From the NCBI GenBank assembly GCA_963724765.1, contig CAVRVY010000003.1:32001-96000 (forward strand): DNA of 64,000 bases. Reading direction: 5' to 3'. The first letter of the stretch is position 1; every line of letters begins with the position of its first letter. The stretch is from an uncultured delta proteobacterium. GTDB lineage: Bacteria > Desulfobacterota > Binatia > Binatales > Binataceae. The notes under the pieces are model-generated. The model was not told the origin of the DNA, searched no databases, and saw nothing but the letters and a program-made list of their open reading frames with translations. A program made the translations under genes and the position numbers. Shown here in pieces: positions 1-64,000 of this stretch.

Positions 1-566
1 GACGTGGTTTCCGCGCCTACTGGCGCTGGAAGTCCCGCCACGTCGGCGGCCGGCCACGGATCGATACCGAGCTTCGAGCGCTGATCCGGCGGATGAGCCG
101 CGAGAACCCGCTGTGGGGCGCACCGCGGATCCACGGCGAATTGTTGATGCTTGGCATCGAAGTCGCTGAATCAACCGTCGGCAGGTATATGGTCCGGCGC
201 CGCCGACCACCGTCCCAAGGTTGGAGGCCTTTCCTGCGCAATCACGCTGCCGGCATCGCTTCGCTGGATCTGTTCGTCGTACGCACCATCTCGTTCAAGC
301 TGCTCTACGGTTTGGTGATCCTGCGTCACGCCCGCAGGCGGCTCGTAACAATCAGCGTCACTTCCAATCCGACCACCGAATGGATCGCAGGTCAGGTGAC
401 GGACGCGTTTCCCTGGGACGAAGCGCCGCGTCACCTGATTCGCGACCGCGACGGGGCCTTCGGCCCAGCCTACACCCAGCGCATTCGGGCAATGGGGATC
501 CGTGATCATCCGACTGCGCCGCGCTCACCGTGGCAGAACGGCCACGTCGAGCGCCTCATCGGCTGA
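1..566 (+). mobile_element. IS481/IS3-like integrase-core (rve) transposase, cut by the window start and 3'-truncated
   Basis: Frame reads RENPLWGAPRIHGELL...DLFVV...LIRDRD...PRSPWQNGHVERLIG then stops abruptly. Near-identical to the full copy at 25088-26122. Confidence 0.9.
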
Positions 567-1000
567 GAGACCGCCATCCAGCGGCTGCCGGTGATCAGGT
601 GCGCGACTTCGGAGAGCGAACGATACCGCTTTCCGCGAAACAGTACTCCCCTCTCCAGCACCGTGACCTGATGATCGACACCACCCCATTTGCGAAGCAG
701 CACGGTACCCGCCGTGAGTTTGCGCACCGGCGCAACTTTCACGGGCCTTCGTGCATGAGCATCATCGTCGGCGACGCGCTCGAGCAGGCGGCGGGTGGAT
801 GGTTTGAGACCGCCGAGCGCACGTTCTTGCAGCCGATATGCCGCCGCGTATCTCAGCAAATCCGGCTTCATCCGCGCCGGCGCTTCGGTTCCGTATACCG
901 TCTTCCAACGCACTTTCAGTTCAGTGTTGTTGAGGGCACTGAGCTGTCCGATTTCAGCGATAAGTTTTTGGCGATCAGCCTCTGCGACATGACGCTTCAT
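567..1000 (-). pseudogene. DUF2924-domain protein, 3' end lost at the IS junction
   Basis: ELKVRWKTVYG...LLRYAAAYRLQERALGGL...GTVLLRKWGGVDHQVTV...FRGKRYRSLSEVAHLITGSRW matches the DUF2924 pattern. The usual tail is replaced by IS sequence. Confidence 0.8.
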
Positions 1001-1585
1001 GACTGCCCACCCTCCCGCGCGGGCAGTCACCACACATCGCTCTGTCCCCCATCTAAAGCCAGTCGGAAAGACCCAAGGAGATTCACCTATTCGCGCTGCT
1101 GAGGCGAAGGTATTTGGCTTCGATTCCGTTCCGCTCTTACTTCGGATCGATGGCGGACTTGCCGGGTGTCTTTTAAGCTCGGATTTCGGCTATGGGCCTC
1201 GCCAAAGATTCGCCCGCGCGACGGCGCCAACGGGGGTTGTCGGAACGCTGTCGCCAATCTTAGGCGATTGGGCACCGGGTCAATGAGCGACAGAGAGAAT
1301 TCCGAATTTAAGCCCTTAGGAGAGTCCTTCGATCGTGCTCTCCGGTCCCCATCGAGTTGCAGAAGACCCCGCACGCGCGCGAATTTCGAACAATTCTCCA
1401 GAGAATGCATATCATCAAGAGACTGCGTGGCGGATGACGCAGTCTGATACGAACTAGTCTCTGGGCGAGACGGCAGTTTATGCCATGCGGCGGTTTATGG
1501 GAAAACGTACCGGAGTTTATAAACTGTGCCCGAGTTTATGCCCTCGGGCGAAGGGGACGCGAAGGGCTAAATGGGGCAATTTTGG

Positions 1586-2230
1586 TCATTTGGAGGCCTT
1601 CTCCTCCTCTTCGACCTTCGTCGCGCTAACCTCGATCGATGGAGCTTCGAGACCAGCGGCTTCAGCCAACTCCTCGACTCTTAGACCGTGTTGAAGCAGG
1701 AGGGTCATCGCCTCTTTGAAAAGCGCCACCGATTGCTCCTTCGGCAGTACTGACGACCAACTAGGTCCAGGCGCAACCCTGACCTCGATCTCAGCCGACT
1801 TGTAACCGTTTATCGCGGCCTTATGGGCGAGCACGCTAACCGCGGCTCTCACGCTTTGCGGATCGCCTTGCCGAATGCCAGGTGTCAGGAAGAGGTACAT
1901 CTCTTCGCAGCGATCGGTATCAAAGCACCGCATCTCATTGGCTTCGAGGGTGGGAGCTCGCCGGAGCGCCCTCTTTACGGCCTTATTACAACCCATCGCA
2001 GTGATCTGGTAATCATGCGGGAAGTGGATGCCTTCCGGAAGTGGGGTCACCGGCACTTTTTGCCCACGGCCCACCTGCGTAATCTGCTCCGCGATAGCCT
2101 CGTAGCTGAAGCCGTTTCGTTTCAGGCGCATCGCCTCCATTTCAACCCATTGTGCACGCAGAGTATCTGCGGACACCACGGTAGGTTTGTTGTGATTACG
2201 GAAACGGCCGTCCGAATTTCGCGTCGGCAT
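1586..2230 (-). CDS. Hypothetical HTH protein, possible terminase small-subunit-like
   Basis: GFSYEAIAEQI helix-turn-helix-like segment. Third gene of a tightly packed operon with the methylase and terminase (2-bp gap). Confidence 0.5.
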   Translation of the reverse strand: MPTRNSDGRFRNHNKPTVVSADTLRAQWVEMEAMRLKRNGFSYEAIAEQITQVGRGQKVPVTPLPEGIHFPHDYQITAMGCNKAVKRALRRAPTLEANEMRCFDTDRCEEMYLFLTPGIRQGDPQSVRAAVSVLAHKAAINGYKSAEIEVRVAPGPSWSSVLPKEQSVALFKEAMTLLLQHGLRVEELAEAAGLEAPSIEVSATKVEEEEKASK

Positions 2231-2232
2231 GA

Positions 2233-3486
2233 CTAATTTCTCAGCTCCGGCTTCAATCCAAGTAAAGCCAACCTCTCGAGTCCAACCGCGACATAACTCG
2301 GATCCACCTCGCAGCCGTAACCAACTCGCTTCAACTGGGCCGCGGCCAGGAGCGTCGAACCGCTTCCACAGAAGGGGTCATAAATTATCTCGTTGGGTCG
2401 GCTGCTGTTCTGGATCATGTCGGCGATCAGTGCGACCGGCTTGGTGGTCGGATGGAGTGAACTGAGCGAAGGTTTGTCGATTTCGAAGACCGAACTCTGC
2501 CTTCGGTCCGGCACAAAATAGTGCCGCCCGTTTTCGAGCCACCCGTACAGGACGGACTCGTGCCGGTGCTGATAGTCCGACATGCCTAAAACAAAGTGAT
2601 GCTTGACCCAGACCAGCAGGTGCTTGAACGAGAAGCCCGAGTCATTGAACGCTCTTATGAAGAACGGCAGCGCTGCACCGGACGGCACATTGGCGTAGCA
2701 GGCTGCGCCTCTGCTGGCGAACGACAATGCCTGCTTTAGTGAGTCACGAAATAGTCCGCTGACTTCCTCGGGCGGCAGTGCGTCATTCTCGATCGGTTTC
2801 TGGATGCGATTCCCGCGATCGCTTCGGTTGAGCAGCTCATTCTTAGCGGCGTAATCGATGCCGTACGGCGGATCACACCAGATCGCCCGAAATTTCTGAC
2901 CGCCCTCCCAGAGCCGGCCGACCGTCGGCGGATCGCAGGAATCGCCGCAAACGATCCGATGCGGTCCGACCTCCCACAGTTGTCCCCTGGCCGTGCCGTA
3001 TTTGCTGCGCAGTTCATCGGCTTTGTCGATCTGGGGTTCGGGATCGGCCAGATCCCCTAGTTCCTGAAGGAGTAGGCCCTCCTTAGCCCGGATCCCGTCG
3101 AGCAAAGCCAAAACTCCTGGGTCGTCCGATCGAACTGTGTCCAACAAGTCATTGAGGCGCTGATTGTCGGCCGTGGCCATGGCGGCCAGCGGGTCCAGAG
3201 TGAGCAGCAGACGGTCTGCCTGTTGCTCATTGAGATCGAGGACGAGCACCGGGACCTCCTCGTCCGGCATCGTCTCGGCACGAAGGTGTCCATCAATCAG
3301 CTGCAGGCGTCCGTCGGGAAGCTCTCGGGCCAAAAGAGCATCTGCGATCCCGATCTCGTCCAGCAGTCCGCGCAGGGCATCGGCCTGAACCTTGGGATGC
3401 CGTCGCCAATTCTTGGGGTTGGGTACCAGCTCTCTGGCCCGCACCCGTCTCAGCTCCACTACTCGGTCGCGAATCTCCATGGCCAC
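2233..3486 (-). CDS. ParB-like N-terminal domain fused to an N4/N6 DNA methyltransferase (phage type)
   Basis: PKNWRRHP and LIDGHLR ParB/Srx-like motifs. Catalytic DPPY precedes HPTTKP and DPFCGSGS (SAM binding), i.e. beta-class order. Confidence 0.9.
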   Translation of the reverse strand: MAMEIRDRVVELRRVRARELVPNPKNWRRHPKVQADALRGLLDEIGIADALLARELPDGRLQLIDGHLRAETMPDEEVPVLVLDLNEQQADRLLLTLDPLAAMATADNQRLNDLLDTVRSDDPGVLALLDGIRAKEGLLLQELGDLADPEPQIDKADELRSKYGTARGQLWEVGPHRIVCGDSCDPPTVGRLWEGGQKFRAIWCDPPYGIDYAAKNELLNRSDRGNRIQKPIENDALPPEEVSGLFRDSLKQALSFASRGAACYANVPSGAALPFFIRAFNDSGFSFKHLLVWVKHHFVLGMSDYQHRHESVLYGWLENGRHYFVPDRRQSSVFEIDKPSLSSLHPTTKPVALIADMIQNSSRPNEIIYDPFCGSGSTLLAAAQLKRVGYGCEVDPSYVAVGLERLALLGLKPELRN

Positions 3487-3518
3487 CTCCGATGGTCAAC
3501 CCGCCTTCGATTTGATCG

Positions 3519-4817
3519 TCACCACGCCCCTGGTCCAAACCGCCGCAAGCCCGTGCGAATCCGCAAATCCTCGTCAAAGCGTCCATCTGTCCACCGCGAC
3601 AGAACGCCATCCCGGGGTACTGGCGTATAGGCGTATTCCCGGCGATGCGAGGCCACGTAGTTGAAAGCGCTGGAGGCCGCATCCCATTGATCATCATGAT
3701 CGTAGAGCTTCTCATCCGGACCCGCCTGCTCGAGCTCATCGACGAAATCCTTGTTCCACTTGCCGCGCACCAGCTTGATGTTGCCCGCCTGCGCGGCCGA
3801 GCTCATGGGCAGCGCGCGAGTGTACTTATCGCCGGTGGGGTGCTCGACCTCAAGCGGGCTGCCCTGGAGGCGGACGACGTCGATAACATAGAAGATCCCG
3901 CTGCGTGCCATCGCCATCAGCACCCCCACGCTCCAGTCACCGCCATCCCGGGTCGCAGCGTCGTCCCACGCTCGTACGACGCCAAATACGTCGCGCGGCC
4001 AGTCGTCCACGATCGCGAACCATTCACGGCGAAATAGGTTGCCGCTCGGCGTAATCTCCCAGTCGCCCTCGAGCAGCTGGCGCCTGCGTACCGCGTCGAG
4101 GTTGGCCAATGAGGCCAGATATTCCTGGCTACGGATGTGTGGATTGTCCTGGATGCGTGCTGGGAGGAAGAACCGTTCGGGAAAATCGCGCTGCAGCAGT
4201 TCGGACGGCTGGCCGATCATGAAGCGTGTCTTGACCCAGTCGTGACCCCTGTTGCCCGGGTTGGATGCCGAACGCATCCGGAGCGGCACCGGGTTGTCCC
4301 TGGTCGTGCGCAGTCGTGAGAATAGATAGGTGTACTGCCGCTCCCTAAAGCTGGTTAGTTCATCGAAGCCGATGTACTGAAATTCGGAGGAGTCGTACTG
4401 ATAAACATCATCCTCTGAATCGAGATTGCCGAAAGTGATCGTAGCCCCCGACGGAAAGGTGAAGCGCTTGTCGGCGTTGTTCCACACCGCGTCGGTGTTC
4501 GCTAGCCACTGACGCGCCCGGTTCATGATCGAGTTCGACTGGTTGAGTTGGCGGAAAGTGCGCCGCAGCAGCAGCGCGCTGTAGCGCGGCTGTTCGACCA
4601 GTTGCAGGGCACCCATCAGCAGACCGTCGGTCTTGCCAGGACCTGCGGCGCCGCCGAAGAAGGCTTCGCTACGTGGACACAGCAGAAAAGCCAGCTGCTT
4701 CGGGGTCGGTACGTGAGGACAGTAGCGCTTGGGCGGAAGCGTCAGCTGCGCGTCTAGTTCCATGTTGACCGGGAGATTGTCAGTAGAAAATCGATCGCGC
4801 TGAGATTTTCTGCTCAT
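3519..4817 (-). CDS. Phage terminase large subunit (Terminase_6-like), probably with an internal deletion in the nuclease domain
   Basis: Walker A GGAAGPGKT, Walker B YIGFDELT, SASNPG coupling motif, RAWD and HDDQWDA nuclease motifs. Confidence 0.85.
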   Translation of the reverse strand: MSRKSQRDRFSTDNLPVNMELDAQLTLPPKRYCPHVPTPKQLAFLLCPRSEAFFGGAAGPGKTDGLLMGALQLVEQPRYSALLLRRTFRQLNQSNSIMNRARQWLANTDAVWNNADKRFTFPSGATITFGNLDSEDDVYQYDSSEFQYIGFDELTSFRERQYTYLFSRLRTTRDNPVPLRMRSASNPGNRGHDWVKTRFMIGQPSELLQRDFPERFFLPARIQDNPHIRSQEYLASLANLDAVRRRQLLEGDWEITPSGNLFRREWFAIVDDWPRDVFGVVRAWDDAATRDGGDWSVGVLMAMARSGIFYVIDVVRLQGSPLEVEHPTGDKYTRALPMSSAAQAGNIKLVRGKWNKDFVDELEQAGPDEKLYDHDDQWDAASSAFNYVASHRREYAYTPVPRDGVLSRWTDGRFDEDLRIRTGLRRFGPGAW

Positions 4818-5093
4818 CGTAATGAAGCCTCCAGATCATCTAGTTCGGAAAATGCAGGTTCCTTCGGTCCTCAGCGGTTGGTGACCACCCTAGTCGCGGA
4901 GATGACCACTGCTTGCTCGACCTTTGGTATCACACGCTTCCTCAAAAACCGGCTTGCGCCACGAGATTCCCCGTGGTGGTGTGAGTTTCCGGGAACGCAC
5001 CACAAAGCTGCGCAGGCGAGATTCGAGAAACTATTGGGGAGCGATCTTCTCGACTAGTCCCTGGAACTAGGACCTAGCCAGAAGCTTTTTCAA

Positions 5094-5930
5094 TCAAACG
5101 AATTGCTTCGGCGCTTTATATGTCCTTAGAGCTGCCATTTCGTCGTCGGTCAGTCTCCGGGCAGAAAGCAGTGGGACGCTTGGATCGAAAATCTTCTCTG
5201 GCAACGAGTAGATCTCATCCTTGGAGATCAGGGCCTGACGCTGACCGTGTGGCCGGAAAGTGGTCACAAACTGCTCAACGGATCTGGCGACCAGGCAGAA
5301 TGTGCCAAACACGTCATCCTCGTAAATCGCGGGCGGCTTGAGCCAATACTCCATGAAATCTCGGGAGAGTTCATCTTCATAGTGGTGACTCTCGGTGGTG
5401 ACGTATGCCGCGCAGAGGTGAGCGACGGGCTTAAACCGCCGCCAAGCTTCTTTCAGACTGGACTCGTAGACGCTCGGAAACCCGAATTGCCTAAGACCCG
5501 CGTTGCGTTCCTCATCTTTGCCTTCGGTTCCACGGAGCACATAAATGGCCTTATTCAAGCTCGCGCCGACTTGAGGATGATGTTCGTTGATTGAAAATAT
5601 CAGGCAGACCAACTTACCCGTATAAACGATCCCGAACCAGCGGCGTGTCCACTCCTGCTCGAGTGCATCTGCAGAGGGTGAGTCCGTCAGTGCTATAGCG
5701 CTGCCTATAACTCCGCCTAAAGGCTTGAGGAAATCACTGAACAACTTGTCCCTCACCCATGCGGATGGATCAGCAAGAGCCCGGGCGCGTTCCTCCGCTG
5801 ACTTGAATTCGACCCCGCTCAGAACCCGTGTTTGAGCTTCCTTCTTCTTCTCAGCAAACATCCCGGAATACCAATCGGCCAGTTTCGTCCTGAAGGTGAC
5901 CTCACCTGCGGTGGGGTGTGCCGCACCGAC
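5094..5930 (-). CDS. Hypothetical protein, N-terminus replaced by IS3 sequence
   Basis: Long open frame co-oriented with the terminase operon. The first ~25 codons of ORF 5094-6005 lie inside the IS3 remnant. Confidence 0.5.
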   Translation of the reverse strand, partial: VGAAHPTAGEVTFRTKLADWYSGMFAEKKKEAQTRVLSGVEFKSAEERARALADPSAWVRDKLFSDFLKPLGGVIGSAIALTDSPSADALEQEWTRRWFGIVYTGKLVCLIFSINEHHPQVGASLNKAIYVLRGTEGKDEERNAGLRQFGFPSVYESSLKEAWRRFKPVAHLCAAYVTTESHHYEDELSRDFMEYWLKPPAIYEDDVFGTFCLVARSVEQFVTTFRPHGQRQALISKDEIYSLPEKIFDPSVPLLSARRLTDDEMAALRTYKAPKQFV

Positions 5931-5934
5931 AACA

Positions 5935-6445
5935 ACGACTGCTCGACCAGCCGGATGATTTCCAGCTTCTCGGCGGCCGGGTATCTCATGTATCGGACTC
6001 CCCATCCCCGAGCACGCTTTTTTTCAGCAGGCGGTTCTCCATCATCAGCTCGGCCAAAAGCTCCTTGAGCTGATGCGTCTCCGCGCGCAGGCCCTTTACT
6101 TCGTCGCTGGTCGCCTCGCGCGCGGTATCACCCGCCAGCCGCTTCTTGCCGGCCTCCAGGAAGTCCTTCGACCAGCGGTAATAGAGGTTCTGGTTGATGC
6201 CTTCCTTGCGGCATAGCTCAGCGACGCTGTCTTCGCCGCGCAGACCCGCTATCACGATGCGGACCTTCTCCTCCGCCGAGAACTGCCGCCGCGTCGCCCG
6301 CCGAATATCGCGAACCCTCTTCTCCGTCTCGTCCGCGTGCGTCTCCATTTTGGATCTCATCTCCGTCCTTTCGCGGTTACGATGAGCCCTAAACCCTCTC
6401 TTCCTCAATCACGCCCTTTTGTCCAACTTGTGCTGACGGGGAACA
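5935..6445 (-). mobile_element. IS3-family left part: left end, orfA (HTH) and start of orfB
   Basis: OrfA RRQFSAEEKVRIVIAGLRGEDSVAELCRKEGI...WSKDFLEAGKKRL. Overlapping orfB start MRYPAAEKLEIIRLVEQS is then cut. Minus-strand end TGTTCCCCGTCAGCACAAGTTGGACA at 6445. Confidence 0.85.
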
Positions 6446-6574
6446 ATCAGAATTAGAAGTAAATCTGCATCAAATTGATACGCGAAATTCAAGCGCGCGG
6501 AGCGCCGCGGCTTGCCCGCCGCGCGTCCGGCGCGCCAATCTGATTGCAGCGCTGGCAACGCGGGCCAAAGGAGT

Positions 6575-7819
6575 ATGAGCATGGGGAAGATTTCGTACCG
6601 GGTCAGGCCGGAAACAGCGGTTCTGACCAAGGGATTCGATCCGCAGTTATCGGTCGGATCGGCCAGGCCTCCGGTCTATCGCAGCTCGACCTATGTATTC
6701 TCAAGCCCCGAGGCCGCCGAGCGCGCCTTCGGCATCGTGCTCGGCCGCGTCCGACCGAGCGCCGAGGAGAGCCCGGACCTGATCTATGCCCGGCTCAACC
6801 ATCCGAATGCTGAGATCCTGGAGGATCAGCTTGTACCGCTGGAGCGAGGCGCCGCCGCAGCGGCGGTGTTCAATTCAGGAATGGCGGCGATCTTCACTGT
6901 CCTGATCGGGTTTCTCGAACAGGGCGGCTCGCTGATATACACCCAGCCACTTTACGGCGGCACCCAGCACCTGATTCACCAGGTTATCGAACCGCTGGGA
7001 TTCGCGGTGCGGCCTGTTGCAGCGGGCGACACGCGGGCGCTTACCAAAACGATAGCGCAGACCGACAATGTCAGGCTCGTGTTGATCGAGACGCCCTCTA
7101 ATCCGACGCTCACCATGACCGATATCGCCGCCGCGGCTTCCGCCGTCCAGCGACACCCCAAGCGTCCGCTGCTCGCAGTGGATAACACCCTCTTGGGGCC
7201 GACATTTCAGCATCCCATCGTTCACGGCGTCGATCTGGTCATCTACTCGGCGACGAAGTTTCTCGGCGGTTTCAGCGACTTGCTGGCGGGCGTCGTGATG
7301 GCGGCCGACCCGGAACTTATCCAGAGCCTGCGCGGCTTGCGCGCGATGCTCGGCAACATTCTTCAGGCCGATGAATGTTGGATGCTCAACTCGCGCCTCT
7401 CGACGGTGGCCCTGCGGATGAACCGGCAGAGCAAGAACGCGCAGAGAATCGCCGAACGTCTGGTGGATCATCCGCGGGTAAAACGGGTTTTATACCCATC
7501 CTTGTTCAAGGACGCCGAGCAAATCAGGATTCGAGATAGCCAGACTGACTATCCAGGCTCGCTGCTATCGCTCGTGCTCAACGGCGGAAAGAGTGGAGCG
7601 TTCGATTTCCTCCGCAATCTGCGGATTGGAAGGAACGCCGTCAGCTTGGGCGGCGTAGAGACCCTAGCCTGTCATCCGATGACAACAACGCACAGCGAGC
7701 TCAGTCCGGCAGAACTGGCGACGGCCGGCATAACTGACGACCTAGTGCGAATCTCGGTGGGGACAGAGCATTGGCGCGATCTTCTCGACGACTTTACGCA
7801 CGCCCTAGGCGGCGGATGA
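6575..7819 (+). CDS. Cys/Met metabolism PLP-dependent enzyme (cystathionine gamma-synthase / methionine gamma-lyase family)
   Basis: YARLNHPN, FNSGMAAI, ETPSNPT, VDNT, YSATKFLGG (PLP lysine), AVSLGGVETL. AAAGGAG RBS before ATG 6575. Confidence 0.9.
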   Translation: MSMGKISYRVRPETAVLTKGFDPQLSVGSARPPVYRSSTYVFSSPEAAERAFGIVLGRVRPSAEESPDLIYARLNHPNAEILEDQLVPLERGAAAAAVFNSGMAAIFTVLIGFLEQGGSLIYTQPLYGGTQHLIHQVIEPLGFAVRPVAAGDTRALTKTIAQTDNVRLVLIETPSNPTLTMTDIAAAASAVQRHPKRPLLAVDNTLLGPTFQHPIVHGVDLVIYSATKFLGGFSDLLAGVVMAADPELIQSLRGLRAMLGNILQADECWMLNSRLSTVALRMNRQSKNAQRIAERLVDHPRVKRVLYPSLFKDAEQIRIRDSQTDYPGSLLSLVLNGGKSGAFDFLRNLRIGRNAVSLGGVETLACHPMTTTHSELSPAELATAGITDDLVRISVGTEHWRDLLDDFTHALGGG

Positions 7820-8100
7820 GCTGGGCTCAGTATCGTTGCTCGAGCACGCGATGCCGACGCCGCCTGACGAATATCTATCGGCGAGAGACCAAGGCTCGTC
7901 GGTGTGCCCGATCGAACCATCGAAATGAAGTGCGAAACCCGGTTACCTACTCCCCCGCGCCGCCCCGTCAGCGATGGTGTAGGCCCGCTCATCATGGAGT
8001 AAACAGATATCGCTGGGTCGGTACCGGCTGACCCGTCACGGCTATTGAGAACTGGAGACGTAGGGTATCGGATAAGACGACGCATCGGCTGGTTGACGAA

Positions 8101-9165
8101 TCAGCCTTTACCGATCACATACTTCGCAAAATCCGCGATCACTTTCGGCGCTCCCGCGCGAGTGCCGCCGTGCACCGCGATCTGCTTCACCCCCATGCGG
8201 CGCATCGCCTTGACCCTTTTCACTAGCTCTTCCGGGGTGCCGGTCAATGTCGTTTCCTTGAGGATATTCTCATTGACCAGAGGCGCGTGCTCCTGTTTGA
8301 ACTCGTGCACGTAGCCTGAATAGAGATCAAGATGGCGCGTTTCGATTGGGGCATCAGGGGTGCGATAAGCGTCGCGGAATCTCATCATGTCGTCCCGGAT
8401 GTCAGCGGGAAGGTCATTGGGATCCTTCACCGATAGAGCGAAGATGTTGCACTCGGAGGTGACGTAGGAGCCGACCGCTTCCTGCATCTCGGCGAGCTTT
8501 TCCCCCGGCTTTGCCACGTGGAATGCGGTCAGCACGCAGATGTACAGATCCTGGAAACGCTTCCCCGCGCGCTCGGCACCGCGCCGGATGTGGCTCATGG
8601 CGTATTCCAGCAGGCTGTCCCCCACGGCGCCGAACAGGATTACGCCGTCGCCGATTTCGCCTGCCAATTCCAGCGTTTTAGGTCCGCTGGCGGCGACATA
8701 GATGGGCACCTTTTTCTTCAGGTTGATCCATCCGCCAGTCGGATTGAGGAATCGAATCATCCGCCGCCGGCCGGCTTCCTCATAGGGCACCGTCTGCCCG
8801 CCGAGCAATCCGCGACAGATATCCACGTGCTCGCGAAGCTCCGAGAGTTTCGCCGCAGGCATACCAAGCGTGCGCCTGGCCGTATTGCCAGTGCCGATAC
8901 CCATGATCGCCCTTCCCGGAGCGAGCAGGTTCAGAGTCGCGAAATTGTTGGCGGTCACCGGCGCGATCCGCGAGAGCGGATTGGTCACGTTGGTGCCAAG
9001 TTTGATCTTCTTGGTCTTAGCCGCGCACAGCGCCAGGCACTGAAACACGTCGGCGCAGATCATCTGGGTGTCGTACAGCCAGGCGTGGGTGAAACCTTTT
9101 CTCTCGGCCAGCACCACATCTTTGTGAATATCGACCGCAGAAAGAAACGCGAAGCCGTAGTCCAT
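8101..9165 (-). CDS. LLM-class flavin/F420-dependent oxidoreductase
   Basis: KIKLGTNVTNP, APGRAIMGIGTG, PIYVAASGPKTLELAGEIGDG luciferase-like motifs. Confidence 0.9.
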   Translation of the reverse strand: MDYGFAFLSAVDIHKDVVLAERKGFTHAWLYDTQMICADVFQCLALCAAKTKKIKLGTNVTNPLSRIAPVTANNFATLNLLAPGRAIMGIGTGNTARRTLGMPAAKLSELREHVDICRGLLGGQTVPYEEAGRRRMIRFLNPTGGWINLKKKVPIYVAASGPKTLELAGEIGDGVILFGAVGDSLLEYAMSHIRRGAERAGKRFQDLYICVLTAFHVAKPGEKLAEMQEAVGSYVTSECNIFALSVKDPNDLPADIRDDMMRFRDAYRTPDAPIETRHLDLYSGYVHEFKQEHAPLVNENILKETTLTGTPEELVKRVKAMRRMGVKQIAVHGGTRAGAPKVIADFAKYVIGKG

Positions 9166-9261
9166 CTTTGCCTCTCTCCTAGACGCGCTGTTGCGGAATT
9201 TTCCTTCTGTGTCTCGACGCTCACCGGCGTCTAGTACAAAACAACATGCTTTCGCAAAATC

Positions 9262-10239
9262 TCACTCGTGCCACACGCGCTTGAGGTACGACACCCAATT
9301 GAGTCCCATTATCTTCTCGATACGAGCGGCGGGCCATCGGTGCCGTTCAAGGGCTGCCGTGAGGTTCGGCGTCTGCTCGATTCTCTCGAAGCCTTTGGGA
9401 TTTTCGATCTTCCCCCACTGGGCCAGTGGACGCCAAAGTCCCTTGTCCCGCACCGCCCATTGGAACCACGCCGGGTCCGATTCGAAACCCTGAATGGAGT
9501 CTGTCCCGAAACCGACCTGGTCCTCACCACAAACGTTTACCATCCACTCAATGATCTCAGCATAATCGTCGACCGTCGATTCGCTCCCCTTGGGTAGAAA
9601 GGGCGGAAACATCGTGACGCTCACCAAACCCCCGCGATCGGCGACCGCCTTGAGCTGGCGAGTTTCCTTGTTGCGTGGATGCGCCTTGAGCTCGGCTGGG
9701 AGCACGTGAGAAAAAACCACCGGGTCTTTGGAAAACTCTATCGTATCGTCGGTGGTCTTAGACCCGACATGCGAGAGGTCCACCGCGATTCCGACGCGAT
9801 TCATCTCGGCCACCACTTCGCGGCCGAAATCCGACAGCCCTGAATCGTGCGATTCATAGCAGCCGGAGCCGATGTAGTTCTGTGTGTTGTACGTGAGCTG
9901 AATAATTCCGACCCCGAGTTGCTTGAACAAGGCTAGGTAGTCGAGCCGATCCTCGATTGGTGAGCCGTTCTGAAAGCCCAGGATGATACCGGTGCGGCGG
10001 CTGGCCTTGGCGGCGGCAATGTCCCGTGTGTGGCGGATCGGCATGATCAGATCGGAGTGGTGGTCGAACCACTGATACCACTGCGCAAGGATGTCGAGGG
10101 TCTTGCGCGTTCCTTCCCAGGCGATACAGGTCGCGTTGACGGCGGTAAGCCCACCCGCACGCATCGCCTTGAACACCTCGGGTCCCCATTTCGCAGCGAC
10201 GAGCCCGTCGACCACGGTGATCTGCTCATGAACATCCAT
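9262..10239 (-). CDS. Membrane (renal-type, M19) dipeptidase family protein
   Basis: QLTYNTQN, DSGLSDFGREVVAEMNRVGIAVDLSH, FSH, HPRNK, GFGTD, KIMGLNW. Confidence 0.9.
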   Translation of the reverse strand: MDVHEQITVVDGLVAAKWGPEVFKAMRAGGLTAVNATCIAWEGTRKTLDILAQWYQWFDHHSDLIMPIRHTRDIAAAKASRRTGIILGFQNGSPIEDRLDYLALFKQLGVGIIQLTYNTQNYIGSGCYESHDSGLSDFGREVVAEMNRVGIAVDLSHVGSKTTDDTIEFSKDPVVFSHVLPAELKAHPRNKETRQLKAVADRGGLVSVTMFPPFLPKGSESTVDDYAEIIEWMVNVCGEDQVGFGTDSIQGFESDPAWFQWAVRDKGLWRPLAQWGKIENPKGFERIEQTPNLTAALERHRWPAARIEKIMGLNWVSYLKRVWHE

Positions 10240-10261
10240 CGCTTCGCTCCTTCTGCGCGCG

Positions 10262-11113
10262 CTAAACAGCCCGCTCGGTGGCGTCGGCGATCTCGCTCAG
10301 CGTTGCGAACCAGGCGCCGCGCTCCTTCATATGGACGATAAGCTCCTCGAGCCGCGTTATCATGTGCGCCCGTCCGATCGACTGCGGATGGACGACAAAG
10401 GCGTAGCAGGCACCTTCCTCGTTGGCGACCGCATAGTCGAAGATTGCTTTCCATCGGTCGAGCAGGTCATGCGCAGGACGCATCCCCTCCTGGAAGCCAA
10501 GGATGAATTCGACTTGCGAGAAATCGGTCAGGTACCACTGTCCGGGAATCTCCAGGATGCGGCCCGGCGGGCCGAACACATTGCCGCGCTCGGCGTGCAC
10601 CTCGACCGGACGAATCCAATAGGGATGAAAATTATTCGCGAGCAGGCTGCTATCGACTTCGAAACCGTAGCGCTCCAGCAGCCCCAGCGTATTCTCACTG
10701 AAATCCCAGTACGGCGCGCGGTAGGTACGAGGTTTCACGCCAATCCGGGCCAGCGCCTCCAGGCCCAGCTCCATCACCTTGATTTCCTCTTGCAGCTTCA
10801 GTGGCTGAGGGTTTTCGTGAGCGTAGCCGTGATGCCCAATCTCGTGTCCCACGGCCGCGACTTCGCGGCACAGCTCGGGCCAGGTGTCGATTGTATGGCC
10901 CGGGATGCAGAACGTGCTTCTGACCTTGTACTTGTCGAACAGGCGCATCAGGCGCGGCAGCCCGACCTCAGCGCCGAATTCGCCGCGCGACATGTAGGCG
11001 GGTGAAGTACGCTTGAGGCATATCCACAGCGACTGGGCGTCGAAATCGCATCCGAGGTTTACCGCTATCTTCTTGCCCGCGGGAATTTTGACCTTACCCC
11101 AAACCTGCGGCAT
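10262..11113 (-). CDS. Polysaccharide deacetylase (PuuE/HpPgdA-like)
   Basis: CDFDA, SRGEFGAEVGLPRL, TFCIPG, GHEIGHHGYAHE, RAPYW, HPQSIGR. Confidence 0.85.
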   Translation of the reverse strand: MPQVWGKVKIPAGKKIAVNLGCDFDAQSLWICLKRTSPAYMSRGEFGAEVGLPRLMRLFDKYKVRSTFCIPGHTIDTWPELCREVAAVGHEIGHHGYAHENPQPLKLQEEIKVMELGLEALARIGVKPRTYRAPYWDFSENTLGLLERYGFEVDSSLLANNFHPYWIRPVEVHAERGNVFGPPGRILEIPGQWYLTDFSQVEFILGFQEGMRPAHDLLDRWKAIFDYAVANEEGACYAFVVHPQSIGRAHMITRLEELIVHMKERGAWFATLSEIADATERAV

Positions 11114-11263
11114 AAAACCCTCCTGCGAATTTCGTCTGTCTTGAAGCCATACGCGCGGCTGGCTCTGATTTGCAAGCGTATCGGAGTGGAGCTTTTAGGC
11201 TTGACGCCATCGACGGGACTGCGATGCAATGCAGCTCTGGTCAGGACACCCTGGGAGGACGCG

Positions 11264-12442
11264 ATGGCGAAAACGGCCGATGTGGTGATTGTCGGCGCGG
11301 GCGTGATGGGCGCCAGCATCGCCTTTAACCTGGCCCAGCGCGGGGTCTCAAACGTGGCCGTCTTAGAGAAGAGCTTCATCGCCGCCGGCGCCACCGGCAA
11401 GAGTTCCGCATGCGTGCGGCAGCATTACTCGACCGAAGTCGGTGCGCGGATGGTAATGCGCAGCCTGGAGATCTTCCAGAACTTCTCAGAGATCGTCGGC
11501 GGACCGGCTGGATTCGTGAAGACCGGCTACCTGATGGGCGTCGGCGAGCGCGACCATAAGGCGCTCAAGAAGGTAGTCGCGATGCAGCAGGCGGTGGGAA
11601 TCAAGACCTCGCTGCTGTCGCCGAAAGAAATCAGGGAAATCGAGCCGCGGGTGTCGATTCATGACCTCGCGGCCGGGGCATGGGAGCCGGATTCGGGTTA
11701 CGCCGATCCTTCGGATACGACCAACGCTTTCATGCGGCGCGCTCGCGAGATGGGTGTTCGTCTATATCAAAACACCCAGGTCACCGGGTTGAAGACGACC
11801 GCGGGAGCGATAGCGGAGGTAACTACGAGCCATGACAGTTTTTCCGCTCCCACGGTGATTAATGCCGCGGGCGTATGGGGAGACCGGATTGGCGCGATGT
11901 TGGGAATCCACATTCCGATAACTGTCTGCCGCCATCAGATCCGGCTAATCAAGCGCCCCGAAGCGGCCTCCGCGCGTCACCCGATGTTCTACGACTTTGA
12001 ACATCAATTTTACTCCAGGCCCGAGGGTAGAGACCTCACCCTTATCGGTACCTTGGACCCTGCCGAGATCAACGACCGGATAGATCCGGACGGCTACAAC
12101 GACGGTGTCGACTCGGAGCAGACTCCGGACGTGGTAGCTGCTTTGTGTGATCGCTTTCCCAGCTTCGAGGCGGGGCATCTGCACAGTGGCTATTCTGGTC
12201 CCTTCGACGTGACCCCCGATTGGCATCCGATTATCGACGAGGCGCCCGGCGTTCGTGGCTTCTATCTCGCGCTAGGATTCAGCGGCCACGGATTCAAACT
12301 GTCGCCGGCTGTGGGCGAGATGGTCGCCGAGCTGGTGATTAACGGCAAGCGAGCGGAGTCCGACGTCAACACGTTCCGTTACAGCCGCTTTGCCGAAAAT
12401 CAGCCGGTGCGCGGCATGTACGATGAAGGGCTCATGGGCTGA
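11264..12442 (+). CDS. FAD-dependent amine oxidoreductase (sarcosine oxidase beta / DAO family)
   Basis: VVIVGAGVMG dinucleotide fold, GATGKSSA, TPDWHPII, GFSGHGFKLSPAVG. GGAGG RBS before ATG 11264. Confidence 0.9.
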   Translation: MAKTADVVIVGAGVMGASIAFNLAQRGVSNVAVLEKSFIAAGATGKSSACVRQHYSTEVGARMVMRSLEIFQNFSEIVGGPAGFVKTGYLMGVGERDHKALKKVVAMQQAVGIKTSLLSPKEIREIEPRVSIHDLAAGAWEPDSGYADPSDTTNAFMRRAREMGVRLYQNTQVTGLKTTAGAIAEVTTSHDSFSAPTVINAAGVWGDRIGAMLGIHIPITVCRHQIRLIKRPEAASARHPMFYDFEHQFYSRPEGRDLTLIGTLDPAEINDRIDPDGYNDGVDSEQTPDVVAALCDRFPSFEAGHLHSGYSGPFDVTPDWHPIIDEAPGVRGFYLALGFSGHGFKLSPAVGEMVAELVINGKRAESDVNTFRYSRFAENQPVRGMYDEGLMG

Positions 12443-13160
12443 GCGAGGGCAAAAACGCATACCAGCCAAGTCAAGAACGCAACCGTCGCCGTTTCCAGTG
12501 GCACACCTCCACGGCCTGGTCATTCCGGACGAGGGTTTCGGTAGGGCACAGCTATACATCACGCGCGTCGGAAATCGCGGTGCCTGGCCGTTCACGGAAA
12601 GCGCAGCAACCCTTGTCAGGGCCACCGATCTGATATGGAGCGGTCATCTGGAGCTCGGACTTCGCCACGCTCGTGGCTCAAAACTTCAGGCTAGCGCATG
12701 GTCGCGCGGGATTTCATCACGCTACCACGTGAAAAACACCTATGCCTCCCGAAAACCTCATCCTGGATGACGCGCGGGTCAGCGTATGGTAATGAAGCGG
12801 CCGATGGTCGCGTTTCTGACTCAGCTGCTGCTTGCTATCCGGTCGCGGTTCACGCGGCGAGCGCGGCTTGAGGCCGAGAATCTCCTCCTGCGCCAACAAC
12901 TGGTAGTTCTACGGCGCAAGTTCCCGAAGCGCGTGAGACTGTGGAACATCGATCGCTTGCTGTTGGTATGGCTGTATCGACTGTACCCCTCGCTCCTGGA
13001 CGCGATCATCATCGTCCAGCCGGAGACCGTGCTCCGCTGGCACCGACGTGGTTTCCGCGCCTATTGGCGCTGGAAGTCCCGCCACGTCGGCGGCCGTCCA
13101 AGGATCGATTGCGAGATGCGAGCGCTGATCCGGCGGGGATGAGCCGCGAGAACCCGCTGT

Positions 13161-13430
13161 GGGGCGCACCGCCACCACCAGCTCGGTCTTGCTCACATCG
13201 ATCCCAACATAGACATCCTCCTCCATCACCCTGCTCCTTACTCCGCGTCCTACCCGTCCTTGTACATGCGGGCTTCTGCCTTGCGCGCGGCCCTGTCAAC
13301 TGTTCGAGCTGCGGACGCTTGAATTAGCGGACGCGACGATCCTGGCTAAACCACGGTCTCTTGCCGACCCAGGTTTTTACGGTCTGCCGCGCCCGCTGCT
13401 ATCTTCATACGCCGATTCTCAGATACAAGG
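13161..13430 (-). mobile_element. IS110 (IS621-like) left end: non-coding region plus first ~22 codons of the recombinase
   Basis: (M)MEEDVYVGIDVSKTELVVAVR is the IS110 DEDD N-terminal motif, with AAGGAG RBS. The element end reads CCTTGTATCT on the minus strand. Confidence 0.85.
13245..13410 (-). ncRNA. Putative IS110 bridge RNA
   Basis: Minus strand: GCAGACCG-TAAAAACCT-GGGTC..GACCGTG-GTTTAG (target loop) and CTCGA-ACAGTTGAC-AGGGC..GCCCGC-ATGTACAAG-G (donor loop). Same layout as the IS621 bridge RNA, recalled from the literature. Confidence 0.75.
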
Positions 13431-13751
13431 TTTTGACTAAGCACAGGGGTAAACGCTCCAACCGCGAGGCGGAGCCCGTCGAGATGCATCATCATCTGCC
13501 AGAGAAGTCCGCGGATGAGATCACGCGCGGGTCCTGGTCACACCTAAAGGGGGCCGCTTTGGGCGTCGCGTGCTGGACTGGTCCCGCGTGTTGGTCGGAA
13601 CTTTTTTCCCATGGTCGGAAGTTAAAGAGCGGGGTAGCCTACGACGGCGCTGCCGTGAACACTCCAGGCAAATATTGCATCTTCTGGTTTGCTTTAGTCG
13701 CGCCGAAGGACTAGACCGATTTCAGTCGTCTAATTTGGATGTTGTCTGCCT

Positions 13752-15134
13752 TTGTCGATGGAGGTCGCGGTGACTCCGAGCAAGGCTGGCCAGGCGTTCG
13801 TAGCAAGGGGCGTGAGTGCTATGGGACAGTGCCCAAGGGCGCTCGCACTCCTGGCGGTAGCGGTCGCGCTCGTCGCGGCGACCGTGTCCGTACGCTGGAC
13901 GAAGATCAGCACGTCGTTCCGTTTGCCCTTTCCGCTAGCCATCACCGACCCCTCGATGACCGTGATCAGCGCCATGGTCGAGCGCGGCGATCTATGGGGA
14001 GCCACCGCACGGGTTGGAAGCTCTTATCATTTCGACAAGCCGGCGGGCCTGATGGCATTGCGCTCGTTTTCGGTGCTCGTGCTGCGCCGCGGACTTCAGG
14101 AGTACGACCCATACGAGCGCTGCTATGCGACGAGCGCTTTAGCGTCAGCCGGTGACCGGGACGAGATCGCGCAACTGGTGAAAATCTTCCAGAGCACCCG
14201 AAAGCTCGGCCTGCAGATGGCCGTCGCGGACGGGCTGGGAGACGTTGGCGACGCGGACGCGGTGGAGGCGCTGGGTCGGCTTTACAGCTGGACCGCGCCT
14301 TCATACCGACGAATCGTGGTCAATGGAGCCGCGGAGGCCCACGATCCCGGAGCAGTCGAGCTGCTAAGCCGCGCGCTGACCGTATCCGACCGTGCGACGC
14401 GACTGACCGCGGCGAAGGGACTCGGCGAGGTCGGGAACCGCAGCGCCATCCCGGTCCTGAGGCGGTTCCTGGCTACCGCGCAGGACCCTTTCGAAAAGGC
14501 GACGGCCGCTTATTCGCTATTGCGCTTGGGCGACCGCTCCGCGGAGGAGATCGCCGAGCCGATTTTGCGTGGCCATGTCGATGATAATGCCCGGGCGATG
14601 GCGGCGGTGGCGCTCGGTCGTGCGCGCGACCCGCGAGTAGTCGGCCTGCTGAGGGAGGCGATAAGAGATCGCAATATCGACGTGCGAATCGGCGCGGCAG
14701 TGGCGCTTACGCACTATGACGATCCCGCCGGCCCCGAGTACCTGGAGGCGGCCATGCAGGACGAGGACTCGATGACGCGGCTACATGTCGGTCAACTCCT
14801 GGACGAGGTGGAGTTTCAAAACGCGCGCGAGGTTCTGATGGCGGCGGTCGCTTCGCCGGACCCCGAATTGTCAATGCTGGGGATTCGGGCGATCGGCTTG
14901 TCAGGCGGCGCCGGCGAAGTCGGCCTTCTCGTCAGGCTGGCGGACAAAGCCGGGGACCCGATCACTCGCGCCGAGGTGGCGTGGGCGTTGGGCAGAATTG
15001 GCAGTCGTGGCTCTGTCGCGCCACTGATCGCGATGGTCTCGGAGCTTGACCATACCGTGCGTTACACAGCCGCCGACGCGCTCGACCGCACGGCGATGCG
15101 GCTTTTGCAAAGCGAATCGGCCGGCGGCGCGTGA
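13752..15134 (+). CDS. Membrane-anchored HEAT-repeat (PBS-lyase-like) protein
   Basis: N-terminal hydrophobic segment and repeated helix pairs (RLTAAKGLGEVG, RAMAAVALGR, VRIGAAVAL, RAEVAWALGRIG, VRYTAADAL). Confidence 0.8.
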   Translation: MSMEVAVTPSKAGQAFVARGVSAMGQCPRALALLAVAVALVAATVSVRWTKISTSFRLPFPLAITDPSMTVISAMVERGDLWGATARVGSSYHFDKPAGLMALRSFSVLVLRRGLQEYDPYERCYATSALASAGDRDEIAQLVKIFQSTRKLGLQMAVADGLGDVGDADAVEALGRLYSWTAPSYRRIVVNGAAEAHDPGAVELLSRALTVSDRATRLTAAKGLGEVGNRSAIPVLRRFLATAQDPFEKATAAYSLLRLGDRSAEEIAEPILRGHVDDNARAMAAVALGRARDPRVVGLLREAIRDRNIDVRIGAAVALTHYDDPAGPEYLEAAMQDEDSMTRLHVGQLLDEVEFQNAREVLMAAVASPDPELSMLGIRAIGLSGGAGEVGLLVRLADKAGDPITRAEVAWALGRIGSRGSVAPLIAMVSELDHTVRYTAADALDRTAMRLLQSESAGGA

Positions 15135-15231
15135 ACTAAGAAAGCGCGGCAGTAAAGGAAAGAGGGAGGAGGATATCGGTTTATGAGTTGAGAAGTCTCG
15201 AAACGAGTACGAGGGAGGACAGCGAAAGGTT

Positions 15232-16692
15232 ATGTCGATCAAACCGAGGATGACTGAGGCGGCGGGACTCAAGTATATGGCGCTGGCAGGGCTGTTGGTC
15301 ATTGCCGCTGCCTTGCTTTGCGTACGTCCCGCCATGGCGCAAGACGTCAAAAGCTATACCCGGGCCACCTTCGACCAGTGGATGGCCAAGTACAAGGATG
15401 CCAAGCCCGACTTCAAAGTGGGCGACGTGTTGACCGCAAAAGATCTCGAGCGCATGCGGCCTTTCATCTTTCCGGGCTACCTCGAGCAGCTCAACTTTCC
15501 CGAGTTCAGGGCGCCGATCGCAGCGCCCGTGGACCACACTCCGCGCAAGGACTACATGGCTTGCACGGAAAAGTACCAGTCGCAGGTAAGGTTGCTCCCC
15601 GACCACACGGTGGGCAACTACGTCTGTGGACAGCCCTTCCCTAATGACTCGATCAAAGAGGGCGACCCGGACTCAGGTTGGAGAGCGGTGTGGAATTACG
15701 AGTACAGATGGCAGAACTTTGGCTTCTCGTGCATGTGCCCTGCCACTTGGGACCGATTTGGCGGCACGCACGACATTCCGTCGTGGGAGCTGCCTCCGAC
15801 CGATTGGGTGGCCAGCGCAGGTTGGGCGGATTCGGGCGTCCATCCGGTGCTGCCGTCGGCGGAGGTGTTGAAAATGATCTATGGCGGCGGCGGAAACTTC
15901 CAGCGCACTCTGGACGCCTTCTATCGAAAAGTCTTTTACACTCACCTCGCGATGCTCGAGAACCATACGCTACCGGTGCCCGGCGCAGCGCAGTTCGAGT
16001 TCAAAGAATTTACCGGCTTCTACTCGCCGTTTGACATCCGCGGCACCGCGTTCATCATCTACCGCTACGCCGACCCGCATCGCGAAGACGACGGCTGGGC
16101 CTACATTCCCAACCTGCGCCGCGTGCGACGTATTTCGGCCGAGGTCAAGTCGGACTCGCTGCTGGGCACCGACCATACGCTGGAGGACTTCTACAGCTTC
16201 TCCGGCCGTGAACTCGAGTGGCACTGGCGTTTCCTCGGATGGAAGGACCAGCTTGCGGTTCTCGATTCCGTGCACGAGTACTCTTATCTGTACGGGCCCA
16301 ATGGGATCATCCCGAATGATACGTGGACGATGCGCCGCTTCGCGGTCATGGAGCGCACCCCGCTCAGCGAGCGTCATCCGTACAAGAGCGTCGTGGAAGA
16401 TTGGGATTCGCAGAACTACGACGCGTGGCTGATGGAGTCTTTCGACCACAAGGACAAGCTCTGGAAGGTCTGGGAATTCCAGAAGAAGTGGAGCGAAAGC
16501 TTCGATCCGAACGGCTGGCAGGCGCCCATCAACAAGGGCGCCTATTCGACCGAGTTCCAGTCGGTCCAGGTGCTCGACGTGCAGAACGATCGCGGCACCA
16601 TCTGGATCGTCCCCGGCGGATTCCCGAACCTGAAGGGACCCGAAGCGGAGAAGCTGTACGACATCAACAAGCTCGAACAGATCCACCGCTAG
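15232..16692 (+). CDS. DUF1329-domain exported protein
   Basis: Signal peptide, GQPFP, PFDIRG, DDGWAYIPNLRRVRRIS, GTDHTLED, HPY, D..DKLWKVW. Confidence 0.85.
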   Translation: MSIKPRMTEAAGLKYMALAGLLVIAAALLCVRPAMAQDVKSYTRATFDQWMAKYKDAKPDFKVGDVLTAKDLERMRPFIFPGYLEQLNFPEFRAPIAAPVDHTPRKDYMACTEKYQSQVRLLPDHTVGNYVCGQPFPNDSIKEGDPDSGWRAVWNYEYRWQNFGFSCMCPATWDRFGGTHDIPSWELPPTDWVASAGWADSGVHPVLPSAEVLKMIYGGGGNFQRTLDAFYRKVFYTHLAMLENHTLPVPGAAQFEFKEFTGFYSPFDIRGTAFIIYRYADPHREDDGWAYIPNLRRVRRISAEVKSDSLLGTDHTLEDFYSFSGRELEWHWRFLGWKDQLAVLDSVHEYSYLYGPNGIIPNDTWTMRRFAVMERTPLSERHPYKSVVEDWDSQNYDAWLMESFDHKDKLWKVWEFQKKWSESFDPNGWQAPINKGAYSTEFQSVQVLDVQNDRGTIWIVPGGFPNLKGPEAEKLYDINKLEQIHR

Positions 16693-16710
16693 TTGAGTTA
16701 TGTAAGGCGC

Positions 16711-16738
16711 CCTGCCGGGCCCCCCGCGGCCCGGCAGG
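16711..16738 (+). terminator. GC-rich hairpin after the DUF1329 gene (no U-tract)
   Basis: CCTGCCGGGCC...GGCCCGGCAGG 11-bp stem, 18 nt after the stop codon. Confidence 0.4.
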
Positions 16739-17040
16739 ATCTTCGACTTGGGTCTGCTCGCGTCTGCGGTCGGAGTCTTACGCGCCCTTATTCGACGGCA
16801 GGGGGATGAACGGCTGAGTGCATCTCGGCCGACGACCCCTGTCCCTGCTGAAAATTCTCACCCGACAAAAATCGGAGCAGGTGGCAGAGGCCAAGGACGA
16901 CCAGCTGCGATGAACCGGCGCGCGGCGCAGCCTGTACTATAAGCGGCTATCGCGCCAGATCTAAACTTTATCAATACGAGGATTCCGCAGACCGTGGTGC
17001 CGGCCGCGGCGCAACCAATGGCGGGCAGTAGTTGGTGCCG

Positions 17041-18134
17041 TCAGGCCGCGAGGCGCTGGTAACGATGGTGCAACCCGCCGACTTCCGGGGTGGCGATGAC
17101 TCGGCCGCTCTGCGGTGATTGTACGCAGCGCGAGTGCGGACAATCCTTGTCGAGTGAGAGATGCGTTCGGGTCAGGTGATAGTAGCCCACGTATGATGAA
17201 AGGAGGCGGCGCAAATGGCGTTCGTTAAGGATGATGACGTGGTCCAGGCACTCCGCCGGATCGAGCCGATCACGCGCTCGACGTAAGCGTTCTGCCACGG
17301 TGAGCGTGGTGCCGTGACGACCTCAGCGATTCCCATCGCGGCGACTCGCTTGCTGAAGACCGAGCCGTAGGAGGTGTCGCGGTCGCGCAGCAGAAAGCTG
17401 GGAGCCGTGCCCCACGGAAACGCTTCTATTACCTGCTGCGAAAGCCACGCCGCCGTGGGATGCTGCGTAACATCGAACTGCACAATCTTTCTGCGACCGT
17501 GAGCCAGGATGATCATCACGTAGAGCAGTCGAAACGAGACCGACACGACGACGAACATGTCGATGGCGGCGATGCCGATTACTTCGTTGCGCAGGAAGCT
17601 ACGCCATGTCGGTGAAGACGTTCCGATTCGTCGCACCATGTACTTTGCGACCGTGGCTTGGCTGACCTCGATACCGAGCTTCAAGAGCTCGCCGTGGATG
17701 CGGGGCGCACCCCACAGCGGGTTGGCGCTGTTCATCTGCCGGATCAGATCACGAACTTCGCGATCTACTGAGGGCCTTCCAGACCTTGAGCGCCAACGCC
17801 AATAGAGCCGGAAGCCTTGTCGATGCCACTGGACTACGGTGGCTGGCTTTACCAACACCATGAGGTTCAAGCACCGTGGCCAGACCCGGTAAAGCCAGAC
17901 CCGGAGTAAGCGATCGAGCGTGGAGAGCCGGACGCGGCCAGGACGCTGGCGACGCAGCACTGTCAGCTGGTGGCGGAGCGCAATGACCTCGAGCTCCAAT
18001 TTCGCGCGGCTGCGAAACCGACCGACGAGCCATGAAAGAAGCGCCAAGATAAATGCGAGCATGCCCGTGACGCTACGGCCGAGCTAGATAAATCGCTAGA
18101 CTTTTCGAGGCTTTCCGAGTTTTCAATAGGGACA
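17041..18134 (-). mobile_element. IS481-like integrase-core element (second subtype), frameshifted near the 3' end
   Basis: Left end TGTCCCTATTGAAAACTCGG. ORF 17172-18062 has NPLWGAPRIHGELL and PRSPWQNAYVERVIG. The tail ECLDHVII...GGLHHRY is in another frame (17041-17255). Confidence 0.9.
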
Positions 18135-18418
18135 GGGGCCGCTTGCATGAGCAACCGCGGCTTCGTGCTGGGTCTCGTCCCGCTGGATTCGCGCTGAGTC
18201 TAATTCGGCCCGCCCCTACTCGCGACGGCGCGCCGAAACGGCGTTGCGTTCCGGCCATGCTACGGGCGCTTTCGCAGCACGCGCGCGCCACCGTCGAGAT
18301 GCTCGCGGCCGGCAGCGAGATCCGCCCGTCGTGATGACGCCGTTGAATGCGATATGGAGATAGAATCGGGTCTTAAAGCTAAGAGCCGTGCCGGCTCCCT
18401 CTCGGAGGTAACGGAAAC

Positions 18419-18735
18419 ATGCGGCGTGTTTATCCTAGCGAAGTTGTTCGATTCGTCGCGCAGTATTTCCCCGAAGCGGCGGAGGAGATTGAACCAACAA
18501 CCGTCAAGCATTTCGCTTTGCCATGGAGGAAAAAGGGATTCGTACGCGCACTCGTCGAACTGACCGAGGCGCTACCCCAGGACCTGATAAATTTGCAAGC
18601 CGATTCGTATTGCGCATTGCTCTCTGGCGTCGCTGCCCTTCACACTGCCCTTGAAGGATGGTCGCATCCGGAAGAACACGCGATTCAGTGGCTCGATGGA
18701 ATCGGCAACCCTCTGACCATTATTTGGCGCGAGTC
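18419..18735 (+). pseudogene. Hypothetical gene, 3'-truncated by an IS fragment
   Basis: GGAGG RBS and ATG 18419. The frame runs into antisense IS sequence at ~18735. Confidence 0.35.
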
Positions 18736-18993
18736 GATGCCAGCGGAGCACGGTCTCCGGCTGGACGATGATGATCGCGCCCAGGAGCGACGGGTACAGT
18801 CGATACAGCCATACCCACCGCAAGCGATCGATGTTCCACAGTCTCACTCGCGTTGGAGACTTGCGTCGTAGAACCGCGAGCTGTTGGCGCGGGAGGAGAT
18901 TTTCGGCCTCAAGCCGCGCTCGCCGCGTAAATCGCGACCGGATAGCAAGCAGCTCCATCATCAATACGCCCGAGTTTAGGTTTTCAATAGCAC
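18736..18993. mobile_element. Mosaic IS481-like remnant: inverted 5' transposase piece joined to a + strand right end
   Basis: 18736-18950 is minus-strand LLAIRSRFTRRARLEAENL...LRWHR. 18955-18993 is + strand HHQYARV* followed by GGTTTTCAATAGCACA. Confidence 0.75.
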
Positions 18994-19168
18994 AACCCCT
19001 CGTTTCGGTCACCAAGTATCCGTCGTGGGTTTCTCGCCCGGGATCAAGAGGACGGATTCTTCCTCTGCGTGAGCCGCTTCGTCTTCCGGCGGAAGGTCGA
19101 AGACTCCGCATCCTTGCCCGAGTCTTCGACCTTTCCAATAGACGATTGAGCTCTCCTTTCTGCAGAGA

Positions 19169-21448
<2,280 letters not shown>

Positions 21449-21454
21449 TCAGAC

Positions 21455-21979
21455 TCATCGAGGGGTCTCAGATTGCTGTGGTGGGAGCGGTGGGGCGTGC
21501 ATTCGCTTCTCGGCAAGTTGGCACCGCCTGCAGAGAGCATCAATTTCTACCGAACAGCGCAGCAGTGCGAACTGTCCGAGGCTGGTTCTACCCTCGAGAA
21601 GCTTGTCCACTTCGGGTATCTCTACGTCATGCACCCGTCTGCATCGGACGCAAAGGACGTGGTGATGAGGCTCCACGTTGCCGTCATAACGCGCAAAATC
21701 GTGCAGAACCGTTACCTTACGCGCTTCTCCCACTTCGCAAAATTGCTCCAGAATCCGATGGACTGTGGCCAATGATACGTGGGGATGCGTGCGACGTACT
21801 GCCGCACAAATCTCGTGGGGGCTCGGATGGTTCTCCGAAGCGAGCAGGGCCCCTATGACTGCGAGCCGCTGGGGTGTAACGGCAATCCCACGCTTACGAC
21901 ACCGCGCGACGAACTCGCCGAGTCGCTGAACTGAGTACCGCTCACGCGACCGTCGATCCACCAGCCGGAGTTCTCGCAT
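21455..21979 (-). CDS. Fur-family peroxide regulator (FurA/PerR-like) upstream of katG
   Basis: TPQRLAV, HPSP, SLATVHR, PHHHVLCVRC and CRRC zinc motifs. Start codon uncertain. Confidence 0.9.
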   Translation of the reverse strand: MRELRLVDRRSRERYSVQRLGEFVARCRKRGIAVTPQRLAVIGALLASENHPSPHEICAAVRRTHPHVSLATVHRILEQFCEVGEARKVTVLHDFARYDGNVEPHHHVLCVRCRRVHDVEIPEVDKLLEGRTSLGQFALLRCSVEIDALCRRCQLAEKRMHAPPLPPQQSETPR

Positions 21980-22486
21980 AAACCGCTCTTGGCCGACCAA
22001 CGACACTGAACGCGACCGACAACCAGCGCCCGAGAAAAAAGGAGATGACGGCTGACAGGTTGGATAATCTGCAGGTTCAGCCGATACCTGCCCTCACCTG
22101 CAACTAACCACTAAGGCCTACAGCACATCATGTAAGAATGTCAACCTTCGGGTCTCAGGTAAACGGTAATGGCCGACGTCGCGACAGCGCCGCGATATTT
22201 TCAAGCATCGATTCGCACAGACGGGGTCCTCGGTGACTTGGCTGCATGGAATCTAAGGGCAGTGAGGGGTATGACTAAGGAATTCACGGGTCTGACGGAG
22301 TGCGGATCATGATCAAGACATTCCGATCTCGTGGCGCCGAACTGCTGTTTGCCAGAAAATCAGTTGCGTTGTTTCAAGCCATTGAGCTGGCGCAAGGTGT
22401 CGAACTGATTGTCCGGAGAAAACTGGCACAATTGAACGCGGCAGCAGAGCTCCGCGATCTGACCGTGCCGCCGGAAAACTGTCTAG

Positions 22487-23761
22487 CAGGATGCGGAAAA
22501 AGGATCGCATTTCTTTTTGATGGCATGTAGAGGAATGGGTAACCGTCGTCGGAGGAGGATGTGGTGATGCGCGGGACGGACCACGAGCAGAGCGGGATGT
22601 TCAGCTACATTTCGGCAGAACGCCGTGTGCCCACGGATCATCCGCTGCGCGCGATTCGAGTGATGGTCGATGCGGCGCTTAAGGAGTTGGGGCCGCGTTT
22701 CGATGCGCTCTACGCCAAGAGCGGGCGGCCGTCGATCCCGCCGGAGAAGCTGTTGCGCGCGCTTTTGCTGCAAGTGCTCTACACGGTGCGCAGCGAGCGC
22801 ATGCTGATGGAGCAGCTTGATTATAACCTGCTGTTCCGCTGGTTCGTGGGACTCAGCATGGACGATGCGGTGTGGGATGTCACGGTGTTCACCAAGAACC
22901 GGGAGCGGCTGCTCGCGGGCGAAGTGGCGCAAGGCTTTTTTCAACAAGTGGTGGCGCAGGCGCAAGCTCAGGATCTGCTCTCGGCTGAGCACTTCACGGT
23001 CGATGGAACCCTGATCGAGGCCTGGGCCGGACACAAGAGCTTCAAGCCCAAGGACCACAAGCAGACTCCGCCGGATGATCCCGGCAATCCGAGCGTCGAC
23101 TTCCACGGTGAGCGGCGCTCCAACGCAACCCACCAATCGACTACCGACCCGCAGGCGCGACTGTATAGGAAGGCCAGCGGCCGCGAGGCCAGGCTCTGCT
23201 ATCTGGGGCATGTGCTGATGGAGAATCGCAACGGTCTGGTGGTGAACACGCGGTTGACCCAGGCGACCGGCCGCGCCGAACGCGAGGCCGCGCTGGCGAT
23301 GGTGGAAAAGCTCCCGGGCTTTGGACGGGTGACGCTCGGTGCCGACAAGGGTTACGACGCCAAAGAGCTTGTGCGCGAGCTGCGCGACCACCGAGTCACG
23401 CCGCAGGTGGCGCAAAAGCCGGCGACCGCGATCGACCGGCGTACCAGCCGCCACCCCGGCTACGCGCTGAGCCAGTGGCGGCGCAAGCGGGTCGAAGAAG
23501 CCTTCGGTTGGCTCAAGACCGTTGCTTTGTTGCGCAAGACTCGTCATCGCGGAGTTGCTCGGGTCGGTTGGATGTTCACCTTCGCCGCCGCAGCCTACAA
23601 CCTGGTGCGGATGCGCACCCTGACGGTGGTCACTACCTGAACAGAGTCGCGAAGCTGCGAGCCGCGGACGCACTCGGCCCTCACGCGCCTCTCGACCCTG
23701 AAAATATCGAGTCGTGGAAACAGAGCAACTCATGACTACTCGGCATTTTTCCGCACCCTGA
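22487..23761 (+). mobile_element. Complete IS5-family element with CTAG target duplication
   Basis: TIRs CAGGATGCGGAAAA (22487-22500) and TTTTCCGCACCCTG (23747-23760). CTAG at 22483-22486 and 23762-23765. Confidence 0.9.
22561..23640 (+). CDS. IS5-family DDE transposase
   Basis: DHPLRAIR, GRPSIPPEKLLRA, VDGTLIEAWA, GADKGYD, RKRVEEAFGW, AAAYNLVRM. Confidence 0.92.
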   Translation: MVMRGTDHEQSGMFSYISAERRVPTDHPLRAIRVMVDAALKELGPRFDALYAKSGRPSIPPEKLLRALLLQVLYTVRSERMLMEQLDYNLLFRWFVGLSMDDAVWDVTVFTKNRERLLAGEVAQGFFQQVVAQAQAQDLLSAEHFTVDGTLIEAWAGHKSFKPKDHKQTPPDDPGNPSVDFHGERRSNATHQSTTDPQARLYRKASGREARLCYLGHVLMENRNGLVVNTRLTQATGRAEREAALAMVEKLPGFGRVTLGADKGYDAKELVRELRDHRVTPQVAQKPATAIDRRTSRHPGYALSQWRRKRVEEAFGWLKTVALLRKTRHRGVARVGWMFTFAAAAYNLVRMRTLTVVTT

Positions 23762-24439
23762 CTAGAACCGGTAACACTCGAGACAACGAGTCATCACAGT
23801 ATTCGAATCAGTCATGCCTGGCAGCTCTGTTTCGAGTGGCGAAGCCATGATGCGTACGACGTTGATTTAGTCTGCAGCAATGTTCCTGGAAATCTGGTGG
23901 TCGCCGAAAAAGAACATGACTTACTACCGCCCATTCATCCTGGCGATATCCTGTTGCAGGATTTCACGAGACCGCACCTGATTAGCATGAATGAACTCGC
24001 CTTGGCGATGCGCTTGCCGCCGACTCAGATTGATGCCGTTATTCATGGGAAACTTGACATCACCGCTGATGCTGCCTTTGGGCTCGGATCTTTCTTCGGT
24101 ACCACCGCAGAGCTATGGCTGAACTTGCAGCGGGACTACGATTTGCAGGTTGCCGAAAGCGCCAAGCTCGCCGCAGTCGGCTGAGATATCAATACGCGGA
24201 CCAGCAAATGACTAAGCTGGTTGCCACACAGCAGGTCTGGTCCAGGTATTAGCTGTGCGTGCGCCTCCATGACTGCGGCAGCGATGATCTCGCGCCGTCT
24301 GTCAGGAAGCGACGCGACGCAGGATGCCGCGCTTGCTTCAAGAAACGCTCCTTGATGGAATTGTTTGGTGCCTAGGGGTTTCTCCAAAGTTCACCTCTTC
24401 GGCGAATATAGCATCGGGAGGGCTTGATGCCTCCTGTGC

Positions 24440-24675
24440 ATCGTCTGAGGATTTTATCAGGAGCCCCAGCCGAGGCGGAGATGCTCACGAAATCGGCGGC
24501 GCTGGTTGCGGATCAGATGGAGATGCGACTGGCTGCGAAGAAGGTAGCCGACCTGGAACAGGCCGAGCGCAGGATCAGGGAGCAATCCGCCAGGCGAACG
24601 AGGCGCTGGTAGCAGAGCGAGGAGCACTTCCACGACCTTTTCGATGAGGCCCCGATCGCCTATGTGCATGAGCCC
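24440..24675 (+). pseudogene. Fragment of a GAF/PAS sensor-regulator gene
   Basis: AALVADQMEMRL...(frameshift)...SEEHFHDLFDEAPIAYVHE looks like the start of a PAS domain. No start or end. Confidence 0.5.
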
Positions 24676-24724
24676 AAGTCCGCGCGGAGTTTCTACCTTC
24701 TCCACAATGTAGGGAAAATATACA

Positions 24725-24816
24725 GACTGGCTGGCGGAGCGAACTGAATTCGAACTGCCGGTACCGGTTTCTAAACTGTCAGACGACAGCGTCGTGTTAT
24801 AATTTCCGACGCTGAG
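24725..24816 (+). repeat. tRNA-3'-end-like repeat, copy A
   Basis: GACTGGCTGGCGGAGCGAACTGAATTCGAACTGCCGGTACC...GTCGTGTTATAATTT; related copies at 48343, 54505 and 54791 (inverted). Confidence 0.9.
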
Positions 24817-25071
24817 GAGACAAACAGATGCGCTTCAAACCGGACTCGAACTCCGCGTTTGCTAGCCGCTTGGTGGCGGTGCCAATCTAAATCAGGATTC
24901 ACAACGGAAACTCCTGATTACGCCCCGAGCAGACGTGAAGAGAAAGGAGGAGGCCCGAGCGTGCGACTTTTCTTGAACGCAATTTTAAGTAGGTTCGTGG
25001 CGAGCTTCCTTTTGGCAGAGACCCCGGCCGCCGCCGGGACAGCGACAGCCACAATCAACTTAGTCAACGCC

Positions 25072-26168
25072 TGTGCTTAGTCAAAACCTAAACTCTGACA
25101 TATTGGTGATGCAGCCCGCCCAGCATTGAGATGACTGCTATGGGACCGAGCTTCTGCGGGCGACGAAAAGTCGGCGCATTCTTGTGCAATGAGAGATGCG
25201 TCCGGACTTCGTTATAATAGGAAGCGTAATTCTTTAGAACGCGACGCAAGTGCGCTTCGTCGAACACCACCAGGTGGTCGAGACATTCGCGCCGGATAGA
25301 GCCGATGAGGCGCTCGACGTGGCCGTTCTGCCACGGTGAGCGCGGTGCAGTCGGATGGTCGCGGATCCGCATTGCCCGAATGCGATGGGTGTAGGCTGGG
25401 CCGAAGGCCCCGTCGCGGTCGCGAATCAGGTGACTGGGCGCTTCATCCCAGGGGAACGCGTCCGTCACCTGACCAGCGATCCACTCGGCGGTCGGATTGG
25501 AAGTGACGCTGATTGTGACTAGCCGCCGGCGGGCGTGACGCAGGATAACCAAGCCATAGAGCAGCTTGAACGAGATGGTGCGCACCACGAACAGATCCAG
25601 CGAAGCGATGCCGGCCGCGTGATTACGCAGGAAAGTCTTCCAACCTTGGGACGGTGGTCGGCGGCGCCGGACCATATACCTGCCGACGGTTGACTCAGCA
25701 ACTTCGATGCCAAGCATCAACAACTCGCCGTGGATCCGCGGTGCGCCCCACAGTGGGTTCTCGCCGCTCATCCGCCGGATCAGCGCTCGAATATCTGAAT
25801 TGATCCGTGGACGGCCGCCGACGTGGCGGGACTTCCAGCGCCAGTATGCGCGGAAACCGCGTCGGTGCCAGCGGAGAATCGTCTCCGGCTGGACGATGAT
25901 AATCGCGTCCAGGAGTGACGGGTAAAGTCGATACAGCCATACGAACAGCAAGCGATCGACGTTCCACAGTCTCACGCGCGTCGGAGACTTGCGCCGTAGA
26001 ATTACAAGCTGTTGGCGCAGGAAGAGATTCTCGGCCTCTAGCCGCGCTCGACTCGTGAACCGCGACCGGATGGCAAGCAGTAGCTGGGTCAGAAACGCGA
26101 CCATCGGCCGCTTCACAAGCATACGCCCATGTGCGCATCATCCCGGATAAGGTTTTCGGAAGGCACAG
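25072..26168 (-). mobile_element. Complete IS481-like element (TGT..ACA ends), transposase 25088-26122
   Basis: Imperfect TIRs TGTGCCTTCCGAAAACC / TGTGCTTAGTCAAAACC. Intact 344-aa ORF with HTH and integrase core ending GGLHHQYVRV. Confidence 0.9.
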
Positions 26169-26994
26169 GTGCCGTGACGACCTCAGCGATTCCCATCGCG
26201 GCGACTCGCTTGCTGAAGACCGAGCCGTAGGAGGTGTCGCGGTCGCGCAGCAGAAAGCTGGGAGCCGTGTCCCACGGAAACGCTTCTATTACCTGCTGCG
26301 AAAGCCACGCCGCCGTGGGATGCTGCGTAACATCGAACTGCACAATCTTTCTGCGACCGTGAGCCAGGATGATCATCACGTAGAGCAGTCGAAACGAGAC
26401 CGACACGACGACGAACATGTCGATGGCGGCGATGCCGATTACTTCGTTGCGCAGGAAGCTACGCCATGTCGGTGAAGACGTTCCGATTCGTCGCACCATG
26501 TACTTTGCGACCGTGGCTTGGCTGACCTCGATACCGAGCTTCAAGAGCTCGCCGTGGATGCGGGGCGCACCCCACAGCGGGTTGGCGCTGTTCATCTGCC
26601 GGATCAGATCACGAACTTCGCGATCTACTGAGGGCCTTCCAGACCTTGAGCGCCAACGCCAATAGAGCCGGAAGCCTTGTCGATGCCACTGGACTACGGT
26701 GGCTGGCTTTACCAACACCATGAGGTTCAAGCACCGTGGCCAGACCCGGTAAAGCCAGACCCGGAGTAAGCGATCGAGCGTGGAGAGCCGGACGCGGCCA
26801 GGACGCTGGCGACGCAGCACTGTCAGCTGGTGGCGGAGCGCAATGACCTCGAGCTCCAATTTCGCGCGGCTGCGAAACCGACCGACAAGCCATGAAAGAA
26901 GCGCCAAGATAAATGCGAGCATGCCCGTGACGTTACGGCCGAGCTAGATAAATCGCTAGACTTTTTGAGGCTTTCCGAGTTTTCAATAGGGACA
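26169..26994 (-). mobile_element. Second copy of the 17041-18134 element, cut by the nested IS
   Basis: Nearly identical to 17310-18134 up to EVVTAP, where the other IS begins. Confidence 0.9.
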
Positions 26995-27149
26995 CCCCAT
27001 GCCCCAAGGGCAAAGCTGCTAACCATTTCTCTCGTGAGATTTGGAGTCCTCGATCGAGGTTTCTGCGATACGAAACCCTTCGATGTATGTGTCACGACGT
27101 GAGCCCGTCATCCCAGATCCTACCAACGCGAAGACTTCGTCTTCGATCC

Positions 27150-27298
27150 GCTTGCACTATCTGGCCTTATTGGAAGAGAAGATCGGCGCGCTCGACCAGG
27201 CCGCGCCGCTGGTCGGCTGGGATCTGCCCGCAGAGTTCGCGACCCTGCGCCGGCTGCTCGAGGCCCGCATGGGCAAGCCCGGCAAGCGTGAGTTCGTC
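27150..27298 (+). mobile_element. IS21 istA internal fragment
   Basis: HYLALLEEKIGALDQAAPLVGWDLPAEFATLRRLLEARMGKPGKREFV closely matches the C-terminal part of istA at 60779-62290. Confidence 0.85.
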
Positions 27299-27853
27299 CA
27301 CTTCGAGGTCGTGCGCTTCGTCGAGAAGCCGCCGCTCGAGGCGGCGCGCCGGATGGTCGCGTCGGGGAAGTTTTTGTGGAACGCCGGGATGTTCGTGATG
27401 GATGTCGCGACGCTGGCATCCGAGCTTGAGCAGCACGCTCCGGATCTCGCCCGCGCGATGCGTGAGTTCGCCGGAGCGCCGGCGGCCACGGTCGCGCGCA
27501 TCTATCGCCGCCTCGATTTCGACGCGTTCGATCGCGTGGTTGCCGAGAAGAGCCGCAACGTGCTGAGCGTGCAGGCGCGCTTTCGATGGCATGACGTGGG
27601 AAGCTGGGAGGGGCTCTGGGAGGCGCTCGGCGGGCGCGAATCCAACGTGCTCAAGGGCGAGGTGATCGCGCTTGACTGCGAGGGCGTGCTGGCGCGCGGC
27701 GGCGAGGGACGCCTGATGGTGTTGCTGGGCGTGAAGGACCTGGTCGCGGTCGACACCGGCGATGCGCTCCTGATTGCCGGCCGCAAAAGCTCGCAGGATC
27801 TCCGCCGCGTGGTCGACCAACTCGCACGCCGCCGCCTCGATCGCTACCTGTAG
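27299..27853 (+). pseudogene. manC: C-terminal half of mannose-1-phosphate guanylyltransferase
   Basis: VVRFVEKP, FLWNAGMF, WHDVGSW, LGVKDLVAVDTGDALLI. The N-terminal nucleotidyltransferase motif is absent. Confidence 0.85.
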
Positions 27854-28038
27854 CCGCGACTTCTTTTTTCCTGTGCGTTAGGACGCCGATGCGCTGAGGA
27901 TCCGCGGACTCGGTTAGGCCGCAGGATCTGCGAGCAGCGGTTCTGAAACTGACCCGGAGCAGATTGCAGATCTGGCATGTTGCTCCGGTAAGTCAACGCT
28001 CGCACAGGCGGCGTGCTCGATCGGTGATACGCAGACGC

Positions 28039-28461
28039 CTAGGTTCTGGCCCGGTTGGTCGCTGTCGCTGCGCTCAATGACGTATCCGAACGGGCTGGAT
28101 GGACAGCTGTCGTCGTGGAGGCAGTTACCGAAAACAAGTGTTTGAGTTTGCCGTTTGTCGGTGAAGTGGTTCGAACGTGTTGGTCCAGCTTGAACACAGT
28201 AATGCTTTCCGGATGCACCAACTCGCAAAGCTGGTGCAGAGTGCTCTGCACCTTGTCATCGAACAGCAAGAACTCGAGCCGTAGGCGAGACAGATCGGCC
28301 GTAAACTCACAGCCTCTGTATAGTTGCTGCCGTCCGCCGGCCAGCGCGCCACCCGAACGGTAGATCTGGACTATATCGAATTCCGAGATTCCGAGCCGAG
28401 GCGCCGCTTCCTTGAACGCGTCCAAAGCCCAAGGGGTGATTACTGCTTCTATCCTTTTCAT
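28039..28461 (-). CDS. Degenerate P-II-like protein 1
   Basis: MKRIEAVITPWALD (P-II N-terminus), LYRGCEF T-loop remnant, RLRLEFLL; no GDGKIF motif. Confidence 0.7.
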   Translation of the reverse strand: MKRIEAVITPWALDAFKEAAPRLGISEFDIVQIYRSGGALAGGRQQLYRGCEFTADLSRLRLEFLLFDDKVQSTLHQLCELVHPESITVFKLDQHVRTTSPTNGKLKHLFSVTASTTTAVHPARSDTSLSAATATNRART

Positions 28462-28530
28462 TTCATAACTCCAGAGCGAGAAAAAGGTACACTCCAGTTG
28501 AGAACCGTGTGCTTCTATCGTTTGAGATGA

Positions 28531-28545
28531 GCAGAAACTATGCCA
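28531..28545 (-). promoter_or_regulatory. Sigma54 -24/-12 promoter of P-II-like gene 1
   Basis: Minus strand TGGCATAGTTTCTGC (GG-N10-GC), 70 nt upstream of the ATG. Confidence 0.75.
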
Positions 28546-28871
28546 TGCCTAAGGTCCTGTAAGACTAGAGCTTTTTCAGCTCAAGATGATTGGCTTGGTT
28601 TCACTCCTCGGCAGGACTTTGCTGCAATTTGCGATCTGAGTCAGGGTGATCGAGATTGAGAGATTGCTGGCTGGTATCCCTGGGCAATTGGAAAGTTCCC
28701 GAGAGGATTTGATCCAGCTCACTGAGGGTTACTTGCAAGTGTGCGCGCTGCATGCGCTCTCACGCTAATCCTCGAGGAGTCGCGATGGTGCGTTGCGCAC
28801 GGAGCGCCGCCGCGCTCTCAGTGCAGATGGTAGGTCGCGTGCCAGCGCGTGTAACTCAAACGCTCGTGGTC

Positions 28872-29054
28872 CTAGTGCTCGCGCAGCGCGGGATCTTCGC
28901 TATCGAATCCGCGCTCGCGACAAAAGGCGATGAAATCGGCGTAGCGCAGCAGCCGAACGGACTCGCGCTGTTCCTCGATGACCAGGTCCGCCGCACTCAT
29001 CTCGGCAATCATGTCGTTAACAACGCTCGACTCAAGCTGGTCGCGAAGTCTCAT
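28872..29054 (-). CDS. Small hypothetical protein (60 aa)
   Basis: AAGGA directly before the ATG; follows 29089-29583 on the same strand. Confidence 0.45.
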   Translation of the reverse strand: MRLRDQLESSVVNDMIAEMSAADLVIEEQRESVRLLRYADFIAFCRERGFDSEDPALREH

Positions 29055-29088
29055 TTCCTTGCACTGCGTCGGTTCTGATCGCTGCTGG

Positions 29089-29583
29089 TTAACCTGGATT
29101 GGCTCGCCAAACCCTCACTTTCCAGGCTCGGCGGCCGGCCGAAATCAATGCAGCGAGGCGTCCTCGAAACGTCTTAAGGGGTGTGACTTCCTGCGTGAGA
29201 CGCGAGCCCGCTGTCAGGCGGCTGAAGACGGGACACGGCCCTAAGCCGAACGTCGCAAGTCTCTCGGCTGCCTCCGAGGTTTGGATTAGACTTCCGTTCG
29301 CGTCCAAAGGGGTCACGGTCACCACAGTCCACCGGTCGTCAACCCTGAAGGCCCATTTGCATCTGAGGCAGTAGTATAGGTGCAGCCGCCGTCCCGAAGC
29401 TGCGTCTGTCTCCAACGCCCAAATCGCAAAATTGTGCCGCATCTCGGCAGGCGAAAAGATTGGAGCGCCCAATGGCGCACGTTTCTGCGAGAATTCCGGC
29501 TTGCGGTGTTTGACCAGCGCCAAGCCGCGAAACGGCGCGTTGCTATCCAGGGCAGTTCGGACAACATGGGATTTCAGTTCCAC
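29089..29583 (-). CDS. Hypothetical protein with CxxC and further Cys (possible metal binding)
   Basis: YYCLRCKWAF...FGLGPCP; GGAG RBS; preceded by a sigma54 promoter. Confidence 0.55.
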   Translation of the reverse strand: MELKSHVVRTALDSNAPFRGLALVKHRKPEFSQKRAPLGAPIFSPAEMRHNFAIWALETDAASGRRLHLYYCLRCKWAFRVDDRWTVVTVTPLDANGSLIQTSEAAERLATFGLGPCPVFSRLTAGSRLTQEVTPLKTFRGRLAALISAGRRAWKVRVWRANPG

Positions 29584-29628
29584 TGCTGTACTCCGAGAGG
29601 ACCCTACACGATTCCTCTCGTAAGTAGA

Positions 29629-29643
29629 GCATTTCTTATGCCG
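29629..29643 (-). promoter_or_regulatory. Sigma54 promoter of the CxxC gene
   Basis: Minus strand CGGCATAAGAAATGC (GG-N10-GC). Confidence 0.65.
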
Positions 29644-29782
29644 CGTGTGGCCCTGTTCAATCTCCCAGTAATTAAGCGGCCACCAAAAAAGGCGGTCGGC
29701 TGAACATTGCAGATTGCAGCAATGGTTCGCTGCGTCTTGAAAGACCTTCGAGGCGACTCTTTCGTTGGCCGACGTCTAGTGC

Positions 29783-31114
29783 CTAGTCGAGCTTGTAGCG
29801 CTTGCGTTTGCGCCACAGGGTAGTGACGTTTATTCCAAGGTTTTCCGCTGCGTCCTGAAGTGTTGGCGACTCGGCCAAGACGCGCATTATCTGTTCGCGT
29901 TCGATCTCCTCTAGACTGGCTGAGGAAAGGGAGCTCGGTGCGAGAGGGCGCTGCTGAAAAAGGGTGTCCGGGAGGCACTCCGGACTGATCAAGTTGCTCT
30001 GGGAGAGCACCGCGGCGCGCTCGACGGCATTGCGCAACTCGCGCACATTACCCGGCCAGCCGTAATTGGCAATTACTACCTGAGCCTCGGGTGAGAAACG
30101 CAATTGCGAGCGGTGGTTACGAATAGCAGCGGCCGAAAGTAGCCGCTCCGCAAGAGGAAGTATGTCTTCGGCATGTTCGCGTAGCGGGGGTACAGGCAGA
30201 GCAATGACGTCAAGCCTATAGAACAGGTCCTCCCGAAAGTGGTGAGCCGCCACCTCGGCTGGAAGATCGCGGTTCGATGCGGCTATGATGCGCGCGTCCA
30301 CGTGAATTGTGTTGTCACCACCGACGCGTTCGAAACGCTGTTCCTGAACGAAGCGAAGAAACTTGGCTTGGAGAGGGGCACTCAAATCAGCGATCTCGTC
30401 GAGGAAGACTGTGCCGCCATTAGCAGCCTCCAGACGGCCCGGCTTGTCCTTAATGGCCCCGGTGAATGCCCCTTTGACATGGCCAAAGAGTTCGCTCTCA
30501 AGCAACTGCTCGGACAGTGTGGTGCAATTGACAACGACAAAAGGCTCTTCACGACGCAGACTCCAACGGTGAATCTGGTGCGCAAGGACGTTTTTGCCCG
30601 TACCGCTTTCACCTGTCAAAAGAATCGCTGCTTCGCTGGCAGCGACACGTTGGGCGTCATGAAGCAAGCGCTGCATCGCAGGACTGCGAGACTCGAGCCA
30701 CGGCCGCTCTTCCAGCGTGTCACGCAATCCACGAACCTCGCCGCGCAGGCTTCGAGTTTCGAGGGCCCGTTCGACGGCGTGTTCGACCTGATCGAGTGAA
30801 AAAGGCTTTGTGAGGTAGTCGTAAGCGCCCGCCTTCATAGCGGCGACGGCGTTTTCCACCGTTGCATACGCCGTCATCAGAATTACCAAAACGTCAAGAT
30901 CTCGATCTTTGATATGCCTCAGTAGTTCGTAACCATTCATCTCTGCCATGCGGTAGTCCGTCAGGACCAGATCGAAACCGTCTTCCTCTGAGAAGCGCGC
31001 GAGCGCTTGCTGGCCGCTTTCCGCAGTGCGCACCTGATAGCCACGCCCTTCGAAGAGTGTAGCGAGATTTACGCGGATGTTTTTTTCATCGTCGACTATC
31101 AGGATCTTTGCCAT
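29783..31114 (-). CDS. Sigma54-dependent NtrC/AtoC-family response regulator
   Basis: REC (ILIVDDE, LTDYRM, DYLTKPF), GESGTGK, ESELFGHVKGAFTGA, FLDEI, FREDLFYRL, WPGNVREL, Fis-type HTH. Confidence 0.95.
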   Translation of the reverse strand: MAKILIVDDEKNIRVNLATLFEGRGYQVRTAESGQQALARFSEEDGFDLVLTDYRMAEMNGYELLRHIKDRDLDVLVILMTAYATVENAVAAMKAGAYDYLTKPFSLDQVEHAVERALETRSLRGEVRGLRDTLEERPWLESRSPAMQRLLHDAQRVAASEAAILLTGESGTGKNVLAHQIHRWSLRREEPFVVVNCTTLSEQLLESELFGHVKGAFTGAIKDKPGRLEAANGGTVFLDEIADLSAPLQAKFLRFVQEQRFERVGGDNTIHVDARIIAASNRDLPAEVAAHHFREDLFYRLDVIALPVPPLREHAEDILPLAERLLSAAAIRNHRSQLRFSPEAQVVIANYGWPGNVRELRNAVERAAVLSQSNLISPECLPDTLFQQRPLAPSSLSSASLEEIEREQIMRVLAESPTLQDAAENLGINVTTLWRKRKRYKLD

Positions 31115-32535
31115 AGCGCCTCCGGCTCCGCGGGCAACTCGACCGTGAAGCAGGTTCCCTTGCCCAACGTGCTGTCCACAAAGATTCGGCCTCCATGCGC
31201 CTCGACGATTTCCTTGGCGATTGCGAGGCCCAAACCCGCGGAGCCCGGCTGCGCTCCATTTACATTCCATTGGGCGAAGCGTTCGAAAAGACGCTCTCGG
31301 AGTTCAGCCGCGATGCCGGGTCCCGTATCACAGACCTGCAGTCGAACCGTCCGCGCTATCGTCTGTGACGATAGCGTGATCGTTCCGTCGACGGGCGTGT
31401 AACGCAACGCATTGGCGATCAGGTTTGACACAACCCACGACAACTTCACCGGGTCAGCGCGAATCTTTTGTGCGGACTGGTCGAAGTCCGTTGTGAACCG
31501 AACCGGCTTCTGTTCCGCCTGAAGCGCGAAAGTCCTGGTTACCGTCTTCAGCAGTTGCGTGAGATCGACGGGAATAGTCTGAAGAGTAATTGCCGCTCCC
31601 TCGCCTCGGGCAAGGTCGAGCAACCCATTTGCCAGATTCGTCATCCGCCCCGCATCTTCACGAATCGCACACACCATCGCCCGTTGCGCTGCACTCAAGC
31701 TGCTGCTGCGTTGCAACAGTTCCGCCGAAAGTGCAAGGGACGTAAGCGGCGTTTTTAGCTCATGCGACAAGGTCGCGACTAGATCGGTCCGTGCCTGGTC
31801 CTTGTCGCGCAGATAGGTGATGTCCTGCAGAATGAGGATAGTCCCAAAAGACTGGCCGTTTTCATGTCTAAGCGGCACGGCCTTCAGGACGTAGGTGTGG
31901 TTTCGACCGCGCACGTGAAGATCGACCTCGACTCGCTGCGGCTCCGGGAGTTGCGTTGCCCCGCCCCGCAGTGCAGACCTAACCCGCAGGTAATGAGGAT
32001 GGTTGCTGCTAAGGTCATCGAAGGGACTCCCGAGAGCTTGGTCACGCTTGACACCCAGGATGATGCCAGCGAGGTCGTTTATGTGGGTCACCACACCGCC
32101 GGAGTCGATCAAGGCGATACCGTCTTCGATGCTTTCGAGAAAGTAGAACTCCTGATGGTCGGGGATTCCCGGTAGACCGCGCCTAAGTTCGGAGAAGATA
32201 CGCTGCCCCCGCCGCTGGATATCATGGGCGAGCGCGTCTTCTCCGACTTCCGTGATATCGCTCAATTCGACGTTAATCCAATGCGTGAATCTGTCATGGC
32301 TCCATGGAAGTACGGTGGCTGACGACCCTCGCAGTTGAGCAAGCTCGGCCGCATTGAGGGCCGCGTGCATGTGCTGAGCGGCCTCGATACTGACGTAGTT
32401 GCGATAGAGGGTTTCGCGGATAGAACCACCCAGCTCGTGAATCCTTGGTACCGCAAACGCTCCAATCGTGAGCGTCAGGACGAGCATCGCCAGGGTGCCA
32501 TTGCGAATGCGCGTATGCAGCGGGGGAGGTGTCAT
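31099..32535 (-). CDS. PAS sensor histidine kinase (KinB/KdpD-associated type), apparently missing TM2/HAMP
   Basis: One TM, NYVSIEAA sensor start, PAS, SHELKTPL H-box, NLIANALRY, DTGPGI, GLGLAI. The stop overlaps the regulator start. Confidence 0.85.
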   Translation of the reverse strand: MTPPPLHTRIRNGTLAMLVLTLTIGAFAVPRIHELGGSIRETLYRNYVSIEAAQHMHAALNAAELAQLRGSSATVLPWSHDRFTHWINVELSDITEVGEDALAHDIQRRGQRIFSELRRGLPGIPDHQEFYFLESIEDGIALIDSGGVVTHINDLAGIILGVKRDQALGSPFDDLSSNHPHYLRVRSALRGGATQLPEPQRVEVDLHVRGRNHTYVLKAVPLRHENGQSFGTILILQDITYLRDKDQARTDLVATLSHELKTPLTSLALSAELLQRSSSLSAAQRAMVCAIREDAGRMTNLANGLLDLARGEGAAITLQTIPVDLTQLLKTVTRTFALQAEQKPVRFTTDFDQSAQKIRADPVKLSWVVSNLIANALRYTPVDGTITLSSQTIARTVRLQVCDTGPGIAAELRERLFERFAQWNVNGAQPGSAGLGLAIAKEIVEAHGGRIFVDSTLGKGTCFTVELPAEPEALWQRS

Positions 32536-32665
32536 CGCCGTATCCCTGTGGGTTTCAGCCGCACGGTCTCGCTCAGAGACCCGCAGCGATACTGATGCTG
32601 TCAAGCAGCGTGCGACAGTTGCCAACACAACGGTTTGTCTTTGCGAAAAGGCTCTATGTAGATAC

Positions 32666-33712
32666 TCACCTGGACTTCGAACCAATAGCTATGTCTAAGT
32701 TGAAGCGTTTGCGCTTTCGGTAGAGAGTCGCCACATTGATGCCAAGCGTCGCGGCGGCTTGCTCCATGGTCGGGCTCTCCGCCAGCACCCGCAATATGTG
32801 CTGGCGCTCGATCTCGCCGAGGCTCACTTTGGACGAGGTCGACGTGATTGTTCCCAACGCATACTTCGCAACTGCTTCCGGAAGATTCGCCAACGTGATC
32901 GTTTCCCCCTCGCATAAAACCGCCGCTGCTTCCATTGCATTTCGCAGCTCTCGCACGTTACCGGGCCAGCGATAGCGAGTCATGACCGCTGCCGCTTCCT
33001 GGGACAAGTTCAAATTGCCACGACGGTTCCGAATCACGGCTGTGGCCAGCATACGTAGAGCCAAAGGAAGAATGTCTGTGGGACGTTCGCGTAAGGCGGG
33101 GACGCGCAGTGAAATGATGTTCAGATTATAAAAAAGGTCCTCACGAAACCGATGGGCCCTTACTTCCGGGACAAGATCGCGACTAGAAGCGGCAATAATC
33201 CGCACGTCAAGGGTCTTTTCGCCCTGGGCCGTTTTGAGCGTGCGATCCTGTACAAATTGGGCAAGTTCGACTTGAAGCGCAGGCGGAAGGTCGTCGATGC
33301 TGGCCAGAAGAAGAGTGCCACCTTCCGCTGCCTCGAATCGCTCCGATGCGCGCTTCGCTCCGATCGGCAGCGCATCCAAAGCCCAACCGGACCTTTCTCT
33401 TTCCCGGCTTTGCTGAGACAAGATAGTGCAGTCGATAATCACGAAGGGTTTCGCCCGCCGTGAACTCCAGAGATGGATCTGCCTAGCGAGTAGAGTCTTA
33501 CCGGTCCCGCTTTCGCCAGTCAGCAATATCGTCCCGTTGGAGGCAGCAGCCTGTTCGGCGTTCTCCAGCAAGCGTCGCATATCCGGACTACGCGGCTGCA
33601 GAAAAAGGGCGTCCTCCACAGCGCCCTGCGAAGTGTCAGCACTGAGACGCTTTCTTCGAAGTTTCAAGATCCGCTCTACAACGCTTTGCCCAGCGAGCGG
33701 GAAGCGCGGCAT
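32666..33712 (-). CDS. Degenerate sigma54 enhancer-binding protein: no receiver, no GAFTGA, altered Walker B
   Basis: GESGTGKT, FREDLFYNL, WPGNVREL and HTH retained. GAFTGA replaced by DALPIGA and FLDEI by LLASI. Confidence 0.85.
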   Translation of the reverse strand: MPRFPLAGQSVVERILKLRRKRLSADTSQGAVEDALFLQPRSPDMRRLLENAEQAAASNGTILLTGESGTGKTLLARQIHLWSSRRAKPFVIIDCTILSQQSRERERSGWALDALPIGAKRASERFEAAEGGTLLLASIDDLPPALQVELAQFVQDRTLKTAQGEKTLDVRIIAASSRDLVPEVRAHRFREDLFYNLNIISLRVPALRERPTDILPLALRMLATAVIRNRRGNLNLSQEAAAVMTRYRWPGNVRELRNAMEAAAVLCEGETITLANLPEAVAKYALGTITSTSSKVSLGEIERQHILRVLAESPTMEQAAATLGINVATLYRKRKRFNLDIAIGSKSR

Positions 33713-33960
33713 AGCCCTGCCGCGCTCTTTGCTTTAAGTCCTATCGACCCATCGGGCAAGGTGAAAGTACTTCCTGAAATAGACTCGTGGCCATCTGTCT
33801 TTGCGATGGAACGAATTGCTCGACACTAGATCGGATCCGCCTCAGAACCAGGATGGCCGGGATCCCACAGCTAATCCCACATCAAGCAAAGCTACCAGTA
33901 CTCAAAGCATTCCGAAAGACAATCACACCATCGTCGACTGTTCCTGCCGCTTCTGTCTGT

Positions 33961-35262
33961 TTAGAATATGACGCCGGTTTCGATCAGGCCCCGAACCTGT
34001 GAGTTATTCTTGCCCTCCTTGCCGAACACGTCGCCGGCCGTGTAGCTATTTGCTTGCACGTATGAAACCTCACCCCGGAAGAAAAACTGCTTGTACTGGA
34101 AGGTCGGCGTCAGCGTCAGAGACCAGGCGTCGCTGCCGACTCCATACAGCAGATTCGCGGCGCTGCCCGGAGGCGAATTCTCATTCCCAGTGGCTCCAAT
34201 ATATTCGGCGCGCCCAACCAGAAAGATCTTATCCGTGACAGCGTAACTTGCGAGGATTGCTCCACCTATGGTCTGGGTTGATTTACGGACCCCGATGTCC
34301 GGGTTAAACGGGATATTGGTTTCCTGGAAATAGGGCTCAATGATCCAGGGCGAATTGTTGTATTCATAGATTACGTTGTAGATCTGGCCGTTGTTATTGA
34401 GAAGTGGCGTTGCAAAATTCGAGGATTTCGCAAAGCCGGCGTTACCGCCGCCGACCAGGCTCAAGGTATTCGCGGGATTTATCGTCCATGCCAACAACCC
34501 GTCGACCCACGTATAGCTGTGCGAGTAGAAGCCATTGTTCCAGCTCACCGATGCGGCGAGCGGTCCATAAGTATAGTTGATCTGCAGGCCGCGATTGATG
34601 GCGTTCTCCTGATTCCACAGTAGCCCGCGTTCGATATTCATGTTTTCAAAAGTGAAAGTGTACTCGGCCCCAAAGAGCGTCGGGAGATTACCGGCCATGA
34701 TTGAAAAACTATCGGTGGGCGCAATCTTGAGAAAGGCAGCCGGCAAGGGGCCATAGAGTTGGTTTACCGCTTTTGCCAAGTTGACATAGGGAGTGCCGAG
34801 CGCGGGAATACCGTAACCTCCCACCTGCAGATAGTATTGAATCACGCCGTCAGCCTTCTGGATGATGGCCTCGGCGTTGCTGACGTCGATTCGGTTGTAG
34901 AAGTCGCCAACTACGGCATGGTTCTGAAATATGCCGATCCCGCTTACGACGCCGTTGACGTCGAAGTCGAAGAGGGTAGCGATAGGAGCGGGCAGGTCCG
35001 AAAGGAATGGCGCATACTTCGGAAGATTGACTTCGTTGGGCGAGGCCATCACTAGCGGCCCCACCATCGTGGGCGATGAGAGCGGCGGCACCGGAGTGGC
35101 CGCGGCAACGGGCGAGGCGCTGGCTGTCGGAGTGGCAGAATTTGCCGAAGCAGGTTGGCCCGACTGGTCGGCCCAGGCTCTGTGTTCAAGAGCAATAACC
35201 ATAGTCAGAAGCATCGCCCATATGAAGCCTCCGATCATCAAATGTTTTAGGCGCTGTATCAT
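33961..35262 (-). CDS. Outer-membrane beta-barrel porin (type found in kdp operons)
   Basis: Signal peptide, Ala/Pro linker, PTLFGAEY, amphipathic strands, C-terminal Phe (ETGVIF); directly downstream of kdpC. Confidence 0.8.
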   Translation of the reverse strand: MIQRLKHLMIGGFIWAMLLTMVIALEHRAWADQSGQPASANSATPTASASPVAAATPVPPLSSPTMVGPLVMASPNEVNLPKYAPFLSDLPAPIATLFDFDVNGVVSGIGIFQNHAVVGDFYNRIDVSNAEAIIQKADGVIQYYLQVGGYGIPALGTPYVNLAKAVNQLYGPLPAAFLKIAPTDSFSIMAGNLPTLFGAEYTFTFENMNIERGLLWNQENAINRGLQINYTYGPLAASVSWNNGFYSHSYTWVDGLLAWTINPANTLSLVGGGNAGFAKSSNFATPLLNNNGQIYNVIYEYNNSPWIIEPYFQETNIPFNPDIGVRKSTQTIGGAILASYAVTDKIFLVGRAEYIGATGNENSPPGSAANLLYGVGSDAWSLTLTPTFQYKQFFFRGEVSYVQANSYTAGDVFGKEGKNNSQVRGLIETGVIF

Positions 35263-35352
35263 GGCTGGATTTATTTCTCTTTTCTGGCTGACCGACGAGC
35301 GATCTTTACAATAGGCTGTTTTAGGCAGCCTGGTGGACAGCGCAGCTTTGCG

Positions 35353-35949
35353 TCATTTATGTGCTGTAGGCTGGCCGCCCGGGAGCTGGTCAAGCGCGAT
35401 ATTGAGTTCTACAACATTGACACCGGGTTCGCCGAGAAAGCCTGCCCAACGGGGCCGAGTGTGCAACTTGACCAAGTCCCGCACAGCCTCCTCACTGATG
35501 CCGCGGGCTTTGGCGACGCGTTGAACCTGAATTTCGGCCGCGGCAGGGCTGATCTCGGCATCCAAGCCGCTGCCCGAAGCGGTGACCATATCGACCGGAA
35601 CCTGCGAAGCCTGGACTCCTCGGTTCTCTTCCAAAACGATTTTTAGACGCTGCTTTACAGAATCGATAAAGCTTTTGTTGGTGGGACCAAGGTTGGATCC
35701 GCTCGAACTGGTTGGGTCGTACCCCTTGTCGCCTGCAGCCGACGGACGGCTGCGAAAATATCCAGGCGACTTGAAATTTTGGCCGATCAACGAAGACCCT
35801 ATTGGCACTCCGTTGCGATAAATAAGACTGCCGTCGGCTTGGGACGGGAACGCGATATGGGCCACACCTACCATCACCAGCGGATACAAAATGCCTAGCA
35901 GCACGGTCAGGACAACTGTCATCTTGATAGCGATCATCATCGAACGCAT
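35353..35949 (-). CDS. kdpC: K+-transporting ATPase subunit C
   Basis: YPL, GSSLIGQNF, YFRSRPSA, SSGSNLGPT, VTASGSGLD, GEPGVNVVELN. Confidence 0.97.
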   Translation of the reverse strand: MRSMMIAIKMTVVLTVLLGILYPLVMVGVAHIAFPSQADGSLIYRNGVPIGSSLIGQNFKSPGYFRSRPSAAGDKGYDPTSSSGSNLGPTNKSFIDSVKQRLKIVLEENRGVQASQVPVDMVTASGSGLDAEISPAAAEIQVQRVAKARGISEEAVRDLVKLHTRPRWAGFLGEPGVNVVELNIALDQLPGGQPTAHK

Positions 35950-35961
35950 TTTTAGTCTCCC

Positions 35962-38019
35962 TCAGGCCAAATGGGCGGCGGTAATCAGCAAGTCAATCAC
36001 CTTGATGCCGATAAACGGAGCGATGATGCCGCCCACACCATAAATGAGAAGGTTGCGAGTGAGTATGCCGGTTGCTCCGACAGGACGATACTGCACGCCG
36101 CGCAGAGCCAGCGGAATCAGAGCTATGATAATCAGGGCATTGAAAATCACCGCAGACAGGATTGCGCTCTCCGGAGTCGCCAAATGCATGATGTTCAATG
36201 ATTGCAGCTCCGGATAGGCCAGCAGAAACATAGCGGGGATGATCGCAAAATATTTCGCCACGTCATTCGCGACTGAAAACGTAGTCAGGGCGCCGCGTGT
36301 AATCAGCAACTGCTTACCGATTTCGACCACTTCCATGATCTTGGTCGGGTTGGAATCAAGATCCACCATGTTCCCGGCTTCACGCGCGGCTTGTGTACCG
36401 GCATTCATCGCGACCCCGACGTCAGCTTGCGCCAGGGCTGGAGCGTCATTGGTGCCGTCGCCAATCATGGCTACCAGCTTGCCTTGAGCCTGCTCATCGC
36501 GAATCAAGCGCAACTTGGTTTCTGGCGTCGCCTCGGCCTGAAAATCGTCGACCCCGGCTTCGTGGGCGATTGCGGCCGCGGTCAGCCGGTTGTCGCCGGT
36601 GATCATCACGGTCCGCAACCCCATCGCGCGCATCCGCGCAAAGCGCTCCCGGATGCCCTCCTTGATTATGTCTTTGAGGTGGATCACGCCGAGAACCCGA
36701 CTACCGTCGGCCACCACGAGAGGAGTCCCGCCGCTCTTTGCGATCCGCTCGACCATGCTCTCGAGCTCAGTCGGGATCTTGCCACCGCCGTCGCGCACGA
36801 ACTTCACTATCTGTTCGGTGGCACCTTTGCGGATTTTGCGCCCGTTTAGGTTTACTCCGCTCATCCGTGTCTGCGCCGAAAATGGCACGAACTCAGCCTC
36901 CTTCTCAGAGAGCTGGCGTCCGCGGATGCTGAACTCACGCTTGGCCAAGACCACGATCGATCGTCCTTCGGGAGTCTCGTCCGCCAATGACGCGAGTTGC
37001 GCGGCATCGGCCAGTTCCTCAACCGGAACATCCAGCACCGGAAGGAACTCGGTCGCCATCCGGTTGCCGAGCGTGATCGTACCGGTCTTATCAAGCAGGA
37101 GCGTATCCACGTCGCCCGCTGCTTCCACCGCGCGACCTGACATGGCCAGCACGTTGTGCTGCACCAGCCGGTCCATTCCAGCAATACCGATTGCGGACAG
37201 TAGTCCTCCGATCGTGGTCGGGATCAGGCAAACCAGCAGGGCAACCAGCACCGGTAGTGTCAGCGACGCGTGGGCATAGATCCCAAAAGGATAAAGGCTC
37301 ACGCAAACCAGCATGAATACCAGTGTCAAGCCAGCCAGCAGGATGCTTAGTGCGATCTCGTTGGGCGTCTTCTTGCGCTCCGCGCCCTCGACCAAGGCGA
37401 TCATCTTGTCGAGGAAAGTCTCGCCAGGATTCGCGGTGATCCTTACCCTAATCCAGTCGGAGATAACCGTAGTGCCGCCCGTCACCGCGCTGCGATCCCC
37501 ACCGCTCTGCCTAATCACTGGCGCCGATTCGCCGGTAATCGCAGCCTCGTTGACGGCCGCCACACCCTCGACCACCTCGCCATCGCTGGGAATGATATCG
37601 CCGGCGCGCACGATCACCACGTCGCCGCGGCGCAGCGAAGTCGCAGGCACTATTTCCTCTTTACCCGCCCGCAGTATCTTAGCCTGAGTCTCGGTGCGGG
37701 TTTTGCGCAGGTTGTCGGCCTGCGCCTTACCGCGCCCCTCCGCCATAGCTTCGGCAAAGTTGGCGAACAGCACGGTGAACCATAGCCACAGCGCAATCTG
37801 CAGCTCGAAACCGATCAGCGCGCCGTGCCCAGTGAACAGGTCTCGGCCAAGAATCAGCGTTACCGCCAATGCGGTAACCTCCACCACGAACATCACCGGA
37901 TTACGCGCTTGGATGCGGGGATCGAGCTTGCCCAGCGATTCGATCGCCGCGCGTTTTACGATTTCAGGTTCCCACAAGGGGGTTGGTTTGCGTTCAGTTA
38001 GTTCAGCCACTGCCGTCAT
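35962..38019 (-). CDS. kdpB: K+-transporting P-type ATPase subunit B
   Basis: [46 protein letters not shown]. Confidence 0.98.
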
Positions 38020-38026
38020 GCCTCAT

Positions 38027-39754
38027 TCAGTAAAGTTTTCCGCCCAGCATCGCGAGATGTTCAACAATCGGGCCCAGCGCCCAGGAAGCGAAGAAGGTCA
38101 GGGCACCGACGATAAGCACTACCGCTGCGAGCAGGATCACAAAAAGTATCCCGTTGGTAGGAAATGTGCCCGCGCTCACAGGTGCCGCCTTCTTCTCTAC
38201 AAGCGAGCCGGCGATCGCCAGCACAGGGATCATCGTGCCGAACCGTCCGAACAACATCACGGCGCCGAGCACGGCGTTATAGAACATAGTATTCGCGTTC
38301 AGGCCCGCAAACGCCGATCCGTTGTTCGCAGCGGACGAAGAAAACGCATAGAGGATTTCTGAGAAGCCATGCGGTCCGGAGTTGGCGATTGAGGACAGCG
38401 CACCTTTGTTGAGCACCGCTACCGCAGTCGGAAGCAGTATCACCGCTGCGAAAATCAGGATATAGAGCATCGCAAGTTTCATCTCGCGGGCCTGTATCTT
38501 TTTGCCCAAATATTCTGGCGTACGCCCCACCATCAGTCCCGCAATGAACACCGTCAAAACCGCCATAACGATCATGCCCGCGAGCCCGGTGCCCACGCCG
38601 CCGAATACGACTTCTCCTAAATGCAGGTTAAACAGCGGCACCAATCCGCCCAGCGGAGTGAAGCTGTCGTGCATCGCGTTTACCGAGCCATTGGAAGCAT
38701 CCGTGGTAGCGGTAGCCCAGATGGTTGAATTGACGATCCCGAAGCGCACCTCCTTGCCTTCCATATTGCCGCCGCTCTGCTGGGCGCTTGCGGTCTGATT
38801 AATGCCGATCGAAGCAAACTGCGGGTTGCCGCGCTGCTCAGCCCACGTACAGACGACTACTGCACCAAGAAAAAGCAGTCCCATGGTGCCGTATAGTGCC
38901 CATCCCTGGCGCCTGTCGCCGGCCATCTTGCCGAACGTATGTGGCAACCCGGCACCAATGGCGAAGATCGCCAGCACTTCGAGGAAGTTCGTAAGTGGTG
39001 TGGGATTCTCGAACGGATGGGCCGAGTTTGCGTTAAAGAAGCCGCCGCCATTAGTGCCGAGCTGCTTGATCGCGATCTGCGACGCCACCGGTCCTTGCGC
39101 AATCGATTGCGTCCCTTTCTCTATGGTTTTTACCGGAGTATAGGGGCTGAGGTTTTGCGGCACGCCCTGCCACACCAAAACCAGCGCAAATACGACACAG
39201 ATCGGAAGCAACACCCAGAGCGTGCTGCGCACGAGGTCGTACCAGAAGTTCCCCAGCGTCCGGCCGCCGTGTCGCACAAAACCCCGGATGACCGCGATCG
39301 CGATCGCCAGGCCCGCAGCAGCCGAAACGAAGTTGTGGAACGCGAGTCCCGCCATCTGGGTCAGGTAACTCATGGTCGATTCCCCCGAGTACGCCTGCCA
39401 GTTCGTGTTCGTCGTAAAGCTTGCCGCCGTGTTGAACGCCAGACCCGGTTCCACCCCGGCGAAACTCTGCGGATTGAGCGGTAGAAAATACTGCAAACGC
39501 TCGAGCGCGTAGAGCAGGACCATGCCGATGACGCTGAAAAACAACATCGAGACGGTGTATTCGACCCAGGTCTGCTCTGTCGCTGGCTGAACACCGCACA
39601 GCCGGTAGATCAGCCGCTCAAGCGGCAGCAGCACGGGGTCCAGAAACGTCCGCTCGCCGGCAAACACGCGCGCCATGTAGAGTCCCAGCGGCACGCTGAC
39701 CAAAGTGACGACTAGCGAAAAGAAGCCTATTTGAATGAGTGCATTACTGAACAC
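38027..39754 (-). CDS. kdpA: K+-transporting ATPase subunit A
   Basis: SFTTNTNWQAY, LGTNGGGFF, SNGSVN, NNGSAFAG selectivity-filter motifs. Confidence 0.98.
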   Translation of the reverse strand: MFSNALIQIGFFSLVVTLVSVPLGLYMARVFAGERTFLDPVLLPLERLIYRLCGVQPATEQTWVEYTVSMLFFSVIGMVLLYALERLQYFLPLNPQSFAGVEPGLAFNTAASFTTNTNWQAYSGESTMSYLTQMAGLAFHNFVSAAAGLAIAIAVIRGFVRHGGRTLGNFWYDLVRSTLWVLLPICVVFALVLVWQGVPQNLSPYTPVKTIEKGTQSIAQGPVASQIAIKQLGTNGGGFFNANSAHPFENPTPLTNFLEVLAIFAIGAGLPHTFGKMAGDRRQGWALYGTMGLLFLGAVVVCTWAEQRGNPQFASIGINQTASAQQSGGNMEGKEVRFGIVNSTIWATATTDASNGSVNAMHDSFTPLGGLVPLFNLHLGEVVFGGVGTGLAGMIVMAVLTVFIAGLMVGRTPEYLGKKIQAREMKLAMLYILIFAAVILLPTAVAVLNKGALSSIANSGPHGFSEILYAFSSSAANNGSAFAGLNANTMFYNAVLGAVMLFGRFGTMIPVLAIAGSLVEKKAAPVSAGTFPTNGILFVILLAAVVLIVGALTFFASWALGPIVEHLAMLGGKLY

Positions 39755-39770
39755 TATCGTCTCTCACGAG

Positions 39771-39863
39771 TTAGAATTTCTCTGGCCGCAGCAGCGCGTA
39801 CACCAGATAGACCGTCAGACCCACAGCCATGACAAGGCCCATTACTATTTCCCAGGGACTCAT
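39771..39863 (-). CDS. kdpF: K+-transporting ATPase subunit F (missed by the ORF track)
   Basis: Manual translation MSPWEIVMGLVMAVGLTVYLVYALLRPEKF with the YL.YAL..PEKF signature. Confidence 0.92.
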   Translation of the reverse strand: MSPWEIVMGLVMAVGLTVYLVYALLRPEKF

Positions 39864-39943
39864 AGTTTTCCGCACCCCCGTACATAGGCAAGCGCCAGCA
39901 TAAAGAACGCCACGGTTCCGGCTAAAAATATTGCGTCCAACAT
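39860..39943 (-). CDS. 27-aa hydrophobic peptide upstream of kdpF (KdpZ/KdpG-like)
   Basis: MLDAIFLAGTVAFFMLALAYVRGCGKL; its TGA overlaps the kdpF ATG (ATGA). Confidence 0.75.
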   Translation of the reverse strand: MLDAIFLAGTVAFFMLALAYVRGCGKL

Positions 39944-40002
39944 CTCGGATCTCTCTAGGGACACCAACGTTTAAAATTTAAGTGACTGTCATCATCCGGT
40001 GA

Positions 40003-40017
40003 GCATAGAACGTGCCG
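40003..40017 (-). promoter_or_regulatory. Sigma54 promoter of the kdp operon
   Basis: Minus strand CGGCACGTTCTATGC (GGCACG-N4-ATGC, GG-N10-GC), 60 nt upstream of the first start. Confidence 0.8.
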
Positions 40018-40069
40018 TATCACGATCCTTGTGAAAAAGACTAAATCTTTTTCAGCCGCGTGCCGACAA

Positions 40070-40086
40070 TGCGGATTGCAGCAATG
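40070..40086. promoter_or_regulatory. Putative enhancer (UAS) motif
   Basis: TGCGGATTGCAGCAATG; 16/17 identical to 29708-29724, with a related inverted copy at 28617-28633. Confidence 0.65.
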
Positions 40087-40490
40087 TCGGATGGATTCTG
40101 CATGGATACGGAAGAGCTTGGCCATCTGCCCAATCGACAAATCTCTCGTCGAGAGCAAACAGGTGCCCCATTCGCGTCAAGGCAGAACCGTGACGATACG
40201 ACTGACGGCTATGGCTATATAGAGGACTCTGCCGGGGGCATTCTCAGGAGGAGGCCGTTACCTACACATCGACGTTCGATATGCCGATCGACAATAGCCG
40301 ACAGGACGCCGAAGACTTTTGATCGATTTAAGTTTCGACGTCGTGAAACGACTGTTCGCTCTGATCACGCGGACCCTGGCCCCACCGGTTCCGTGATGCG
40401 TCATTGCGGGGCCGTTGAAGATATAATCCAGCATCAAATGAGACCGACTCGCGATTCAAGCTGCCCTCAAAACCCCGCCGGGTTGCCGTT

Positions 40491-41525
40491 ATGGTGATAT
40501 TGACCTTTGCTACGCTGGTCCTCGTCGCAGTTCTGCTCGGACCGGTTTTCGTCGAAGCGATCGAACGGAACGTCGAGGTGTTTTTCCTGCTCATTGGAGT
40601 ATTGACCGCCTGCGTGATGGGGCAATTCAACATGGCGCTCGTTTCGGCAGCCGTGAGTGAGCCGCTGGCATTCACGTTGGCAGTACTGGTCTTTGGCGCC
40701 AGTTTCCGTCTCCTGAGGGACTCTCTCGATCAACTGTTTCGTCGGGTAATCAACGTGCTGAACCCGCGGATTCTGTGCTTCTCTCTCGCTATCATACTGG
40801 GCTTCCTAGCAGCCTTCATAACTCCGGTTGTAGCGGCCCTTGTGTTTGTGGAGGCAATTTCCCTGCTTCGTTGCGACCGAGGGGTCGAAATCGCCGCTAC
40901 GGTTTTTGCATGCTTTGCGATCGGCATAGGCGCGGGCCTGACGCCTTTGGGCATGCCTGGTATTGCAGTTGTTCTCCGCTCTTTGCACGTCGACTTTTGG
41001 TATCTTGCGGATCTCCTGGGCCCGTTCATTGTCGTAGGAGTCATTCTAGCCGCGATCCCCACCTTGTTTTTGCCGTTCGCTTCCAACAAGCCGCTGGACG
41101 CAGCCGAAGAGAAAGATTCCTGGAGACTTGTCCTGTTGGTTCGCCCCGGTAAAGTGTACATTTTTATTGCCGGACTCGTCGCGCTTTCGGATGGGCTTAG
41201 ACCTTTAGTCGATGCCTACATCCATCGCCTTCCCAACGGACTACTGTTTTGGCTTAATACTATCTCTGCAGTTGTCAACAATTCGACTTTGGCGGCCGTA
41301 GAGATAGGACCGTCTCTGAGTATGAATCAGCAGCGCTCGGCGTTACTCGGCCTGCTAGTTAGCGGAGGGGCGCTTGTCACTGGTAACATACCCAATATCG
41401 TCGCCGCGAGCCGGTTGCGAATCACGACCCGCGAGTGGGCGAGGATCGGCCTTGGCACCGCGGCTGTTTTGCTGATTCTCTGTTTCGCGGTTTTGAGCTC
41501 GATGGCTTTTTTCGGTAGGTCTTGA
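40491..41525 (+). CDS. DUF1646-family membrane protein (ion-transporter-like)
   Basis: IERNVEVFFL, CFAIGIGAGLTPLG, FWLNTISAVVNNSTLAAVEI, GLLVSGG..GNIPNI; many TM segments. Confidence 0.8.
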   Translation: MVILTFATLVLVAVLLGPVFVEAIERNVEVFFLLIGVLTACVMGQFNMALVSAAVSEPLAFTLAVLVFGASFRLLRDSLDQLFRRVINVLNPRILCFSLAIILGFLAAFITPVVAALVFVEAISLLRCDRGVEIAATVFACFAIGIGAGLTPLGMPGIAVVLRSLHVDFWYLADLLGPFIVVGVILAAIPTLFLPFASNKPLDAAEEKDSWRLVLLVRPGKVYIFIAGLVALSDGLRPLVDAYIHRLPNGLLFWLNTISAVVNNSTLAAVEIGPSLSMNQQRSALLGLLVSGGALVTGNIPNIVAASRLRITTREWARIGLGTAAVLLILCFAVLSSMAFFGRS

Positions 41526-41555
41526 CTCCGTTTATTTTCTGGGCGAGGAAGAAGA

Positions 41556-42023
41556 ATGAAAATAGAAAAGATTATGGTGCCTACGGACTTTTCCGAGCAT
41601 TCGCTCATGGCGCTAAAGTACGCGATAGAATTAACCCGCGAGCATGGACCCGAAGTGGTGCTCGTTCACGTAGTTGAGCCGTTACCCTACGGGATCGCGC
41701 GTTGGTCTGAGCCCACAAAATTACTCGAGCATTACGCTGAGACGGCCTCGGCTGAGCTCGAGCGTTTCGAGAAAGAAGCAACGCAGCTGTACCAAAACTG
41801 CCGCTCCGAACTCCATTTTGGCGTCGTTCACGAAGTAATCGGGAATCTGGTGAGCAAGCTCAAAGTGGATCTCATCGTCATGTCCATGCGCGGACAAACT
41901 CACTTACTTGACCTTTTGATTGGCGGCACGGCTGAAAAAATCCTCCATTATGTACCATGCCCTGTCCTCAGGATACGCACGGTCAGTGACCCAAAACCGA
42001 AAATTAGGAAGGCGACGGGTTGA
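41556..42023 (+). CDS. Universal stress protein
   Basis: KIMVPTDFSEHS, LVHVVE, DLIVM, IGGTAEKILHYVPCPVL. Confidence 0.92.
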   Translation: MKIEKIMVPTDFSEHSLMALKYAIELTREHGPEVVLVHVVEPLPYGIARWSEPTKLLEHYAETASAELERFEKEATQLYQNCRSELHFGVVHEVIGNLVSKLKVDLIVMSMRGQTHLLDLLIGGTAEKILHYVPCPVLRIRTVSDPKPKIRKATG

Positions 42024-42171
42024 GGATTCGGCCCGGTGCAATCAGTTAGTGTCGAGGCACCAATGCATTTTCGTCTGGACCGATGACCAATGGGCAACCT
42101 CGCGATCTCGGTCGAAACCAGGAGCCCTTCCGACGCCCTGGGGATCTCACCTTAGCCCAAGCATAACAGCC

Positions 42172-42240
42172 GTGCCTACTGAAAACTCGGAAAGCATGGA
42201 AAAGTCTAGCGATTTATTCTGTCCGGCCGTAGTGTCAGCA
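42172..42240 (+). mobile_element. Solo IS481-like left-end remnant
   Basis: GTGCCTACTGAAAACTCGGAAAGCATGGAAAAGTCTAGCGATTTAT resembles the left end at 18134. Confidence 0.7.
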
Positions 42241-42249
42241 TCACTGGCT

Positions 42250-42556
42250 TTGCAGGGTCTTGGTCGGGCACTACGCCTACTACGGCCTGCCAGGAAACTG
42301 GCGCAAGCTGGCAAGCTTTCGCTGCCAGGTGGAACGCATCTGGTACCGTGTGCTGGCGCGCCGCAGTCAGCGGCATTCGAACTGGGACCAGTACGCACGG
42401 CTGCTCGAGCGCTTCCCTCTCCCTCAACCCCGTCTGGTTGCCGCTCCGGTGGTGGTCGCCGGCTGAAATCGGGATAAACCTCAAGAAGAGCCGAGTACGG
42501 GAAATCCGTCCGCTCGGATCTGTGAGGGCAAAAGCCTAATGGCTGAGCTACTCGAC
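42250..42556 (+). mobile_element. Group II intron 3' remnant: RT/maturase C-terminus plus domains V-VI
   Basis: GHYAYYG..GN...W.RVL.RRSQR..W...LERFPLP maturase tail. DV GAGCCGAGTACGGGAAATCCGTCCGCTCGGATC (42488-42520); 3' end CTACTCGAC. Confidence 0.85.
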
Positions 42557-42786
42557 TAAGGGACAGGGTGATAGAAACCGCGATCGCTCGAGATGCCTCG
42601 CTCGCGGCCGCCAGCGAGTCCTCGATGCTGAGAAATTCCGCGTGGCGTCTGCCAAATCCGCGCGCGTCCGGCAAACGCGATGGCGCTTTTACGACGACTC
42701 TGCAAAATGAATTGATGCCTTGCAAATCCAAACCTTCACAGAGTCCAAACGGGCCAAAACATCCCGATTGGCCTCGGGCTTTCCGC

Positions 42787-42801
42787 GGGCATAGTTCCTG
42801 C
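42787..42801 (+). promoter_or_regulatory. Sigma54 promoter of P-II-like gene 2
   Basis: GGGCATAGTTCCTGC (GG-N10-GC), nearly identical to the promoter at 28531-28545. Confidence 0.7.
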
Positions 42802-42842
42802 TCCATAAGTGCATGGAGATTTGCCAAACCAAACAAGCGCGT

Positions 42843-43142
42843 ATGAAGAGAATAGAAGCGGTAATCGTGCGCTCGGCTTTGGACGACTTTCACCGATGCG
42901 CCAGGCAGCTCGGAATCTTCGGATTCGATTTATCTGAGGAACAGACGAAACTCAGAGACTCCGATTGTACTTCCGACGGCACAACGAGGCTTAGAGTAGA
43001 TTTCGCGGTCCTCGATGAAGAGACTAAGCCCTCCATTCACGCCGTTCTCGAATCAGTCCATCCGGACAGCATCGCGATTTTCAAATTTGATCAGGATGCA
43101 CGGCCGGCAACGCCTACAGGGCGTCCTGCGATTCATCCCTAG
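42843..43142 (+). CDS. Degenerate P-II-like protein 2
   Basis: MKRIEAVI...LGI..FD...RLRVDFAVLD...VHPDSIAIFK; clear paralog of 28039-28461 with a shorter T-loop. Confidence 0.65.
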   Translation: MKRIEAVIVRSALDDFHRCARQLGIFGFDLSEEQTKLRDSDCTSDGTTRLRVDFAVLDEETKPSIHAVLESVHPDSIAIFKFDQDARPATPTGRPAIHP

Positions 43143-43347
43143 CTGTTGCCTTAGGCGAACGCCCGGCGAGCGCTGTCCGAACCACGACGGAATCGGTTGT
43201 GCTACCGAGAGAACTGTTGCGTACTGGTGCATTTAAGGAAGCATACTGTGTATCGATCCCGGGTGCGATGGAAAATCAGACTCCGAACTTGTCGGTTTCG
43301 CGGCGCGTGACTATCCTGCCCCGCAATGTTGGTAGAGCAAACCGCTG

Positions 43348-44685
43348 ATGATCGGTTCGCGCGAGATCGTTATCGTCTCGCTGCTGGGGCTCCTGACGAC
43401 GTCCTCGTCAATCTTCGGCGCTGCTCTCGGTCTGTATGTTCCACTCTCCAAGCGGATGCTGGCCTCGTTCTGGCCTTTGCCGCCGGCGCCCTCATCAGTG
43501 CGCTGACCATCGAATTGGCGTTCGAAGGTGCCCAGGAACTGCATCAGCAGGGTTTCGACGCCAATGCGGCATGGGGGTTCATTGCCAGCGGCTTCGCTCT
43601 CGGTTCCATCGTCTATTATTTCACCTCTTTGTTCCTCGACCAGAAGGGGGCAGCGATAAGCTACCCGACACGATTTCGCGAATATGCTCTGGGACGCAAG
43701 CAGAAGGATGCGAAGGAGACGATCCAACTGCTGTCGAAATGCGACCTTCTGCGCCATCTGCCGCCCGAAGAAGTCGAACGAATCCTTCCGTTCGTCCGCA
43801 CCCGCCACCTCGACGATGGTGAGATTCTCTTCCATGCGGGCGATGCAGGAGACGCGCTCTACATCGTGACACAGGGGCAAGGTCGACGTGTTGTCGGCCG
43901 CGGCCGGCGGGCAGCTCAATGGACATGTCACCGGAGAAAGGCTCGCGGAACTGGGCGAAGGACAGGCATTCGGGGAGATGGCCCTCCTCAGCGGAGAGCC
44001 ACGTACTGCCACGATTCAATCGGCCGCTCAAACGGACCTGTTGGAAATCGGCAAGGAAGACTTTGATCGCCTCGTTGCGAACAATCGGGAGTTGGCCACC
44101 GAGGTGGAGCGGCTCAGCCACGAGCGCGCGATCAGGAATCTCAGCTCCGGCGGCGCTAATCCTTCGCAGTGGGCCAAGGTTGCGGCCAGCAATCTGGAGG
44201 ATCTGAGCAGGAGTGAGGCGAAAAGGATCCTGGCCGAAGCCAGTCAAGGAGCAGGACTGGCAATTGTTCTCGGAAACATTCTGGATACGATTCCGGGATG
44301 CCTCGTGATCGGTGCGAAGTTCGTCGGGGTGGAGAGCTTGTCGATCACTCTCATAGTCGGGATGTTCGTGGGTGGGATCCCCGAGGCAGCGGCGAGTGCT
44401 TCGATGCTTAAGAGAGCTGGGTACAATACCTTCGCGATTTTTGCCCTCTGGTCGACGGTTCTTGTCGCCGGAGTTGCGGCAGCAGCGGCCGGGAAGATAT
44501 TCATCGGCTCCGGCTCGCACGTGGCGGTTTTCTTTCAAGCGGTAGCGGGGGACGCGGTGCTCGCCCTGGTTGCTCACGCAATGATTCCGGAATCGATCCA
44601 CGCGGGTGGATCCCTGATCGTGCTGCCGGCCGTCGCCGGCTTTCTCTTCGCTCTATGGCTCGTTCTCACGCAGTCGTTGGTGTGA
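43348..44685 (+). pseudogene. ZIP-like membrane protein with an inserted cyclic-nucleotide-binding domain, frameshifted
   Basis: LAFAAGALISALTIEL and GGIPEAA...AMIPE ZIP-like halves flank LFHAGDAGDALYIV...FGEMALLSGEPRTAT. Spread over three frames. Confidence 0.75.
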
Positions 44686-44787
44686 ACTCTATTATTAGCA
44701 TTAATGTGGCTCGCTGAGATTATGCAGCATTGTAGTGAATTGCGGACAGCACGGATGCCGCTCATATCGGCTAAGACTCGCACTCCT

Positions 44788-45395
44788 ATGCTCCAACATC
44801 TTGCACAATTCGGGCGGTCCGTCGTGACACGCGTGTGGACCTGGGTTGGAGTACCAATCACGATCTGGGGCTTGTTGCCGTCTGATGTTCAGCTAAAGCT
44901 CACTGGTAATTATTGGCCGTCATCTATTGACAACAAACATGTGCTGTTCCTTGGCTTTACGCTGCTCACGTTCTCGTGTTTTCGCGCGTGGGATGCGAAA
45001 CGGAGGTTCGCTGAACAATCCGCAGTGTCTCCCCGTTTTGAATTACAAATCAACCGAATAGACGTCAGTTCGCTTCCATGTGGATGCGAACTTACCACCC
45101 ACATAACGATTCGTAATCGCGGCTCTGATAGTCAGGCTACCGACTGGCAATTGCGCGGCAGTGACAATAAGGGCATATCGCTTACGAGTGATGAAGCCAT
45201 ACGAGCGAAGTTCGAACCAATGGACGGGGATTTGACCGATCATTCGGTTCGACGGAGCCAAACGAGACGAGGAGTGGTTATTCTCATTGTTCAAGGAATC
45301 AGTGAAACGCAGGCAAGGCAAATCACCTATTGGTTTCTGGCTTGTCGAGATGGTCTGAACGTACGTCATGAGTCAGCCGCTCAATACTTAGGAGC
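44788..45395 (+). pseudogene. Lower-GC hypothetical membrane protein, fused at its 3' end to the dapF fragment
   Basis: Two hydrophobic segments, then an abrupt change to high-GC DapF codons near 45400. Confidence 0.4.
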
Positions 45396-45399
45396 TTTG

Positions 45400-45841
45400 C
45401 TTTGCACTTCGGCGGTCTCGATGGTCAATTCGCATTGCGTGGTGTTCGTCGACAACGAAGTCGTGTTCGCCCTGGAAGATTCCGAGTTCGCCCGCGTCGG
45501 GCGACAGTTCGAGCATCATCCGTTCTTCCCCCGGCGCGTCAACCCGGAGTTCATCCTGCCGTTTTCGCGCGACAGGCTGCGGATGCGGGTGTGGGAGCGG
45601 GCTCGGGTGAGACACCGGCCTGCGGCACGGGAGTCTGCGCCGCGCTGGTCACCGCGGTGCAGACCGGACGGGCCGAGCGACGGGCGACACTGGAATTGCG
45701 CGCGGCGGAAAGCTGAGGATCGAATAGCGTGAGCACGGCGCGAACGCAGCAAATCACGTGATGATGACCGGTGAAGCGGTCAAAGTGTTCAGCGGCGAAG
45801 TCGAGGTTGGCGACGGCGAACCGGTGCCGGTCGTCAAGTGA
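45400..45841 (+). pseudogene. dapF: Diaminopimelate epimerase C-terminal fragment with frameshifts
   Basis: AVSMVNSHCVVFV (cf. SMGNPHCV), FEHHPFFPRRVN.EF, MRVWER / GETPACGTG / MTGEAVKVFSGE. Confidence 0.85.
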
Positions 45842-45858
45842 GCTTGGAGGGCCATCCT

Positions 45859-46731
45859 ATGGTCAACGGAGCACTGACGGCGATCGTAACTCCCTTTCGC
45901 GACGGCGAGGTCGACCAGCAAGCGCTGTGCGAGCTGGTCGAATTCCAGATCCAGGGCGGCGTCGACGGGCTGGTGCCGTGCGACTCGACCGGCGAGTCGG
46001 CCACGCTCACCCATTCCGAGCACGAGCAGGTGATCAAGATCGTCGTCCAGCAGGCGCGCCGGCGCGTGCCGGTCGTGGCCGGCACCGGCTCGAACTCGAC
46101 CGCCGAAGCGATCCGACGGACCGCCTCCGCACGCGAGGCCGGGGCCGACGGCGCACTACTGATCTCGCCCTACTATAACAAGCCCACCCAAGACGGCATT
46201 TTCAGACACTACAAAATGATCGCGGCGGCGGTCGACCTGCCGCTCATCGTCCACAACATCCCAGGGCGCACCAGCTCCAACATCGTGCCCGAGACCTTCG
46301 CCCGGCTGAGCGAGATCCGCAACATCGTCGCGATCAAGGAAGCCTCGGGCTCGATGGATCAGACCTCCGACATCCGCCGCCTGTGCGGCGACCGGCTGAC
46401 GATCCTTTCGGGCGATGATTCGCTCACCCTGCCGCTGATGGCGCTCGGGGCCAAGGGCGTGGTCGCAACCGTCAGCAACGTGATGCCGCGCGAGACGCAT
46501 GAGCTGGCGGCAGCGGCGCTGGCGGGGGACTACGCGCGGGCGCGCGAGCTGCACTATAAGCTGTTGCCGCTGGTGCGCGCGCTGTTCGTGGAGACCAATC
46601 CGATCCCGGTCAAGCAGGCGCTCGCCTTCATGGGCAAGTGCACGGCCGAGATGCGGATGCCGCTGGTGCAGATGTCGCCGAGCCCGGCTGAGAAGCTGCA
46701 CGCGGTGATGAAGGAGCTGCGCCTGATCTGA
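45859..46731 (+). CDS. dapA: Dihydrodipicolinate synthase, with substitutions at conserved sites
   Basis: TAIVTPF, STGES, AGTGSNST, PYYNKP, IKEASG, LSGDD, ETNPIPVK. YN>HN and G>D changes. Confidence 0.9.
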   Translation: MVNGALTAIVTPFRDGEVDQQALCELVEFQIQGGVDGLVPCDSTGESATLTHSEHEQVIKIVVQQARRRVPVVAGTGSNSTAEAIRRTASAREAGADGALLISPYYNKPTQDGIFRHYKMIAAAVDLPLIVHNIPGRTSSNIVPETFARLSEIRNIVAIKEASGSMDQTSDIRRLCGDRLTILSGDDSLTLPLMALGAKGVVATVSNVMPRETHELAAAALAGDYARARELHYKLLPLVRALFVETNPIPVKQALAFMGKCTAEMRMPLVQMSPSPAEKLHAVMKELRLI

Positions 46732-46846
46732 CGCGACGGTCTACAGAAATACCTCGGGCGAAACGCGGAAGTACTCGGCCAGTCGCCTGATGTCGGTTTT
46801 GCTAAGCCCGCGCTTGCCGCTCAGGATCTCTGACGCAACGCTGTGA

Positions 46847-47008
46847 CTTATTCCCGTGGCCCTGAGAGGAGTGACCTATCAACCCCTCGGAGCGGATGCG
46901 TTGCTGCGGAGAAACCTGCTCATTTGGGGCGTCGGTGGTGTCATTCTGCCGTTCGCAGGTATCAAGCTTATCGATGTAGTCATGGGCGCCATGCACCTCG
47001 TTGCCTAG
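46847..47008 (+). pseudogene. kdpB: 3' tip of a second kdpB
   Basis: Manual translation [53 protein letters not shown], similar to the tail of 35962-38019. Confidence 0.85.
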
Positions 47009-47030
47009 CGCGAGAGTAGAAGGATAGGCG

Positions 47031-47669
47031 GTGATGAAAATTTACATAAAGAAAAGTCTCTGGCTGTTGGGCTCTACAGTGGTCATTTGTTGTTTGATCT
47101 ATCCGCTTATTGTATGGGCAATCGGACAAACGCTTTTCTCATTTACCGCAAACGGGAGCATGGTGACCGGTCCGGATGGCAAACCCGTCGGCTCGCTCCT
47201 GATCGCTCAACCGTTCACCAAGGATGAATACTTCTGGCCGCGGCCCTCGGCCGCGTCATACGACGCGTCCGCGTCCGCCTCATCCACACTCGCCGCTTCC
47301 AACTATCTGCTGCGCGATCGCGTGGCGCGGATGCTCGGTCCGATCGTAAAGTACCAGAACGGTCCAAAGGCTGGACAGTTGGTCGCCCCAGACATAGAGG
47401 CGTGGTTTCTAGGGGATCGCTACCAGAGTAACCCGCATCTAGTCGCACAATGGGCCGATAACCATAACGAGCTCGCGCAGAGCTGGGTGAGCGCGGATCC
47501 GTCGCACGCCCAATATATTAGCGACTGGGCAAAGGCCCACAAACGAGAGGACCTCCACTGGATCGACACTGAGACGCAGGCGCTCTTGAACCTGCTCGCC
47601 GACTCGATCGCCACCGCAAAAGTCCTGCTGCTGGTCAACTATCGACCTGAATACCCGACTTCCTCTTGA
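47031..47669 (+). pseudogene. kdpC: Second (long-type) kdpC, truncated and fused to an AAA/adenylate-cyclase-type ATPase fragment
   Basis: IYPL, ANGS, GSLLIAQPF, YFWPRPSAA, then EDLHWIDTETQALLNLL...LLVNYRPEY. Confidence 0.8.
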
Positions 47670-48006
47670 TTGCCTTTACGATGTCGGCAGGCGCAAGACG
47701 CGGCGACACGTTGAGGGCATAAGACACGCCATTGACGCGTCCTGCGATGTTGATCTGGTCGACTTCGCGATAGAAGCTCACTTCATGATTTGCGCCGAGA
47801 TCGACAATCATCCAGGCATTGCCCGCAGCCGCCGAACGCGCCTTTCCCCCCATCAATAGCCCTACCTCGGTTGCGAGCAGATGTAGCTTTCTGAGTTCCT
47901 CTTCCCTGTCATGCTTCCGGGCCGCCGAAACGGCGCGGGCATGCTCCTCTTGTTTCTTGCGCGCCGCCTTGCGATCTTCCTGTTCGTTGGAGTTAATCAT
48001 CTCCAA
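47635..48006 (-). CDS. Hypothetical protein
   Basis: 123-aa ORF with a charged helical N-terminus; no recognised motif. Confidence 0.4.
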   Translation of the reverse strand: MEMINSNEQEDRKAARKKQEEHARAVSAARKHDREEELRKLHLLATEVGLLMGGKARSAAAGNAWMIVDLGANHEVSFYREVDQINIAGRVNGVSYALNVSPRLAPADIVKAIKRKSGIQVDS

Positions 48007-48061
48007 TCATTATATCGACAAGTCAACCGGCATTTCCATTTGAATCCGCGATTCAGAATTG

Positions 48062-48226
48062 GCAGGTCGCGTACGCGGATTATTCCGTCCGCAGATGCGA
48101 TCCGATCAATTCTCTCTCGGCGGTGAACCAGTCGATCCAATCGTTGCCGTGGACGCTGCCGCGCGCCAAAAATAGTTCGTAGGCCCGCCGCTGAATCTGT
48201 TCGACAGTTCGCGAACCGTTAGCAAC
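48062..48226 (-). repeat. Inverted partial duplicate of the DUF2934 gene (57573-57737)
   Basis: Reverse complement reads VANGSRTVEQIQRRAYELFLARGSVHGNDWIDWFTAERELIGSHLRTE*. Confidence 0.9.
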
Positions 48227-48342
48227 TAATACACCGAGTCGCGCCAACCGGAGTCGTTCTCCGGGTCCGTGAGTGATCGCTAATCACGCACGCGCACACG
48301 CGCGAATTTCGATCGATTCTCCGATTAGGCCAAAACCTGGCG

Positions 48343-48447
48343 GACTGAATGGTGGAGCGAACTGAATTCGAACTGCCGGTACCGATTTCTAAACTGCCAG
48401 ACGACAGCGTCGTGTTATAATTTGCGACGCTGAGACGAGTTGCCCCT
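48343..48447 (+). repeat. tRNA-3'-end-like repeat, copy B
   Basis: GACTGAATGGTGGAGCGAACTGAATTCGAACTGCCGGTACC...GTCGTGTTATAATTTGCGACGCTGAGACGAGTTGCCC. Confidence 0.9.
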
Positions 48448-48524
48448 GATCGTCCAGCGAGCAGGCAGCGACATTGCGGCGTCGGAGGGGCGGTGTATAT
48501 CGTTATCCCGAGGCGAACAAACCA

Positions 48525-49043
48525 ATGGCAGCAAACAACAGGTCAACCGGGGGACGAAGTGCGGGTAGTGCTGTCGTGCGAGAACTCGACCAACTCAGAA
48601 AGAAGGTCAAGGAATTGACGCTCAGGTTGGAGCGCGAAGCAAAGGCTCGCAAGCTCGATGCTCGGCTGGCCGCGGTGGCTAACAAGGCTCGCGAGCAACT
48701 GACCGGAGAAATCAAGGCCCTTCGGGAGCAGGGACGAAAGCTCGCATCGCAGCTCAAGTCGACGCTTGGCGATGCCGGTAAACGGGAGCAGGCACTCCAA
48801 GAGGCGCGCGCCAAAGTCGGGGAACTGAAGGTGGAACTCGGGCGCAAAACCGAGCACCTCAGGCGCAAGTCCGGAGAACTCAAGAAGCTCGCCGAGGAAT
48901 CGGCCCATCGAGCCGCTGCGATCATCCGTGGTGACGCCGAGCATGCCACAGAGCCTGTTGAGGCTGAGCCCGCAACGCCGCCGGCACCCTCGGAGCTGGG
49001 TTCGGAGAGCCATCCGAGCGACAAGCCAACACCAGATGGCTAA
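48525..49043 (+). CDS. Coiled-coil hypothetical protein
   Basis: Long K/E/R/L/A heptad region with a Pro-rich tail; GAGG RBS. Confidence 0.55.
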   Translation: MAANNRSTGGRSAGSAVVRELDQLRKKVKELTLRLEREAKARKLDARLAAVANKAREQLTGEIKALREQGRKLASQLKSTLGDAGKREQALQEARAKVGELKVELGRKTEHLRRKSGELKKLAEESAHRAAAIIRGDAEHATEPVEAEPATPPAPSELGSESHPSDKPTPDG

Positions 49044-49472
49044 ACGAAAGACCGAAGAAGAATCTCTTGCGCAAAGGAAACCCGACGCGGCGCAACTCCC
49101 AAAAGTCGAGATTGATTTCGAGACATTAGTTGCCGCCGGTATCGCCGCAGCGATCATAAGATCGCCCAACAGGCGGAGAAAACCCAGGTCCAACCCAGCG
49201 CGATAAGCAAGATCGAACCATCACCGTCCCGAACTTGCTCGCCCTCGGCGGCGAGCAGATCGGTTCGAAGTTTACGCACATGATGTATGTCGCTCATCTC
49301 TCCAGAGAATGCTGAAAACTGAAGACCCTCGGTACCGCCCATTACGCTGCTTCTTTCAGCGTAAAGAGGCGGACCAACGCATGCTTATGAAGGTTTGGGC
49401 GGAGACCCGAGGCCGGTTTGATCGCGCTCGAAGAGCCTGAACGCTTGCGGCATCATTACTGCGCGCCGCCCC

Positions 49473-50453
49473 TCAAGTGAAGAGCGAGCTCACCGACTCC
49501 TCATTATGAATGCGGCGGATCGCCTCCGCTATAAGGCTGGCCACCGACAGCACTTTGAGCGATCCCAGTTCCGCCTGCGCCTTGGCCCGCAGCGGGATGC
49601 TGTTGGTGGTGACCACTTCGCTCAGCCGCGACTGGTTGAGCCGCTCGCAGGCCGGGTCGGAAAGTATCGGATGGGTCGCGCAGGCGAGGACCTCGGTCGC
49701 CCCGGCGTTCATCACCACCTTGGCCGCCTCGGCAATCGTGCTGGCGGTGTCGATCATGTCGTCGACCAGCAGCGCAGAGGAATCGCGCACCTCGCCGACC
49801 AGCTGCATCTCGGCGACTTCGCTGGCGCGACGCGGGCGGCGCTTGTCGATAATCGCGAGATTGGCGTTGAGCCGCCGCGCAAAGGCGCGGGCCCGCTCCA
49901 CCCCGCCGGCGGCGGGCGAGACCACCGAGACGCGCCGGTTCTCCAGGCGCTTGCGCAGGTACTGGATCAGCACCGGCATCGCGTAGAGGTTGTCGACCGG
50001 GATGTTGAAGAAGCCCTGGATCTGGCCGGCGTGGAGGTCGACGGTGAGCACGCGCAGGGCGCCGGCGGTGGTGATGAGGTCGGCGACCAGCTTGGCGCTG
50101 ATCGGCACGCGCGGGGTGACCTTGCGGTCCTGGCGCGCGTACCCGAAGTAGGGCACCACGGCGGTGATGCGCTTGGCCGAGGCGCGCCTGAGCGCGTCCA
50201 TCAGCAGCAGCAGCTCCATCAGGTTGTCGTTGGGCGGCGTGCAGATCGACTGGAGCACGAAGCAATCCCCGCCGCGCACGTTCTCGCGCACTTCGACCAT
50301 CACTTCGCCGTCCGGGAAGCGGCCGACTTCCGCCTGGCCCAACCGCACGCCGAGATACTCGCAGACCTCGCGCGCCAGCGCCGGGTTGGAGTTGCCGGTG
50401 AAAATCTCCAGTTCGTCTTTCGCCCGTTCAGGCATCTCGGCCCCCTCGGCCAA
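49473..50453 (-). CDS. prs: Ribose-phosphate pyrophosphokinase, with substitutions at conserved sites
   Basis: FPDGE, ENVRG, PYFGYARQDRK, DLHAGQIQGFF, IIDKRR, DDMIDT, ESVSSLF. Shows SPAAGG and DTAST variants. Confidence 0.95.
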   Translation of the reverse strand: MAEGAEMPERAKDELEIFTGNSNPALAREVCEYLGVRLGQAEVGRFPDGEVMVEVRENVRGGDCFVLQSICTPPNDNLMELLLLMDALRRASAKRITAVVPYFGYARQDRKVTPRVPISAKLVADLITTAGALRVLTVDLHAGQIQGFFNIPVDNLYAMPVLIQYLRKRLENRRVSVVSPAAGGVERARAFARRLNANLAIIDKRRPRRASEVAEMQLVGEVRDSSALLVDDMIDTASTIAEAAKVVMNAGATEVLACATHPILSDPACERLNQSRLSEVVTTNSIPLRAKAQAELGSLKVLSVASLIAEAIRRIHNEESVSSLFT

Positions 50454-50932
50454 GCCAAAGTCGCACTAACCACCATCTGCCCGGTACACGCCGACAGAAA
50501 CCCGTCGCTCTCGATGGGACCTCGGCAGGAAGCCGGGCTGATTTCTGTGCCACTGCTTCGGGTGCGGCAGCGACCACACGACCGCGGACAGTTGGCGCTC
50601 AAAGCGCCAACGTCCACCGCCGAAAGTCGAAATTGAGAGAATCCAGGGGAACGGCGCGGGTATCTTCCGGATGAGGATTTCTCTGGTGGACTTTGAACTC
50701 ACCAAGTACCATAGGCATCGATGGTCCGGAAGGTTTTGCACAACCGCTGCGTCCATTGCCCTGGTTTCTTCCGTGAAGGCGTGATTACCGACCATGTAAT
50801 CCCGCCTGTTTCAGCTCGACAGGCACAGCCAACTTCGCGAAGCCGGCAGCACCTGCCTGTGAGCCGTGCAACGTTCAGCTCGGACAGCGGATAAACTTGC
50901 GCATCGATTCTCTCCTTCAGCGCTTTACGCCG

Positions 50933-51544
50933 CTAGGCAGTCGCCGCGATTACGGCGAGCGGCTCCTGATATTGCAGGCACTCGACCGCCTCGAACCCAG
51001 CTTTGCGCATCCATTCGAGATGCGCGTCAAGGCCACCCGAGAAACTGACCAAATCAGAATCTAGGAACATTGCACCGGGCCGAAGCACCGAGCGCACCGC
51101 CCGATAGCAGGCGGCCATGAGCTCGTGATCGCGCAGATTATGGATCGCAATCGCCGAGACCGCGAGATCGAATGGCCCGTTTGCTTTTTTCGTCCATTCC
51201 GCGGCGCGCAGGTCGCCTAGCACGAAAGTAAGCCGTGGGGCGTGCGGAGCGAGGCGTCGCCGTGCATATTCCGTCATAGGTTCGGAAAAGTCCAGCAATG
51301 TGACGCGCGCCAGCGGGAATCGGCGTAATACTTCCTCGGTTACGACTCCATACCCTGCACCCACGTCGAGTACACTGATATCGCTGTCGGTTTGAAGCGG
51401 TGCCCGCTTAAGCATCTGCTGGAGCATCGGGCGCCGCTCGCCGTCACGTTGGACGTCTCGCGCGATCCAGTCGTCTACGTACTCGCGTGAGTGCCAGTCG
51501 TGATCACCTATATGACGGTCTCGTGGGCTGCCCATGCGATACAC
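50933..51544 (-). CDS. Class I SAM-dependent methyltransferase
   Basis: VLDVGAGYG, LLDFSEPM, FDLAVSAIAIH, LRPGA; GGAGG RBS. Confidence 0.88.
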   Translation of the reverse strand: MYRMGSPRDRHIGDHDWHSREYVDDWIARDVQRDGERRPMLQQMLKRAPLQTDSDISVLDVGAGYGVVTEEVLRRFPLARVTLLDFSEPMTEYARRRLAPHAPRLTFVLGDLRAAEWTKKANGPFDLAVSAIAIHNLRDHELMAACYRAVRSVLRPGAMFLDSDLVSFSGGLDAHLEWMRKAGFEAVECLQYQEPLAVIAATA

Positions 51545-51560
51545 CTCCTCGTTTCGGGAC

Positions 51561-51650
51561 TCAGCCGGTCACGCCGGCGTCCACGACCAACGTAATACCG
51601 GTGACGTAGCATCGCTTCGTCCGAAGTCAGAAAAGTCACTGCCGCTTCTG
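51561..51650 (-). pseudogene. 3' tip of an SDR oxidoreductase
   Basis: AAVTFLTSDEA / YVTGITLVVDAG* C-terminal SDR pattern, with a frameshift. Confidence 0.55.
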
Positions 51651-51654
51651 CCGC

Positions 51655-51792
51655 TTCGGCCTCAAGCCGCGCTCGACGTGTGAACCGCGACCGGATAGCA
51701 AGCAGCAGCTGGCTCAGAAACACGACCATCGGCCGCTTTATTACCATACGCCCAACCGCGCGTCATCCCGGATAAGGTTTTCGGGAGGCACA
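51655..51792 (-). mobile_element. IS481-like left end and first ~30 codons
   Basis: TGTGCCTCCCGAAAACCTTATCCGGGATGAC...MVIKRPMVVFLSQLLLAIRSRFTRRARLEAE. Confidence 0.85.
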
Positions 51793-51797
51793 GCTCT

Positions 51798-52442
51798 TTG
51801 ATCATGCCCGATAGCAAAGCTTCCCCCCCCTTCGGCGGCGCCCACGCCTGGTGCGATCGTTCTGGACTGTCACTATGGTATGCTTCACCCGTGTCGCGTG
51901 GCTCAAAATTGATTCTCTTCGTCGGGTTCGTGATGCTTGGCCCGGCCGTCGGGCTTTTCACTGGGGTGTATTCCTTCGTCCAGGCAGAGAAGCTGAGCTT
52001 CTGCGCCTCGTGCCATACGATGATGCCATGGATCCGTGACCTCGAAGATCCGAATAGTAAGTCACTGGCTTCGCTTCACTATCGAAATCGCTTTATTCCA
52101 CACGATCAGTGCTATACATGCCACGTCGACTACGAGTTTTTGGGTCCGATCGACGCCAAGATCGGAGGGGTCAGACACGCAGCGATTTACTATTTCGGCA
52201 ATGCCACACCCAAGGACATCAAACTCTATAAACCGTTTCCCAATGGCAACTGTCTAAGATGCCATGCCGGTTCCGCACCTTTCCTGCAGAATCCTGCACA
52301 CCTGGCGGTGATGGTGCAGATTCTGGCGGATCAGACGAGGTGCTACACCTGTCATCAGTCTGTACACATGCCGGAGTTCGACAGCGTTGCGCAGGCGGCG
52401 GCGCCGTCGCAGGCACAGAAGAACGCACGGAAACCGCAATGA
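51798..52442 (+). CDS. NapC/NirT-like membrane-anchored tetraheme cytochrome c
   Basis: TM helix followed by four CxxCH motifs (CASCH, CYTCH, CLRCH, CYTCH). The start may be clipped by the IS. Confidence 0.85.
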   Translation: MIMPDSKASPPFGGAHAWCDRSGLSLWYASPVSRGSKLILFVGFVMLGPAVGLFTGVYSFVQAEKLSFCASCHTMMPWIRDLEDPNSKSLASLHYRNRFIPHDQCYTCHVDYEFLGPIDAKIGGVRHAAIYYFGNATPKDIKLYKPFPNGNCLRCHAGSAPFLQNPAHLAVMVQILADQTRCYTCHQSVHMPEFDSVAQAAAPSQAQKNARKPQ

Positions 52443-52639
52443 GCCGTCTACCGATTCTGCTGAAAGCCGCCATAGCGCTGTACGCTCTCGGATGCGTGGT
52501 TGCGCTCGTCTGTCTTATCGACACGACCGCCCTCACCATGACCGGCTTCTTCCTCGTCGGGCTCGGAAGTTTTGGACTCGGCCTCCTTGCTTATGCGAGG
52601 GTCGTCTGGGACGATCTTCGCGCCCATGGTGTACTTTGA
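52439..52639 (+). CDS. Small two-TM membrane protein coupled to the cytochrome
   Basis: ATGA overlap with the cytochrome stop; MSRLPILLKAAIALYALG...VWDDLRAHGVL. Confidence 0.65.
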   Translation: MSRLPILLKAAIALYALGCVVALVCLIDTTALTMTGFFLVGLGSFGLGLLAYARVVWDDLRAHGVL

Positions 52640-53568
52640 TCGGCGCGGACCCGAGTGTCGGTACGCGATACCCTGTGCCCTCTAAAAACTTGATCCGCGC
52701 GGATTTATTGGTGATTTCGATCGCCTGGACGATAGCCTGCTTTCATGGCGATGGCGAACAGCGGGGCAGTCCTGATCGCGCGAAGCGAACTCCCAACCCT
52801 ACCGCGCTGCTGTTGGAAGCGATCGCCGTACTGCCGATCAACAGCCTAGAGCAAATTAACTCCCACATATCGACGCTGTTGAGAATCGACTTTCTCAAGG
52901 AGCTTAGGAATGCCGCTCTGAAGTCTTCAATATGGGCGCCGGTCGAATGACACTGGTTTTCCCTCTCCCATCGGCAATGATGCCGTCCAGGTTTACGGTG
53001 GGGCTAAACGGCTCTTCGAGTTACGCCACATCTATGCTCACGAGGTTCCCCACAAGTGCGATGCAGAAGATTAACAGCAGAGTCCGCTGCTTCAACCTGC
53101 CGGAGCAGAAATCGGTCAAGTGCGAAATAGCAGTAGGCATGCGATTCAGCGGAGCATGTCAAAGGAGCGGCGACTCCACGACGCGGCAATGACAATTCTC
53201 CGATCCTCTAATAAGTGTGAAGTTGCGCGATACGGTAATTTCGCTCATTTCTCCGGATGCTGCGGGAAATTGAAGGACTGACTGGCGACGGGGGAGATTT
53301 GAACCCCCGAACGACCTTGTGTCGTCCCCAATAGTAAGATGCCCCCAGTTTGCAGCACGGTTTGGCGGTGGGCTATGGGTATGCTGACTTGGAGCGTCAA
53401 AACGGGAATTCCGGTCAGCAGGAGGGGTAGAACGATGCGCATAGAGTCAAAGGGAAATGGTTGTGCTCCGCAAAATTATTCGGTCGGCGGCCAAGGACAC
53501 GCATTGCGAAGGCTTTTGCGTCCGGTAGGGTCTGGGCCAGAACACCGGGCAATCGTGCCCTGGCTGTT

Positions 53569-53997
53569 CTACTTCTCCAGTCGGCGGTGTGAAGTCGCCT
53601 CATCGTCAACCCAGTCCTCCTCCGTGTAGGTCATTGCACGGCGGCGGCCGGGAACCTTGCGCGCCGGTCCGGCTTGGTAGAGCGGGCAAGCACGAGGACC
53701 GTAACAGAAGGTCTCGGTTCGGTAGTGGCGCCGACTCGGATTCCACTGATCAATAATCATCTCGACCGGCATCCGGCATCCCCAGATGCAGCTCAAGCAC
53801 TTCTCCTGGAAGGTTTGCGCGGCGAGTCGCCGATGACCGCGCTCGCGGTAGACCGCCAGCGGCGGTGGCACACCGCGCCACGGAGGTGGCGGGGCCTCGT
53901 CCTCAGCCTCAGGTAGTCCAACTTTCAACTTGCTGACCTGGTAGAATTCAACCGTCTCCAACCGCGGATCCGCAACTGGCAGCGCATCACCGGACAC
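53569..53997 (-). pseudogene. Cys-rich hypothetical protein, probably 5'-truncated
   Basis: CLSCIWGC, ETFCYGP.ACP motifs; abuts the recombinase fragment. Confidence 0.5.
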
Positions 53998-54002
53998 TGC
54001 GC

Positions 54003-54273
54003 GGCACTATTGAAAGCCGTCGCCCGGGCGCGGCAATGGTCTGAAGACCTGCTGATGGGCAGAGCAAAGTCAGTTGCAAAGATCGCTGAACGCGAAGGGG
54101 TCTCAGACCGCTACGTCAGACGACTAACGCGGCTGGCATTCCTGGCACCGGAGATTGTCGAGGCGATAGTTGCTGGTAACCAACCGCCCGAGCTCACCGC
54201 CGAGGCCTTGGCCGAACGGATCGATCTTCCTCTTCTTTGGACCGCGCAAGAACAAGCCGTGGGAATCGCATAG
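54003..54273 (+). pseudogene. C-terminal tip of a large serine recombinase of the DUF2924-associated type
   Basis: LLKAVARARQW...IAEREGVSDRYVRRLTRLAFLAPEIVEAIVAG.QP......LPLLW..Q. Confidence 0.75.
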
Positions 54274-54504
54274 TTCCTCTTAAGTTCGATCACTTCCGCA
54301 CCATCCTGGCCGAGCACGTCGGCGAATCGGATCCTGTCGTGCGTCGGGCGTGGATGGAACCGCCTCACTTGCCAACAGAGATTTTGGCCGCGTCTTGCGC
54401 GCGAACCAGCCAAAGGTGGTCTTCTCCGGTGCCGCCAAATCTGCAAATGACGCCGCAATCGCGCGCTATTTCGGCGGCTTGAAGGGAGTGTCCTCAGAGA
54501 TAAG

Positions 54505-54893
54505 GACTCGTTGGCGGACCGAAGTGAATTCGAACTGCCGGTACCGCTTTCTAAACTGCCTGACGACGTCATCATGTTAAGCTTTGCGACATCGAGACGA
54601 GTTGTGAAGCGCTCCCACCCAGGACCGCATTTGTGACGCGCTGTAGGTTTGTTGTTGAAGCGAACGGTGCCAAAGTGGATTACCCTCAGCGGCAGAATCA
54701 GTCGCGGTGTTGCTCATGCCGCACGAACAAAACGCTTCCCTTGAACGTCGCGACAGTAACGCCAGACCGGCACGGAGTTCCGGACCATGAGGGCAACTCA
54801 TCTCAGCGTCGCAAATTATAACACGACGCTGTCGTCTGACAGTTTAGAAAGCGGTACCGGCAGTTCGAATTCACTTCGCTCCGCCAACGAGTC
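54505..54893. repeat. Inverted pair of tRNA-3'-end-like repeats (copy C 54505-54604 +, copy D 54791-54893 -)
   Basis: GGACTCGTTGGCGGA.CGAAGTGAATTCGAACTGCCGGTACCGCTTTCTAAACTG occurs on both strands, facing inward. Confidence 0.9.
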
Positions 54894-54936
54894 CTCGTCT
54901 CTAGCCGAGCGTGACCGTATGCCTCGAGATCGAATG

Positions 54937-55611
54937 CTACGGGAAGAAATTCCCGGCCAGGAGCAACGATATTAGCTCCGTCACACCCCTTCCGTTAGCC
55001 GAAGCCATCACCAAGTCACATCTATCTTTCACCGCTGGCAAGGCGTTGCTGACAGCGACCGAACATTCACATAGTTCGAGAAAGGCGTGGTCGTTTTCTG
55101 CATCGCCAATTCCGATGGCGTTGTGCGGCGATAGTTGCATCTTGTGCAGTGCTGCGGCGAGGCCCGAGCCCTTGTTTACACCTGCTGGCAGCACCATTAC
55201 CGAACCTTTGTTAAAGATGATGTTAAGTTCGAGTCCGAAATCCCGAATCGCGGTGAGAACTTTGTGCTTTTGCGGTAGCGAGGTCGCAACTATGACCTCG
55301 CCAGTCGAGAGAGGAAAAACCTTGCGAGCGCGGAGTTCATCAATGAAGCGGGCAGGAGGGGCTTCGGCCAGGGGAATGATTTCTCTTGTTGCCGGCTTGT
55401 AGAGGACTGCGCCGTTTTCGGCAACAACGTAATCGAAAAGATCGAGCACGTTACACGCGACTATCAAGTCGGAAATGATACGGCCCGTTACTAGCACGAG
55501 TTTGCGCCCTGACTCCCTGATGCGGCGCAACGCCCTAGCAGTGCTATCCGCGACGGAGCCGTCTGTAGCGATGGTGCCGTCGTAATCAAGCGCGAGCACT
55601 GCGAAATGCAT
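54937..55611 (-). CDS. HAD-IIB (Cof-type) hydrolase
   Basis: LALDYDGT, VTGR, AENGA, GVNKG, IGDAEND. Confidence 0.9.
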   Translation of the reverse strand: MHFAVLALDYDGTIATDGSVADSTARALRRIRESGRKLVLVTGRIISDLIVACNVLDLFDYVVAENGAVLYKPATREIIPLAEAPPARFIDELRARKVFPLSTGEVIVATSLPQKHKVLTAIRDFGLELNIIFNKGSVMVLPAGVNKGSGLAAALHKMQLSPHNAIGIGDAENDHAFLELCECSVAVSNALPAVKDRCDLVMASANGRGVTELISLLLAGNFFP

Positions 55612-56038
55612 AGGGAACGGAGCAATCATAAGTGGCGGGGATATCGACAATCGCATACTAACACTGTCAGACGGCTGTAGTTCTGCGAATCACGGGCCAA
55701 TCCCAAACCGCCCAATTCGCCCAGTCGCGATCATCCAGCTTCGGGAGAAGCGGACTTGTTCTAAACAGCTGAAGTAACTGGGGATATATATCGCCTTCCG
55801 AACGCGATGCTTTTCCGGTATGCGCGCTTCGTTCGCGGCAGAAGGCAGTGAGCCGTCGTAGTACAGGGTGAACCTCACAACTCCCACCGGATAATTTGAA
55901 GTTTGACGGTCCAACGGTTGCCACAGTAAACGGCCTTTTCAGGGACCGCTGGCCGCCCTTTCCTTTTACCCGCCGCTCTAGGGAAGATTATAATCGCCAT
56001 GTTTGTCGAAGACACCGACCGTGAAGAGGGATCTAAAA

Positions 56039-56317
56039 ATGCCAGACGAACAAGTTCTAGCCTGGTTGAAAGCGAAGGCACGTGCGACCGACGCGGAAGA
56101 ACAGCTCTCGGATATGTTGGACAAGGCCGAGAGAATGTTGAGGTCGCTTAGGGATCAGCCCTCGACCCCTTTTGATCCGAATAGCTGGCCGGAAGGCTCC
56201 GCAGTCGCGGCCGCCCTGCAGGAATGCCGCGAGGCACAACGCGCGTTCGAGCAGGCCAACGCTGCACTCAGCCCAGCGGACCGCAAGTTGCTGAAGTCGG
56301 TTCCCGCCGATTTCTGA
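56039..56317 (+). CDS. Hypothetical helical protein
   Basis: Compact ORF with GAGGGA upstream; no known motif. Confidence 0.4.
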   Translation: MPDEQVLAWLKAKARATDAEEQLSDMLDKAERMLRSLRDQPSTPFDPNSWPEGSAVAAALQECREAQRAFEQANAALSPADRKLLKSVPADF

Positions 56318-57029
56318 TGCCATTCTTCCTTTTCCCGAAGGCTCAAAGGCGATCCCGCCCTCAGCACGCATGGCCGCCGAGATTCAATTGCTCGCGTGCG
56401 GGTATTCGGCACAGTGCTCCGTCCGCTGCTGCCGCGCCCGAGCTACTCTCGACCCGCCATCGATACCGAAGGAAAAATTCGGAACCGCCAGCTGTATAGG
56501 GTTGAAAAAGCCTTTATTTTTCTAGATGGTCCTCAAAGAAAGGCCAGGACCTCAGAACTCGAGGTACCAGAGGCGGGCTCTTAGTCCCGAGGGCAGAAAG
56601 CGGATATCAGAGGCGATGAAGAGGCGCTGGGCAGGGCACAGAAGAAAGCTTCCCGATAGACCGAGCAGGCTTCCTAAAGGTGAGGAGACACGCACATGTC
56701 CGCGAAAGGAGCGAAGTCATCCGATTCGTCCAAGAAGCCATCGATCTCCGCAAAGATACGCTGCATTCTCACCCCCCAAGGGCAGAGAAACCAGATCAAA
56801 AAAGGCAAGAGTGGGCGGAGGCTTCAGGAAATCGATATTCGAATCAAGGCCGAGGACGTTGATCTCTTCGATGTCGATGAAGATGGGAAACTATCGTTCA
56901 TGCTCGCTCTCGCACCACTCGACGACTTACCCGAAAAGAGCGAGGTCATCCGACTCGTCCAAGAAGCCATAGAAAAAAAGAAGAGTGCGACGGCGCTGCA
57001 AGAGCAAGAAGACGAGTAGCGAATCGAGT

Positions 57030-57215
57030 AAGGCCGCCAGCCAGCCGCCTTCAACAAAGCTTTGACCTTTTCATCCAGATCTTGTGCGATTTTCAAAGCT
57101 TTAGGACTTCCGTACGGAGCAAGAGCGCTCGCCATCGTGTCGTAAGACGGGCGCACTCCGTCCGACCGCTCATCAATTAAGATCGTAACTGGCGCATACG
57201 AGCCCGCGTCCTGGC
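57030..57215 (-). pseudogene. DUF302-like C-terminal fragment
   Basis: DAGSYAPVTILIDERSDGV..SYDTMASALAPYG...ALKIAQDLDEKV. Confidence 0.6.
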
Positions 57216-57474
57216 ACGTGCTCCACCATCTGCACGCCGGCGGGACTGAACAAACCGCAAGACGAGCGCGGGCTTGGTGTGGTACTGCAACGCCCGATGG
57301 TCGAGTTCGTGACCGACTTGCGACTTGACAGAGAAGCCAAGGAACAAACACCGAGGGCATCCGCAAGCCCGAACTCCGCTTGGCGACTTGAATCGTTGCG
57401 CATATGATCGCGAGCTAAGGGCGGATGTAAGCTCTCCACGGAAGGGGTCGAAGTAAAGAGAAAGAGGCTTGGTG

Positions 57475-57720
57475 ATGGCTACGGACAAAACTACGAAAGG
57501 CAGACGGGCGCGCAAGCCCGTGATGGACGGAGCGGTTGCCCGTCCGGTGGCGCACAACGGTACGCCAGTGGCTGTTGCGAACGGTTCGCGAACTGTCGAA
57601 CAGATTCAGCGGCGGGCCTACGAACTATTTTTGGCGCGCGGCGGCGTCCACGGCAACAACTGGATCGACTGGTTCACCGCCGAGAGAGAATTGATCGGAT
57701 CGCATCTGCGGACGGAATAA
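57475..57720 (+). CDS. DUF2934-domain small protein
   Basis: EQIQRRAYELFLARG..HG....DWFTAEREL; AAGAGG RBS. Confidence 0.85.
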   Translation: MATDKTTKGRRARKPVMDGAVARPVAHNGTPVAVANGSRTVEQIQRRAYELFLARGGVHGNNWIDWFTAERELIGSHLRTE

Positions 57721-57799
57721 TTCGCGTAGGCGACTTGCAATAGCCGCAGGCTCCGCGCCGTGCAGAACCGATAGACAGGCTTCAGGGCCCGGCCGAGGT

Positions 57800-58140
57800 T
57801 CCTCGATGCACGCCATCTGGCGCAACCCGACGGGTGGATCTCGCGCAGTGCTGTTTCAGCGCCTCGATTCGCGAGAACGTGCTCTACGGTCGCCCCGGCG
57901 CTTCCGAGGCTCTGGCACGCGCTCGAGAATGCCAATATCAGCGACTTTGTCGCGTCGACTCCCGCTCGACACGATGATTGGCGAGGGCGGGCTCAAGCCG
58001 GCGAGCGCCAGCGCCTCGCGCTTGCACGCGTGTTTTTGAAGAACCCGCCCGTGCTGATCCTCGACGAAGCTAAGTCAGGGCTGGACTCCGAGGTCGAGAA
58101 CCTTATCCACGACGCGGTCCGCCGCTTGATGCGTGGCCCT
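57800..58140 (+). pseudogene. ABC transporter ATPase fragment with frameshifts
   Basis: [11 protein letters not shown] / [32 protein letters not shown]. Confidence 0.75.
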
Positions 58141-58661
58141 GCCCGCCATCGCTCGACCGGCTGAGGCTGTTATGGCTGCATTTGCCGACATCACCTCTCT
58201 TCTGTCGCCCACCTGCCGCGTGCGTCGGGGTCAGCGACACCAAAATTAGCCTTGCAAAGCTAACGTCATCCTTGTCGATGCGATGTTTTCAGCGTAATTT
58301 CGAAGCGCGTCATCCAAACGGACGGCAGGCAGTCAGCAAAAGCGAGCCGCAGCTGGAGCGCCCGCCATGTGGACGCGCGTTGCACTTCCGCGCTGACCTA
58401 CGCACCGCACGACGGGCAGAGCGCCTCAAGCCTTGTCCCGCATCTGCTTGCGAAACCACCACCAGCGCCAGAGCAAGATCTAAAGCAGCCGATCCCAACG
58501 ATGAAGCACGGGCGACGAGTTCGGCCGCGCTCCAGCACGGCGATTTGGTTGGCGCAGCTCGAAACAAAACCGGCTAGAACCTTGCAGAGGAAGGCCGTTC
58601 GGTTTATACGGCGAGTTGGAATCAGAGAATCGAAACGGAAATCTCGGTCAAGGAGACTCTT

Positions 58662-59111
58662 ATGATCAGCGAAACGCTTCTGAGAGCGCTTCAAGAGAGG
58701 ATGCGTAAGCTGTCGGAGGCCAGCTCGGGGCATGCGGTGCATGACGCCGAACTTAGGGCGGCCGTAGAGCGCGCAAGGTTGACCGATGCGAGCGAGGCAG
58801 CCCGGGAAGCCGCGGCTGTCAGCGACTGTGAAAGACTACTGGACGAAATAAAGGAACTGCGTGATCACATCAACAACCTTAGCCGCAGCCGAGAAGATCC
58901 CGTCCTTGTATCTGGCCTGAAGGAAGAATTGACCGAATTGGAAACTAGACGGCTTGAAAGCGACCAGCAGCTCGAACGACTACGAGCCCACCGCCACGAA
59001 ACTCTCGAAAACGCCATTAGGGAACTCGAATCCGCGGAGCAGGAACACAGGCACATCGCGGACCAGGCGATGAGGCTACGAGAACATATTGAAAAACTTT
59101 CGCACGGCTGA
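58662..59111 (+). CDS. Coiled-coil hypothetical protein
   Basis: AAGGAG RBS; E/L/R-rich heptads. Confidence 0.6.
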   Translation: MISETLLRALQERMRKLSEASSGHAVHDAELRAAVERARLTDASEAAREAAAVSDCERLLDEIKELRDHINNLSRSREDPVLVSGLKEELTELETRRLESDQQLERLRAHRHETLENAIRELESAEQEHRHIADQAMRLREHIEKLSHG

Positions 59112-59334
59112 GTGACGGGCAGCGCGGACCCGCTCAGGCCGGTTTCCCCCGGCGACGATAAAGCCTGGGTCGGTGGCCGTTTGATTCCAAACGTGGCGAA
59201 CGAAGCGAACCGGAGAAAGCCGAAGCGGAGCTAATAACAGGCGAACAAATTCTCTTGAGCACGGATGCATTTTTGTCGAGCCAAATAGTGCGCCAAACTC
59301 GGGCCGAATTCCACCCGTATAGAATTTCGCGGCG

Positions 59335-59418
59335 CCGGGGGGTTCGAATCCCCCTCGCTCCGCCAGCGAGTCCTCGATGTTGAGAAAATCCGCCTAACGT
59401 CTGCCAAATCCGCGCGTA
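59335..59418 (-). repeat. tRNA-3'-end-like site with a subterminal segment shared with 42608-42666
   Basis: GGGGGTTCGAATCCCCCTCGCTCCGCCA followed by GCGAGTCCTCGATG.TGAGAAA.TCCGC...CGTCTGCCAAATCCGCGCG. Confidence 0.8.
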
Positions 59419-60005
59419 CTTCACCTGACAGGTCCGTGCATCGAATTGTTCACGCCGTCCTGGGATCAACGGCCGCATCCCATTCTGCATTATACTTCAA
59501 GAACCTGGGCGCACCCTGAACGTCGCAAATCACGAACGGATCGCGGATAAGCGACACGGTACGGAATCCTGTCTCGAAACCAAGGCATGACACGGCCAAC
59601 AGTCCGCCAAGCACGTTGACTTAGTATTTCGTGGGCCAAGTTTACCCCCCGAGCGCTCTGACCGCCCCTGGAATTAGCGAGAAGATTCCTGCCGGCCGTC
59701 TGCTAGATCGCAGACATGAAGCGCTGCCGCGCCGCTTCGTTCGTATTGGTTCTCTGCGAGACAGTTCCGTTTTGACAGGAAGTAGTGTTTTCTGACAGGT
59801 TGCGATCAAGGCTTCACGTTGACTCCCCCCTCGGCACGAAGTGTCAACACTGGAGTGAAAGTACATCAGCGCGCCAGAGCAAAAGTCCATCATTTGGATA
59901 AGCCGATGGCAGGTAGGTTGACGTCTGGCAGGGGGAGCGCGAGGGGGATCACCCCCTCGCTACTGTGTCGAAAAGATCTAGCTTTGTGGGTTGGAGTTAG
60001 TGGTG

Positions 60006-60782
60006 TTAGCCGGATTCTCGCGGTTGATCGTCACTGATGCGGCGCTTGCTGTGTTTGAGCCTGAAGCTGTCACCGTTCATCTCGAGGATGTGAACGTGGT
60101 GGGTAAGACGATCAAGCAGTGCGCCGGTTAAGCGCTCGGAGCCGAACACGCTGGTCCACTCATCGAACGGCAGATTGCTGGTAACGATGATCGAGCCGCG
60201 CTCGTAGCGCTGGCTGAAGACTTCGAACAGTAACTCTGCACCAGTTGGGGAGAGCGGGACGTAGCCGAGTTCATCCACGATCAGAAGCTTGTAGCCGGCG
60301 AGTTGACGTTGGAGGCGCAGCAGACGCTTCTCATCATGCGCTTCATGCAGCTCGTTGACCAAAGCGGCAGCGGTGGTGAAGCCGACCGCGAGACCCTTCT
60401 GGCAGGCGGCCAGACCTAGCCCGAGAGCCACATGAGTCTTGCCGGTGCCACTGTTGCCGACCGCGATGATGTTCTCGCGGCGCGCGATATACTCCGAGCG
60501 GGCCAGTTCCAGCACTAGCGTCTTGTTGAGCGAGGGGAGCGCTGCGAATTCGAAGCTATCGAGACTTTTGACCGCCGGGAACCTGGCTTCCTTGATTCGC
60601 CGCTCGATGGTCCGGCGTTCCCGTTCGATCATCTCCAGCTCGGCCAGGCGCAACAGGTAGCGAGGATAGTCGACATCCTCGCCGGCGCATTGGCGCGCCA
60701 ACTTGTCATACTCGCGCAAAAAGGTGGGCAATCTGAGTGTTTTCAAGTAATGGGTGAGCAGAACCTGGGGCGTATCGCTCAT
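60006..60782 (-). CDS. istB: IS21 helper ATPase
   Basis: GNSGTGKTH, LIVDELGY, RYERGS, TSNLPF, ALLDRLTHH; ATGA overlap with istA. Confidence 0.95.
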   Translation of the reverse strand: MSDTPQVLLTHYLKTLRLPTFLREYDKLARQCAGEDVDYPRYLLRLAELEMIERERRTIERRIKEARFPAVKSLDSFEFAALPSLNKTLVLELARSEYIARRENIIAVGNSGTGKTHVALGLGLAACQKGLAVGFTTAAALVNELHEAHDEKRLLRLQRQLAGYKLLIVDELGYVPLSPTGAELLFEVFSQRYERGSIIVTSNLPFDEWTSVFGSERLTGALLDRLTHHVHILEMNGDSFRLKHSKRRISDDQPRESG

Positions 60783-62290
60783 GAACCTGCTCCCGCCATC
60801 AGGCTCAGGTAGGATCGGGCCGAGGTGGTGCTCACAGTCGCCTGTGGCAGATAGGGATAGATCTTCAGGTCGAGTCGCGGTGGGCGCCGTTCGATGCGGC
60901 ACAGCACGAGATGCTTGACCGCGTCGAAGCTAATCACTCCGCGATCGATCGCTTCTCGAACTCCTGCGACCACGTCTTCGAGACCGAACACCTCGAGCAA
61001 GCGCAGGACCTGAACGAACTCCCGCTTACCGGGCTTGCGCAGGCGCGCTTCGAGCAGCCGGCGCAGCGTTGCGAACTCTTCAGGTAGTTCCCAGCCGACC
61101 AGCGGCGCGGCCTGGTCCAGCGCGCCGATCTTCCGCTCCAGCAGGGCCAGGTAGTGCAGTGGGTTGAACACGAAGTCCTCGCGCTCGTAGGAACGAGCGT
61201 GCCGGGCGATCTCCTCGGTTGCACAGGCGATCACAACTTCGTGGACGTAACCTCGGACCAGCACCTCGCGGTGACCGTATGCGCTTGGCACTGAGTAGTC
61301 GTTGCCGCGGTAGCGCACCAGCGACAACGAGCTGACCCAGGCGGGCCTCTTTTCGCACGCATCATAGGGTGCGGGCGGCAGCGGCAGGAGAGCCTCACGG
61401 TCCTTCACCAGCCGCTCGCCGATGGTGTCATCATGACCACGTAGCCGATCCTTCAAACGACGGCGGCAGCACTCCAGCAACTGCTCATTTAGCTCAGCGA
61501 AGCTGAGTGCGCGCGGGATCGGCACCATGAAGTTGCGCCGCGCATAGCCGACCAACCCCTCGACCTTGCCCTTATCGTTACCCTTGCCCGGCCGCCCGAA
61601 GCGATCGGCGAACAGAGAGTGGGACTGCAGCTCACTGAAGACCTTGGTGCGCTTACGGGTGCCATCTCCGAGTATGCGCGCCACCGCCAGCTTGGTGTTG
61701 TCGTAGAGGATCGAACGCGGCACTCCGCCAAAGAACTCGAAGCTGACGTTGTGACCTTCGCAGAAGGCCTCGGTGCTCTCCGCCGGATAGGCCTGCACCA
61801 AACAAGCATCGCTGTGCGGCAAGTCCATCGCGAAGAAGTGGATCTTGCACTCCTCACCTGCGATTACCGCGAGCGCTTCACCGAAGTCGACTTGCGCGTG
61901 TCCAGGATCATGGTGCAGTGGCACGAACATCTCGCGCAGCCGCTGGCGATGCTCGTGTACGTAAGCCCTTACGATCGAGATCCCGCCGTCATACCCATGC
62001 TCATCGCGCAGCCGCTCGAAAATCCGTTTCGCCGTGTGCTGCTGCTTGGCTGGGCGTAACTTATCTTCTTCCAAGATCCGGTCGATAATCCCGACAAACG
62101 GATCCAGCTTGGGCCGCGCCGGCGGCCGGCTCCGTCGATAACCAGGCGGCACCGAGAACGCCAGCATCTTCGCCACCGTCCGCGGGTCGATCCCAAAGCG
62201 CCGTGCTGCTTCCCGCCGACTCAGCCCCTCCACGTAAACCGCTCGTCGAACCTGCGCGTATAGTTCCACCCGCTTCATCCCTCCGCCCAC
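60779..62290 (-). CDS. istA: IS21 transposase
   Basis: HTH, AQVDFG, LYDN, KGKVEG, NDYSVP. Confidence 0.95.
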   Translation of the reverse strand: MGGGMKRVELYAQVRRAVYVEGLSRREAARRFGIDPRTVAKMLAFSVPPGYRRSRPPARPKLDPFVGIIDRILEEDKLRPAKQQHTAKRIFERLRDEHGYDGGISIVRAYVHEHRQRLREMFVPLHHDPGHAQVDFGEALAVIAGEECKIHFFAMDLPHSDACLVQAYPAESTEAFCEGHNVSFEFFGGVPRSILYDNTKLAVARILGDGTRKRTKVFSELQSHSLFADRFGRPGKGNDKGKVEGLVGYARRNFMVPIPRALSFAELNEQLLECCRRRLKDRLRGHDDTIGERLVKDREALLPLPPAPYDACEKRPAWVSSLSLVRYRGNDYSVPSAYGHREVLVRGYVHEVVIACATEEIARHARSYEREDFVFNPLHYLALLERKIGALDQAAPLVGWELPEEFATLRRLLEARLRKPGKREFVQVLRLLEVFGLEDVVAGVREAIDRGVISFDAVKHLVLCRIERRPPRLDLKIYPYLPQATVSTTSARSYLSLMAGAGS

Positions 62291-62429
62291 CTCTGCCGTT
62301 CCACGGCAAATGGGCTATTGCTGCCGGATTTTTACTCCGGTGCAACCGGTCTATCCGGCTGCTTCAGTGAGGGATTTTCTCTCTGGCGCTCTCAGCCATC
62401 CACTTTGAAGAACGTTTCCTGCTAACGGA

Positions 62430-62644
62430 CTGAATAATGCGACCAGCGTCGAACCATAATTGCACTAGCCTTCGCGCCGGCTCGCCCTCAAGGGTTCGCG
62501 CGCGGTGCGCGCCGGCTCACGCCGCCCTTGACCGCGCCCGCCGCTCCGGCTCGCGGGCAGTTATGCAGTCGCGAGGGGCGACTGCTGCGTTAAGCAGCAG
62601 CCATTCACTACTAACTGCTCACACACGAAATTCCTGACAGCTCC
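62430..62644. mobile_element. Solo IS256-like terminal segment
   Basis: Ends ACACGAAATTCCTGACAGCTCC (rc GGAGCTGTCAGGAATTTCGTGT), resembling IS256-type TIRs. Confidence 0.5.
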
Positions 62645-63412
62645 CGAGCCGCAGTTATCACCTCGGGAGCTTGCGGTCTCCTTCGTCGACCAGCAGCGCT
62701 ACTTTGTCTCGGAATCATCGGTCTATCGGCTCCTGAAGGCGCATGACCTGACCACCAGTCCCGCCTTCATCCTGATGAAGGCGGCCGACACCTTCGCCCA
62801 TCCAACCACCGCACCCAATCAACTCTGGCAAACCGACTTTACCTACCTGCGGGTGATCGGCTGGGGCTGGTTCTATCTGTCGACCGTGCTCGATGACTTC
62901 TCGCGCTACATCCTGGCCTGGAAGCTGTGCACCACCATGACCGCCACCGATGTTTCCGACACCCTGACGATGGCCCTGCGCCGTTCGGGGTTGGAGCGCG
63001 TCCGGGTTCGGCATCGACCGCGCCTGCTGAGCGACAACGGGCCGTCCTACCTCTCCGCCCAGCTCGGTTCCTGGCTCGCGGAGCACGGCATGACGCACCC
63101 CCGCGGCAAGCCTTATCACCCGATGACCCAGGGCAAGATCGAGCGCTACTACCGCTCCATGAAGAACCAGATCCTGCTCGAGAACTACTATCTGCCTGGC
63201 CAGCTCGAACGGCGCCTGGCCGAGTTCGTCGATTACTACAACCTGCGGCGCTACCACGAAAGTCTTAACAACCTGACCCCGGCCGATGTCTACTTCGGGC
63301 GTGATCGAACCATCCTGACCCGGAGGGAAAACATCAAGCTCAAAACCATCGAGCTACGACGCCGGCTGCACCACCAGACTGCAGCCACAACTTCAACTCA
63401 GATGGGCCAAAC
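62645..63412 (+). mobile_element. IS3-family orfB fragment (integrase core), same type as the orfA at 5986
   Basis: LSPRELAV, VSESSVYRLLK, PNQLWQTDFTY, LDDFSRYI, LSDNG, HPMTQGKIER, YN..RYHESL. Both ends truncated. Confidence 0.88.
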
Positions 63413-64000
63413 CGCTCGGCGCTCTCCCGGGGGGAAATCGATGAAGCGAACTCTCAGAATAGGGCAAAGCGCGTCCCGGAGACTAACCTGCGAATCAAGC
63501 TCTTCGATGCCGAGGAGGAATTCATTGGCGAGTTTGAAATCAATCCTTCGGCCAAAATCCTCCCACATGTAGTGCTGTGGGGCGACCGGGTTTTCGTGCG
63601 AGCAACAAGCGGAGAGCCGGGCCCCTATTACGAAAATCCAGCCCCTGTTTACCGGATTCCGGGTCCAACTTCATCGGTCCTTCGGTTGGGGTGGTAAATC
63701 GCACATCGGCCGGTAACCCGGGCCACAGGTTCGCTACTCAAATTCCCCCAGGTGGCGTTCTATCAGCAACAGGGTGAACCGCCGTGAAAGTTAAAGATGT
63801 CATGACCACGAACGTCAGAACGTGTTTCATGTTCGACAGTCTGGCCACAGCGGTCAACTGATGTGGGACCATGATTGTGGGTGCGCCTACGAGGCCGCGG
63901 GCGACGATTCCGGAAAAGTACTTTTGCAAATCCGTCGGCCGATATCCTCCCCCGAGTTCGATTATCCCGATGCATCCTCCTGTTCCGTGCCGGCGGGAAG

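Follow-up and report, generated by a model that had tools for sequence, protein, structure and literature searches.

An IS110-family remnant with a probable bridge RNA gene set to the terminal repeat of a co-resident IS481-like element

Results

An IS110-family remnant and its parts

The window, by which we mean the whole 64,000-nt stretch of DNA that was analysed (G000:C3:32001-96000), carries on its minus strand, at 13160-13427, the initial 268 nt of an IS110-family element of 1255 bp, as identified by comparison with an intact copy elsewhere in the genome. Read along that strand from 13445 to 13160, the order is TGTGCTTAGTCAAAAC, a CT dinucleotide, TGTATCTGAG at the start of a 201-nt non-coding region, an ATG at 13226, 22 codons (MEEDVYVGIDVSKTELVVAVRP) and then another repeated element; the 22 recombinase codons and the left end are all that the window copy keeps, the right end being deleted. 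The features of the locus, including the putative guides of an RNA predicted from the non-coding region, are as follows, together with two target-like sites elsewhere in the window.

13430-13445, minus: left target TGTGCTTAGTCAAAAC, the outermost 16 bp of the host IS481-like element's right terminal inverted repeat; this sequence precedes four of four genomic IS110 copies and starts at least ten unoccupied IS481-like ends
13428-13429, minus: CT core dinucleotide of the left junction; the intact copy has it at each of its two junctions, unoccupied sites have it once
13160-13427, minus: IS110-family remnant, with the whole 201-nt 5' non-coding region and 22 recombinase codons (286/286 identity to the G000:C4 copy)
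13329-13394, minus: predicted first stem-loop (target-binding loop), with an 11-bp outer stem, internal loop and inner hairpin; compensatory changes in 7 of the 11 pairs of helix 1
13371-13379, minus: putative left target guide UAAAAACCU (DNA TAAAAACCT) on the 5' side of the internal loop, 8/9 identical to TCAAAACCT; the equivalent columns in 20 relatives follow their own left flanks
13345-13353, minus: putative right target guide UGGUUUAG (13353-13346; GTTTAG at 13351-13346) and handshake C (13345); its reverse complement CTAAACCA agrees with CTAAACCC at 7/8, and the C pairs with donor position 7 (G)
13252-13309, minus: predicted second stem-loop (donor-binding loop); helices 4 and 5 have 100% of cells paired and compensatory changes in 3 of 7 pairs
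13295-13303, minus: putative left donor guide ACAGUUGAC (DNA ACAGTTGAC), 6/9 to the right end ACGGTTGCT of its own genome and 7/7 outside the core to ACAGTTG of L006, L036 and L037
13258-13264, minus: putative right donor guide UACAAG (13264-13259) and handshake G (13258); complement of the left-end CTTGTA, and the G pairs with target position 7 (C)
13160-13226, minus: first 22 recombinase codons (MEEDVYVGIDVSKTELVVAVRP, read from the sequence), ending at the deletion junction
13160-13172, no strand assigned: 13-bp microhomology GCGGTGCGCCCCA at the deletion junction, common to the IS110 and the IS481-like element, with its two copies 1648 bp apart in the C4 composite
12743-13172, plus: left 430 bp of the host IS481-like element, comprising the left inverted repeat and the N-terminal part of the transposase (ORF 12786-13142); positions 667-1096 of the 1098-bp reference copy at 96.5% identity
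25072-26167, minus: unoccupied full-length IS481-like copy, with the target TCAAAACCTAAAC at 25081-25093 (+) and the transposase ORF at 25088-26122 (-), whose stop TAG is the complement of CTA at 25088-25090
18974-18986, minus: TGAAAACCTAAAC, which differs from the target at one position and lies in a related IS's terminal repeat (TGTGCTATTGAAAACCTAAAC), from a genome scan for the target

The 285-base remnant stretch occurs at four places in the genome, that in the window included: an identical (100%) copy at C4:1580261-1580545, and two 92% copies at C3:216698-216985 (+) and C3:217898-218185 (-), which face each other and are both truncated. The window remnant and the C4 copy are identical at 286 of 286 positions when 18 flank bases are counted. 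The C4 copy is the intact one, with 1255 bp (one CT counted; G000:C4:1579273-1580527), an open frame of 318 aa, and 201 nt upstream of the recombinase gene vs. 100 nt downstream, so that the left end is longer than the right. Its recombinase (L001:610-1566:-) contains the DEDD RuvC-like and Tnp Pfam domains (PF01548 at 1.6e-21 and PF02371 at 4.5e-17), scores 213.9 bits against a cut-off of 140 for the NCBIfam model NF033542, "IS110 family RNA-guided transposase", and matches the solved structures of ISCro4 (E 3e-32) and IS621 (E 1.8e-31) in phmmer. An earlier reading of the window from its letters alone (the sequence-only reading) had assigned the remnant to IS110, an identity which these domains, scores and structural matches, with the 286/286 agreement, confirm.

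The insertion site lies in an IS481-like terminal repeat

The left flank TGTGCTTAGTCAAAAC-CT stands before all four genomic IS110 copies, with unrelated sequence farther out. One of the four, that on C4, has an intact right junction, ...CACGGTTG/CTAAACCCTTACATATTGG (that is, ...GGTTG/CTAAACCCTTACATATT), at which the IS481-like repeat resumes (CT-AAACCC...). Unoccupied ends of the repeated element, at least ten in number, read TGTGCTTAGTCAAAACCTAAACCCTTACATATTGG, and these ends together with the flanks of the IS110 copies place the IS110 inside the IS481-like terminal repeat at CT, which is found at both junctions of the intact copy and singly in empty sites. In the right terminal inverted repeat the insertion separates position 18 from position 19, and the recombinase gene runs antiparallel to the host transposase gene; in the window the insertion parts the outer 16 bp at 13430-13445 from the remainder of the repeat. 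The exact 13-mer TCAAAACCTAAAC occurs eight times in the 5.4-Mb genome, in every case (8/8) in the IS481-like right terminal repeat, and one-mismatch target sites occur at five places, which look like the ends of related elements.

The sequence-only reading had proposed this repeat as the target, CT as the crossover core and the boundary between transposase stop codon and terminal repeat as the point of insertion, and the genome bears it out on each: the repeat flanks 4/4 copies and holds 8/8 exact 13-mers, CT is present at both intact-copy junctions and once in the empty site, and the two sites it cited in the window are present, TCAAAACCTAAAC at 25081-25093 (+) and TGAAAACCTAAAC at 18986-18974 (-) (C3 57081 and C3 50986, less an offset of 32000). 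The host ORF at 25088-26122 (-) ends in TAG, the complement of CTA at 25088-25090, so the CT core overlaps the reverse complement of the stop codon; duplication of CT on insertion keeps the host stop codon, and the outer 18 bp of the repeat (16 bp plus the CT core) are split off.

The host element is 1098 bp long, both of its ends begin TGTGC, and it has 34 BLAST matches in the genome, eight of them near full length, being more numerous there than the IS110. Its name was right only in a loose sense: it has the IS481-type layout of a single DDE (rve) transposase, about 1 kb of length and TGT...ACA terminal repeats, and the 344-aa transposase matches rve_3 at 6.3e-15, but it falls below the NCBIfam cut-offs (IS481, 86.8 bits vs. 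224; IS3, 83.7 vs. 160), so that "IS481-like" is kept here as a loose label and IS481/IS3-like rve element is the best name. The left repeat of the host (TGTGCCTCCCAAAAACCTTATCC; CAAAAACCT/TATCC) agrees with the left guide at 8/9 but with the right guide at only 4/6, and none of the four genomic IS110 copies occupies it. Across the genome, 4 of 12 cognate repeats are occupied, the host is intact in none of the four occupied cases, and the unoccupied copies include eight of near full length.

A deletion removed the recombinase gene and spared the predicted RNA gene

The window follows the composite of IS110 and host on C4 for 286 nt and then jumps to host element position 679; both partners contain the 13 bases GCGGTGCGCCCCA (13172-13160), and in the C4 composite the two occurrences lie at a distance of 1648 bp. 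A deletion between these 13-bp direct repeats removed 1648 bp: all of the recombinase gene after codon 22, the right end and, from the host, 648 bp (reference positions 19-666). Of the host there survive the left 430 bp (12743-13172, +) and the outer 16 bp (13430-13445). With the right end and recombinase gene deleted, the remnant cannot move. The predicted RNA gene of the remnant is complete and has the same sequence as that of G000:C4:1579273-1580527, its coding stretch lying within the 286/286 identity, just as had been claimed of a lost recombinase and a surviving guide RNA.

A simple scan of 13100-13600 for sigma-70 promoters and terminators found none, and the promoters of this organism may differ. 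RNA-library contigs of relatives (four runs, 88-99% identity) cover most of the intact element, with no joints, starts or ends readable in them, and one contig of 178 nt spans element nt 8-185 with three differences; as such contigs cannot show transcription, ends or strand, their coverage is a weak hint at most.

The non-coding region has a conserved two-loop structure

We searched 101 related genomes, the genome of the window included, and found recombinase homologues in 26, a tally that also takes in the unpublished genome G033, otherwise unused. Upstream regions from CT to the start codon were aligned for 20 elements, with recombinases 42-100% identical to the query; three loci with a complete N-terminus were left out, namely L028 and L030, which have no left junction, and L034, which belongs to a second lineage in this genome. 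The RNAalifold consensus of the 20 sequences has an 11-bp stem around an internal loop with a small hairpin, followed by a 4-bp stem around a second internal loop and hairpin; three invariant pairs predicted inside the second loop were removed before pairs were counted. Its five helices hold 22 pairs, with 97.3% of cells paired vs. 84.6% in shuffles and 40-48% with slid partners, compensatory changes were found in 13 of the 22 pairs, and none of 500 shuffles reached any of the five observed measures. The left junction CTTGTAT is invariant in 20/20 relatives.

The minimum-energy fold of the single sequence (z = -2.0) sets five left-guide bases (AAACC) against five right-guide bases (GGUUU), because the two target halves are alike. 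Since this fold pairs the target guides together, putting part of both in a helix, we relied instead on the 20-sequence consensus, in which the guides are unpaired and all four, as proposed from the sequence, fall in internal loops. A search of 12000-15000 against Rfam 15 (E up to 10) returned chance-level matches only (mir-2232, sX15, sR28, flavi_FSE), none of them relevant. We infer that the region encodes a bridge RNA, and the ends of this RNA (at about element nt 34 and 176) and its binding by the recombinase are likewise predicted.

Guides read against flanks and element ends

In the parts of Durrant 2024 (PMC11208160) that set out the IS621 layout, left guides pair with the bottom strand, and so read like the top, right guides pair with the top strand, and the core is included in all four guide pairings. 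In keeping with this layout, UAAAAACCU in the first loop is of the same sense as the left target and core, UGGUUUAG complements the core and right target, and ACAGUUGAC and UACAAG in the second loop match the right and left ends of the element itself; the predicted target for insertion of the right-end/left-end junction donor reads TGTGCTTAGTCAAAACCTAAACCC; TGTGCTTAGTCAAAACCTAAACCCTTAC.

All of the strings quoted in the sequence-only reading are present on the minus strand (TAAAAACCT at 13379-13371, GTTTAG at 13351-13346, ACAGTTGAC at 13303-13295 and ATGTACAAG at 13267-13259), as is the element end TCAAAACCT/TGTATCT with its CT core at 13429-13428. Both target guides hold: the left, UAAAAACCU, matches TCAAAACCT at the claimed 8/9, with position 2 mismatching the target C in every variant seen, and in the right, GTTTAG is the exact complement of CTAAAC and the 8-nt extension UGGUUUAG agrees with CTAAACCC at 7/8. 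The donor guides stand in part. Within ATGTACAAG the six bases TACAAG complement the left-end CTTGTA at 6/6, but the remaining bases are not complementary. The left donor guide ACAGUUGAC, read from ACAGTTGAC, matches the ACAGTTG-CT right end of L006, L036 and L037 at 7/7 outside the core, but reaches only 6/9 against the right end ACGGTTGCT of the intact copy in its own genome, where the core positions (AC) mismatch CT; in G024, G049 and G042a the equivalent guide matches its own right end at 9/9 or 10/10.

Across relatives the guides vary with the flanks. The left guide matches its own left flank at a mean of 6.8/9 in 20 relatives, vs. a mean of 4.39 (sd 0.93) in 350 non-cognate pairings between lineages, of which none reached 8 or more; one relative, G020, has only 4/9 to its own flank. 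Similarly, the right guide matches its own right flank at a mean of 7.0/8, vs. 4.72 in 128 non-cognate pairings, 5.5% of which reach 7, a comparison that covers the 12 relatives with a right end found and leaves 8 of the 20 without one (the G002, G011, G035, G016, G029 group and the G017, G031, G009 group). The guide-target matches of this element are beyond chance.

The handshake rule, in the parts of Hiraizumi 2024 (PMC11208158) that describe it, requires each handshake guide to pair at position 7 with the non-cognate DNA but not with the cognate. In 20/20 relatives the donor-loop base that follows the right donor guide forms a pair with target position 7, and the variants include one compensatory change from C:G to T:A on both sides (G042a) and one G:T. 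In 12/12 the target-loop base that follows the right target guide forms a pair with donor position 7, a result which is uninformative as these columns are invariant.

Copies in other genomes and metagenomes

Among species-representative genomes, two loci (L036 and L037) with recombinases 92% and 93% identical lie in the same IS481-like repeat, with left flanks TGTGCTTAGTCAAAACCT or TGTACTTAGTCAAAACCT, right flanks CTAAACCC(T/G)GACGTATTG and an antisense IS481-like gene just downstream; the host IS proteins there are only 55-62% identical to that of the window copy, vs. 92-93% for the IS110 recombinases. For L006 (G014; the same record as L038) the site is one end of a related IS (TGTGCCTTCTCAAAACCT/CTAATCC), and a degenerate transposase frame of related sequence lies alongside. 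In L039 (71%) the donor loop is retained, but the target guides (UAGUAACCU, UUUUCCAG) are others, as is the left flank, which ends TTAACCT. Two loci yield no right flank, L035 owing to a truncated right end and L039 to the end of its contig.

Metagenome contigs were scanned with a 21-letter pattern for the left end, flank excluded, which gave 51 stretches: 34 of this guide class or cut off just inside the element, seven with other guides (L047, L063, L071, L073, L053, L056 and L080, counted separately) and ten without the IS110 scaffold, which were dropped as chance matches or unrelated remnants. The 34 stretches represent 24 distinct left flanks, of which 18 end AAAACCT and 18 have TGT 13-18 nt upstream of the core, and the distinct right flanks of the guide class read CTAAACCC in 7/7. 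Six of the 24 left flanks depart from AAAACCT (5-7/9 to TCAAAACCT), and five of those six are also without TGT; these five may be off-target sites or diverged repeats. A right end for L081 at 1093 nt, given by a looser pattern, was rejected, as it lay inside the gene and was absent with a stricter pattern.

Where relatives share the left end and donor loop and differ in the guides of the first loop, their flanks differ as well (L039, L056, L080, L071/L073), and in the metagenome copies with other guides the flanks fit the guides where they can be read, for example UUGUAACCU adjoining GTGTAACCT. The other copies showed the same site and orientation in this genome, other genomes and metagenomes, so that a fixed position and single orientation in the terminal inverted repeat of another element are seen at many independent sites. 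The outcome that would have told against the sequence-only reading, other copies placed without relation to this target, was thus not observed. As a separate observation, several relatives insert beside palindromic CTCTCCC...GGGAGAG repeats.

Discussion

We consider it highly probable that 13160-13445 (-) is the left end of a dead 1255-bp copy of an IS110-group element, whose 5' non-coding region encodes a bridge RNA set to the right repeat of the IS481-like element and which later suffered the 1648-bp deletion. By analogy with IS621 biochemistry, in the parts of Durrant 2024 (PMC11208160) and Hiraizumi 2024 (PMC11208158) that describe it, the recombinase of the intact copy would bind the bridge RNA, the first loop would pair with both strands of the IS481-like repeat, the second loop would pair with the joined ends of the excised circle, and strand exchange at CT would give site- and orientation-specific insertion in the repeat.

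The constant flank could also reflect shared descent and no RNA-guided choice, had the IS110 entered once and the composite then been spread by the IS481-like transposase or by segmental duplication. All copies do carry the outer end of the repeat, as a composite moved by the host transposase would, and the two 92% copies on C3 form a rearranged pair that may be a single event. However, the window and C4 copies are identical in their IS110 parts (286/286) and differ at 4 of 197 positions in their host parts, the C4 host part is itself 99.76% identical to an unoccupied copy, and the metagenomes hold many repeat variants among 24 distinct left flanks; identical IS110 parts in differing host parts, together with these variants, argue for repeated insertion and against one spreading composite. 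Spread by the host would also leave unexplained why the loops match the flanks and why relatives with other loops have other flanks, and it sits poorly with L036 and L037, where host proteins of only 55-62% identity accompany recombinases of 92-93%; we regard it as very unlikely. Still less credible is that the 5' region is a mere leader or promoter, with protein-DNA contacts choosing the site and the likeness of loop and flank coincidental: the absence of a relevant Rfam 15 match in 12000-15000 would fit, but compensatory changes in 13/22 pairs, the covariation of guide and flank among 20 relatives, the compensatory handshake change and the homology of the recombinase to those of IS621 and ISCro4, for which RNA guidance is demonstrated, all speak for a guide RNA.

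As to present function only, we see an even chance that the window remnant is inert debris, without useful transcription and adding nothing to transposition of the intact copy. It is without a right end and recombinase gene, the scan of 13100-13600 gave no promoter-like site, and its RNA would equal that of the intact copy, so that no distinct role is needed for it. Against this, its RNA-coding stretch and the 33 nt upstream within the element are unmutated relative to the active copy, and the RNA-library contigs of relatives, one of them the 178-nt contig over element nt 8-185, cover the region, which is a weak hint.

Use of another insertion sequence as a target has precedents, one of them in IS1383, a member of the IS110 family. 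In Pseudomonas putida H, IS1383 reportedly integrates into the inverted repeats of IS1384 (as described by Muller, Lauf and Herrmann in 2001). To judge by the title of that report, it shares with the present element the use of the inverted repeats of another insertion sequence as a specific target, and the present case differs in its host IS, in its bacterial lineage and in having a guide RNA explanation worked out base by base. IS4321 and IS5075 are said to target the terminal repeats of Tn21-family transposons. They share with our element a DEDD transposase and a site- and orientation-specific mode of insertion, the target being a terminal repeat of another mobile element, but are of the IS1111 group with subterminal inverted repeats, whereas the present element has the IS110-group layout with the RNA upstream. 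In the IS1111 group, according to the parts of Durrant 2024 (PMC11208160) and Siddiquee 2024 that treat it, the usual place of the non-coding region is downstream of the gene, and the two matches to the target come in the opposite order; Siddiquee 2024, in the same parts, shows guidance by RNA for one member of the IS110 family and four of the IS1111 family. ISPpu9 and ISPpu10 of Pseudomonas putida, in partial accounts IS110 elements that target REP, similarly aim at a multi-copy genomic repeat, but the repeat targeted here belongs to a mobile element.

With IS621 (E. coli) and ISCro4, as far as the sections of the published accounts on their layout extend, the element shares a recombinase with DEDD and Tnp domains, a non-coding RNA, here predicted, upstream of the recombinase gene, a pair of internal loops holding the left and right target and donor guides, a CT core and the handshake rule at position 7, and its right-donor sequence starts TGTAT in 20/20 relatives. 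It differs in its distant recombinase (phmmer E about 1e-31), in that the target is the terminal repeat of another IS and not a REP element, and in that the core positions of the left donor guide mismatch CT. A literature search for an IS110 element aimed at IS481-like repeats did not find this pairing, which may figure in the supplementary tables of targets for Durrant 2024 and Siddiquee 2024. Other insertion sequences have already been reported to target inverted repeats of mobile elements, and the present case, a clear natural illustration, belongs to this known kind of targeting and involves no new mechanism.

A wider reading, which we put forward as an unlikely one, is that this IS110 lineage is a dedicated parasite that inactivates and erodes IS481-like elements, and that orphan bridge RNA genes like that of the window may be retained because they are still expressed, their RNA joining recombinase produced at another locus and so raising targeting activity or competing for it in trans. 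The locus provides a worked natural example in which the four guides and the handshake positions of one bridge RNA can be read against its target, and it shows one mobile element specialising on another. The guide class is found at 24 distinct soil, peat and wetland metagenome sites, and with its close relatives that carry other guides it forms a natural series for studying the retargeting of bridge RNAs.

Target guides and RNA-library coverage of the IS110 element

Because the target's two halves are alike, the predicted bridge RNA has left and right target guides (window positions 13346-13379, minus strand) with 5 nt of mutual complementarity (AAACC/GGUUU), and in a single-sequence fold the two guides were paired into a helix. 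A soil metatranscriptome library yielded a 178-nt contig whose extent is almost exactly that of the predicted RNA region; the contig aligns with three differences to positions 1583-1760 of L001, the locus holding the intact IS110 copy (element nt 8-185); a contig of this kind shows neither transcription, ends nor strand.

State of the IS481-like hosts and of further IS110 copies

None of the four occupied IS481-like copies in the source genome (G000) is intact; the one adjoining the intact IS110 is truncated, retaining positions 17-863 of 1098 (G000:C4:1578428-1579274). The window holds additional fragments:

1-564, IS481-like fragment
17239-17303, IS481-like fragment
18730-18953, IS481-like fragment
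51656-51792, IS481-like fragment

Most IS481-like copies and fragments lie within the initial 240 kb of contig C3, so that this stretch is IS-rich. Outside the window on the same contig, two IS110 copies, each 92% identical to the window remnant, face each other (G000:C3:216692-218188; loci L003, L004 and L034), joining at about 217611-217621, with about 935 nt retained in one and about 572 nt in the other, and to the left of each the outer end of the repeat is still present. The pair has been rearranged tail to tail, unless, as is possible, it is an artefact of the assembly. IS110 relatives are multi-copy in several related genomes (11 matches in G002, 5 in G042, 3 each in G024 and G049), and some copies in G002 and G016 form inverted pairs about 1.7 kb apart.

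Relatives with other targets

Three relatives, L007 (genome G020), L021 (G024) and L022 (G049), with 45-55% recombinase identity, are inserted next to palindromes of the form CTCTCCC...GGGAGAG, seen in their right flanks and matched by their right guides (GGGAGAG). From these sequences they look REP-targeted, whereas the window lineage is IS-targeted. Close relatives, L039 and the metagenome loci L056, L080, L071/L073, L053 and L047/L063, have left ends that are identical over their first 21 nt, yet differ in both first-loop guides and flanks; the donor loop, compared in L039, is retained there. Judged by guides and flanks, these close relatives constitute a natural retargeting series.
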